Shown piece by piece: positions 1 to 24,140 of a stretch of DNA of 24,140 nucleotides. The notes beneath the pieces are model-generated. The model had not been told where the DNA came from and searched no databases. It worked only from the letters and a program-made list of their open reading frames with translations. The stretch spans positions 1-24,140 of the forward strand of contig QMRA01000001.1 of NCBI GenBank assembly GCA_003649155.1. Direction: 5' to 3'. The position numbers and the translations under genes were made by a program. This stretch comes from Thermoproteota archaeon (GTDB taxonomy: Archaea > Thermoproteota > Methanomethylicia > Culexarchaeales > Culexmicrobiaceae). Positions within the stretch are counted from its first letter, which is position 1; each line of letters opens with the position of its first letter.

Positions 1-69
1 AGTGGAAAGTACATGTGCGCGTGTTATGCTAGGGAGCCAACTGAAATACGCTTGAGTGGTAAGCATAAA

Positions 70-85
70 TTTAGCCACGGCTAAA
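70..85. promoter_or_regulatory. Perfect 7-bp inverted repeat TTTAGCC-AC-GGCTAAA upstream of the phosphohexomutase operon; candidate operator
   Basis: The palindrome is directly visible, just after AT-rich CATAAAT (64-70) and about 30 nt before the probable start at 114. Function is inferred. Confidence 0.3.
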
Positions 86-113
86 GTTAGAACTGAGACT
101 GGCGGTGACGAGT

Positions 114-1493
114 GTGGGGAGGCTGTTTGGAACTAACGGCATTAGGGGGCGTTTTGGATCTGAGCTTACAGTTGATTTTGCAGTGAAGATTGCACTTGCA
201 ATTGGAACCTACTTTAATCAGGGTGAGATTCTCGTCGGGCATGATGGGAGGCTGAGTAGTCCAGCTCTTAAAGATGCCGTTGTTAGTGGGCTCCTCGCAT
301 CTGGATGTAACGTTGTAGATGCCGGCATGATGCCGACTCCTGCACTTCAATTTGGAGTTAAACACTTCAAGTATGATGGCGGAGTGATGATAACTGCAAG
401 CCACAACCCCCCTGAATTTAATGGCATTAAGGTTGTGGGGCCGGATGGAATTGAAGTCTCCAGAAGTGAGGAAGTGAAGATTGAAACCATATTCTTCGAG
501 GAGAAAATTAGGAGAGCAGCTTGGAATGAGGTTGGAAAGATTAAGGAAGCTCCAGACGTAATCTCAGCTTACATAGACGCAGTGATTAGCCACGTAAACG
601 TAAAGCGCATAGCAGCTCAAAACTTTAAGGTAGTTGTAGATCCTGGAAATGGAGTTTCAGCTCTAACAGTGCCGAAAGTGCTGCGCAGACTGGGCTGCCA
701 AGTCATTCCAGTAAACGACGCTGTGGACGGCCGATTCCCAGGACGAGGTCCAGAGCCGACTCCAGCTGCACTTAAAGGAGTTGCTGAAGTAGTGAGAGCG
801 TCTAAGGCAGATTTAGGAGCTTCATATGATGGAGATGGGGACCGAGCAATATTCACCGATGAACTTGGAGTAGTGCACTGGGGTGACAAGAGCGGTGCAA
901 TAATCGAAAAGCACCTGCTGAAGAGGGCTGGCGGAGGAATTATAGTGACTCCAGTAAGCTCCTCAAAGCTTATCGAGGAAGTGGCACTAGCTCACGGAGG
1001 GAAAGTCGTTTGGACTAAGGTGGGAAGCGTAACAGTATCCCACGTACTAAAGGAAGTCAGTGGACTGCTAGGAATCGAAGAGAATGGAGGAGTATTCTAC
1101 CCTCCACACCAGCTAGTCAGAGACGGCGCAATGACAACAGCACTAATCCTCGAAATCATGGCTGAGAGAGGAGAGAAGCTGTCGAAGCTAGTCGGCGAAC
1201 TGCCAAAGTACTACAACGTAAAGCTGAAAGTCGCATGCCCAAATGAATTGAAAAGAAATGTCATTGAGAAAATCGAGGCAGCCATTAGAGAAGAGGGGAA
1301 AGTGCTGAAAATAGAGACTATCGATGGAGTTAAAGCTTGGATAGACGATTACACGTGGGTTCTAATTAGAGCTTCAGGCACGGAACCCATAATAAGAGTG
1401 TATGCTGAAGCAAAAAAGGAGGAGAGAGCAGAGGAAATCGCAGAGGCATATAAGGTGAAGGTTGCCCAAATCATAAAATCACTTGGAGGATAA
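114..1493 (+). CDS. glmM: Alpha-D-phosphohexomutase (phosphoglucosamine mutase / PMM-PGM family)
   Basis: Motifs: FGTNGIRG, catalytic-serine loop ITASHNP, metal loop DGDGDR, sugar loop GIEENGG, phosphate loop IRASGTEPIIRVYAE. The track start is 105; GTG at 114 follows a GGCGGTGA RBS. GlmM versus PMM/PGM specificity cannot be resolved from motifs. Confidence 0.88.
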   Translation: MGRLFGTNGIRGRFGSELTVDFAVKIALAIGTYFNQGEILVGHDGRLSSPALKDAVVSGLLASGCNVVDAGMMPTPALQFGVKHFKYDGGVMITASHNPPEFNGIKVVGPDGIEVSRSEEVKIETIFFEEKIRRAAWNEVGKIKEAPDVISAYIDAVISHVNVKRIAAQNFKVVVDPGNGVSALTVPKVLRRLGCQVIPVNDAVDGRFPGRGPEPTPAALKGVAEVVRASKADLGASYDGDGDRAIFTDELGVVHWGDKSGAIIEKHLLKRAGGGIIVTPVSSSKLIEEVALAHGGKVVWTKVGSVTVSHVLKEVSGLLGIEENGGVFYPPHQLVRDGAMTTALILEIMAERGEKLSKLVGELPKYYNVKLKVACPNELKRNVIEKIEAAIREEGKVLKIETIDGVKAWIDDYTWVLIRASGTEPIIRVYAEAKKEERAEEIAEAYKVKVAQIIKSLGG

Positions 1494-1496
1494 CTG

Positions 1497-2447
1497 TTGG
1501 CTGAAGAGCTTCTTAGAGCCATAAGATTCGACTGGTTCGACCAGCTGAACAACCTAGTTGACATTGCTTTAAGCTCACTTGAAAGCATAAGTATAGTGGC
1601 GGAGGGAGGAGGATATACTTCCGCCATATCAGCAGTCGCTTCATTCAAGTCGCTGGTAGGAGTGAATGTCGGCTGCTTCCACCCCCGCGAGTACGCCACT
1701 TACGCTGCACCCTACGCTAGCGAGAATGAGCTGGTGATCTTTTTAACAAGAGGAAGCCCAATACCCCCAAGGACTAAAAATGCCATCAAGACTTGCAATA
1801 TCATGAACCTGAAAACAGCAATAGTAGTTGCTGGAGAACTACTCGAAGAAGACGAAGACGTACTCGAATACGTAGAAACGCTAGTAGAATTGAGCGCGCC
1901 AAACGACAAGCTAGCAGCAGCACACCACATAGCAACAACCTCACTCCTAATAAGCCTCGCAGCAGAAATTGCCAAGAGGACAATACAAAATCCAAGAGCT
2001 AAAGAAATTCTCAGTCAAATAATGAGCCTAGGCGGAGGAGCAGAATTAGACGAGGAAATAGAGAGAGAAGCCGCTAAAGTAATCGAGGAGGCAGCGAGTA
2101 AAAGTAGAGCATACATTTACGCAGGCCCAACACTTTATGGGCTAGCCTTGAAAATCTGCAGAGACATGACTGCAAATCTAGACGGAACCTACATTCCGTA
2201 CAAAATTGAAGAGCACCCCTACGTGACGAGAGGGCTGAAAAGCGAAGACTACGTAGTAATACTCAAAACGGACTTAGAGGAGAATTCAGCGAGAGAATTG
2301 TCAAACTTCCTCAAACTAAGAGGAATTGACGCATCAACCCTAGAATTTAAGGGAGACCCACTACTAGCACCCATAGGGCTCGGAGCAGCAATTCTCCATA
2401 AATTGAAAAATTTAATCTCAACCGTGAAAGTAGAAGACATGTGGTAG
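1497..2447 (+). CDS. Degenerate double-SIS-domain protein resembling the GlmS isomerase region
   Basis: The spacing of elements parallels GlmS SIS1/SIS2 (SIVAEGGGY, FHPREY, LVIFLTRG, YIYAGPTLYGLALK, IEEHP), but the canonical SQSGET and E..LK.KE motifs are absent. TTG start 6 nt after GGAGG. Confidence 0.55.
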   Translation: MAEELLRAIRFDWFDQLNNLVDIALSSLESISIVAEGGGYTSAISAVASFKSLVGVNVGCFHPREYATYAAPYASENELVIFLTRGSPIPPRTKNAIKTCNIMNLKTAIVVAGELLEEDEDVLEYVETLVELSAPNDKLAAAHHIATTSLLISLAAEIAKRTIQNPRAKEILSQIMSLGGGAELDEEIEREAAKVIEEAASKSRAYIYAGPTLYGLALKICRDMTANLDGTYIPYKIEEHPYVTRGLKSEDYVVILKTDLEENSARELSNFLKLRGIDASTLEFKGDPLLAPIGLGAAILHKLKNLISTVKVEDMW

Positions 2448-3239
2448 GTGCAGAAATTGCTGCGCAAACTACTCGAAGTACTAGGGATCTACAAGATCTA
2501 TGAGAAGTGGCTGTGGAGGCAAATCAAAAATGGAGAGAAGCCCGAGCACGTAGGAATAATTTTGGATGGAAATAGGAGATGGGCTAGAATTAGAGGGCTG
2601 CCGCCATGGGCCGGACATGAGAAGGGAGCTAAGAAAGTTGAAGAACTACTTAGATGGTGCTTCGACTCAGGAATAAAAACCCTAACAATATACGTGTTTT
2701 CAACCGAAAACTTCCAGAGGTCAAAAAAGGAAGTCGACGCGATCATGAACCTAGCCAAGAAGTACATTGAAAAAGCGATGACTAGCAGGGAAATCCATGA
2801 ATATGAGGTTAGAGTGAAGGCGATTGGAAGGCTGGAACTACTCCCAGAAGACTTGAGGGAGGAAATTAGGAAGCTTGAGGAGGCAACCAAAAACTACGAC
2901 AAACACTACCTAAACATTGCAATAGCCTACGGAGGGAGAACTGAAATCATAGACGCAGTAAAGCGCATAGCAGAGGAAATAAAATCTGGAAAAATAGACG
3001 TGGAAGACATTACAGAAGACCTATTCGAAAAGCACTTGTACACCGCGCACCTGCCAAACCCAAATCCAGACCTCATAATAAGAACCAGCGGAGAAGAAAG
3101 GCTAAGCGGATTCCTACTATGGCAATCAGCATACAGTGAACTCGTATTCCTAGACGTCTACTGGCCAGACTTCAGGAAGATAGACCTCTGGAGGGCAATA
3201 AGGACATACCAGAAGCGTGAAAGGAGATTTGGAAGGTGA
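2448..3239 (+). CDS. uppS: cis-prenyltransferase (polyprenyl/undecaprenyl diphosphate synthase)
   Basis: HVGIILDGNRRWA, GHEKG, YVFSTENFQR, YGGRTEI, PDLIIRTSGEERLSGFLLWQSAYSEL, C-terminal RRFG. Confidence 0.96.
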   Translation: MQKLLRKLLEVLGIYKIYEKWLWRQIKNGEKPEHVGIILDGNRRWARIRGLPPWAGHEKGAKKVEELLRWCFDSGIKTLTIYVFSTENFQRSKKEVDAIMNLAKKYIEKAMTSREIHEYEVRVKAIGRLELLPEDLREEIRKLEEATKNYDKHYLNIAIAYGGRTEIIDAVKRIAEEIKSGKIDVEDITEDLFEKHLYTAHLPNPNPDLIIRTSGEERLSGFLLWQSAYSELVFLDVYWPDFRKIDLWRAIRTYQKRERRFGR

Positions 3240-3243
3240 GCAC

Positions 3244-4251
3244 GTGGAGGAAAGCCTCCCAACAGTCTCAGTGATAATTCCAGTGAGGAATAATGAGGAG
3301 ACAATAAAAGACCTACTAGAATCACTTATGAACCTAGACTACCCGAAAGATAAAGTCGAATTCATAATAGTTGACGGGCAGTCCACAGACAACACCGTGA
3401 GCATAGCCTCCAAGTACCCAGTAAAAATACTAGAAGAGCCAGGACTAGGCCCAAACTACGCCAGAAGCATTGGAGTTGAAGCCTCAACAGGAGAGATACT
3501 TGCCTTCACAGATGGAGACTGCATCGTACCAAAGCACTGGATTAAAGTCATCGTAGAAAACCTATCCAACCCAGAAGTAGGCTGCGTAGGAGGAAGCGTC
3601 TATGCAGACAAGTCACTTGAAAACAACATCTACGCCACCTACGCCGACAAGTCCGTCATGCGAGTAATGCCACTTGCAAAGAAGAAGGAGGTGCTAAGCG
3701 AGCCAGAAGTATTCAAGCACCTAGCATTCTGCAACATGGCAATAAAGAGAGAAGCCCTAGACAAAATTGGGGGGCTGGACACCGCCCTAAAAACGTTCGA
3801 AGACGTGGATACAGTTCAGAGCATATGCGAAGCAGGGTACAAGATGGTCTTAGACCCAGAAATGTACGTTTGGCACAAGCACAGGCAAACACTGAAGAGC
3901 ATCCTTAAGCAGACACACACCTACGGCATGGGAGGCCCAAAGTTCAGGAAGAAGCACCCCAAAAGCAAGATAGCCAAGTTCTACAGAATGGGCTTAACCG
4001 CATTCTACACCTTCATGTCAATCCTAGCTCTAGGAATTGCCATCTCGATAATTACTGGAAATATAATCCCCCTACTACTGGTCTCCTCACCATTCATAAT
4101 CGGCTACCTAGCCGGCGTAATATATTATGCATCAAAGGGAAATGGATTGAAGGCTTCACTAATCTACCCGGCAATAGACGCTTTAAGGATATTCGCATTC
4201 TGCATTGGAGACTTGAAAGCCTCAATCTCCGAAGCCATGAGGAAGAGTTAG
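3244..4251 (+). CDS. Family 2 (GT-A) glycosyltransferase with C-terminal transmembrane helices
   Basis: VSVIIPVRN, IIVDGQSTDNT, AFTDGDC (DxD), FEDVD, hydrophobic C-terminal segments. The track start is 3217; GTG at 3244 follows a GGTGA RBS overlapping the uppS stop. Confidence 0.9.
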   Translation: MEESLPTVSVIIPVRNNEETIKDLLESLMNLDYPKDKVEFIIVDGQSTDNTVSIASKYPVKILEEPGLGPNYARSIGVEASTGEILAFTDGDCIVPKHWIKVIVENLSNPEVGCVGGSVYADKSLENNIYATYADKSVMRVMPLAKKKEVLSEPEVFKHLAFCNMAIKREALDKIGGLDTALKTFEDVDTVQSICEAGYKMVLDPEMYVWHKHRQTLKSILKQTHTYGMGGPKFRKKHPKSKIAKFYRMGLTAFYTFMSILALGIAISIITGNIIPLLLVSSPFIIGYLAGVIYYASKGNGLKASLIYPAIDALRIFAFCIGDLKASISEAMRKS

Positions 4252-4258
4252 CAAAACT

Positions 4259-4660
4259 TTAAGTCTCCGACAAACTCCAAGGCTTACCGCTTGTCAGCAC
4301 TTCTTCAGGAATCTTATCCCTATAGCGCTTCAGGAAAGATAAGTCTTGATCCTTATTCCTCAGCTCGTCTGGCAGCATGTGCGGAATCTCCTCAATTATT
4401 GGATACCACCTGTTACAATTACCGCATATTAGAAGGCCTTCAGCAACTTCACGCTGCAGGCAGGAACGGCAGTCCAGCTCGACTCCCCTCAACTCTGAGA
4501 TAAACTTGCCTTGGAGGCCACAGTACTCCTCACATAAAACCTTCTTCTCCAACTCAACCTCATAGGAGTACTGATTTTCACTAAAGACTATCAGCTTAAG
4601 AGGAAAATTCTTGCAGATTGGGCAAGCCAGTATATCTAAAAGCCTATACTTCATCTGCAT
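4259..4660 (-). CDS. trm112: Trm112-family methyltransferase activator (long form with extra Cys cluster)
   Basis: MKYRLLDILACPICK at the N-terminus and EGLLICGNCNRWYPIIEEIPHMLPDELR at the C-terminus; the insert carries CEEYC and CRSC. Confidence 0.88.
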   Translation of the reverse strand: MQMKYRLLDILACPICKNFPLKLIVFSENQYSYEVELEKKVLCEEYCGLQGKFISELRGVELDCRSCLQREVAEGLLICGNCNRWYPIIEEIPHMLPDELRNKDQDLSFLKRYRDKIPEEVLTSGKPWSLSET

Positions 4661-4692
4661 CCCACACTCAACTTGAATTTACATCACTTATC

Positions 4693-4700
4693 ATTATAAG
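4693..4700 (-). promoter_or_regulatory. Candidate TATA box (CTTATAAT on the minus strand) for trm112
   Basis: Lies in the 54-bp intergenic gap, 33 nt upstream of the ATG at 4660, and matches the archaeal TATA consensus. Confidence 0.4.
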
Positions 4701-4714
4701 CTATATGGTTATGA

Positions 4715-5113
4715 TTAGAGGATTACTCGTATTTGCCTAACTTCATTTGCGCTCAAGGTCAACCTCACCACAATCACGTAGTCGCTCTTAACCTCGTAAT
4801 TCAGCCTACTGCCAGTTTTACCATCAATCACATGAGTTATGCGCGAAACAGGCACGCCCCGCCCACTCAAGTCTATTTCAACATTAGCAACGACTGGCGT
4901 AGACTTCTCATTTTTAACTTCAAATATCAAGCATATGTGGTATGTGCCTGAAATCTGAACCAGCTGCGCCTCCTTATACTCAGCTTTCAAGTTGACGACG
5001 TTTAATGGCTGGAAGAAGTACAGTGCTAAGCCAAAAATCGTCATGGAAACTATGGCTGCAGCAAAGATCTTGAGAGCTAACCCCCGCCTCTTCGACCTAG
5101 GCATTCTCGCCAT
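4715..5113 (-). CDS. Small N-terminally membrane-anchored or secreted protein with a beta-rich C-terminal domain; possible class III signal peptide
   Basis: Basic N-terminus (PRSKRRG), one hydrophobic helix, then alternating beta-strand patterns. Start could be 5119, 5113 or 5104. Overlaps the upstream gene. Confidence 0.6.
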   Translation of the reverse strand: MARMPRSKRRGLALKIFAAAIVSMTIFGLALYFFQPLNVVNLKAEYKEAQLVQISGTYHICLIFEVKNEKSTPVVANVEIDLSGRGVPVSRITHVIDGKTGSRLNYEVKSDYVIVVRLTLSANEVRQIRVIL

Positions 5114-5522
5114 CTCCACCCAACAGCTTCGCGCACTCAGATAGGTGGCGAGCCAACTTTATAACTTTAGTTGACACCTTGAATACTTTGCCTTTCTCAA
5201 TGACGTAGTGCGTTAAGGGTATCGGCTCGCCTAATGCTCGATTAATGTGTTCGCCAATGAAGTGCAGTTGAATGCAGTGCGGAGAGCCGTCCATCGTCAA
5301 AATCTCAAGTTCCTTCACATTTGATAGCTTGACAATGTTTAGAAGTTTAAATCCAACCATGTTCATGTGAAGTAGCTCCATGCAGACGCCAAGCGCTACT
5401 CGCCCATCAGAAAACTCTCTTAGAATGCCCGGGTACTCCTGCTCTATGCACTTGCTGTAGATTAGGAGGCTAGCCCCTCTAAGCATCTTGCTCTTAACAC
5501 TCGTAGATAGAAGCTCAGACAT
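5097..5522 (-). CDS. Conserved Cys/His protein resembling the C-terminal domain of archaeal/bacterial ferredoxin-like proteins
   Basis: LLIYSKC, GVCMELLHMNMVGFKL, LTMDGSPHCIQLH. I recall this family being annotated as 4Fe-4S ferredoxin-related, but this ORF has no CxxCxxC motif. Confidence 0.55.
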   Translation of the reverse strand: MSELLSTSVKSKMLRGASLLIYSKCIEQEYPGILREFSDGRVALGVCMELLHMNMVGFKLLNIVKLSNVKELEILTMDGSPHCIQLHFIGEHINRALGEPIPLTHYVIEKGKVFKVSTKVIKLARHLSECAKLLGGDGENA

Positions 5523-5542
5523 AATTAATCCCGCAAAGCATT

Positions 5543-6190
5543 ATGCCGCGAAGTGCAATAACATTTACTGTGGTGGACAAGTTGAACAGCAGGATAATTC
5601 TAGCCTCAGCATCACCGCGAAGAAGAGAAATCCTAGAGAGGATATTGGGTAGGAGCATCCAAGTCGTCATTCCTGAAGTAGATGAAGTAGTAGACATAAA
5701 CTTGAGCCCAGCTGAGCAAGCCAAAGCGTTAGCTCTAAAGAAGGCCGAGTACGCTGCAAGGAAGATTGAAAGTGGAATTGTAGTTGCAGGAGATACAGTA
5801 GTTGTCGTTGACGGAGAAGTTCTGGGGAAGCCTAAAGATGAGCGTGAAGCTAGAGAAATGCTGACAAAGCTGAGTGGAAAGGAGCATAAAGTGATTACTG
5901 GCATTGCAGTGATAAACGTTGAGACTGGAGAAGAGCTGGTGGACGCTGTTGAAACGAAAGTTTACATGAAAAAAATGACGATGGAAGAATTAGAATTGTA
6001 CATTAAGAGTGGAGAACCCCTCGGCAAAGCTGGGGGATACGCTATTCAAGAGATCGGCGCGCTACTAGTAGGCGGTATCGACGGTTGCTTCTTCAATGTC
6101 GTTGGGCTGCCAATATCGAAGCTCTATGAAATGCTAAAGCAATTTGGAGTAAACTTGCTTGAAGAGGCGGTTAGAGGGAGGAGGACTTGA
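5543..6190 (+). CDS. maf: Maf-family nucleoside triphosphate pyrophosphatase, YhdE-type (dTTP/UTP)
   Basis: IILASASPRRREIL, LALKKA, VAGDTVV, LGKP, GKAGGYAIQ, FFNVVGLP. The R/T/Q signature points to the YhdE subtype. The true start may be GTG at 5570 or 5573. Confidence 0.93.
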   Translation: MPRSAITFTVVDKLNSRIILASASPRRREILERILGRSIQVVIPEVDEVVDINLSPAEQAKALALKKAEYAARKIESGIVVAGDTVVVVDGEVLGKPKDEREAREMLTKLSGKEHKVITGIAVINVETGEELVDAVETKVYMKKMTMEELELYIKSGEPLGKAGGYAIQEIGALLVGGIDGCFFNVVGLPISKLYEMLKQFGVNLLEEAVRGRRT

Positions 6191-6984
6191 GTAAGCTGCG
6201 AAGCTTCAAAATCCACGAAATCTACTCGACCATGAGAGTGCCGCCAACAACCCCATTCATAGTTAGGTGCGATGGGCGGAATTTTAGAAGCCTATGCAGT
6301 AGGCTGGGCTTCAAAAAGCCATTTGACGAGGATTTTGCGAAAATCATGGTGACTGCAGCTAAGGCAGTCTTCAACTCAGGATTCAACCCAACTCTAGCGT
6401 ACATCCAATCAGATGAAATTAGCTACCTATTCACCAGAGAGCAGATATTCAGTAGGAGGCTCGAAAAGATACTGTCAATAATTCCAAGCGTAGTCAGTAG
6501 CAGATTCACACTTGAACTGTTGAGAATTAAGGGAGAAGAGGAAGTCGTCGCATTCGATGCTAGAATAGTCATCCTGTCCGAAAAGGACGTAGTTGACTAT
6601 TTTGCTTGGAGGCAGATGGAAGCTTGGAGAAACCACATAAATGCATATGCACTTTACGCGCTAGTCGCAAAAGGGTTGACAACCAGTCAAGCAGCGAAAA
6701 AGCTTCTCAAACTTAAATCTCCAGAACTCCACGACCTAGTGCTGAGGGAACTTAACGTTAACTTGGCTAAGACTCCTGCGTGGCAGAGGAGAGGCATAGT
6801 ATTGAGGTGGCACGTCTTTCAGAAGAGAGGAGTAAATCCAATTACTGGAGAAGCCGCTCTCACCATTAGGAGGAAACTAGTCGAAGATTGGCAGCCTCCC
6901 CTATTCACTACACCGGAGGGGAGGAAATACCTCGAAGAGGCGATCTTGGCAGCCGAAAAAGAAATCAGCAATCTTAGTGATTAA
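6187..6984 (+). CDS. thg1: tRNA(His) guanylyltransferase Thg1-like 3'-5' polymerase
   Basis: IVRCDGRNF, YIQSDEISYLF, AFDARIV, YFAWRQ.EAWRN. TTGA overlap with the maf stop. Confidence 0.92.
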   Translation: MSKLRSFKIHEIYSTMRVPPTTPFIVRCDGRNFRSLCSRLGFKKPFDEDFAKIMVTAAKAVFNSGFNPTLAYIQSDEISYLFTREQIFSRRLEKILSIIPSVVSSRFTLELLRIKGEEEVVAFDARIVILSEKDVVDYFAWRQMEAWRNHINAYALYALVAKGLTTSQAAKKLLKLKSPELHDLVLRELNVNLAKTPAWQRRGIVLRWHVFQKRGVNPITGEAALTIRRKLVEDWQPPLFTTPEGRKYLEEAILAAEKEISNLSD

Positions 6985-7002
6985 ATTCATGAGTTGGGAA
7001 AT

Positions 7003-8115
7003 ATGTATTACGCTTTACGTCCAGACTCACTTCTAGTTTGGAGGAGTGAGGAGGTTAAAGAGAGGCTTTCATGGTACTATGAGGTCATGAAGGACAGGAA
7101 GCCAGCCAAGTACCTAATTTGTAAGAGAATACCAGTAGAAGTTAATTTAACGGAAGCAAGCGAGGAAGAGCTTTGGGAAGAGCACAAAAGAGCAGCTGAG
7201 AGCTTTAGAAAAGCACTCGACGAGATAGTTGAAGGTGAAAAGAAGCTTGAAGACCTACCTAAGCCTAAAGTTAGCTTTCTAGACTTGAAAATCGAGCTAG
7301 TTAAGAGGATGCTCACTCACTGCAACTTCTGCGAAAGAAGATGTGGAGTTAACAGGGCTGAGGGAGTGAAGGGCTTCTGCAGACTAGACTCCAAAACATA
7401 CGTGTCGTCCTGGTTCCACCACTGGGGTGAAGAAGCTCCACTAGTTCCAAGCGGCACAATATTCTTCGGCTCATGCAATTTCAGGTGTGTCTTCTGCCAA
7501 AACTACGACATAAGTCAACTTCACCCATATGCAGGAATACAAGTTAACTCCAAGGAGCTAGCAAAAATTCAAGCTACGCTGAGGAGGGAGGGAGTGAGGA
7601 ACATTAATTACGTAGGAGGAGAGCCGACGCCCAACCTCCACACAATAATCGAATCTCTAAAATACCTCGACGTAAACGTCCCCCTACTCTGGAACAGCAA
7701 CATGTACTGCAGTGTAGAAACGATAACCATACTCTTGGAATTAATAGACATCGCCCTACCAGACTTCAAGTACGGCAATGACTCATGCGCTAAGCGCCTG
7801 TCCATGGTCGACAGGTACTTCGAAGTAGTCTCCAGAAACCACAAGATGATGCACGACTACGGCATAGACATGATCATCAGGCACCTAGTAATGCCAAACC
7901 ACGTCGAGTGCTGCACCAAGCCAATTCTAGAGTGGATAGCTGAAAACCTCCCAAGAGCAATGGTAAACATCATGGGGCAGTACAGGCCCGAATACCTAGT
8001 CGCGTGGGAGCCGGAGAAGTATCCAGACATCGCTAGGAGGCCGTCGCAAGAGGAGATGGAAGCATCCTTCAAGTATGCTGACGAGCTAGGAATATGCTAC
8101 AGACCAGTTTCTTAA
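7003..8115 (+). CDS. pflX: Radical SAM protein, PflX / pyruvate-formate-lyase-activating-enzyme-like family
   Basis: Radical SAM motif CNFRCVFCQN, upstream CNFCERRC, HWGEEAPLVPSGTIFF, VGGEPTP, WNSNMY, DFKYGND, IRHLVMPNH, NIMGQYRP. The track start is TTG 6994; ATG 7003 is also possible. Confidence 0.88.
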   Translation: MYYALRPDSLLVWRSEEVKERLSWYYEVMKDRKPAKYLICKRIPVEVNLTEASEEELWEEHKRAAESFRKALDEIVEGEKKLEDLPKPKVSFLDLKIELVKRMLTHCNFCERRCGVNRAEGVKGFCRLDSKTYVSSWFHHWGEEAPLVPSGTIFFGSCNFRCVFCQNYDISQLHPYAGIQVNSKELAKIQATLRREGVRNINYVGGEPTPNLHTIIESLKYLDVNVPLLWNSNMYCSVETITILLELIDIALPDFKYGNDSCAKRLSMVDRYFEVVSRNHKMMHDYGIDMIIRHLVMPNHVECCTKPILEWIAENLPRAMVNIMGQYRPEYLVAWEPEKYPDIARRPSQEEMEASFKYADELGICYRPVS

Positions 8116-8733
8116 AATTTCAAATGCAAGTTTCTCACTTAAATCAGGATGACATGCACCTTCCCGCGTAAAGGATAGGAGTTCTGGTTTCAACTGGCAA
8201 AGCTTCTCCTTTCTAACCCAGAAGATCGCATCAGATATTTTTGCGACTACGTCTGGAAAGTAGGGTAGAAGAAGCCACTTCCCCATAATGTTAGTACACT
8301 TGACTGGTGATACTATAATTAGCCGCTCAACCCCATACGCGAATGCTATAGTCGATAGAACTTTGAACTCACTTAAGAGAAGTCTAGATATTGCAGCTCG
8401 CTTAGCTCTAAGCTCAAATCTCCTCACTATTGGCGGAAAGTGAAATTGCATTGAAGTATACTGCTGAAGAGCTGTGTAGAATATGCATTTCACATCTGAG
8501 CATATGCTTGATAAGCTGCGAATACATTTTGATAAAGAGCCGCTAACTTCGAGGATGAATACATCCTCATCAAGGTCGGTGAGAAGCGGCATGTCAACTA
8601 TAAGTAAGCTAGGCTTCCACTTGCAAGCCAAAGCACTAATAACCCTTTCAAGCTTCAATCCAAACAGCGTAACTACTTTCCAGCCATTCGACTCTATACG
8701 CGACTTCAAAGCGTTAATAGTCCAAGAAGTCAT
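8086..8733 (-). CDS. Hypothetical protein; putative catalytically dead RecA/Rad51-fold paralog
   Basis: The order of elements mirrors the RecA core (see findings) but there is no Walker A or B. Overlaps the SWIM gene by 20 nt and pflX convergently by 30 nt. Confidence 0.5.
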   Translation of the reverse strand: MTSWTINALKSRIESNGWKVVTLFGLKLERVISALACKWKPSLLIVDMPLLTDLDEDVFILEVSGSLSKCIRSLSSICSDVKCIFYTALQQYTSMQFHFPPIVRRFELRAKRAAISRLLLSEFKVLSTIAFAYGVERLIIVSPVKCTNIMGKWLLLPYFPDVVAKISDAIFWVRKEKLCQLKPELLSFTREGACHPDLSEKLAFEILRNWSVAYS

Positions 8734-9109
8734 CCATGCTCTTCTCCTTAATCATCCTCCACAGAATCACACTTCCAACATGCGTGCATATCCTCTTCAT
8801 TCGAATAGCGGCGAATAGCTTCTTAGGGTCATAGCAGGTGCAGCTGTACACCTTGTCTTTAGGGTGAAAGGTAACTACGTAGAAGGCTTCACAATCTCCT
8901 AAACTCCCTCTCCCCCTTACAATCCACATGTTTGGTTTAGGTGTAGAGTAGACGTCGACGAGCCTCAACTTGCATCGGTAAAACCAGGAGTATGGCTTGC
9001 CGCTGAACTTCACCTTGAACTTCTCGAAGGCGCGTTCAAGCTGGTCTGCTGAAACTCCTAACTTGACTAGTACAGTGAGCCTCTTGATGTCTCTACGTCT
9101 AGAGGACAT
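8714..9109 (-). CDS. Standalone SWIM zinc-finger protein
   Basis: YSCTC-x15-CTH (CxC...CxH) preceded by WIVRG...FYVVTF beta strands. Overlaps the radA-like stop by 11 nt. Confidence 0.82.
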   Translation of the reverse strand: MSSRRRDIKRLTVLVKLGVSADQLERAFEKFKVKFSGKPYSWFYRCKLRLVDVYSTPKPNMWIVRGRGSLGDCEAFYVVTFHPKDKVYSCTCYDPKKLFAAIRMKRICTHVGSVILWRMIKEKSMDDFLDY

Positions 9110-10082
9110 CCACTAAGCCCTTCTCCGAAATTCCAAATGTTGCAGATGATCCTCTCTGCAGGTAGGGGCTATCCTCAACGAGCATCCTCCTAACTAGAAT
9201 TCCCTGACGCTTAGAGTGTTGAGGCGCCATGAATAACCTGTGAGTAGTGCCGTGAGCAACTACATGGCCTCCAGCTGCAGTAACTCCACCGCCAGCTACT
9301 GGCTTAGCAACCACGTGGTTAGTTACGATGACGTAGACGTTGTACATCATAGCTACTCTCAAGAGGAAATTTAGCATGTAGTTGAGCGTCTGCTGCCTGG
9401 CAACCAGCATCTCCCTACCCCTATACTCGGCGCGGACGTGAGAGATCAAGCTGTCAACAACGGCTAGCTTGACGCCCTCCTCCTCAATGTACTTAGGGAG
9501 AATAGTCCTTATGCAGTCTATTTGCTCGTCCACATTCATGGGCTGGAAAACAAGTACACCGGACAGAGGGTCTTCAATATTGAAGCGCTCTCCAATTTTC
9601 GCTATTCTACTCTCAGAAAAGGTGCCTTCAGTATCTATGTAGAAAGCCTTTCCACCAACACCACCTCTATTCACTGTCAATTGGACGGTGGTTGAGAGCT
9701 GGAAGCAGAGTTGAGATTTACCAGTTCCATACTCACCAACAACTTCGTAGATGCACCTGGGCTCGAGGCCTCCCTCCAATAGCTGGTCAATAGACTTTAC
9801 GCCAGTGGTTAGTCTTGGGAGCTCACTGCGCATTGAAGCGTACTCAGAGGCTCTAAGGACTTTCTGCGGCCTAAAAGCTCGCCTCACTCTCATTAAAGCT
9901 CTATTTATCCTCGAGTAATCGTCTACGTCGACGTACATTAGCAGCTCGTCCAGCCCATACAAGGCTAGCTGCCTTGGAGTTAGGATTCCAGCTTTCCTCA
10001 GCTTCTCAGCAGTTGCAGGTCCAACTCCAGGGATGTCTTCAAGCTCCTTAAAAACCTCATTCTCAAAATCCTCCACCTTCAA
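9099..10082 (-). CDS. radA: Divergent full-length RadA/Rad51-family recombinase (probable paralog)
   Basis: N-terminal HhH (IPGVGPATAEKL), LTTG..SIDQLLEGG, Walker A GEYGTGKS, YIDTEGTF, Walker B VVDS, L1 RAEYRGREMLVARQQ, GGHVVAH. Start is TTG 10082 or GTG 10076 after GGAGGTGA. Confidence 0.88.
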   Translation of the reverse strand: MKVEDFENEVFKELEDIPGVGPATAEKLRKAGILTPRQLALYGLDELLMYVDVDDYSRINRALMRVRRAFRPQKVLRASEYASMRSELPRLTTGVKSIDQLLEGGLEPRCIYEVVGEYGTGKSQLCFQLSTTVQLTVNRGGVGGKAFYIDTEGTFSESRIAKIGERFNIEDPLSGVLVFQPMNVDEQIDCIRTILPKYIEEEGVKLAVVDSLISHVRAEYRGREMLVARQQTLNYMLNFLLRVAMMYNVYVIVTNHVVAKPVAGGGVTAAGGHVVAHGTTHRLFMAPQHSKRQGILVRRMLVEDSPYLQRGSSATFGISEKGLVDVL

Positions 10083-10419
10083 TCACCTCCAAAAACAGCT
10101 TTTTCAAGTAGTTAAGGTGAAGAATGACCTTGTCAAGCTCAAAAACTAAATCGCGTGGGGTAAGTTGAGGAGAAGTAGAGGTGAGGTCTCTAAGCGCTTG
10201 GATTAGTGAATTTACCTTCCCCCTATCATAATACTCCTCGAAGAGAAGCTTACCCTCACTTCTACCTGCGTCAGAGCGCTTAGGCATGAGAATTAACTCT
10301 CTCCTTACATTTCCACTCCTAGTCAATCTGTAATTTGCAATTACGAGGCCCTTTGAAGAGGCTAGGACAACGTAGCTGAAGCCTCTCCCATCTCTATGCC
10401 ATCTAATCCAGCTACTCAT
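10063..10419 (-). CDS. Small basic/aromatic hypothetical protein (about 118 aa)
   Basis: ATG at 10419 follows GGTGATGGTG and overlaps the upstream stop (track start 10449). The 3' end overlaps radA. No family recognised. Confidence 0.6.
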   Translation of the reverse strand: MSSWIRWHRDGRGFSYVVLASSKGLVIANYRLTRSGNVRRELILMPKRSDAGRSEGKLLFEEYYDRGKVNSLIQALRDLTSTSPQLTPRDLVFELDKVILHLNYLKKLFLEVIEGGGF

Positions 10420-11755
10420 CACCATCACCCCTATAGCTTGAGTACTCATTTAGCGCTGCAATGCCGGAGGGCGTTATTCTCAAGTAGTACTTGCCATCTC
10501 TCCCAACGACATCTGCAATGAAGCCATACGCTGAAAGCACACTGATTATGCGCTGTGCTACTTCGCTACTTAGCCCTAAGACTCCTACAGCATACCCCAT
10601 GAGGGTGTCGCGGTCTGCAGCTCCTTGAAGTAGGAATGACAGTATCTGCGCAGCAGGGTCTGCTAATCCTCTAAACATTTTGTGAAGGGCAGACTCCACC
10701 TTAGGCTTAGTTGGCTTGATGACGTCCTCAACTGGAATCCTCACCTCAGGCAGTTCTTTAAATTTGAGCTCTGCAATACTAACTCTACCACCATAGAATA
10801 CGAGGAAAGCACTACTTGGAATGTAATTTACGTGCTCCAGTCGGAAGTCGGCAAGCGGGAGAAGAGCTGATAGAGCATTAAATTCCTCTTTAGAGCGTGG
10901 AGGCGATGAAAAGGCGCAATTGAGGCTAAGTCTAGCTCTGAATGCAAGTAGCATAGGGCTTCTGCAAGATAAGATTATAGCAGGATTCCTCGACCGCTTC
11001 AAAATATCTAAGATGAAGAGGGTTCTCTCAAAGGCTACAGCATACTCCTCTCTTAAAGCTCTCATTAGGCCCGGCATTAGTAGATCTGACTCCTCCAAAA
11101 CTAGTTTTACGTCGCTCCTCTCGGAAAAATTCAGGAAGAGGAGGATTGAAGCTAAAACTCTAAATTCTCTAGGTAGGTGGTGGAGATCTACTATTAGGAG
11201 AGAATTACCTACATCATCTAGCCCCAGGAATCCACTAAATGATGATCCAATTCTACCCCAAGTTAAATTGTCTAGAAGCCTTAGAAGCCTGAAGCTGTAC
11301 GGCCTAGTGGATGCTATTTGCGATTGCGATTCAATTTCAAGTATAACATCCTCAACACTAGGCTCATAAACACCTCTAGCTACGAAACGAGCTAGAGCTT
11401 GCTGCAAAATTCTAGCAGAAACTTCACTTATGTGGAAGCTCAACTTGAAAGCTTCAGAAATTTCAAAAGCTCGAATATAAGGGTCAAACCAAGATAGGTT
11501 GAAGGGAGAAATAGAGGCGTTAAAGCCGAGGCGAACTAATTTACAATCCCTGCATAATGAGCAGAGGGCAGAATACTCTCCAAAGCCGTCGATAACTATG
11601 GTCTTCTCCCAGCCCAAGGCGTCCAAAATAGATGCATTAATTTTAACTCGCTCACTAATCGGCCCAAAAGTGCCTAAAAGGCACTTGGCCACGCGAAGAC
11701 TTGAAAGTATAGACGCTAAATTTACGATCCCAAGCATTCTAGGAACAACTACCAT
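10412..11755 (-). CDS. Degenerate HerA/VirB4/FtsK-fold ATPase-like protein with C-terminal winged helix
   Basis: VIDGFGEY, SISPF, LLIVDLHHL, LVLEESD, AIILSCRSP occur in HerA-like order, and the Walker A position reads GTFGPISE. The C-terminus is wHTH-like (AQILSFL...AQRIISVLSAYGFI...YYLRITPSG). Strong GGAGGTTGGTGA RBS. Confidence 0.6.
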   Translation of the reverse strand: MVVVPRMLGIVNLASILSSLRVAKCLLGTFGPISERVKINASILDALGWEKTIVIDGFGEYSALCSLCRDCKLVRLGFNASISPFNLSWFDPYIRAFEISEAFKLSFHISEVSARILQQALARFVARGVYEPSVEDVILEIESQSQIASTRPYSFRLLRLLDNLTWGRIGSSFSGFLGLDDVGNSLLIVDLHHLPREFRVLASILLFLNFSERSDVKLVLEESDLLMPGLMRALREEYAVAFERTLFILDILKRSRNPAIILSCRSPMLLAFRARLSLNCAFSSPPRSKEEFNALSALLPLADFRLEHVNYIPSSAFLVFYGGRVSIAELKFKELPEVRIPVEDVIKPTKPKVESALHKMFRGLADPAAQILSFLLQGAADRDTLMGYAVGVLGLSSEVAQRIISVLSAYGFIADVVGRDGKYYLRITPSGIAALNEYSSYRGDGDE

Positions 11756-12158
11756 GAATCACCAACCTCCAAATGCAAATGGCCTTCATTAGAATGGATG
11801 TTAAGAGGAGGAGAATTGCGGAGTTAATGGAGCATTTCAAATAGGATATGAAGGTTAAAGCGTCAACTAGAAATGATAAGGTTAGGATGGACTTCGCGCG
11901 CTTAACTACTCTCGAAGAAGGTAGGCAGATAGACTTAATATTGTAGAGGCTTTTCAATTCGCGAGATGGAAGTATAAATTCACCATCCCTAAGAGCATAA
12001 TTGCCTGCTAGAAGCTCATTTAGAGCAGCATCTAATCCTTCACTTGAAATGATCATTGCTGGAATCTTTCCTCTTAAAACTAGAGCTAAAGATAGAGATT
12101 CAACATCACCTTTTCGCTCAAAAACACTATCAATTCGCATCTTATTTTGGGAAATCAT
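11739..12158 (-). CDS. Hypothetical protein (139 aa)
   Basis: ATGA overlap with the upstream gene and 17-nt overlap with the downstream gene place it inside the operon. No family recognised. Confidence 0.5.
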   Translation of the reverse strand: MISQNKMRIDSVFERKGDVESLSLALVLRGKIPAMIISSEGLDAALNELLAGNYALRDGEFILPSRELKSLYNIKSICLPSSRVVKRAKSILTLSFLVDALTFISYLKCSINSAILLLLTSILMKAICIWRLVIHGSCS

Positions 12159-12739
12159 AGCTCAACACCCCAAAAGCTCGCTGTTAATAATGCGCTGACC
12201 AGCTCTTCGCCTTTCAGAATCTTAACTTCACTAGCAGGTATCGATGTAGCCAGAGAATTTAGAATTCCAGATATTATTGAAACTGCCTCATCCTTACTTC
12301 GAATAGATGAGGAAATCCGTGGACAAAGTAGGTAAAAGTCTCCACGAGACTTATTCCTAATAAAAATGAAGGAATAATCTGCAGGAATGCTCTGCAAAAT
12401 CTTCTTGAAAAGCTCTTCATCCCTAATTTCACGGAAAGCAAGAGCTCCAGAGACTGAGAATCCACCTAAACCTGATGAGCAGAGAGCTACGCAGCCCAGT
12501 ACGCCGAGTTTAATATTGACATCAAATATTGTTTTTGAAAAATTGCTGACTTTTAACTTCTCAATAATCACAGTCTTTTTAACAATGCATTTATTTTTCT
12601 TGTTTTTGCTGTTTTTTAATTTTTTAATTAAGTAGATTATTAGAAATGATGGGATAAGTATGAAGGTAAGGATGTGAAAGTTGGCTGCGAGCAGGAGGAG
12701 AGATAGTAGTAATGTGATCAAGCTGAGCAAGTCGACCAC
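12155..12739 (-). CDS. Membrane protein with N-terminal hydrophobic segment(s), Lys/Asn-rich linker and soluble alpha/beta domain
   Basis: About 35 hydrophobic N-terminal residues followed by KKLKNSKNKKNK. First gene of the minus-strand operon. Confidence 0.62.
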   Translation of the reverse strand: MVDLLSLITLLLSLLLLAANFHILTFILIPSFLIIYLIKKLKNSKNKKNKCIVKKTVIIEKLKVSNFSKTIFDVNIKLGVLGCVALCSSGLGGFSVSGALAFREIRDEELFKKILQSIPADYSFIFIRNKSRGDFYLLCPRISSSIRSKDEAVSIISGILNSLATSIPASEVKILKGEELVSALLTASFWGVEL

Positions 12740-12866
12740 CGGTTTAAGGTGGAACGTGGAGGAAGTTAAGCATGTTTTAGATGTCCGGCGAACAGCTTAC
12801 ATTCGATGAGTGGCGAATAATTAATTGCTAGGTGGGGTTGAGTTATTTGATGAAGTTGGTGGAACA

Positions 12867-13523
12867 TTGAGTAACAGTGTAGAGTTGAAAGCTGAGGAGC
12901 TGAAGGTTTTAGCTGACAAAACTAGGTTGAGAATACTTGTATTGCTTAAGGAGAGAGGAGAGCTTGGCTTAAATGATATTTCAAATTTGACTGGTAAAGC
13001 CAAGTCCACGATTTCAGATCACTTGAAGCTCTTGCTCAAGGCCGGGTTTATAGAGAGGAAGGAGGCGGATAGGGGGTTTCTATACTTTTTAACTGAGAAG
13101 GGTGCGAGTGTTCTTCCGCTGATTGAAGATAAGCCTTATACAGTTAGGGTTGAAGAAGAAGCAGCCTCCTCCAGCTTCATGGTTAACATTGAGTTGTGGC
13201 TTGAGAGGATTGGCAGGGGTAGAAGACATGTGGTACCTTCAGTTTTACTGGGCTTGTCAATGATCATTCTTGGGTACATGCCGTTATCAGCGGTGGTAAC
13301 GTCATTAGCTCTAGGAGCAATTTTAGGATTGCTGGATGCGAATGCCCGCGAATTTGCTGAAAGCTCAGCATTATATGCAGTTTTCACTGCAATTTCAGCC
13401 ATCTTGAGGGAGTGGAGTTTAGCTATGATACTCACCGTCCTACCTTCACTTGCAATCTTCATTTTAATTGGAGGAATTGCGTGGATAGGGGTTAAACTCA
13501 TAATGCAGAAGTGGATAAGGTAG
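12867..13523 (+). CDS. ArsR-type winged-helix transcriptional regulator fused to a C-terminal multi-TM domain
   Basis: LKVLADKTRLRILVLL, ISNLTGKAKSTISDHLKLLLKAGFIE, YFLTEKG, then 3-4 hydrophobic helices. The track start is 12825; TTG 12867 follows GGTGGA. Confidence 0.82.
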   Translation: MSNSVELKAEELKVLADKTRLRILVLLKERGELGLNDISNLTGKAKSTISDHLKLLLKAGFIERKEADRGFLYFLTEKGASVLPLIEDKPYTVRVEEEAASSSFMVNIELWLERIGRGRRHVVPSVLLGLSMIILGYMPLSAVVTSLALGAILGLLDANAREFAESSALYAVFTAISAILREWSLAMILTVLPSLAIFILIGGIAWIGVKLIMQKWIR

Positions 13524-13536
13524 TGTGGGGTAGAAA

Positions 13537-13734
13537 TTGGCTAGAGTATGCCCAGAATGTGGTGGAGAAATGATCTTTGACAGAAGCAGGTACGCTTACG
13601 TCTGTAGGACTTGCGGCTTAACCCTCACTAGGTTCGAGCTGGATAAGTATAGGGATCGGAGAACTTCTAAGAGAGAAGATGAAGATTCTTGGAAGAAAGA
13701 GTACTTGAAGTGGTGGTTAAGCTCTAAGAAGTAA
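13537..13734 (+). CDS. Small zinc-ribbon protein (TFIIB-type CxxC...CxxC)
   Basis: CPECGG...YVCRTCG with a C-terminal EYLKWWLSSKK, resembling a small conserved crenarchaeal family. Confidence 0.75.
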   Translation: MARVCPECGGEMIFDRSRYAYVCRTCGLTLTRFELDKYRDRRTSKREDEDSWKKEYLKWWLSSKK

Positions 13735-13745
13735 GGCGAAGAGTA

Positions 13746-14525
13746 TTGACGCAGAGCCTTAAGATAGTTGAGATCATAAATATTGGTGAAGAGCTGCTTA
13801 TAGGCAGGATAGTTAACACAAATGCTTCTTGGCTAGCTAAGAAGATAACTGCACTTGGAGGTAGGGTTAGGCGAATAACAATTGTCGGCGACGATCTGAA
13901 TGAAATAGCTTCAGCTATAATTGAGGCGGTGAATAGAAAGCCAGACATTATAATAACCACTGGAGGGCTCGGGCCGACGTTCGACGACAAGACTATGGAG
14001 GCATTAGCAAAGGCTATTGGAAAGCCCTTAAAAATCACTTCTGAATCCTTAGCAGCTTTAAAGAAAGCCTGCAAGAGGAGAGGAGTCCCACTAGATGAAA
14101 AGCGAATGAAAATGGCATACATACCTGAAGGAGGAGAAGTTCTTCCAAATCCTGTAGGATTAGCTCCTGGAGTGATGGTAAATTATGAAGGTGTGACTAT
14201 TGTCGCCCTTCCAGGAGTGCCGGATGAAATGAAGAGTATGTTTGAAAGAAGTTTAGCAAGCAGGTTTTTAGGTAGAGGATTCGTCGAAGCTGAACTACTT
14301 GTTGAAGACATATATGAGGCAGATTTATCCCCCATCCTGGATAAGATAATAAAGCTGTTTCCTAAAGTATACGTAAAATCTCACCCTCAAATGAGATGTG
14401 GAAAGCCTGTAATAACCCTACACCTATATGGCCGAGATGTTACTAGCCTAGAATTGGATAAAGTTTGTGAAGAAGTTATGAATATGATTTCAAGCTTAGG
14501 TGGAAAGATAAGTCGAGTTAAGTAG
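13746..14525 (+). CDS. cinA: CinA N-terminal / molybdopterin-binding-domain protein (COG1058-like pyrophosphatase), without the NMN-deamidase C-domain
   Basis: IGEELLIGRIVNTNASWLA, VGDD, TTGGLGPTFDDKT, NPVGLAPG, LPGVPDEM. Confidence 0.88.
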   Translation: MTQSLKIVEIINIGEELLIGRIVNTNASWLAKKITALGGRVRRITIVGDDLNEIASAIIEAVNRKPDIIITTGGLGPTFDDKTMEALAKAIGKPLKITSESLAALKKACKRRGVPLDEKRMKMAYIPEGGEVLPNPVGLAPGVMVNYEGVTIVALPGVPDEMKSMFERSLASRFLGRGFVEAELLVEDIYEADLSPILDKIIKLFPKVYVKSHPQMRCGKPVITLHLYGRDVTSLELDKVCEEVMNMISSLGGKISRVK

Positions 14526-14535
14526 GTGAAAGCTT

Positions 14536-15279
14536 ATGCTCTCAATAATGGTTATTGGAACAGCAGGATCTGGGAAGAGCGCTCTAACAGCAGCCTTCTC
14601 AGACTGGCTGAAGAACCAGGAAAAGGAAGTTGGGACACTTAATTTAGATCCCGGCGTTAAGTGGCTACCCTACTCCCCAGATGTTGACATTAGAGAGTAC
14701 ATAAGCATTGACGAAGTGATGGAGAAGTACGGATTGGGACCTAATGGAGCACTCATCGCATGTGTAGATATGATGGCAAACTACATTCAAGAAGTGAGGA
14801 ATGAAATCCGCGACTTAGCTATAGACTACCTCATCATCGACACGCCGGGGCAAATGGAGCTCTTCGCATTCAGAACCTCAGGGCCATTCATAACTGCTAA
14901 AATTGGCGGTGAAAACCTAATTATCCTATGCCTCTTAGACTCGATGTTCACCAAAAACCCAAGCGACTTTGTGTCAATCCTCCTACTAGCAACCTCAGTC
15001 CAGTATAGGTTCTTAAAGCCGCAGATAAACGTGATTTCAAAGGCAGACATGCTGTCAATTGAAGACAAGATGCGCATAGAGAACTGGATTGAAAATCCAG
15101 ACGAGCTGAGAATGGCAGTAATGGATGAGAGGCATGTCATGCAGAGAGAGCTCAGCAAGAGGATAAGCGAGGCAATAAGCTCAGAGCTCCTGGCAGACCT
15201 CGTATTCACTTCAGCATCAACGTGGGAGGGATTTGACAATCTATACGCCCTAATACAGAGAATAGCGGGAGAAGTCTAG
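14536..15279 (+). CDS. GPN-loop GTPase
   Basis: GTAGSGKS, NLDPG, GLGPNGA (GPN loop), DTPGQMELF, ISKAD. Confidence 0.95.
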   Translation: MLSIMVIGTAGSGKSALTAAFSDWLKNQEKEVGTLNLDPGVKWLPYSPDVDIREYISIDEVMEKYGLGPNGALIACVDMMANYIQEVRNEIRDLAIDYLIIDTPGQMELFAFRTSGPFITAKIGGENLIILCLLDSMFTKNPSDFVSILLLATSVQYRFLKPQINVISKADMLSIEDKMRIENWIENPDELRMAVMDERHVMQRELSKRISEAISSELLADLVFTSASTWEGFDNLYALIQRIAGEV

Positions 15280-15320
15280 AGGTAACGGAAGAGTATTTTA
15301 ATTAGATAGGGAAAAGCTGA

Positions 15321-16040
15321 TTGCACACAGAAGGAGGGAAAACTGTGGAGCAGGTTAAGGCGATAATCGAGAAGGCATTGATGGAGAATAGGAAGTACCT
15401 TCTGGAAAGTGAAGCTAAGAAGATATGCGAAGCATATGGAATACCAGTCACACGATTTAAAGTCGCAACAAACGAAGAGGAAGCCGTAAAATTTGCCAAT
15501 GAAATAGGCTACCCAGTAGTTTTCAAAATAGTCTCGCCAGACGTAATTCACAAATCAGATGTAGGAGGAGTCATACTCAACATTAAAAATGACGAGGAAG
15601 CCAAGAAAGCTTACAAGCAAATATTAGAAAACGTCAAAAAGCACGTTCCAGATGCAAAAATAGTTGGAGTCTTCGTTCAAGAAATGGCGCCGCAAGGAAC
15701 AGAAGTGATAGTCGGAGCGCTAAAAGACCCGCAATTTGGCCCCACAGTAATGTTTGGTCTAGGGGGCATATTCGTAGAAATTCTGAAAGACGTCACTTTC
15801 AGAATAGCGCCAGTAACTAAGGAAGAAGCCGAGGAGATGATCAAGGAGATTAAAGGCTATCCGATACTTAGAGGCTATAGAGGGAAGCCTCCTTCCGACG
15901 TGGAAGCAATAGTAGACATAATAGTCAAGGTATCTAAATTAGTGACGGACTTCCCACAAATAAGCCAGCTAGACTTAAACCCGATATTCGTCTACGAAAA
16001 GGGAGCAAAAGTCATTGATGCGAGGATAATTCTAGAATGA
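15321..16040 (+). CDS. acdB: ADP-forming acyl/acetyl-CoA synthetase beta subunit (ATP-grasp)
   Basis: LLESEAK, GYPVVFKIVSPDVIHKSDVGGV, VQEM, DPQFGPTVMFGLGGIFVEILKD, LDLNP. Confidence 0.92.
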   Translation: MHTEGGKTVEQVKAIIEKALMENRKYLLESEAKKICEAYGIPVTRFKVATNEEEAVKFANEIGYPVVFKIVSPDVIHKSDVGGVILNIKNDEEAKKAYKQILENVKKHVPDAKIVGVFVQEMAPQGTEVIVGALKDPQFGPTVMFGLGGIFVEILKDVTFRIAPVTKEEAEEMIKEIKGYPILRGYRGKPPSDVEAIVDIIVKVSKLVTDFPQISQLDLNPIFVYEKGAKVIDARIILE

Positions 16041-16933
16041 ACGAAGCCTACGAGCAAGAGCTGAGGACCATAGAGGGAAAAATCAAAGAAGCTGAGAGCA
16101 TAATTAGAGATCTGAGAAGTAAGCAAGAGAACCTCAAAAGCCAGTTGAGAAGTGTAGTAGAGCGAATTAGGAGAGAAAGGCAGAAGGTAGAAGACTTCAT
16201 TAGTAGCGTAGAGGGAGTGAAAGCAAAGTTAGCTGAAGTGAGAAGTAGAATTAGAGAGGTTAAGGAGGAAATAAGAAGCCTTAAGAAAAGCATTAGGGAA
16301 AAAGCGGATAAAGCTAGGAAGATGAAGCTTCAATCATTAAATATAAGGAGAGAAGTTAGGAGTAGTTTAAAGCAAATTAAAGAGAGAATTGAGAAGCTGG
16401 AATGGTATCATCAAACGCACCCACTGAGCAGAGAGGAAGAAAAGAGAATTGTCAGTCAAATAGAAGATCTACATAAGAAAAAGAAGAAACTTGAAATTGC
16501 AATTTCACTTGAAGAGAAAGCCATAGAGCTTCAAGTCGAAGTTCAAGCTTCGAAGAGCAGGCTAAGTAAATTGCAGAGCGAGTTGGAGGAGCTTCTGAAT
16601 AAGCTAAATGAGTTGAAGGAAGAAAGAGAGAAGATATTGTCCAAGAAGAAGGAGCAGTGGCAGCAAGTATGTAGCTTGAAGGATGAAGCCAGTAAAATTA
16701 GAAGTGAGCTGAGCGCCATTAGCGAGAAGATCCAAGAACTTCAAAAGGAGTTAATCAACCTTAAGGCTAAGCGCAATGCCATTCTCCTTAAGATCGAGAA
16801 GGAAAAAAAGAGAAAGGCAATGATAAGATTAGCTGAAGTAGCTAAGGAGAAACTGAAGCGCGGAGAGAGGCTGAGTTTCGAAGAATTTAAAGCGCTGATG
16901 GAAGTAGATAAAAATGTGATGACAACTTTATAG
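16037..16933 (+). CDS. Long archaeal coiled-coil protein (COG1340-like)
   Basis: Continuous heptad-like E/K/L/I pattern, central LEWYHQTHPLSREEEKRIV, terminal KLKRGERLSFEE. ATGA overlap with acdB. Confidence 0.72.
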   Translation: MNEAYEQELRTIEGKIKEAESIIRDLRSKQENLKSQLRSVVERIRRERQKVEDFISSVEGVKAKLAEVRSRIREVKEEIRSLKKSIREKADKARKMKLQSLNIRREVRSSLKQIKERIEKLEWYHQTHPLSREEEKRIVSQIEDLHKKKKKLEIAISLEEKAIELQVEVQASKSRLSKLQSELEELLNKLNELKEEREKILSKKKEQWQQVCSLKDEASKIRSELSAISEKIQELQKELINLKAKRNAILLKIEKEKKRKAMIRLAEVAKEKLKRGERLSFEEFKALMEVDKNVMTTL

Positions 16934-16957
16934 TTATATTGAGTTAAGTGAGGGATA

Positions 16958-18079
16958 ATGAGCAAAGGCGAAGTACAAAAAGCGAATAAGGTGTTAATTC
17001 TCTGTGTTGACAGAGATGATGATGTCGGTATAGTTACAGGCGCTAAAAGCCCAATTGTCGGTCGTAATGAAAATTTGAACGTAGCGACGAAATTCGCGTT
17101 GAGAGATCCAGAAGACTCGGACGTAAATGCCATTTTCGCCGCAATTGGGCTTTATGATGAGTTGAAAAATGAGGGAGTTGACTGTGAAATAGCAACTGTA
17201 ACTGGGCTAGCTGAAGGCGGCCTTAAGGCTGATATGAAGATCATTGAAGAGTTGAATCAAGTTTTAGAGAAATTTCCTGCAGATAGCGTTATACTAGTGA
17301 CTGATGGAGCAGCAGATGAGGTCGTAATTCCAGTCATACAGTCGAGAATTCCCATACTGTCAGTTAAGAGAGTGCTCGTTCAACAGCAGAGAGGAGTTGA
17401 GGAGACCTACATCCTAATAGCCCGATACTTGAGGAGGATATTGGAAGAGCCACAGTACGCTAAGATGTTCCTAGGAGTGCCTGGAGTAATTTTCCTCTTA
17501 CTCGCAGCACTAAATATCGCTGGTTACGGCCAGTACACCACTCTAGGTGCTTTGATAGTTATTGGAGCGGCTTTCGTCATTAGAGGATTTTCAATGGACA
17601 AAATTATAATGAGATGGTGGGCTTCATCTCCAATAATATTCTTCACTGGATTCATAACTTTAATCGCGTGCAGCGTGGCAGTTTATGAAGGATTAAACAG
17701 AGTTATCTCAGAGTTGCAGGCTAATCCCGAGTTAATTTCGAACATTCCGAGGATGACTGGCTTCTTCCTAAGTCAAGCAACCGACATATTTCTTGTGGGA
17801 ATTGGAATTCTCTTAGCCGGAAGAATGATCGACAAGTACTTGAGGGAGAAGCCCAAGTTATGGCATGACTTCGTTGGATTAATGTTTCTCGGCACAATTC
17901 GCCCAGTACTGCAAAATGTATCCTACATATTGACCACTCCCGGAAGTGGTCATGAAACTCTAATCTACTCTCTCATAATTACTACAGGCATATGCTCCAG
18001 CCTAATAGTCACCTTCACCTTGATAGATAAGATAAAGGAGAGGCGAAGCAAAGGAGGAACAGCTCAAAGTGGAAAGTAA
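16958..18079 (+). CDS. DUF373-family membrane protein
   Basis: LCVDRDDDVG, DPEDSDVNAIF, VTDGAADE, VQQQRGVEETY, followed by about 6 TM helices. Confidence 0.85.
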   Translation: MSKGEVQKANKVLILCVDRDDDVGIVTGAKSPIVGRNENLNVATKFALRDPEDSDVNAIFAAIGLYDELKNEGVDCEIATVTGLAEGGLKADMKIIEELNQVLEKFPADSVILVTDGAADEVVIPVIQSRIPILSVKRVLVQQQRGVEETYILIARYLRRILEEPQYAKMFLGVPGVIFLLLAALNIAGYGQYTTLGALIVIGAAFVIRGFSMDKIIMRWWASSPIIFFTGFITLIACSVAVYEGLNRVISELQANPELISNIPRMTGFFLSQATDIFLVGIGILLAGRMIDKYLREKPKLWHDFVGLMFLGTIRPVLQNVSYILTTPGSGHETLIYSLIITTGICSSLIVTFTLIDKIKERRSKGGTAQSGK

Positions 18080-18848
18080 AGTTAGAATAGCAATTATAGG
18101 TGGATCAGGCCTAGAAAGAGCTCTTGAAAGTGGAGAGGAAAAACGCATCAAGACACCTTATGGAGAAGTAAGCATTACAATAGGCACTTTAGGAGGAGAA
18201 AAAGTAGCATTCATACCCAGACATGGAAGACACCACGAAAAGCCGCCTCACAAGGTAAACTACAGGGGGAATATCTGGGCTCTCAGCCAACTTGGGGTTG
18301 AGAGGATATTAGCTTCAAATGCAGTTGGAGGAATAAGAGATGGTCTAAAGCCTGGAGACTTCGTCATCGTGCACGACTTCATAGACTTAACTAAAAGTAG
18401 ACCGCTGACATTCTATGACGGCCCTAAAGTAGTCCATGTAGACATGACCGAGCCATACTGCCCTGAATTGAGAAAAGTCCTAGTTAGAGTAGCTAGGAGA
18501 CTTCCAGTAAGAGTGTGGGATAGTGGAGTGTACGCTTGCACTGAAGGGCCGAGGTTCGAGACCCCAGCAGAGATAAGAATGCTCAGACTCTTAGGTGCAG
18601 ATGTAGTTGGAATGACAAGTGTTCCTGAAGTCGTCCTAGCTAGAGAGCTTGGCATTTGTTATGCAACGGTATGCGTAGTCACTAATTATGCTGCAGGAAT
18701 GCAGGAGAGAATTACTGCTAGCGAAGTCGTCGAAATTATGAGAAAAGCCGTTCCACTACTAATAGATCTTTTCGAAAAATCGATCTCGGAGATCCCTAAA
18801 GAAAGAAATTGTAGTTGTGCTAACGTGCTTCTAGAAGCACAGCATTAA
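18069..18848 (+). CDS. MTAP-subfamily purine nucleoside phosphorylase, probably 6-oxopurine/methylthioinosine-specific
   Basis: IIGGSG, PRHG, PPHKVNYR, EGPRFETPAE, VVGMT. The base-specificity segment is VTNYAAG rather than TDYD. Confidence 0.88.
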   Translation: MESKVRIAIIGGSGLERALESGEEKRIKTPYGEVSITIGTLGGEKVAFIPRHGRHHEKPPHKVNYRGNIWALSQLGVERILASNAVGGIRDGLKPGDFVIVHDFIDLTKSRPLTFYDGPKVVHVDMTEPYCPELRKVLVRVARRLPVRVWDSGVYACTEGPRFETPAEIRMLRLLGADVVGMTSVPEVVLARELGICYATVCVVTNYAAGMQERITASEVVEIMRKAVPLLIDLFEKSISEIPKERNCSCANVLLEAQH

Positions 18849-19936
18849 GTTATAATCCGGCTTAATCTATTCAAGAGTTCATAGCCATCCTCCTTCACTA
18901 GAACCATTTCCTCGATTCTGACTCCGCCGAAGTCTGGTATGTAGATTCCAGGCTCAACGGTAACTACATTGCCAGCTTGAAGGATGTCTTCGCTTTGAGA
19001 GCTTAGTCGAGGATCTTCGTGGACGTTTAACCCTACACCGTGTCCGAGTCCGTGAATGAAGTACTCTCCATACCCTCTATCAACTATAACTTTCCTCGCT
19101 GCTGCATCCACATCTGAAGCTTTAACGCCAGCTGAGATCCTGCCTAGTGCTGCCTCTATAGCGTCATTAACGCACTCCATCAACTTCAAGGCATCTGCAC
19201 TCATCTTACCGTCGACAACGCCAGTTCTAGTAATATCGGAGCAGTACCCTCCATATTTCGCTCCTATGTCGATGACTACTAGCTCTCCGCTTTTTAGGCG
19301 CTTGTGGGAGGATTGGCCGTGAGGATATGCTGAGCGCACTCCTGAGGCTACTATTGTTTCGAAGGAAAACCACTCAGCACCTTCCTTTCTCATAGCGTAT
19401 TCAGCTTCACCAGCAACCTCAACTTCTTTAACTCCATCTTTTAGTGCATTGATTGCAGCTTGAACTCCGCTCTCTGCAATTCTCAAAGCCCTTTTGATCA
19501 ACTCAACTTCTTCAGCACATTTAACTGCTCTTAGCCTACTGGGAATTTTAGATGCAAATTTGAGCTCAAAATTCTTCAATTTGTCAGCTAAGGCGTTGTA
19601 TAGAGAAATCGACGTCACGTCCTCCTCGATACCGATAGTTCCTCTCTCTAGGACTTTGCTTAGTTCAAGTGGAATTGCCTCTGAGAGCTTAACTCCCCTC
19701 TCAACAGGTACTACGGATCCAAGCTTTACAGATGAAGAGGCTTCCTCATACTCCAATTTTGGAACTAGGAGTACCGGCTCTCCACTTGACGGTATGAGCA
19801 GAGCGTAACCTCTTGGGAAGCCTGTAAAGTAGTAGAAGTTTTCCTTTTTCAATATCAGCATAAGATCGATTGACTCTTTCTCCATTATTCTTTTAATAGC
19901 TGAAATCCTATCTTTAAAAGTGCTAGTGCTCAACAT
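18845..19936 (-). CDS. pepQ: Xaa-Pro aminopeptidase/prolidase (M24B) with creatinase-like N-domain
   Basis: IDIGAKYGGYCSDITRT, HGLGHGVGLNVHE, TVEPGIY, GGVRIEE. ATG 19936 follows AGGTG (track start 19945). Confidence 0.92.
   Translation of the reverse strand: MLSTSTFKDRISAIKRIMEKESIDLMLILKKENFYYFTGFPRGYALLIPSSGEPVLLVPKLEYEEASSSVKLGSVVPVERGVKLSEAIPLELSKVLERGTIGIEEDVTSISLYNALADKLKNFELKFASKIPSRLRAVKCAEEVELIKRALRIAESGVQAAINALKDGVKEVEVAGEAEYAMRKEGAEWFSFETIVASGVRSAYPHGQSSHKRLKSGELVVIDIGAKYGGYCSDITRTGVVDGKMSADALKLMECVNDAIEAALGRISAGVKASDVDAAARKVIVDRGYGEYFIHGLGHGVGLNVHEDPRLSSQSEDILQAGNVVTVEPGIYIPDFGGVRIEEMVLVKEDGYELLNRLSRIIT
19913..19920 (+). promoter_or_regulatory. Candidate TATA box TTTAAAAG for the PP-loop gene, inside the pepQ CDS
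   Basis: Consensus-like, 41 nt upstream of TTG 19961; there is no room for a promoter in the 24-bp intergenic gap. Confidence 0.35.
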
Positions 19937-19960
19937 GATAAACACCTGGCGGGGACATTA

Positions 19961-20986
19961 TTGATTAAGCCTGAGGACATTTTAAAAGTTACACTTGAAG
20001 TTAGGAGAGAGCTAGGCTACCATACAGTCAGCACACCCAACATACTTTCAGTGAGGCTAGATGAGGAAGAGGACAAGATGTACATACTTTGCGGGGACAG
20101 GCCCGATAGAGCTGTTTTAATGGGTCCTGGAGGCAGAGTTCTCGTAGAGCTTATGAAGAGGCTAAATGTTAAAGTCATCGTGGTGAGGACTTTAACCGAC
20201 ATCCTCGTCAGAGCTGAGAGGATTAGGCAAGCATTGGATAGTGCGAGGAAACTGCTTGATGAAGTATCTTCAAGTAATGTGAGAAAACTGCTTAAAGAGC
20301 GGTTAATTCCAATAGCCGAGGAGGAGCTTAAGGATCCAATTAAGCGCCGAATACCTAAGTTCGAGGATTTAGACGTAGATGTGGCAGTAGCATTTTCAGG
20401 TGGAGTGGATAGTGCAGCTACACTCGTTTACGCCAAGATGCTTGGATTGCACGTAACTTCAATCACAGTATATCCTGGACCATTCATAATTCCTGAGCAC
20501 GCAGAGAGGGTTGTGAAGGAGTTTACCGAGAAAGTTGGGGTTGACTGCGTATTTGTCAAGCCGACTTCCAGCTTTGATAACATAATTTCAAAGGCAATGG
20601 CAGGCCACATAATGCCTTGTAAGCGGTGTCATGAAATTGTTGAAAGAACGGTTTACGATGAAGTTTCTAGACGTAATATTGAGGTGGTGTTTTTCGGGGA
20701 TATGCTTCCTACAGGGTGTCATTCGATTAGGTGCGTTAATGACATCGTTAGGGTGAATTTTCCTGCATTTTTAGCGTTAACTAAGACGGACACCATAATT
20801 ATTTCCAAGCAGCACGGGTATCCTGATGTGAAGCTCAAGTATGGCTGCCCTCTCCTTAGAGTTGTTTTGAAAAGGCATAAGCACTTGAGGTTGGCTGCAA
20901 TTCAGCGAGTTTTGAGAGAGGCTAGAGCAGGAGTACTTGAGCCTAATCAAGCATTAAAATTGATTAAAAGTGTAATTGCACTTTAG
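19961..20986 (+). CDS. PP-loop ATP pyrophosphatase with N-terminal KH-like domain (COG1365-like)
   Basis: N-terminal DRPDRAVLMGPGGRV (KH-like), PP-loop AFSGGVDS, PCKRCH, FGDMLPTG, YGCPLL. Confidence 0.78.
   Translation: MIKPEDILKVTLEVRRELGYHTVSTPNILSVRLDEEEDKMYILCGDRPDRAVLMGPGGRVLVELMKRLNVKVIVVRTLTDILVRAERIRQALDSARKLLDEVSSSNVRKLLKERLIPIAEEELKDPIKRRIPKFEDLDVDVAVAFSGGVDSAATLVYAKMLGLHVTSITVYPGPFIIPEHAERVVKEFTEKVGVDCVFVKPTSSFDNIISKAMAGHIMPCKRCHEIVERTVYDEVSRRNIEVVFFGDMLPTGCHSIRCVNDIVRVNFPAFLALTKTDTIIISKQHGYPDVKLKYGCPLLRVVLKRHKHLRLAAIQRVLREARAGVLEPNQALKLIKSVIAL
19980..19988 (-). promoter_or_regulatory. Candidate TATA box CTTTTAAAA (minus strand) for pepQ, inside the PP-loop CDS
   Basis: Consensus-like, 44 nt upstream of ATG 19936. 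Confidence 0.35.
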
Positions 20987-22011
20987 CACACTCTTGGAAG
21001 TGGCATTCCAATTGGAGGTTCTAGTATTCGCTTACCGCCAATTACCGTCTCCAAAATGACGTAGCCTGGACTTTCACTTCGAACTTCACCGATGATAGCA
21101 GCATCTCTCCCAAGCTTTGTTGACTTTATGGCTTCTAGCACTTCACTAGCCTTTTCAGCTCTAACTCCAATAACGGCTCTCCCTTCACAAGCCAAGTATA
21201 GGGGATCTAGACCTAGCATTTCAGCAGCAGCTTTCACTTCACTTTTGATTGGTATTTTGTCTTCTCCTATCCAAACGCTGACCCCTGACTTCTTCGCTAG
21301 CTCATTGAGAGCTGCAGCTAAGCCACCTCTAGTAGGGTCTTTAGCTGCAGTAATTCCACCTACTTTGAGTGCTGCTTCCATTACTGGCCAGATTGGAGCT
21401 ACATCTGAGGTTATGCTGCATTCAAAAGAAATTCCTTCTCTGACAGAGATTAATGCCAATTCATGGTCGCCAATGGTGCCAGTGACGATTATTTTGTCTC
21501 CAGGTCTTAGGCCTGAGTCTCGTATTACTCTTCCTCTTTTAGCTAAGCCTATGCCGGTAGTAGTTATGACAATTTTGTCTACCTTACCTTTAGGCATGAC
21601 CTTGAAGTCTCCTCCAATGACTGCTACGCCTATATCTTCAGCGGTAGTGGCCATTGAATGTACTATTTTCTTCAAGTCAGATATCGGGAAGCCTTCTTCA
21701 ACAATCATCGAGTTGAGGATTGCAAGTGGCTTTGCCCCCATAACTGATAGGTCATTTATCGTCCCCGAAATAGCCAGCTTGCCTATGTCTCCTCCTGGAA
21801 AGAATATGGGATCCACCGTATACCCATCAGAAGTCATCACTAGCTCCAAATCCTCAATTGGTATCGTCGAGCCGTCGTCCATGTCCTTAAGACCTAAACC
21901 CTCAAAAACACTTCCAAGCTTGAAATTAGGTATTATGATCTCCTTGATAAGGTTCGCCATGGCTTCTCCACCGCTTCCATGGATTAGCTCGACCCTATCG
22001 CCGATTAGCAC
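20983..22011 (-). CDS. hypE: Hydrogenase maturation carbamoyl dehydratase HypE
   Basis: HGSGG, SDGYTVDPIFFPGGDIGKLA, GTINDL, KDPTRGGL, ACEGR, C-terminal PRVC. GTG start after GGAGG. Confidence 0.95.
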   Translation of the reverse strand: MLIGDRVELIHGSGGEAMANLIKEIIIPNFKLGSVFEGLGLKDMDDGSTIPIEDLELVMTSDGYTVDPIFFPGGDIGKLAISGTINDLSVMGAKPLAILNSMIVEEGFPISDLKKIVHSMATTAEDIGVAVIGGDFKVMPKGKVDKIVITTTGIGLAKRGRVIRDSGLRPGDKIIVTGTIGDHELALISVREGISFECSITSDVAPIWPVMEAALKVGGITAAKDPTRGGLAAALNELAKKSGVSVWIGEDKIPIKSEVKAAAEMLGLDPLYLACEGRAVIGVRAEKASEVLEAIKSTKLGRDAAIIGEVRSESPGYVILETVIGGKRILEPPIGMPLPRVC

Positions 22012-22098
22012 TTCGACCTCCCCTCTTGAAAACCATAATACTTAATAGTCAGCGATAAATGTAGCGTTAAATTGGTGTAAAACGCTGGAGGCGTTGCA

Positions 22099-22491
22099 AT
22101 GAGCTTCTATCAAGGGAAAGATCTTCGCAAGCCAAGTGGCGGTAGAATTAGGCCACATAGGAAGAAGAGGAAGTTCGAGCTAGGAAGACCCCCAACTGAA
22201 ACTTTGCTTGGAAAAGAGGAGATTAGGAAAGTCGAGAGAGTTAGAGGAGGAAACATAAAGATCAGGTTGAAGCTTTCCGCTTTCGCTAATGTAACTGACC
22301 CTGAGACGGGTAAGACTCAGAGGGTTCCAATCATTAGGGTCAAGAAAAATCCAGCAAACCCAGATTATTCAAGGAGAGGCGTAATAACGAAAGGGGCTGT
22401 CATCGAAACACCACTAGGAGAAGCCGTAATAACTTCAAGGCCAGGGCAAGAAGGCATAGTGAACGCCGTGCTAGTTAAAGGCAAAAAGTAA
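22099..22491 (+). CDS. rps8e: 30S ribosomal protein S8e
   Basis: YQGKDLRKPSGG, RKKRKFELGR, RVRGGNIK, NPANPDYSRRGVITKGAVIET, VITSRPGQEG. Confidence 0.97.
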   Translation: MSFYQGKDLRKPSGGRIRPHRKKRKFELGRPPTETLLGKEEIRKVERVRGGNIKIRLKLSAFANVTDPETGKTQRVPIIRVKKNPANPDYSRRGVITKGAVIETPLGEAVITSRPGQEGIVNAVLVKGKK

Positions 22492-22505
22492 TCATGGCGA
22501 TCTAG

Positions 22506-22805
22506 TTGCGAAGGAGAGATAGGATAGTTATCTGGCCTATTTACTTCAATTCTAACGTTAGTAGAAGTTACGGGCGTAAAGTGCCTTTGAGCCTTTCAGT
22601 TGAAGACCCTAAACTGGAAGAGGTTGTTGAAGCAGCACGTAGAGTTGGACTTAACCCGATAGTCGAGGCAGATAAGGCTTACCCGAAGATGTGGTGGAAA
22701 GAGAAAGGGAGAATATTAGTTGAAAAGCGGGCGAGCAAGACTAAAATCCTAAAGGAGATAGCGTTAGCTTTAAAGGAGGTTAGGCGTAGAAGTAAGCAGA
22801 AATGA
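22506..22805 (+). CDS. srp19: Signal recognition particle 19 kDa protein
   Basis: VIWPIYFNS..SRSYGRKVP, DKAYPK.WW...GRILV, KTKILKEIA. Confidence 0.94.
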   Translation: MRRRDRIVIWPIYFNSNVSRSYGRKVPLSLSVEDPKLEEVVEAARRVGLNPIVEADKAYPKMWWKEKGRILVEKRASKTKILKEIALALKEVRRRSKQK

Positions 22806-22822
22806 TAAGTTCTCATGTGTTC

Positions 22823-22854
22823 TTTATATTTGTAAAGTGCGCTACACTTATAAG
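22823..22854 (+). promoter_or_regulatory. Candidate TATA elements (TTTATA 22823-22828; CTTATAAG 22847-22854) for gar1-tfb
   Basis: Two consensus-like boxes in the AT-rich 90-bp gap between srp19 and gar1. Confidence 0.4.
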
Positions 22855-22895
22855 AGCATTCTTCTATTTCAATAACGCGCTTTGGGGTTGATGTA

Positions 22896-23171
22896 TTGAA
22901 GCGCCTCGGGAGAGTACTTCGCGTCACGAGGCGAGGCTTGATCCTCGTAAAAGCCACTGCTGCACCGCCAATTGATGCGAGAATTCTAGACGCTAAGGGA
23001 AGACACATAGGGTGGGTTTACGACGTATTTGGACCCGTAAAATCACCTTATGTTTTGGTTAAACCTTCCACCGACTTAGATGAGCTTAAAAGCTCTCTGA
23101 AAGGTGGAATTTACTTTTCTGGTACTGTTAAGAGGAGGATGAAGACTTGGAAAAGGATGAGGCGCAAATAG
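22896..23171 (+). CDS. gar1: H/ACA RNP subunit Gar1/Naf1
   Basis: MKRLGRVL...[26 protein letters not shown], in the conserved position upstream of tfb. Confidence 0.92.
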
Positions 23172-24112
23172 AGAGATGTCCTGAGTGTGGTAGTACTGAA
23201 CTCATAAGGGATTATGAAAGGGCGGAAATAACATGCCTCAACTGCGGACTTGTCATTAGTGAGAGAATAGCAGATCCAGGACCTGAGTGGAGAGCTTTTG
23301 ACCAAGAGCAAAAGGAAAAGCGCGCGAGAGTAGGAGCGCCAATGACATTAACTATACACGATAAGGGCCTCTCGACAATCATTGACTGGAGAGATAAAGA
23401 CAGCTATGGAAAGGACTTAACTCCACGAAGGCGAGCGCAAATTTACAGGCTTAGAAAGTGGCAGAGGAGAGTTAGAGTCTCAGATGCCTCCGAAAGAAAC
23501 TTGGCCTTTGCACTTCAGGAGATCGAGAGAATAGCATCACAATTAGGCTTGCCGAGAAGTATACATGAAGAATCCGCGTTAATATACAGGAAGGCAGTTG
23601 AAGAAAGACTTGTAAGAGGAAGGTCTATTGAAAGCATGGCAGCTGCAGCTCTCTATGCAGCATGCCGCAGGTTCGGCATACCTCGAACACTAGACGAAAT
23701 AACGAGAGTTGCCAGAGTTGGGAAGAAAGAAATCGGCAGGAGCTATAGATTCATAGCTAGAGAGCTCTTGAGGAAGATTCCCCCAACAAACCCCATAGAG
23801 TACATACCGAGACTTATAAGTCAACTTGAATTGGCAGGAGAAGTTCAAATGAAGGCGAGCGAAATAGTTCAGCAAGCTAGTAAAGTTGGACTGACCTCTG
23901 GTAGAGGCCCAATAGGCGTAGCAGCAGCTGCAGTTTACATTGCAAGCGTAGTACTAAACAGGAAGCGCACCCAAAGAGACATTGCAACTGCAGCAGGCGT
24001 AACTGAAGTCACTATAAGAAACAGGTATAAAGAGATATGCAAAGTTTTGGGCCTTGATCAAAAGTATCTACAAAAAATACGAAAGGAGTTACCAAAGCAT
24101 TTAAAAACTTAA
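23147..24112 (+). CDS. tfb: Transcription initiation factor IIB
   Basis: Zn ribbon CPECG...CLNCG, B-reader GPEWRAF, two cyclin repeats ([15 protein letters not shown]), [26 protein letters not shown] start after GAGGAGG. Confidence 0.98.
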
Positions 24113-24140
24113 GTGTAGAAATAAAACATTAACACAATGC

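Follow-up and report, generated by a model that had tools for sequence, protein, structure and literature searches.

Mediators built from Rad51 paralogs have a central part in the genome stability of eukaryotes, and both their evolutionary origin and their basic mechanism are debated. To our knowledge, the partnership between a SWIM protein and Rad51 paralogs has been characterised experimentally in eukaryotes only, as the Shu complex [Shu2-Shu1-Psy3-Csm2, SWS1-SWSAP1(-SPIDR) and SWS-1/RFS-1/RIP-1], and the archaeal helpers that we know of so far, RadB and aRadC, are single proteins. Both are thought to modulate RadA; as far as we know, neither has been described as sharing an operon with a SWIM protein or another full-length RadA. 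RAD51 paralog-containing complexes have been studied for their relevance to cancer, and SWSAP1 carries both Walker A and Walker B (PMC6316741). The SWIM motif of the SWS1/Shu2 family, CxC...Xn...CxH, has been extended to CxHxxA (PMC6316741). The archaeal operon discussed here encodes a SWIM-type protein together with a RadA paralog and a RecA-like protein, and its best reading is that of a mediator module of the Shu/Rad51-paralog-like type, which may be tethered to the membrane. No description of a RadA-SWIM-RecA-like-HerA operon in archaea was found in the literature searched, in agreement with the original prediction for this locus, which knew of none of such composition.

The host is a Culexmicrobium archaeon (Culexarchaeales, GTDB class Methanomethylicia), and the locus lies within a stretch of 24,140 nt, which is referred to as the window. 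The archaeon is uncultured and comes from hot sediment. Seven ORFs, g1 to g7, overlap in series on the minus strand at 8086-12739 [Table 1]. In gene order the overlaps are 4, 17, 38, 20, 11 and 20 nt; with a g4 start at 10419, the third (g3/g4) would be 8 rather than 38 nt. This start is preceded by the Shine-Dalgarno site GGGGTGATGGTG and yields the 118 aa of the original prediction. Sites of the GGAGGT/GGTGA type are found upstream of g3, g4, g5 and g7, while inspection of the 85-bp intergenic sequence upstream of g1 revealed no Shine-Dalgarno site there. This divergent region is presumed to hold the promoters of g1 and of the ArsR-type gene on the other side. The sequencing runs that contain the locus are DNA runs only. 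The original prediction had described an overlapping minus-strand array with GGTGA/GGAGG sites, encoding a membrane protein (g1), a degenerate HerA fold with a winged helix-turn-helix (g3), a divergent RadA (g5), a SWIM protein (g6) and a Walker-less RecA-like protein (g7). All seven ORFs are present, and the five domain assignments are upheld by the family, motif, structure or hydrophobicity evidence given below.

Table 1. The operon and its divergent neighbour, in window coordinates.
Feature	Position	Strand	Description
g1	12155..12739	-	194 aa; first gene of the operon; N-terminal hydrophobic hairpin
g2	11739..12158	-	139 aa; hydrophobic C-terminus (residues 101-135); between g1 and g3
g3	10412..11755	-	447 aa; predicted dead VirB4/HerA-fold protein with C-terminal winged helix-turn-helix
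g4	10063..10419	-	118 aa; small basic protein; longest ORF extends to 10449 (128 aa)
g5	9099..10082	-	327 aa; TTG start; full-length RadA paralog by sequence
g6	8714..9109	-	131 aa; basic SWIM-type zinc-finger protein by sequence (CTC-x15-CTH)
g7	8086..8733	-	215 aa; predicted RecA/RadB-like core without P-loop; last gene of the operon
ArsR-type wHTH gene	12825..13523	+	232 aa; divergent from the operon
Divergent intergenic region	12740..12824		85 bp between g1 and the ArsR-type gene

The product of g5 is identified from its sequence as a full-length RadA paralog whose ATPase motifs are competent and from which the FxxA polymerisation Phe has been lost. It matches Pfam Rad51 (185 bits) and HHH_5 (33 bits), scores barely above the cut-off of the NCBIfam RadA model NF003301 (262.3 versus 259 bits) and falls below that of TIGR02236 (240 versus 361 bits). 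Its closest relatives in the PDB are RadA/Rad51 proteins (E 1e-91), to which it is far nearer than to the eukaryotic paralogs. A separate canonical RadA, which the original prediction had proposed to look for, is encoded elsewhere in the same genome, on another contig (310 bits). Both types were present in all six genomes checked, with 310-341 bits for the canonical RadAs versus 184-236 bits for those of the operon; some genomes have two canonical RadA genes already. Trees split the operon RadAs from canonical RadA (support 90/92 in one, SH-aLRT 93 in another), and their branch lengths indicate that the g5-type gene evolves faster. The N-terminal HhH domain, Walker A, Walker B and L1 are retained in g5, and Walker A (GEYGTGKS) is present in 15/15 orthologs. 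In addition, g5 has a shortened L2 and reads TNH in place of TNQ. The FxxA Phe, kept in 8/8 canonical RadAs, is found in 0/16 operon RadAs, where Val, Ile, Leu, Ala, Thr or Cys takes its place (g5 reads KVLRA). This loss argues against long homofilaments, and g5 probably accepts but does not donate the FxxA contact.

A second RecA-type protein is encoded by g7, and its structural model shows a RecA core of RadB size that has no nucleotide-binding loop. With this model (pLDDT 89.9), Foldseek retrieves XRCC3, RAD51C, RAD51D, RAD51 and RecA at E 1e-7, and the structural Z scores are 14.2 to XRCC3-RAD51C, 11.7 to RadB and 10.6 to Sso2452. The top matches among Swiss-Prot models are RadB. At the sequence level, g7 matches no family, Pfam and NCBIfam included, and Walker A occurs in 0/16 of the sequences that occupy the g7 slot. 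The core-only fold and the size thus resemble RadB and aRadC (e.g., Sso2452), but both of these keep the P-loop, and g7 was therefore rejected as a RadB/aRadC protein. The likeness to the human BCDX2 and CX3 complexes lies in the XRCC3, RAD51C, RAD51D and XRCC2 chains being the top structural matches of g7, and the loss of the donor Phe in g5 fits an end-binding or capping role; the PDB titles of the matched complexes refer to capping of RAD51 filaments. In contrast, the human complexes have no SWIM protein, and the archaeal proteins are orthologous to no individual paralog.

The SWIM assignment of g6 is based on sequence, which identifies it as a small SWIM-type zinc-finger protein. Residues C90, C92, C108 and H110 are invariant among 15 orthologs of 101-148 aa, giving the pattern CxC-x14-15-CxH, and the position three residues after the His is Ala (CxHxxA) in eight orthologs and Ser (CxHxxS) in seven, including the protein of the window. 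Although g6 of the window itself stays below significance for Pfam SWIM, an hhalign comparison links g6 to Pyrobaculum proteins with a SWIM zinc-finger annotation (E 1e-31), which score 19.5 bits against PF04434, and SWIM appears in 64 of the 100 clusters nearest to g6 by Atlas features. With a SWIM zinc finger as its sole recognisable domain, the small protein g6 fits the description of the SWS1/Shu2 family. However, a profile built from the 15 orthologs matched nothing at E <= 10 among all PDB sequences, a library to which the Shu complex structure of PMC5727457 presumably belongs. Kinship with SWS1/Shu2 is thus argued from motif and context.

Four independent arrangements link SWIM and RadA-family genes, the first of which is the operon type of g1 to g7. 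In one genome and one JGI contig, the last gene after RadA encodes a 265-aa fusion of SWIM with the g7-slot protein, the C-terminal half of which matches the g7 profile weakly (hhalign E 0.0013, probability 19%). The third arrangement consists of gene pairs of a KaiC-like protein (180 bits) and SWIM. The fourth is represented by Pyrobaculum cassettes, which comprise a HerA-like ATPase, SWIM, a small protein and a RadA paralog, with the RadA genes nesting within the operon RadA clade; here Walker A of the ATPase is intact and its Walker B reads DEAH, the first slot contains no membrane protein, and each of the three Pyrobaculum-type genomes examined has 2-6 diverged copies. Together with the fusion, the other three arrangements support a functional coupling of SWIM and the RadA family. 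Conversely, a search of 32 Methanomethylicaceae genomes found no SWIM gene in this family, where the remaining operon persists, which implies that SWIM is dispensable in that lineage.

The model of g3 (pLDDT 86.9) shows a VirB4/HerA fold with a winged helix at the C-terminus, and Walker A has been lost. Foldseek matches are VirB4 (4ag5/4ag6; E 1e-9, TM 0.53-0.63), HerA (4d2i) and DndH, as well as the SIR2-HerA and DUF4297-HerA defence proteins, while the AFDB matches are HerA/DUF87/AAA_10 clusters; Pfam DUF87 is found in one ortholog. Helices at residues 92-172 of the model were taken by inspection as the helical insertion of the VirB4/HerA type. Walker A (GxxxxGK[ST]) occurs in 0/16 g3 orthologs, with the acidic Walker B position mostly retained, and g3 therefore cannot be a translocation motor. 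In g1, a hydrophobic hairpin (residues 1-42) is conserved in 20 orthologs, and a basic linker joins it to a soluble domain of ~140 aa; no match was found in Pfam or the PDB. The small protein encoded by g4, by eye beta-rich in its N-terminal half and helical in its C-terminal half, has no Pfam, PDB or Atlas match, and it is conserved between g3 and RadA in all operon loci. For g2, no family match was found in Pfam or NCBIfam. The divergently encoded 232-aa protein matches Pfam HTH_5/ArsR (E 7e-13) and is hydrophobic at 135-174 and 196-229, with a multi-pass C-terminal half. A divergent neighbour of the same architecture is present in four of the families, and the ArsR-type protein probably regulates the operon.

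Selection and synteny indicate that the arrangement exceeds chance. All seven genes are under purifying selection, with Ka/Ks of 0.04-0.33 relative to a same-genus genome at near-saturated Ks. Moreover, as to whether the genes co-occur elsewhere, all but one of them show synteny in >25 loci. The array reads membrane hairpin, dead HerA-like, small, RadA, SWIM and RecA-like in 16 loci, which represent seven families of the class. This six-gene order thus recurs among Culexarchaeales, Nezhaarchaeales and other Methanomethylicia, and further Thermoproteota MAGs have it as well. The exception is g2 (Ka/Ks 0.33), which has its sole ortholog in the same-genus genome (50% identity); elsewhere g1 abuts g3. 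With g2 restricted to the genus, the conserved unit is six genes, and it is in this reduced form that the originally described seven-gene unit stands. The operon is chromosomal, as had been proposed: the same housekeeping genes flank it across an order, and PADLOC and PHROG return generic RecA and wHTH matches at the locus and no defence or phage family. It is single-copy, and the operon RadA tree follows taxonomy.

Compared with Shu complexes, the likeness is that a SWIM-only protein is encoded with RecA/Rad51-fold proteins, of which g7 has no ATPase motifs (cf. Csm2, Psy3 and Shu1) and g5 retains them (cf. RFS-1 and SWSAP1). The closest match in composition is C. elegans RFS-1/RIP-1/SWS-1, with an ATPase paralog, a small RecA-like protein and a SWIM protein. 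There are also differences. The archaeal set is known from genes, g6 has no detectable sequence similarity to Shu2, and g5 is a near-canonical RadA with HhH rather than a highly diverged paralog. Moreover, the dead HerA/VirB4-like wHTH protein, the small protein and the membrane anchor have no Shu counterpart, and one archaeal family lacks SWIM and keeps the remaining operon. The original suggestion of a Shu-like system is thus mirrored in the composition and is not matched by the g6 profile search.

These comparisons lead us to favour, with moderate confidence, a vertically inherited chromosomal operon in which g5, g6 and g7 form a heteromeric mediator that works beside canonical RadA. In this model, g5, g6 and g7 would assemble into a mediator of the Rad51-paralog type. 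Its targets would be ssDNA or the end of a filament of canonical RadA, given that g5 probably accepts the FxxA contact and does not donate it. The mediator would then nucleate, stabilise or cap the filament, as SWS1-SWSAP1, RFS-1/RIP-1/SWS-1 and BCDX2/CX3 act on RAD51. More weakly, we infer that g3, g4 and the membrane-anchored g1 might constitute a DNA-binding scaffold that sites the module at the membrane, and that the membrane-integrated ArsR-type protein might control expression. The scaffold or tether role is guesswork, since g1 and g4 have no recognisable fold. It is doubtful, albeit conceivable, that the SWIM-Rad51 paralog partnership was already in place in Thermoproteota as a dedicated operon, shares ancestry with SWS1-type mediators and is membrane-tethered through a dead VirB4/HerA-like ring and a small anchor protein. 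If the mediator reading is true, a compact operon from a thermophile would offer a simple test system for how SWIM and paralogs act on recombinase filaments, and a test of whether their pairing predates eukaryotes. That the module is tied to a membrane anchor, a membrane-bound regulator and a dead HerA/VirB4-like protein may also mean that archaea organise recombination at the membrane.

Three other explanations have to be weighed against this mediator. We think it unlikely that g5 is a recombinase in its own right, which exchanges strands on one type of substrate (stalled forks or a multi-copy chromosome, for example), with g6 and g7 as loaders and g3 as a winged-helix sensor of DNA structure. 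The proximity of g5 to true RadA/Rad51 and its retention of every catalytic and DNA-binding element but the FxxA Phe would suit such a role, and the paired canonical RadA genes of some genomes suggest subfunctionalisation in this group, but the uniform loss of the polymerisation Phe from the operon RadAs and the faster evolution of the g5 gene oppose it.

A machine that takes incoming or extruded DNA at the membrane through g1, g3 and g4 and passes it to g5-g7 for integration, in the VirB3-VirB4 or Ced manner, appears quite improbable. VirB3 precedes VirB4, and here the two-helix membrane protein g1 directly precedes g3, whose top structural match is the VirB4 ATPase domain. The order D-x-x-G-E-Y, N-P-F, acidic Walker B also places g3 with the VirB4/HerA/FtsK clade (CedB, HerA-NurA), the neighbouring regulator is membrane-integrated, and the equivalent Pyrobaculum ATPase is intact. 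However, the g3 family has no Walker A to power translocation, and also differs from VirB4, HerA and CedB in having no HAS-barrel, NurA partner or polytopic CedA, and in its fused winged helix. The window encodes no polytopic channel, pilin or other T4SS/Ced component, g1 has a single hydrophobic hairpin, and the Pyrobaculum cassettes do without a first-slot membrane protein. The Ced DNA-import system was rejected as an identity for the locus because g3 has no Walker A, g1 offers one hairpin and the operon includes no other membrane channel gene, and the originally suggested receipt of DNA at the membrane, as with CedB, is weakened accordingly. A defence or anti-mobile-element system that combines a RecA-like sensor with a HerA-like scaffold, as in HerA-containing bacterial defence systems, is highly improbable. 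HerA-fold proteins do partner effectors in SIR2-HerA and DUF4297-HerA, and the diverged multiple copies of the Pyrobaculum cassette would be in keeping with defence, but the locus has no nuclease or other effector, the g3 ATPase is dead, the database matches are generic, and the single-copy, vertically inherited setting speaks against it.

The mediator reading takes RecA-fold proteins as the partners of SWIM. The same SWIM domain is also found at the N-terminus of XPD-like helicases and, as described above, beside the active HerA-like ATPase of Pyrobaculum; the SWIM partner could therefore be DNA or the ATPase instead.

We class the operon with the Rad51-paralog/SWIM mediators, to which it adds a membrane/HerA-like extension. 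On balance, we favor the view that it encodes an accessory recombination module, in which the RadA paralog g5, the SWIM protein g6, and the RecA-like g7 would form a heteromer of the Rad51-paralog type that assists or caps filaments of the canonical RadA. The seven consecutive minus-strand ORFs of the original prediction are all found exactly where they had been placed. Neighboring genes overlap by 4, 17, 38, 20, 11, and 20 nt from g1 to g7, where 38 nt refers to the longest g4 ORF. Starting g4 at its inner ATG, which has GGGGTGATGGTG just upstream and is the start seen in the orthologs, gives the 118 aa originally proposed and reduces the overlap with g3 to 8 nt. Sites of the GGAGG/GGTGA type lie upstream of g3, g4, g5, and g7; g1, which has no such site, adjoins an 85-bp divergent intergenic region. 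In comparison with the same-genus genome, Ka/Ks for the seven genes extends from 0.04 (g5) to 0.33 (g2), with Ks near saturation. At its 3′ end, g7 overlaps the 3′ end of a convergent radical-SAM gene by 30 nt (8086-8115), which leaves no space for a separate terminator between the two.

Coordinates of the operon genes, neighboring genes, and related loci (G, genomes; L, loci fetched from related genomes; C, contigs)
Feature	Coordinates	Strand	Remark
g1, membrane hairpin	12155-12739	-	194 aa
g2	11739-12158	-	139 aa
g3, HerA/VirB4-like	10412-11755	-	447 aa
g4, small basic	10063-10449	-	longest ORF; inner ATG at 10419 gives 118 aa
g5, RadA paralog	9099-10082	-	327 aa, TTG start
g6, SWIM	8714-9109	-	131 aa
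g7, RecA-like	8086-8733	-	215 aa
Radical-SAM gene	6994-8115	+	convergent with g7
ArsR-type wHTH gene	12825-13523	+	divergent, upstream of operon; orthologs in L018-L033
298-aa protein	16037-16933	+	
Canonical-type RadA genes, G001	C1:566450-567169; C1:649690-650406		Culexmicrobium cathedralense
Canonical-type RadA genes, G026	C2:11976-12692; C1:385416-386135		Nezhaarchaeales
KaiC-like + SWIM pairs	L095:731-1869; L096:1486-2724; L045:5210-6348		other operon genes absent nearby
Pyrobaculum cassettes	L105-L110; e.g. L108:2321-5916		

A search with g3 identified orthologs in 26 of 41 related genomes, and comparison of the 11-kb regions around them revealed a recurring array. It starts with a protein of ~200 aa whose N-terminus forms a hydrophobic hairpin; g3-like (410-490 aa) and g4-like (110-130 aa) proteins come next, then RadA (~320 aa) and SWIM (107-148 aa), and the g7 slot at the end holds a protein of 130-215 aa. 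This six-gene array occurs at 16 loci in seven families of the class, and a search with the SWIM profile uncovered it in further Thermoproteota MAGs. The nearest relative, from the same genus, is Candidatus Culexmicrobium cathedralense, while other syntenic loci belong to Culexarchaeum, "Methanomethylicia archaeon", and Nezhaarchaeales MAGs. Since g2 is confined to the same genus, with g1 abutting g3 elsewhere, the conserved unit comprises six genes; the proposed seven-gene unit thus holds for the window, with six of its genes recurring in synteny. The Methanomethylicaceae (family f5; Methanosuratincola, e.g., locus L032 in genome G016) retain g1-g3-g4-RadA-g7, and a SWIM gene was not found in the 32 genomes of this family that were searched. 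Their locus would represent the operon in a naturally "SWIM-less" form. In more distant loci, the proteins in the g7 slot were not matched by the g7 profile, and their equivalence is therefore positional.

The source genome is a MAG that is 58% complete in 161 contigs, and near-identical sequence is present in several metagenomes from sediments and hydrothermal vents, each of them a DNA dataset. The operon is flanked by housekeeping genes encoding, among others, a phosphoglucomutase, a cis-prenyltransferase, Maf, Thg1, a radical-SAM enzyme, a MoCF-type protein, and a GPN-loop ATPase. Moreover, the order radical-SAM gene, operon, ArsR-type gene, and MoCF gene is conserved across the order, and no tRNA, integrase, or transposase was found in the window. 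The locus is chromosomal, as originally predicted, and inherited vertically. The ArsR-type wHTH gene lies divergently upstream of the operon in families f1, f3, f4, and f5. In every family where the gene adjoins the operon, its product has several hydrophobic segments in the C-terminal half, which suggests that it is a membrane-integrated transcription factor. Further along the window, between an ATP-grasp and a DUF373 gene, a 298-aa protein has only weak Pfam matches of coiled-coil type (Snapin/Pallidin and TPR_MLP1_2).

The RadA paralog g5 carries an N-terminal HhH domain and matches Pfam Rad51 at 185 bits. It barely reaches the cut-off of the NCBIfam RadA model (262 vs 259 bits) and fails that of the TIGR model (240 vs 361). 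The separate canonical radA expected in the genome is located on another contig, C44, and outscores g5 with 310 bits. In five further genomes, the operon copy (184-236 bits) is accompanied by canonical RadA genes, one or two per genome (315-341 bits). In a maximum-likelihood tree, 8 canonical RadAs are set apart from 27 operon RadAs (support 90/92). As a family, the operon RadAs resemble true RadA/Rad51 (E 1e-91) much more closely than the eukaryotic paralogs. Walker A is present in 15/15 operon RadAs, and a motif alignment shows that they retain the HhH glycines, the DTEGTF glutamate, Walker B, and the Arg-rich L1 region. By contrast, the Phe of the FxxA polymerization motif, found in 8/8 canonical RadAs, is missing from all 16 operon RadAs (KVLRA in the window). 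L2 is 2-4 residues shorter in operon RadAs of the Culexarchaeales, and in the window's family TNQ has changed to TNH. We infer that g5 hydrolyzes ATP and binds DNA but would be unable to donate the canonical protomer-protomer contact. G001 and G026 each have three full-length RadA genes, the operon RadA being accompanied there by two of the canonical type (305-330 bits).

Sequence searches with g7 (Pfam, NCBIfam, and PDB profile search) returned no family match. Its structural model, built on 16 slot-equivalent sequences (pLDDT 89.9), matches XRCC3, RAD51C, RAD51D, RAD51, and RecA in Foldseek at E ~1e-7. An independent all-against-all aligner gave Z scores of 14.2 for XRCC3-RAD51C, 12.9 for yeast Rad51, 11.7 for RadB, and 10.6 for Sso2452. 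Among the Swiss-Prot models RadB ranks at the top, and a C. briggsae RFS-1-type protein is also present; the Shu subunits Csm2, Psy3, and Shu1 are absent among the structural matches listed. Walker A occurs in 0/16 g7-slot sequences, where the first strand is followed by a conserved Gly only and then a helix. The description of g7 as a Walker-less RecA-like protein is thus borne out.

In g6, residues C90, C92, C108, and H110 are invariant in 15 orthologs (CxC-x14-15-CxH), and the CxH is followed by x-G-A in eight and x-G-S in seven of them. These endings agree fully or nearly with the extended CxHxxA motif given for proteins of the SWS1 type (PMC6316741). The 38-position Pfam SWIM model (PF04434) is not significant for g6 of the window, alone or in a six-frame genome search, and across the 15 orthologs it gives two hits, at E 0.16 only. 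The family profile of g6 aligns at E 1e-31 (hhalign) with Pyrobaculum proteins that NCBI and UniProt name "SWIM zinc finger family protein", themselves at 19.5 bits against a Pfam SWIM cut-off of 19.6; together with the invariant motif, this match upholds the original identification of g6 as a SWIM protein. In language-model feature space (Atlas), SWIM clusters make up 64 of the 100 nearest to a g6 ortholog. The g6 profile found nothing among PDB sequences, and in a HMMER scan of 1.84 billion representatives no more than 217 clusters reached E <= 1e-3. Among them are short proteins that stand alone, a fusion of 265 aa, and long proteins (480-1100 aa); the close homologs are all annotated "hypothetical". 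In the long proteins checked (P0135, P0148, P0155, P0159, and P0147), a SWIM-containing domain corresponding to query residues ~40-120 lies N-terminal to XPD/DinG-type helicase domains. Hence g6 is a SWIM-type module used in DNA-repair contexts. Intein and LAGLIDADG homing-endonuclease domains are additionally present in P0155, while in P0159 LAGLIDADG matches weakly.

The g3 model (pLDDT 86.9) resembles the VirB4 ATPase domain (4ag5/4ag6; E 1e-9, TM 0.53-0.63) and also matches Sulfolobus HerA. The AFDB clusters that it matches bear the names HerA central domain, DUF87, and AAA-like or TraG P-loop. By sequence, the PDB profile search gave a marginal VirB4 match only (E 0.067), and Pfam DUF87 was detected on one Methanosuratincola ortholog. 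The family displays the clade-typical motif order IVIDxxGEY, NASI(N/S)PF, VDxSHLP, and acidic hhhhE(D/E)xD, and the last ~85 residues of g3 form a winged helix. GK[ST] occurs in 0/16 orthologs, with GTFGPISER-like sequences at the P-loop position. The predicted degenerate HerA fold with wHTH is therefore seen here, and g3 is a pseudo-ATPase with a DNA-binding domain, for which a role as translocation motor is impossible. The basic g4 appears by eye to be beta-rich and then helical; the PDB profile search, the Atlas feature search, and Pfam over its orthologs returned no match. Similarly, g1, with a conserved N-terminal hydrophobic hairpin, a Lys/Arg-rich linker, and a soluble domain, had no match in the PDB profile search or in Pfam over orthologs.

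These features bear on what the operon might do. The original prediction envisaged a machine that receives DNA at the membrane or at damaged forks and loads a specialized recombinase. The membrane hairpin and the HerA/VirB4-like fold are in place, but the ATPase is dead in 16/16 orthologs and no channel was found, which weakens this model. Alternatively, g5 could serve as a stand-alone specialized recombinase, in keeping with its retained ATPase and DNA-binding motifs; however, with the protomer contact lost, g5 would be better suited to filament ends or heteromers than to homofilaments. A defense role is a further rival. The structural matches of g3 include DndH and defense-system HerAs; PADLOC and PHROGs gave only generic matches (wHTH etc.), and NCBIfam nothing beyond RadA and generic wHTH matches.

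The accessory module favored here has counterparts in eukaryotes. Like the proposed g5-g7-g6 assembly, the C. elegans Shu complex is trimeric, combining an ATPase paralog with a small RecA-like and a SWIM protein. According to recent PDB entry titles, BCDX2 and CX3 cap RAD51 filaments, and an analogous role is proposed for g5-g6-g7. More tentatively, the architecture hints that g3, g4, and g1 could act as scaffold or tether, with the ArsR-type membrane protein as controller. Shu2 orthologs are said, without detail, to be conserved "from archaea to humans" (PMC5727457). The homologs all carry annotations that are either "hypothetical" or wrong, as for one RadA paralog named "Fis family regulator". 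Full-text literature searches turned up no paper on an archaeal SWIM-RadA operon, in agreement with the initial impression that none of this composition had been described, and the Culexarchaeia paper does not mention it.

Four arrangements link SWIM with RadA-family genes, one being the six-gene operon present across many families. In another, seen in genome G131 and independently on a JGI contig, the array ends after RadA with one gene of 265 aa, in which SWIM forms the N-terminal half and the C-terminal 150 aa occupy the g7 slot; the alignment of this part to the g7 profile is collinear but weak (hhalign E 0.0013, probability 19%). In a third (G303, G325, and a Guaymas MAG), a gene for a 265-aa KaiC-like protein of the RecA superfamily (Pfam KaiC 180 bits) overlaps the SWIM gene. 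The fourth is a cassette found in 2-6 diverged copies per genome in Pyrobaculum-type genomes (G057, G202, and G266, the last being Pyrobaculum ferrireducens). It encodes a 258-318-aa protein with a C-terminus that is winged-helix-like by eye, a compact HerA/VirB4-like ATPase of ~305 aa with GLPGTGKT and a DEAH Walker B, a SWIM protein of ~190 aa, a ~145-aa protein, and a Rad51-family protein of ~311 aa (72-124 bits) annotated "Fis family transcriptional regulator". The alignment of g3 with the cassette ATPase is weak (hhalign E 0.13), and hhalign gave no match of g4 or g7 to the 145-aa protein or of g1 to the first cassette protein. In a tree, the cassette RadA-like genes fall inside the clade of operon RadAs (SH-aLRT 93 for the two groups together), which suggests a single origin of the SWIM-linked RadA paralog in Thermoproteota. 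This paralog appears to have kept the company of SWIM and a HerA-like protein, the ATPase of which would be active in Pyrobaculum and dead in the window. Within one genome, cassette copies share 50-77% identity and are therefore old paralogs, not products of recent transposition. In some of them, only SWIM and a 135-aa gene are left, adjoining a superoxide dismutase gene.

What the first reader, a model, noticed from the sequence alone, without database searches (positions are those of the whole stretch)
8086..8733. 215-aa ORF looks like a RecA/Rad51 core with the ATPase motifs erased
Seen, by eye against the neighbouring RadA: KVVTLFG then a helix (Walker A strand, GxxGxGK lost); LLIVDMP (cf. 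YIDTE); KCIFYTAL (cf. KLAVVDSL); RRFELRAKR...LSEFKVLSTIAFAYGVERLIIVSPV (cf. RAEYRGR...LNFLLRVAMMYNVYVIVTNHV); P..VAKISDAIFWVRK (cf. GGHVVAHGTTHRLFM); FTREG (cf. ISEKG). Inference: a catalytically dead Rad51 paralog analogous to Csm2/Psy3/Shu1.
Basis: inference. Interest (0 to 1): 0.7.

Follow-up and report, generated by a model that had tools for sequence, protein, structure and literature searches.

The report
Dead Rad51-fold partner in archaeal operon
This gene of a hot-sediment archaeon encodes a protein shaped like the core of the recombination enzyme Rad51/RadA but stripped of its ATP-using residues, and it sits with a spare RadA and a zinc-finger gene in a conserved operon that recalls the helper complexes that load Rad51 in yeast and humans.

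Summary
The 215-aa ORF (8086-8733, minus strand) is a real gene (dN/dS 0.17). No sequence method links it to RecA. Two structure predictions do. An AlphaFold2 model (pLDDT 89) matches RAD51 at Z 15.5 (rmsd 2.6 over 174 residues) and XRCC3/RAD51C/RAD51D at Z about 14, above RadB at 11.8. The ESM Atlas single-sequence model also ranks Rad51/RadB clusters first. The P-loop, the catalytic Glu and the Walker B Asp are gone. The gene ends a conserved operon: membrane protein, dead HerA/VirB4-type ATPase, unknown protein, second RadA lacking the FxxA Phe, SWIM protein, this gene. Genes in the same slot range from an intact RadB-like ATPase to 130-aa remnants, and two related contigs fuse a similar domain to SWIM. 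Best reading: a non-catalytic scaffold or cap of a RadA-paralog complex, Shu-like in design. Shu membership is not supported. The SWIM protein lacks Shu2's invariant Phe (0 of 21), and SWIM and this slot's gene each occur without the other. No binding or function was shown.

The parts
8086..8733 (-). X: 215-aa Rad51/RadA-fold pseudo-ATPase (no N-terminal HhH domain, no P-loop, no catalytic Glu, no Walker B Asp); the finding
8635..8676 (-). Remnant of the Walker A strand and helix (residues 20-33): only the first Gly (G25) is kept and the P-loop is shortened
   Evidence: (G25 nearly invariant)
8467..8493 (-). Walker B strand without its Asp (residues 81-89)
   Evidence: (register against a RadB-like slot-mate)
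8714..9109 (-). 131-aa SWIM zinc-finger protein (C90, C92, C108, H110 invariant; CxC-x15-CxH; basic insert)
   Evidence: Pfam SWIM only weakly (3 of 21 members, best E 0.12; E 0.0085 for a more distant homolog)
9099..10082 (-). 327-aa second, full-length RadA (RadA'): Walker A/B and catalytic Glu intact, FxxA Phe replaced by Val; not the genome's canonical RadA
10063..10449 (-). Y: 128-aa conserved protein of unknown fold; lies directly upstream of RadA' in the operons mapped
   Evidence: no family found
10412..11755 (-). H: 447-aa HerA/VirB4-type ATPase with Walker A lost, plus a probable C-terminal winged helix
   Evidence: DUF87 clusters, score 0.93; profile hits intact ATPases, E 1e-16 to 1e-25
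11739..12158 (-). 139-aa ORF inserted in the operon in this genus (present in G001, not in G002 or G004)
   Evidence: dN/dS 0.29
12155..12739 (-). M: 194-aa protein with a hydrophobic N-terminal segment (likely membrane anchor, read by eye); first gene of the operon
12825..13523 (+). ArsR-type winged-helix regulator with hydrophobic C-terminus, divergent from the operon; a homolog flanks the operon in many of the genomes mapped

Best explanation
X is a catalytically dead RadA/Rad51 paralog that works as a structural subunit. Shown by prediction and sequence: it has the Rad51 core fold, lacks the residues needed to bind and hydrolyse ATP, is under purifying selection, and is encoded right after RadA' and a SWIM protein. 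Inferred: X, RadA' and usually SWIM form a small hetero-oligomer that does not polymerise. X has no N-terminal domain or FxxA motif to donate, and RadA' has lost the FxxA Phe (the role of FxxA in filament contacts is recalled knowledge). The oligomer would seed, cap or stabilise filaments of the canonical RadA on single-stranded DNA, as Rad51 paralog complexes (Shu, BCDX2/CX3) do, with any ATP turnover left to RadA'. More loosely inferred: the membrane protein M and dead translocase H tether the module where DNA enters or is held at the membrane. My odds step by step: fold 0.93, no ATPase 0.9, in a complex with RadA' 0.6, recombination mediator about 0.45.
For: Model pLDDT 89.4, pTM 0.87. Foldseek: 321 matches at E<=0.001, the listed top ones all RecA-family. 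VIA wide: XRCC3-complex chain Z 14.1, RAD51C-XRCC3 14.0, DX2-CX3 chain D 13.8, DMC1 13.2, RadB 11.8, Sso2452 10.6. RAD51 Z 15.5, rmsd 2.6 over 174; archaeal RadA 13.8. The independent Atlas model matches Rad51/RadB clusters at TM 0.55-0.57. Synteny: the SWIM profile matched 24 of 62 class genomes; in all 24 RadA' lies directly upstream, and in 23 a 130-215-aa gene follows (the 24th ends its contig). An iterated profile from this family alone pulled in 17 of 2944 ORFs, all slot-mates and no decoy. Four more distant slot-mates match RadA' as a profile (94.7%, E 6e-8), and one is RadB-like with intact Walker A (TIGR02237 E 1.5e-13). Walker A is present in 1 of 42 slot proteins. RadA' lacks the FxxA Phe in 56 of 58 operon copies, whereas the 14 canonical RadA rows all keep FxxA and fall in a separate 97%-supported group of 15 (quick tree). 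SWIM is fused to a slot-like domain in L060 and L096.
Against: There is no sequence-level link from X to any RecA profile. The iterated profile did not reach RadB or the f4, f5, f7, f8, f9 slot-mates, so one orthologous series is not proven. The good model came from an alignment that included four RadA-like slot-mates and was partly misaligned; a model from the six closest sequences was poor (pLDDT 42) and matched nothing. X is dispensable: in 13 SWIM-less f5 genomes a slot gene follows RadA' in 9 and none in 4. SWIM follows RadA' with no X in L055, L078 and L099, and in G298 and G318 it sits after a KaiC-like gene instead. The fused C-terminal domains are slot-like only by position and pattern (4.5% against RadA'). 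Dead RecA folds also serve outside recombination: Elp456 Z 11.0, PH0250 11.5, a Bcs complex chain 10.2. The L1 region is not conserved among X orthologs.
Confidence: 0.5

Rival explanations
1. The operon is a membrane-tethered receiving station for transferred DNA, derived from a Ced/Ted-like apparatus. X is one of two dead ATPase scaffolds (with H) that hand incoming DNA to a dedicated RadA', which may itself catalyse strand exchange. SWIM is an optional DNA-binding helper.
For: M-H-Y-RadA' is the stable core and X and SWIM are optional. H's best profile hits are intact HerA/VirB4-type ATPases, most with hydrophobic N-termini, the architecture described for CedB/CedD (passages of PMC11823120 and 10.1101/2024.09.27.615246). 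In G343:C27 a SWIM and RadA paralog lie beside pilin-like, secretion-ATPase, ParA-like and ParB genes. RadA' keeps its catalytic motifs. The SWIM insert is basic and several Arg/Lys/Trp are conserved.
Against: H has no Walker A in any of 13 aligned copies, so it cannot be the motor. No CedA-like channel or pilin gene is in the window's operon (by eye). The M profile did not match the N-terminal part of the intact ATPases. Only one of the loci mapped had a pilus context.
Confidence: 0.25
2. X is an inhibitor: a dead cap that, alone or with RadA', ends or blocks RadA filaments (anti-recombinase, like the activity suggested for Sso2452).
For: The same anatomy as the best reading (one usable interface, no ATPase). 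Most X proteins are basic (pI 9.1-9.9 in the six f1 rows). Sso2452 inhibits D-loop formation (passage of PMC8708640) and is a structural match at Z 10.6.
Against: The structure is closer to RAD51 and its mediator paralogs than to Sso2452 by more than 3 Z units. Cotranscription with an intact RadA' is more simply a partnership than an antagonism (inference).
Confidence: 0.12
3. X is a decaying duplicate with a minor role, or a RecA-fold adaptor unrelated to recombination (Elp4/5/6-, BcsE- or inactive-KaiC-like); the slot-mates are not one family.
For: X evolves fast (62% identity within the genus against 90% for RadA'), is lost in several lineages, and ranges from 130 to 215 aa. The groups are not joined by sequence. 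Atlas feature hits at 0.77-0.80 include BcsE, ELP6 and KaiC clusters (lead level only).
Against: dN/dS 0.17 is in the range of the other operon genes (0.11-0.19 for SWIM, Y, H, M). The gene is kept beside SWIM and RadA' across an order and into another class with detectable homology. Structural rank favours the Rad51 clade.
Confidence: 0.13

Closest known systems
Eukaryotic Shu complex (yeast Csm2-Psy3-Shu1-Shu2, PMC5727457; human SWS1-SWSAP1, PMC6316741)
   Same: A SWIM (CxC-xn-CxH) protein paired with highly diverged Rad51-core paralogs of very low sequence identity that lack the N-terminal domain.
   Different: Archaeal and operon-encoded. The SWIM protein lacks Shu2's invariant Phe (0 of 21) and has Ser for the invariant Ala in 9 of 21, including this one. 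X keeps strands beyond beta5, whereas Shu1 has four strands. SWSAP1 is described as keeping Walker motifs. The partner set includes a full-length RadA', a dead HerA/VirB4-type ATPase and a membrane protein. SWIM and X can each occur without the other.
Human RAD51 paralogs XRCC3, RAD51C, RAD51D, XRCC2 (PDB 9omy, 8gja, 9q25, 8faz)
   Same: Best structural matches among 48161 representative chains (Z 13-14); entry titles describe filament capping.
   Different: These keep Walker A/B (PMC6316741 passage). X has none and has 11-14% identity; the match shows fold, not orthology.
Archaeal RadB (TIGR02237, PDB 2cvf) and aRadC/Sso2452 (PDB 2w0m)
   Same: Short RadA paralogs without the N-terminal domain; one slot-mate is RadB-like with intact Walker A.
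   Different: X has no ATPase motifs and scores lower against them (Z 11.8, 10.6). This genome has a separate RadB-like gene on C4 and a KaiC-like gene on C77.
Ced system ATPases CedB/CedD (PMC11823120; bioRxiv 10.1101/2024.09.27.615246)
   Same: The operon's M and H together resemble a membrane anchor plus HerA/VirB4-type ATPase.
   Different: H lacks Walker A and carries a probable winged helix. No channel or pilin gene is in the operon. RadA and SWIM do not occur in the main text of those two papers (term counts 0).

Membership tests
RecA/Rad51 fold superfamily | RecA-type alpha/beta core with Rad51 strand order | tested here: met
   Z 15.5, rmsd 2.6, 174 aligned; TM 0.55-0.57; predicted models only
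RecA/Rad51 fold superfamily | Significant sequence or profile similarity to RecA-family HMMs | tested here: not met
   only more distant slot-mates match
Active RadA/RadB ATPases | Walker A GxxxxGK(S/T) | tested here: not met
   absent in X; present in 1 of 42 slot proteins
Active RadA/RadB ATPases | Catalytic Glu after strand 2 and Walker B Asp | tested here: not met
   Pro49 and Thr87 at the matching places; register from profile alignment and by eye, could be off by one
RadA recombinase | N-terminal HhH domain and FxxA polymerisation motif | tested here: not met
   X starts at the helix before strand 1 (model residue 6 aligns to RAD51 104); neighbouring RadA' has HhH but no Phe
RadB | Match to TIGR02237/PRK09361 | tested here: not met
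   no hit; iterated profile reached a RadB-like protein only at E 0.98
Shu complex | Partner with a SWIM CxC-xn-CxH motif (n usually 6-16) | tested here: met
   adjacent gene, four ligands invariant in 21 of 21, n 14-15
Shu complex | Shu2/SWS1 invariant Phe (Shu2 F119, CxC+3) and Ala (A181, H+3), from PMC5727457 section 11 | tested here: not met
   Phe 0 of 21 (Pro in 15); Ala 12 of 21, Ser in the window's protein; SWIM profile finds no PDB chain
Shu complex | Structural closeness of X to Shu1/Psy3/Csm2 | tested here: inconclusive
   not among the 50 rows shown; only the top rows are listed
Shu complex | Physical SWIM-paralog complex | tested here: inconclusive
   gene fusion in L060 and L096; the complex prediction is reported under Tried and rejected
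Shu complex | Binds forked/ssDNA and promotes Rad51/RadA filament formation | not testable with these tools
   needs biochemistry

The most novel reading that the evidence does not exclude
A lineage of Thermoproteota has its own Shu-like mediator: a SWIM protein, a non-polymerising full-length RadA paralog and a dead Rad51-core cap, whose decay from an active RadA/RadB-type ATPase can be followed across living genomes. It is tethered to the membrane by a dead Ced-type translocase so that incoming DNA is loaded straight onto RadA. The SWIM-plus-dead-paralog design would then predate eukaryotes or have arisen twice.
Probability: 0.3. Interest if true: 0.8.

Novelty: new variant of a known kind. 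Interest (0 to 1): 0.55.

Why it matters
The archaeal RadA paralogs named in the review passage I read (RadB, Sso2452; PMC8708640) are ATPase-type proteins, and my searches found no report of an ATP-site-less paralog tied to a SWIM gene in archaea. If X, SWIM and RadA' form a mediator, it is a three-protein thermophilic model for how Rad51 paralog complexes cap or seed filaments, and it bears on whether the Shu design is older than eukaryotes. The gene slot also offers a natural series from an intact ATPase to a 130-aa remnant. The operon itself has been noted several times by this scan in other genomes, so this report adds structure and counter-evidence rather than a first sighting.

Tried and rejected
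Sequence searches for X gave no family: Pfam and NCBIfam, PDB sequences (10, 31, 125), pairwise and profile against RadA' (11, 33). Protein databases returned only close relatives: 3, 3, 6. AlphaFold2 on the six closest sequences failed (pLDDT 42) and its Foldseek search had no match at E<=0.001. Complex prediction of SWIM + Zn + X gave no answer (score 0.00, controls not folded); it is no evidence either way. Shu1, Psy3 and Csm2 were not among the listed rows. Profile chains did not join all slot groups. The SWIM, Y and H profiles found no significant PDB chain. The idea that M is the split N-terminus of the intact HerA/VirB4 paralogs got no support. Promoter and TATA scans were uninformative. 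No RNA holder was listed. The careful tree did not finish and the quick tree was used. Literature: searches (SWS1, archaeal, SWIM, RadB; SWIM, HerA, RadA, arCOG) returned 0 papers. Searches listed no paper on such an operon by title or abstract start. Searches were swamped by unrelated words. Three papers were not held, among them Godin et al. 2015 on the Shu2/SWS1 family. PMC5727457 says Shu2 orthologs run 'from archaea to humans', so an archaeal SWIM may already be named there; no supplements were read. Rejected: that X is this genome's RadB, or that P0006 is its main RadA.

Full report
OBSERVATION. The feature is a minus-strand ORF, 8733 to 8086, 215 aa, here called X. Its start overlaps the upstream SWIM gene by 20 bp and its end overlaps a convergent radical-SAM gene by 30 bp. 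Contigs of two other public runs reproduce most of it with 0-1 differences per piece. It is under purifying selection: dN/dS 0.17 against G001. A search of 41 related genomes found it in 4, and a family profile found it in 5 of 62 class genomes, all of one family. Named records closest to the neighbouring SWIM protein are titled Ca. Culexmicrobium (71% and 58%, L065, L067) and Ca. Culexarchaeum (L070), so the window comes from that group of Thermoproteota.

SEQUENCE EVIDENCE IS NEGATIVE. X hits nothing in Pfam, NCBIfam or PDB sequences. Against the neighbouring RadA, BLASTP gives E 14 and hhalign 0.3-0.4%, below an unrelated control at 24.8%.

STRUCTURE EVIDENCE IS POSITIVE. The ESM Atlas model of this very sequence (pLDDT 0.67) is nearest to archaeal Rad51/RadB clusters and RAD51C, TM 0.55-0.57, each under the tool's bar for naming a family. 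AlphaFold2 on the six closest sequences failed (pLDDT 42) and matched nothing. With 23 proteins from the same gene slot, none with a Walker A, it gave pLDDT 89.4 and pTM 0.87. Foldseek's listed matches are RAD51, DMC1, RadA, RecA, Sak4 and paralog-complex entries (best E 1.3e-7). Against 48161 representative chains the top rows are an XRCC3-complex chain (Z 14.1, rmsd 3.0, 176 aligned), RAD51C-XRCC3 (14.0), a DX2-CX3 chain (13.8), DMC1 (13.2) and yeast Rad51 (12.9), then KaiC-like (12.4), RadB (11.8), Elp456 (11.0) and Sso2452 (10.6). A second look gave RAD51 Z 15.5 (rmsd 2.6, 174 aligned) and archaeal RadA 13.8. Caveat: the alignment held four slot-mates that are RadA-like by sequence, which may have nudged the model; the Atlas model is free of that.

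ANATOMY. X begins at the helix before strand 1, so it has no HhH domain and no FxxA motif (ranges). Strand 20-25 ends in G25, nearly invariant across slot-mates, and runs into helix 29-38 without the GK(S/T) loop. After strand 2 the catalytic Glu position holds Pro49. The Walker B strand (83-86) has Thr for Asp (register; variants). About 15 residues between strands 2 and 3 are missing relative to RadA'. One of 42 slot proteins has a Walker A. ATP hydrolysis is therefore very unlikely (inference). The six f1 proteins are basic (pI 9.1-9.9), but the L1 region is not conserved.

THE OPERON. On the minus strand: M (12155-12739, hydrophobic N-terminus), a genus-specific 139-aa ORF, H (10412-11755), Y (10063-10449), RadA' (9099-10082), SWIM (8714-9109), X; an ArsR-type regulator diverges upstream. 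The SWIM profile matched 24 of 62 class genomes. In all 24 RadA' is directly upstream and in 23 a 130-215-aa gene follows; the last ends its contig. Kin are not independent. RadA' is not the main recombinase: this genome has a partial canonical RadA on C83, another RadA on C44, a RadB-like gene on C4 and a KaiC-like gene on C77, and five relatives show the same multiplicity. RadA' keeps its ATPase motifs but lacks the FxxA Phe in 56 of 58 operon copies. All 14 canonical rows keep FxxA and group apart at 97% SH-aLRT with one odd long-branch row (quick tree, 79 rows, fragments under 290 aa left out). H resembles DUF87/HerA/VirB4 proteins (score 0.93, 193-196 shared features). Its profile finds intact ATPases at E 1e-16 to 1e-25, yet its own Walker A is lost in 13 of 13 aligned copies. 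The H profile matched 94 of 401 phylum genomes, many being those intact paralogs; the SWIM profile matched 81 of 401.

THE SLOT SERIES. An iterated profile started from X's family alone converged on 17 of 2944 unique ORFs, all slot-mates (families f1, f3, f6 and two Thermoprotei records), with no decoy. It did not reach RadB. The four f4/f8 slot-mates lack Walker A, mostly keep the Walker B Asp, and match RadA' (94.7%). The f9 slot-mate is RadB-like with an intact P-loop (E 1.5e-13), in a genome that has another RadB-like gene. The f7 proteins are about 130-150 aa. The groups are joined by position and pattern, not all by significant sequence scores. Two contigs fuse SWIM to a slot-like domain (L060, L096), with weak scores for that domain. 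Against an obligate SWIM-X pair: in family f5 the SWIM profile found 0 of 32 genomes, yet 9 of the 13 f5 operons I mapped have a slot gene after RadA' and 4 have none. L055, L078 and L099 have SWIM with no X. In G298 and G318 SWIM sits after a KaiC-like gene away from the operon. The constant core is M-H-Y-RadA'.

MECHANISM. Most likely X is a non-catalytic subunit that docks on RadA' and ends the oligomer, with SWIM as an optional third subunit. The complex would seed or cap canonical RadA filaments (confidence 0.5 for the whole; the role of FxxA is recalled knowledge). Rivals: a membrane-tethered receiving station for transferred DNA (0.25; one locus, G343:C27, lies beside pilus and partition genes), an anti-recombinase cap (0.12), or a decaying or unrelated adaptor (0.13). 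The first two can both be true. No binding, activity or expression was shown.

COMPARISON WITH KNOWN SYSTEMS. It is built like Shu: PMC5727457 (passages, section 11 and references seen) describes Csm2, Psy3 and Shu1 as Rad51-core look-alikes bound to the SWIM protein Shu2. It is not shown to be Shu: the invariant Shu2 Phe is absent in 21 of 21 archaeal SWIMs, the invariant Ala is present in 12 of 21, and Shu subunits were not listed among the structural matches. PMC6316741 (passages) says SWSAP1 and the canonical paralogs keep Walker motifs. PMC8708640 (passages) names RadB and Sso2452 as archaeal paralogs. The two Ced papers (passages) do not mention RadA or SWIM. My nine paper searches found no description of this operon, but the library lacks most subscription papers, three relevant papers were not held, and no supplements were read. 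Earlier notes of this scan describe the same operon in other genomes; they are not independent support.

VERDICT. Observation confirmed; fold interpretation supported by predicted structure; Shu analogy plausible but untested and weakened by the independent gain and loss of SWIM and X. New variant of a known kind, interest 0.55.

Noticed in passing
window 9099-10082 (-): The RadA next to the finding is a paralog, not the main recombinase; the Phe of its FxxA motif is replaced in 56 of 58 operon copies while the ATPase motifs are intact.
   Followed up: yes
window 10412-11755 (-) and 12155-12739 (-): A second dead ATPase (HerA/VirB4 type with probable winged helix) and a likely membrane anchor head the same operon; M-H-Y-RadA' is the constant core in the operons mapped.
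   Followed up: partly
window 10063-10449 (-): Conserved 128-aa protein with no family hit, directly before RadA'; looks beta-rich with a C-terminal helix by eye; candidate ssDNA-binding protein, untested.
   Followed up: partly
window 11739-12158 (-): 139-aa ORF inserted between M and H in this genome and G001 but not G002 or G004; dN/dS 0.29; no family.
   Followed up: partly
G000 contig C44 831-2593 (-): A second RadA with intact FxxA is followed by a 246-aa RadA-like paralog that lacks a recognisable Walker A (95.6% to the RadA' profile), near a Cdc6-like ORF (label by eye); a second RadA-plus-dead-paralog pair in the same genome.
   Followed up: partly
L060:1483-2280 and L096: Natural fusions of SWIM to a slot-like domain (265 and 261 aa) after RadA'; good targets for folding.
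   Followed up: partly
L061, L063, L064 and other f18/f30/f32 genomes: Longer SWIM homologs (190-300 aa, different C-terminal domain) occur in up to 8 matches per genome, one beside an intact HerA/VirB4-like ATPase; possibly on mobile elements.
   Followed up: no
L215/L286 (G343:C27): A second SWIM and RadA paralog lie beside pilin-like, secretion-ATPase, ParA-like and ParB genes.
   Followed up: partly
L058, L059, L076: SWIM gene directly downstream of a KaiC-like ATPase, away from the RadA' operon.
   Followed up: no
window 5097-5522 (-) and 4715-5119 (-): Two genes without Pfam hits, conserved in order in G001, G002 and G004; the 141-aa one is Cys/His-rich.
   Followed up: no
window 6187-6984 (+): tRNA-His guanylyltransferase (Thg1) gene between Maf and a radical-SAM gene, order kept in three relatives.
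   Followed up: no
window 16037-16933 (+): 298-aa long coiled-coil protein, conserved in position but divergent (37-65% in the relatives where seen).
   Followed up: no

What the first reader, a model, noticed from the sequence alone, without database searches (positions are those of the whole stretch)
9099..10082. RadA copy with altered polymerisation motif, L2 loop and gamma-phosphate sensor
Seen, versus the recalled RadA consensus: the FxxA polymerisation motif reads VLRA (16 residues before TTG, the canonical register); TNQ is TNH; L2 (typically ARPDMFYGDP-like) is AKPVAGGGV, about 2 residues shorter and without aromatics; the basic KxxxxxR segment is replaced by APQHSKRQGILVRR. The HhH domain, Walker A/B, catalytic Glu and L1 are intact. 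Inference: not the main recombinase but a full-length paralog with weak self-polymerisation, such as a filament nucleator or cap. It differs from RadB/RadC-type paralogs, which lack the N-terminal domain.
Basis: partly seen in the sequence, partly recalled or inferred. Interest (0 to 1): 0.62.

Follow-up and report, generated by a model that had tools for sequence, protein, structure and literature searches.

The report
Second, altered RadA recombinase paralog
This archaeon has normal RadA recombinase genes elsewhere; the copy here belongs to an old, undescribed RadA side-branch whose self-assembly and second DNA-binding sites are rebuilt, and which sits in a conserved operon with inactive ATPase-like partners, so it is probably a recombination helper.

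Summary
The ORF 9099-10082(-) is an intact, full-length RadA homolog. It reads VLRA for FxxA and TNH for TNQ, has an L2 loop 2 residues shorter without aromatics, and has a rebuilt basic C-terminal hairpin.

It is not the main recombinase. The same genome has two canonical F-containing radA genes (contigs C44 and C83).

The copy belongs to a lineage of F-less full-length RadA proteins. This lineage is found in Methanomethylicia, Thermoproteaceae, Thermofilaceae and unnamed Thermoproteota, and is split from canonical RadA by a branch with 100/99 support.
- Lineage-wide changes: loss of the Phe plug and loss of the invariant pocket Ala (human RAD51 A192).
- The site-II basic residues are also lost in most clades.
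- Retained: the ATPase residues, the ATP cap and the L1 arginines.
- dN/dS is about 0.04.

The gene sits in a conserved operon: membrane protein, Walker-A-dead VirB4/HerA-fold protein with a winged helix, a small protein, RadA3, a SWIM protein and a dead RecA-core protein. The operon co-occurs with a membrane-anchored CedD/VirD4-like ATPase encoded elsewhere.

Most likely it is an accessory, non-exchanging RadA subunit, analogous to eukaryotic RAD51 paralogs. TNH is not diagnostic, and V-for-F alone is not either (Korarchaeum RadA has it). This scan has flagged the same operon before on other DNA.

The parts
9099..10082 (-). RadA3: full-length F-less RadA paralog (probable start GTG 10076)
   Evidence: PF08423 at 1.9e-54; NF003301 262 bits against cut-off 259; TIGR02236 240 bits against cut-off 361.
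9939..10052 (-). N-terminal HhH domain (residues 11-48)
   Evidence: Pfam HHH_5 at 6.9e-08. L14, D16, G19, G21, T24, A25, L28 and G32 are invariant in the family alignment A3.
9849..9860 (-). VLRA in the register of the FxxA polymerisation motif (V75 = human F86)
   Evidence: Alignment to 1PZN, 2BKE and RAD51. F is found in 0 of 48 paralog-lineage sequences and in 44 of 46 canonical ones.
9714..9737 (-). Walker A GEYGTGKS, intact
   Evidence: G116, G119, G121 and K122 are invariant in A3.
9546..9548 (-). F179 at the position of human RAD51 A192 (floor of the Phe pocket)
   Evidence: Ala in 45 of 46 canonical RadA. In the paralog clades it is S/I/F/Y, F, V or A/Y/D. Pocket definition taken from PMC4855620.
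9315..9323 (-). TNH in place of TNQ
   Evidence: H occurs only in family f1, Q in f3 and TTP in f9.
9282..9308 (-). L2 loop AKPVAGGGV, 2 residues shorter and without aromatics
   Evidence: The two aromatic columns (91% and 87% F in canonical RadA) are deleted in 11 of 18 clade A members.
9174..9227 (-). C-terminal hairpin APQHSKRQGILVRRMLVE. The human RAD51 site-II equivalents R303, K304 and K313 are A286, P287 and L301.
   Evidence: Site II is defined in PMC6764946 and PMC11106524.
8714..9109 (-). SWIM zinc-finger protein (131 aa), start overlaps the RadA3 stop
   Evidence: CxC..CxH is conserved in alignment A2. Atlas feature match to SWIM clusters scores 0.95. No Pfam or PDB sequence hit.
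8086..8733 (-). p215: RecA/Rad51-core fold without Walker A
   Evidence: Model pLDDT 89.7. Foldseek top hits are chains of RAD51/RAD51-paralog complexes, RAD51, DMC1 and RecA, at about 1e-7. The L108 ortholog keeps GEAGAGKT.
10063..10449 (-). p128: small conserved protein of unknown fold, stop overlaps the RadA3 start
   Evidence: Positional orthologs in 19 loci. No family hit.
10412..11755 (-). p447: VirB4/HerA-fold protein with degenerate Walker A and a C-terminal winged helix
   Evidence: Alignment A4. PDB profile hit to VirB4 4AG5 at 2.2e-05. Model pLDDT 87.5. Foldseek hit to 4AG6 at 6.6e-10, followed by HerA and TrwB.
11739..12158 (-). 139-aa ORF found only in this genus
   Evidence: Homolog found only in G012.
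12155..12739 (-). First gene of the operon: about 200-aa protein with N-terminal hydrophobic helices

Best explanation
The gene encodes a member of an old, full-length RadA paralog lineage of Thermoproteota, called RadA3 here. It works beside the canonical recombinases, not in place of them.

Shown here:
- It keeps everything needed to bind and hydrolyse ATP at a RecA-type subunit interface, and to bind ssDNA through loop L1 and the HhH domain.
- It has lost the Phe plug of the FxxA motif.
- A bulky residue replaces the invariant Ala in the pocket that receives that plug.
- L2 is rebuilt, and the basic residues of the secondary DNA-binding site (site II) are gone.

Inferred:
- It cannot join or form canonical FxxA-stapled RadA filaments.
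- It is poor at strand exchange.
- It acts as an ATP- and ssDNA-binding accessory subunit in a complex with its operon partners: the SWIM protein, the dead RecA-core protein, the small p128 protein and the membrane-linked dead VirB4/HerA-like protein.
- Its role would be to prepare or stabilise ssDNA for canonical RadA, possibly DNA handled at the membrane by a CedD/VirD4-like ATPase.

In this it resembles eukaryotic RAD51 paralog and Shu complexes by analogy, not by descent.
For: Paralog status:
- Canonical radA genes lie on C44 and C83.
- In 62 genomes of the class, no genome that is at least 90% complete has only the altered type.

Lineage:
- All F-less sequences lie on one side of a branch with support 99.5 (quick tree) and 100/99 (careful tree).
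- Named members include Methanosuratincola, Methanomethylicus, Vulcanisaeta, Thermofilum and Infirmifilum.

Residues:
- F86-equivalent: 0 of 48 paralog sequences against 44 of 46 canonical.
- A192-equivalent: Ala in 45 of 46 canonical RadA, bulky in clades A to C.
- R303, K304 and K313 equivalents are lost in clade A. Most are also lost in clades B and T.
- Walker A/B, E152, R217/R223/R229, H277 and D304 are invariant.

Published background:
- Human BCDX2 subunits likewise lack FxxA and have an occluded pocket. XRCC3 uses Ile at the F86 position (PMC13186703).
- Site II is dispensable for filament formation but needed for strand exchange (PMC6764946, PMC11106524).

Selection: dN/dS is 0.04 for RadA3 and 0.13-0.19 for the partners.

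Operon:
- It is conserved in several different genomic contexts across at least 13 families.
- p215 has a RecA-core fold and p447 a VirB4/HerA fold.
- A SWIM-p215 fusion occurs in L127 (weak).
- The operon co-occurs with a CedD-like ATPase: 45 of 45 genomes with the operon against 5 of 15 without it. This includes two within-genus contrasts.
Against: - There is no biochemical or structural test of assembly or strand exchange.
- V at the Phe position also occurs in the otherwise canonical, top-scoring RadA of Korarchaeum, so that change alone does not stop a recombinase.
- PfRadA has Tyr at the A190-equivalent, so only the A192-equivalent change is a clear pocket change.
- Clade C keeps basic site-II residues and clade T keeps the RK pair, so loss of site II is not lineage-wide.
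- SWIM and p215 are absent from the operon in the largest family, f6, and in four other lineages. A Shu-like trio therefore cannot be the core function.
- The SWIM protein has no detectable sequence relation to Shu2.
Confidence: 0.5

Rival explanations
1. RadA3 is a second, fully competent recombinase whose plug and socket co-evolved into a private, orthogonal polymerisation interface. It would form its own filaments, insulated from canonical RadA, for a dedicated pathway such as recombining DNA taken up at the membrane.
For: - All ATPase, ATP-cap and L1 residues are invariant.
- An aliphatic plug can still dock in a shallow pocket, as XRCC3 Ile62 does on RAD51C.
- Korarchaeum RadA works with V at this position.
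- Clade C keeps site-II basic residues.
- The operon co-occurs with a CedD/VirD4-like ATPase. CedD is essential for DNA import in Sulfolobus (PMC11823120).
Against: - The site-II equivalents R303, K304 and K313 are non-basic in the window's protein and in clade A. Most are also non-basic in B and T.
- L2 is shortened and has lost its aromatics.
- Its dedicated partners include a dead RecA-core protein and a SWIM protein, which is the pattern of mediator complexes.
Confidence: 0.27
2. RadA3 is not a recombination protein. It would be the ATPase subunit of a membrane DNA-translocation, defence or mobile-element machine built on the VirB4-like scaffold, acting as a ring motor or switch.
For: - p447 has a VirB4/HerA/TrwB fold and is preceded by a small membrane protein, as VirB3 precedes VirB4 (the VirB3 comparison is from my own knowledge).
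- In the window p447 and p215 have lost Walker A, which leaves RadA3 as the only operon protein with an intact Walker A motif (I found none in the small proteins, but did not search them systematically).
Against: - The HhH domain, the L1 arginines and the overall sequence are closest to strand-exchange RadA/RAD51: 342-344 bits to archaeal RadA and 299 to RAD51, against 146 or less to RAD51 paralogs.
- The locus is chromosomal and syntenic within the order, with no composition anomaly.
- The RadA3 tree roughly follows the family groupings, which does not fit a mobile element.
Confidence: 0.13
3. It is the organism's main recombinase, or a decaying redundant duplicate.
For: It passes NCBI's NF003301 RadA cut-off by 3 bits, and public records name its orthologs RadA.
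Against: - Two canonical copies are in the same genome.
- TIGR02236 scores 240 against a cut-off of 361.
- dN/dS is 0.04 and 52 columns are invariant across the family.
- The lineage is conserved across classes.
Confidence: 0.03

Closest known systems
Canonical archaeal RadA (e.g. P. furiosus 1PZN, S. solfataricus 2BKE)
   Same: Same two-domain architecture (HhH plus Rad51 core). About 40-46% identity. Walker A/B, catalytic Glu, L1 arginines, H277 and the ATP-cap Asp are all present. The best PDB matches are 342-344 bits for the family profile.
   Different: The Phe of FxxA is V. The pocket Ala is F. L2 is shorter without aromatics. Site-II basic residues are lost. It is below the TIGR02236 cut-off. 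It coexists with canonical copies and has its own operon.
Archaeal short paralogs RadB and aRadC
   Same: These are RecA-family paralogs that coexist with RadA. RadB is a known recombination mediator in Haloferax (PMC7776575).
   Different: They lack the N-terminal domain and linker, whereas RadA3 is full-length. RadB models are not met: 111 bits against 172, and 64 against 278. The genome has separate short paralogs on C4, C44 and C77.
Eukaryotic classical RAD51 paralogs (BCDX2, CX3) and the Shu complex (Shu2/SWS1 with Rad51-like cores)
   Same: Full-length or core paralogs with FxxA lost and the pocket occluded. XRCC3 has an aliphatic residue at the F86 position. A SWIM protein is paired with an ATPase-dead Rad51-like core. 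The p215 model's best structural matches are chains of RAD51/RAD51-paralog complexes.
   Different: RadA3 is far closer in sequence to RadA/RAD51 than to the paralogs (299-344 bits against 146 or less), so this is an independent archaeal duplication. The SWIM protein has no detectable sequence match to Shu2 or to any PDB chain. SWIM and p215 are optional in the operon. Eukaryotes have no VirB4-like partner.
Rad51-II3A / RAD51-II3A separation-of-function alleles
   Same: The site-II basic residues (human R303 and K313 equivalents) are non-basic, while the site-I and ATPase residues are intact.
   Different: Here it is a natural, conserved protein rather than an engineered allele. The polymerisation interface is altered as well.
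Ced/Ted DNA-import systems of Thermoproteota (CedB, CedD)
   Same: The operon contains a VirB4/HerA-fold protein behind a small membrane protein, and it co-occurs with a membrane-anchored CedD-like ATPase.
   Different: p447 lacks Walker A. Only 1 of 19 members touches the CedD model, at E 0.023. The co-occurring ATPase scores 57-227 bits against a cut-off of 600. The CedD paper I read lists no RadA paralog among the Ced components; I did not read the Ted paper.

Membership tests
RadA/Rad51 superfamily (Pfam PF08423, RAD-alpha type) | Rad51-type ATPase core with Walker A/B and catalytic Glu | tested here: met
   PF08423 at 1.9e-54 over residues 85-325. The motifs are invariant in A3.
RadA/Rad51 superfamily (Pfam PF08423, RAD-alpha type) | N-terminal HhH domain | tested here: met
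   HHH_5 at 6.9e-08. It aligns from residue 8 of PfRadA and RAD51.
Canonical RadA recombinase (NCBIfam equivalogs) | Score above the curated equivalog cut-offs | tested here: inconclusive
   NF003301 scores 262.3 against 259 (just met). TIGR02236 scores 240.2 against 361.15 (not met). The C44 copy scores 430.
Canonical RadA recombinase (NCBIfam equivalogs) | FxxA polymerisation motif with Phe, and a matching pocket | tested here: not met
   V75 stands for Phe, and F179 stands for the pocket Ala.
Canonical RadA recombinase (NCBIfam equivalogs) | Filament formation and strand exchange | not testable with these tools
   This needs biochemistry. The site-II residues are non-basic.
RadB | Core-only protein matching TIGR02237 or NF006861 | tested here: not met
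   Scores are 110.9 against 172.4 and 64 against 278. RadA3 also has the N-terminal domain.
Eukaryotic RAD51 paralogs (RAD-beta) | Closer in sequence to RAD51B/C/D and XRCC2/3 than to RAD51/RadA | tested here: not met
   The family profile scores 146 bits or less to the paralogs, against 299 to RAD51 and 344 to RadA.
Eukaryotic RAD51 paralogs (RAD-beta) | FxxA lost and pocket occluded | tested here: met
   The feature is described for BCDX2 in PMC13186703. This is resemblance only.
Shu-like complex (SWIM protein plus Rad51-like cores) | Small protein with a CxC..CxH SWIM motif | tested here: met
   C90, C92, C108 and H110 are conserved in A2. Atlas SWIM clusters score 0.95.
Shu-like complex (SWIM protein plus Rad51-like cores) | Sequence relation of the SWIM protein to Shu2/SWS1 | tested here: not met
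   The profile search of PDB sequences gave no hit at E up to 10. Pfam SWIM was not hit.
Shu-like complex (SWIM protein plus Rad51-like cores) | ATPase-dead Rad51-fold partner | tested here: met
   p215 model and Foldseek result. Walker A is absent in the window's copy.
Shu-like complex (SWIM protein plus Rad51-like cores) | Physical binding of the SWIM protein to the paralogs | not testable with these tools
   This needs pull-downs or a structure.
CedD / Ced system | p447 or the co-occurring ATPase reaches the NF053655 cut-off of 600 bits | tested here: not met
   For p447, 1 of 19 members hits at E 0.023. The co-occurring ATPases score 57-227 bits.

The most novel reading that the evidence does not exclude
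RadA3, the SWIM protein and the dead RecA-core protein form an archaeal counterpart of the eukaryotic RAD51-paralog and Shu mediator complexes. The complex would be tethered by a dead VirB4-like scaffold to a membrane DNA-import motor. It would be the missing 'receiving end' that coats incoming ssDNA and hands it to canonical RadA. That would be a recombination-mediator machine of a kind not described in archaea.
Probability: 0.25. Interest if true: 0.85.

Novelty: new variant of a known kind. Interest (0 to 1): 0.64.

Why it matters
Archaeal recombination mediators are poorly known. The ones described so far are short, core-only paralogs (RadB, aRadC).

A widespread full-length RadA paralog would be new. 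It independently shows the same signature as human RAD51 paralogs: lost Phe plug, filled pocket, intact ATPase. It also travels with a SWIM protein and a dead RecA core. If it is a mediator, paralog-based control of the recombinase arose more than once, and a simple thermostable model of it would be available.

The link to a dead VirB4-like scaffold and a CedD-like ATPase makes a further question testable: how imported DNA reaches the recombination machinery in archaea.

Carriers include the cultured Methanosuratincola and Thermofilum, so experiments are feasible. Public annotation currently names these proteins simply 'RadA'. That hides the paralogy and can mislead RadA phylogenies.

Tried and rejected
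1. Complex prediction with RadA3, SWIM and p215 (partner RadA3) returned 'no answer' (score 0.01). I do not use it as evidence either way.
2. I searched for fused forms of RadA3 (lengths 'longer'). Only intein-containing RadA proteins appeared, and no fusion to an operon partner.
3. PDB sequence-profile searches: nothing for the SWIM family. For p215 there was one spurious designed TIM barrel and a non-significant RadA match (E 1.2). The p215 fold was settled by structure instead.
4. Pfam and NCBIfam gave no hit for the window's copies of the five partners tested. The TM194 and 139-aa ORFs were checked against Pfam only, also without a hit.
5. An Atlas feature search for p128 gave no usable hit.
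6. Godin et al. 2015, which claims archaeal Shu2/SWS1 orthologs (cited in PMC5727457), could not be read because it is not held.
7. Literature searches for a described F-less or second full-length RadA in Thermoproteales or Methanomethylicia found nothing. The nearest is a RadA duplication in some Asgard archaea (PMC12722695).
8. I rejected TNH as a meaningful gamma-phosphate-sensor change for the lineage. It is H in f1 only, Q elsewhere and TTP in f9.
9. I rejected aromatic residues at the A190-equivalent as a sign of pocket occlusion, because PfRadA has Tyr there.
10. I rejected the mobile-element reading: there is no composition anomaly and the flanks are conserved.
Full report
**The gene and the observation**

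The minus-strand ORF 9099..10082 is open for 327 codons. It matches Pfam Rad51 at 1.9e-54 together with an N-terminal HHH_5 domain.
- NCBI's RadA model NF003301 is passed by 3 bits (262.3 against 259).
- The stricter TIGR02236 model is missed by far (240 against 361).
- The RadB models are not reached.

HMMER alignments to solved P. furiosus RadA, S. solfataricus RadA and human RAD51 fix the register.
- VLRA lies exactly on FMRA / FKTA / FTTA.
- TNH lies on TNQ.
- AKPVAGGGV lies on ARPDAFFGDP, with a two-residue gap and no aromatic residue.
- The hairpin before DSP reads APQHSKRQGILVRRMLVE instead of LRKGKGGKRIARLI.

The start is more likely GTG 10076. A GGAGGTGA box lies 6-8 nt upstream of it, and the database form is 325 aa. 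This still overlaps the stop of the upstream gene.

**It is not the only radA**

The assembly is 946 kb in 161 contigs and 58% complete.
- Contig C44 holds a RadA that scores 430 bits on TIGR02236. It reads FITA, TNQ, SDPAAFYANPTKP and KKAKGGKR.
- Contig C83 holds a second canonical copy, cut by the contig end. It reads FKTA and is 92.6% identical to an ortholog in the 99%-complete congener G012.
- G012 has the same three full-length genes.
- Short core-only paralogs also exist on C4, C44 and C77.

**A paralog lineage**

The closest database proteins (61-100% identity) come from Methanomethylicia MAGs. A second tier at 44-55% includes proteins named RadA from Thermofilum.

In 62 genomes of the class, most have two to four full-length RadA genes. 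A tree of 95 sequences puts all altered copies on one side of a branch with SH-aLRT 99.5. A careful tree of 85 sequences, including named genomes, gives that split 100/99.

Named carriers of the altered type include Ca. Methanosuratincola petrocarbonis, Ca. Methanomethylicus mesodigestus, Vulcanisaeta, uncultured Thermoproteaceae, Thermofilum, Infirmifilum and several unnamed Thermoproteota. The complete genome matching Ca. M. verstraetei (G036) carries one too.

In Thermofilum pendens the altered and canonical genes lie 3 kb apart.

The trees are unrooted. Monophyly therefore rests on the split together with shared derived residues.

**What changed and what did not**

I compared 46 canonical sequences with the four altered clades:
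- A: the window's clade.
- B: Methanomethylicaceae and kin.
- C: Nezhaarchaeales-like.
- T: Thermoproteales.

- The Phe of FxxA is present in 44 of 46 canonical sequences and in 0 of 48 altered ones, which have V, I, A, L or P.
- The residue equivalent to human RAD51 A192 lines the Phe pocket, together with M158, I160, L203 and M210 (PMC4855620). It is Ala in 45 of 46 canonical sequences. In the altered clades it is F in the window, S/I/F/Y across clade A, F in 15 of 16 clade B members, and V in clade C.
- The M158 equivalent shifts from Leu to Phe.
- In clade A the invariant RPE after TEGTF is also lost. By my recollection of the BRC4-RAD51 structure this belongs to the Ala pocket; I did not verify that here.
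- The two aromatic L2 columns are deleted in the window's order.
- The equivalents of human R303 and K304 are RK in canonical RadA. In the window they are A and P, and the K313 equivalent is L.
- The hairpin carries 3.9 basic residues in clade A against 5.9 in canonical RadA.

R130, R303 and K313 form site II of RAD51. Site II is dispensable for filament formation but needed for strand invasion (PMC6764946, PMC11106524).

By contrast, several positions are invariant in all altered sequences: Walker A Lys, catalytic Glu, Walker B Asp, the L1 arginines R217 and R229 (R223 varies in three clade-T sequences), His277 and the ATP-cap Asp304. From my own knowledge, His277 and Asp304 act across the subunit interface. 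Their retention suggests that a RecA-type ATP-bridged interface is still formed.

**Caveats on the residue reading**

- TNH occurs only in family f1. It is Q in f3 and TTP in f9.
- V at the Phe position is also found in the otherwise canonical, top-scoring RadA of Korarchaeum (VMSA).
- PfRadA has Tyr at the A190 equivalent.
- Clade C keeps basic site-II residues.

The signature is the combination of changes, not any single substitution.

The parallel with human paralogs is direct. [quoted passage not shown] In sequence, however, the family profile is much nearer to RadA and RAD51 (344 and 299 bits) than to RAD51B/C or XRCC3 (146 bits or less). This is convergence after an archaeal duplication.

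**The gene is under constraint**

Against the G012 ortholog, dN/dS is 0.04 for RadA3 and 0.13-0.19 for its neighbours. dS is about 1.4, which is near saturation.

At the level of the order, RadA3 branches are about three times longer than those of the canonical C83-type copy. That fits a secondary, faster-evolving paralog.

**Context**

RadA3 is the fourth of six conserved, overlapping genes:
1. An approximately 200-aa membrane protein.
2. p447.
3. p128.
4. RadA3.
5. A SWIM protein.
6. p215.

A seventh, genus-specific 139-aa ORF also lies in the window's operon.

- p447 models at pLDDT 87.5. It is most similar to the VirB4 ATPase domain (4AG6, 6.6e-10), then to HerA and TrwB. Its Walker A is degenerate in all 19 aligned members, and it ends in a winged helix.
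- p215 models at pLDDT 89.7. It is most similar to RAD51, RAD51-paralog and RecA cores. One ortholog still has GEAGAGKT.
- The SWIM protein has the conserved CxC..CxH motif.

The block from the membrane protein to RadA3 occurs in the families of the class that carry the operon, and in six further Thermoproteota families, in differing flanking contexts. SWIM and p215 are missing from family f6 and from four other lineages. In one lineage SWIM is fused to a p215-like half (hhalign E 0.0047, weak).

Thermoproteales carry RadA3 without p447 or SWIM.

**Link to a DNA-translocating ATPase**

This test follows a lead from earlier notes of this scan. In the class, all 45 genomes with p447 also have a hit to the CedD model at E of 1e-15 or better, elsewhere in the genome. 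Only 5 of the 15 genomes without p447 do, and four of those five are either at most 75% complete or highly fragmented. Two within-genus pairs (g12 and g18) lose both together.

- The hits are membrane-anchored Walker-A-intact ATPases.
- In Methanosuratincola the gene sits in a cluster with a second ATPase and multi-pass membrane proteins.
- The scores (57-227 bits) are far below the CedD cut-off of 600, so membership is not shown.
- CedD is essential for DNA import in Sulfolobus (PMC11823120).
- Related genomes are not independent samples, so the co-occurrence is suggestive rather than proof.

**Reading**

Shown:
- Paralog status, the extent of the lineage, the pattern of changed and retained residues, purifying selection, the conserved operon, and the folds of two partners.

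Inferred:
- RadA3 no longer uses the canonical Phe-in-pocket staple, so it is insulated from ordinary RadA filaments.
- In the window's clade it lacks site II, so it is unlikely to carry out strand exchange.
- It works as an ATP- and ssDNA-binding accessory subunit with its operon partners, possibly on DNA delivered at the membrane.

The main rival is a private-filament recombinase for a dedicated pathway. Sequence alone cannot exclude it.

**Novelty**

No paper in the searchable library describes a full-length F-less RadA paralog or this operon. Public records call the proteins RadA.

This scan has flagged the same operon on other genomes several times. I treated those notes as leads and tested the fold assignments, the FxxA loss and the CedD co-occurrence myself.

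Noticed in passing
window 12825-13523 (+): An ArsR/HTH_5-type regulator (Pfam 7e-13) with a hydrophobic C-terminal half is divergent to the operon start. The same gene flanks the operon in L013 and L015. An HTH_5 protein follows the operon in L017, which has a different genomic context. It may be a dedicated membrane-tethered regulator.
   Followed up: partly
window 11739-12158 (-): A 139-aa ORF lies between the membrane protein and p447. It is found only in this genus (G000 and G012).
   Followed up: partly
G000 contig C44 (locus L006 725-3916): Canonical radA is followed directly by a 246-aa short RadA-like paralog. An Orc1/Cdc6-like AAA protein lies upstream of it.
   Followed up: no
P0116 (Korarchaeum cryptofilum RadA); loci L195, L199: The top-scoring, otherwise canonical RadA of Korarchaeia reads VMSA at the FxxA position. 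A Phe plug is therefore not universal even in primary archaeal RadA.
   Followed up: partly
L089 5050-8357 (Thermofilum pendens CP000505): The F-less RadA is flanked by a 133-aa winged-helix-like protein, a coupled 189-aa protein and a 156-aa ORF with a PD-(D/E)xK-like motif. Canonical radA lies 3 kb downstream. This looks like a reduced or alternative form of the module.
   Followed up: partly
L123 7317-7796, L125 2708-3169, L126 7159-7611, L017 7664-8041, L089 5050-5451; G000 C127 1316-2077 (-): A shared C-terminal tail motif, LPS[FY]..DNPW[LI]..L..RG, ends otherwise unrelated proteins that sit next to RadA3 in other lineages; most look DNA-binding (AbrB/MazE-like, C2H2 finger, winged-helix-like). 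In this genome it occurs once, on another contig. It may be a docking peptide.
   Followed up: partly
L127 7205-8002: SWIM domain fused to an approximately 150-aa C-terminal half that aligns colinearly with the p215 family (hhalign E 0.0047). This is a possible gene-fusion ('Rosetta stone') hint that SWIM and p215 bind each other.
   Followed up: partly
L217 3657-9022 (G036, Ca. Methanosuratincola verstraetei): A cluster of a 567-aa Walker-A ATPase, two multi-pass membrane proteins and a membrane-anchored 604-aa CedD-like ATPase. It looks like a Ced/Ted-type DNA-transfer locus.
   Followed up: no
L218 7272-10767 (G012) and L219 5238-8550 (G006): In the window's order, the CedD-like membrane-anchored ATPase is adjacent to a 616-618-aa protein whose N-terminal motifs look like an XPD/DinG-type helicase. 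I judged this by eye and did not test it.
   Followed up: no
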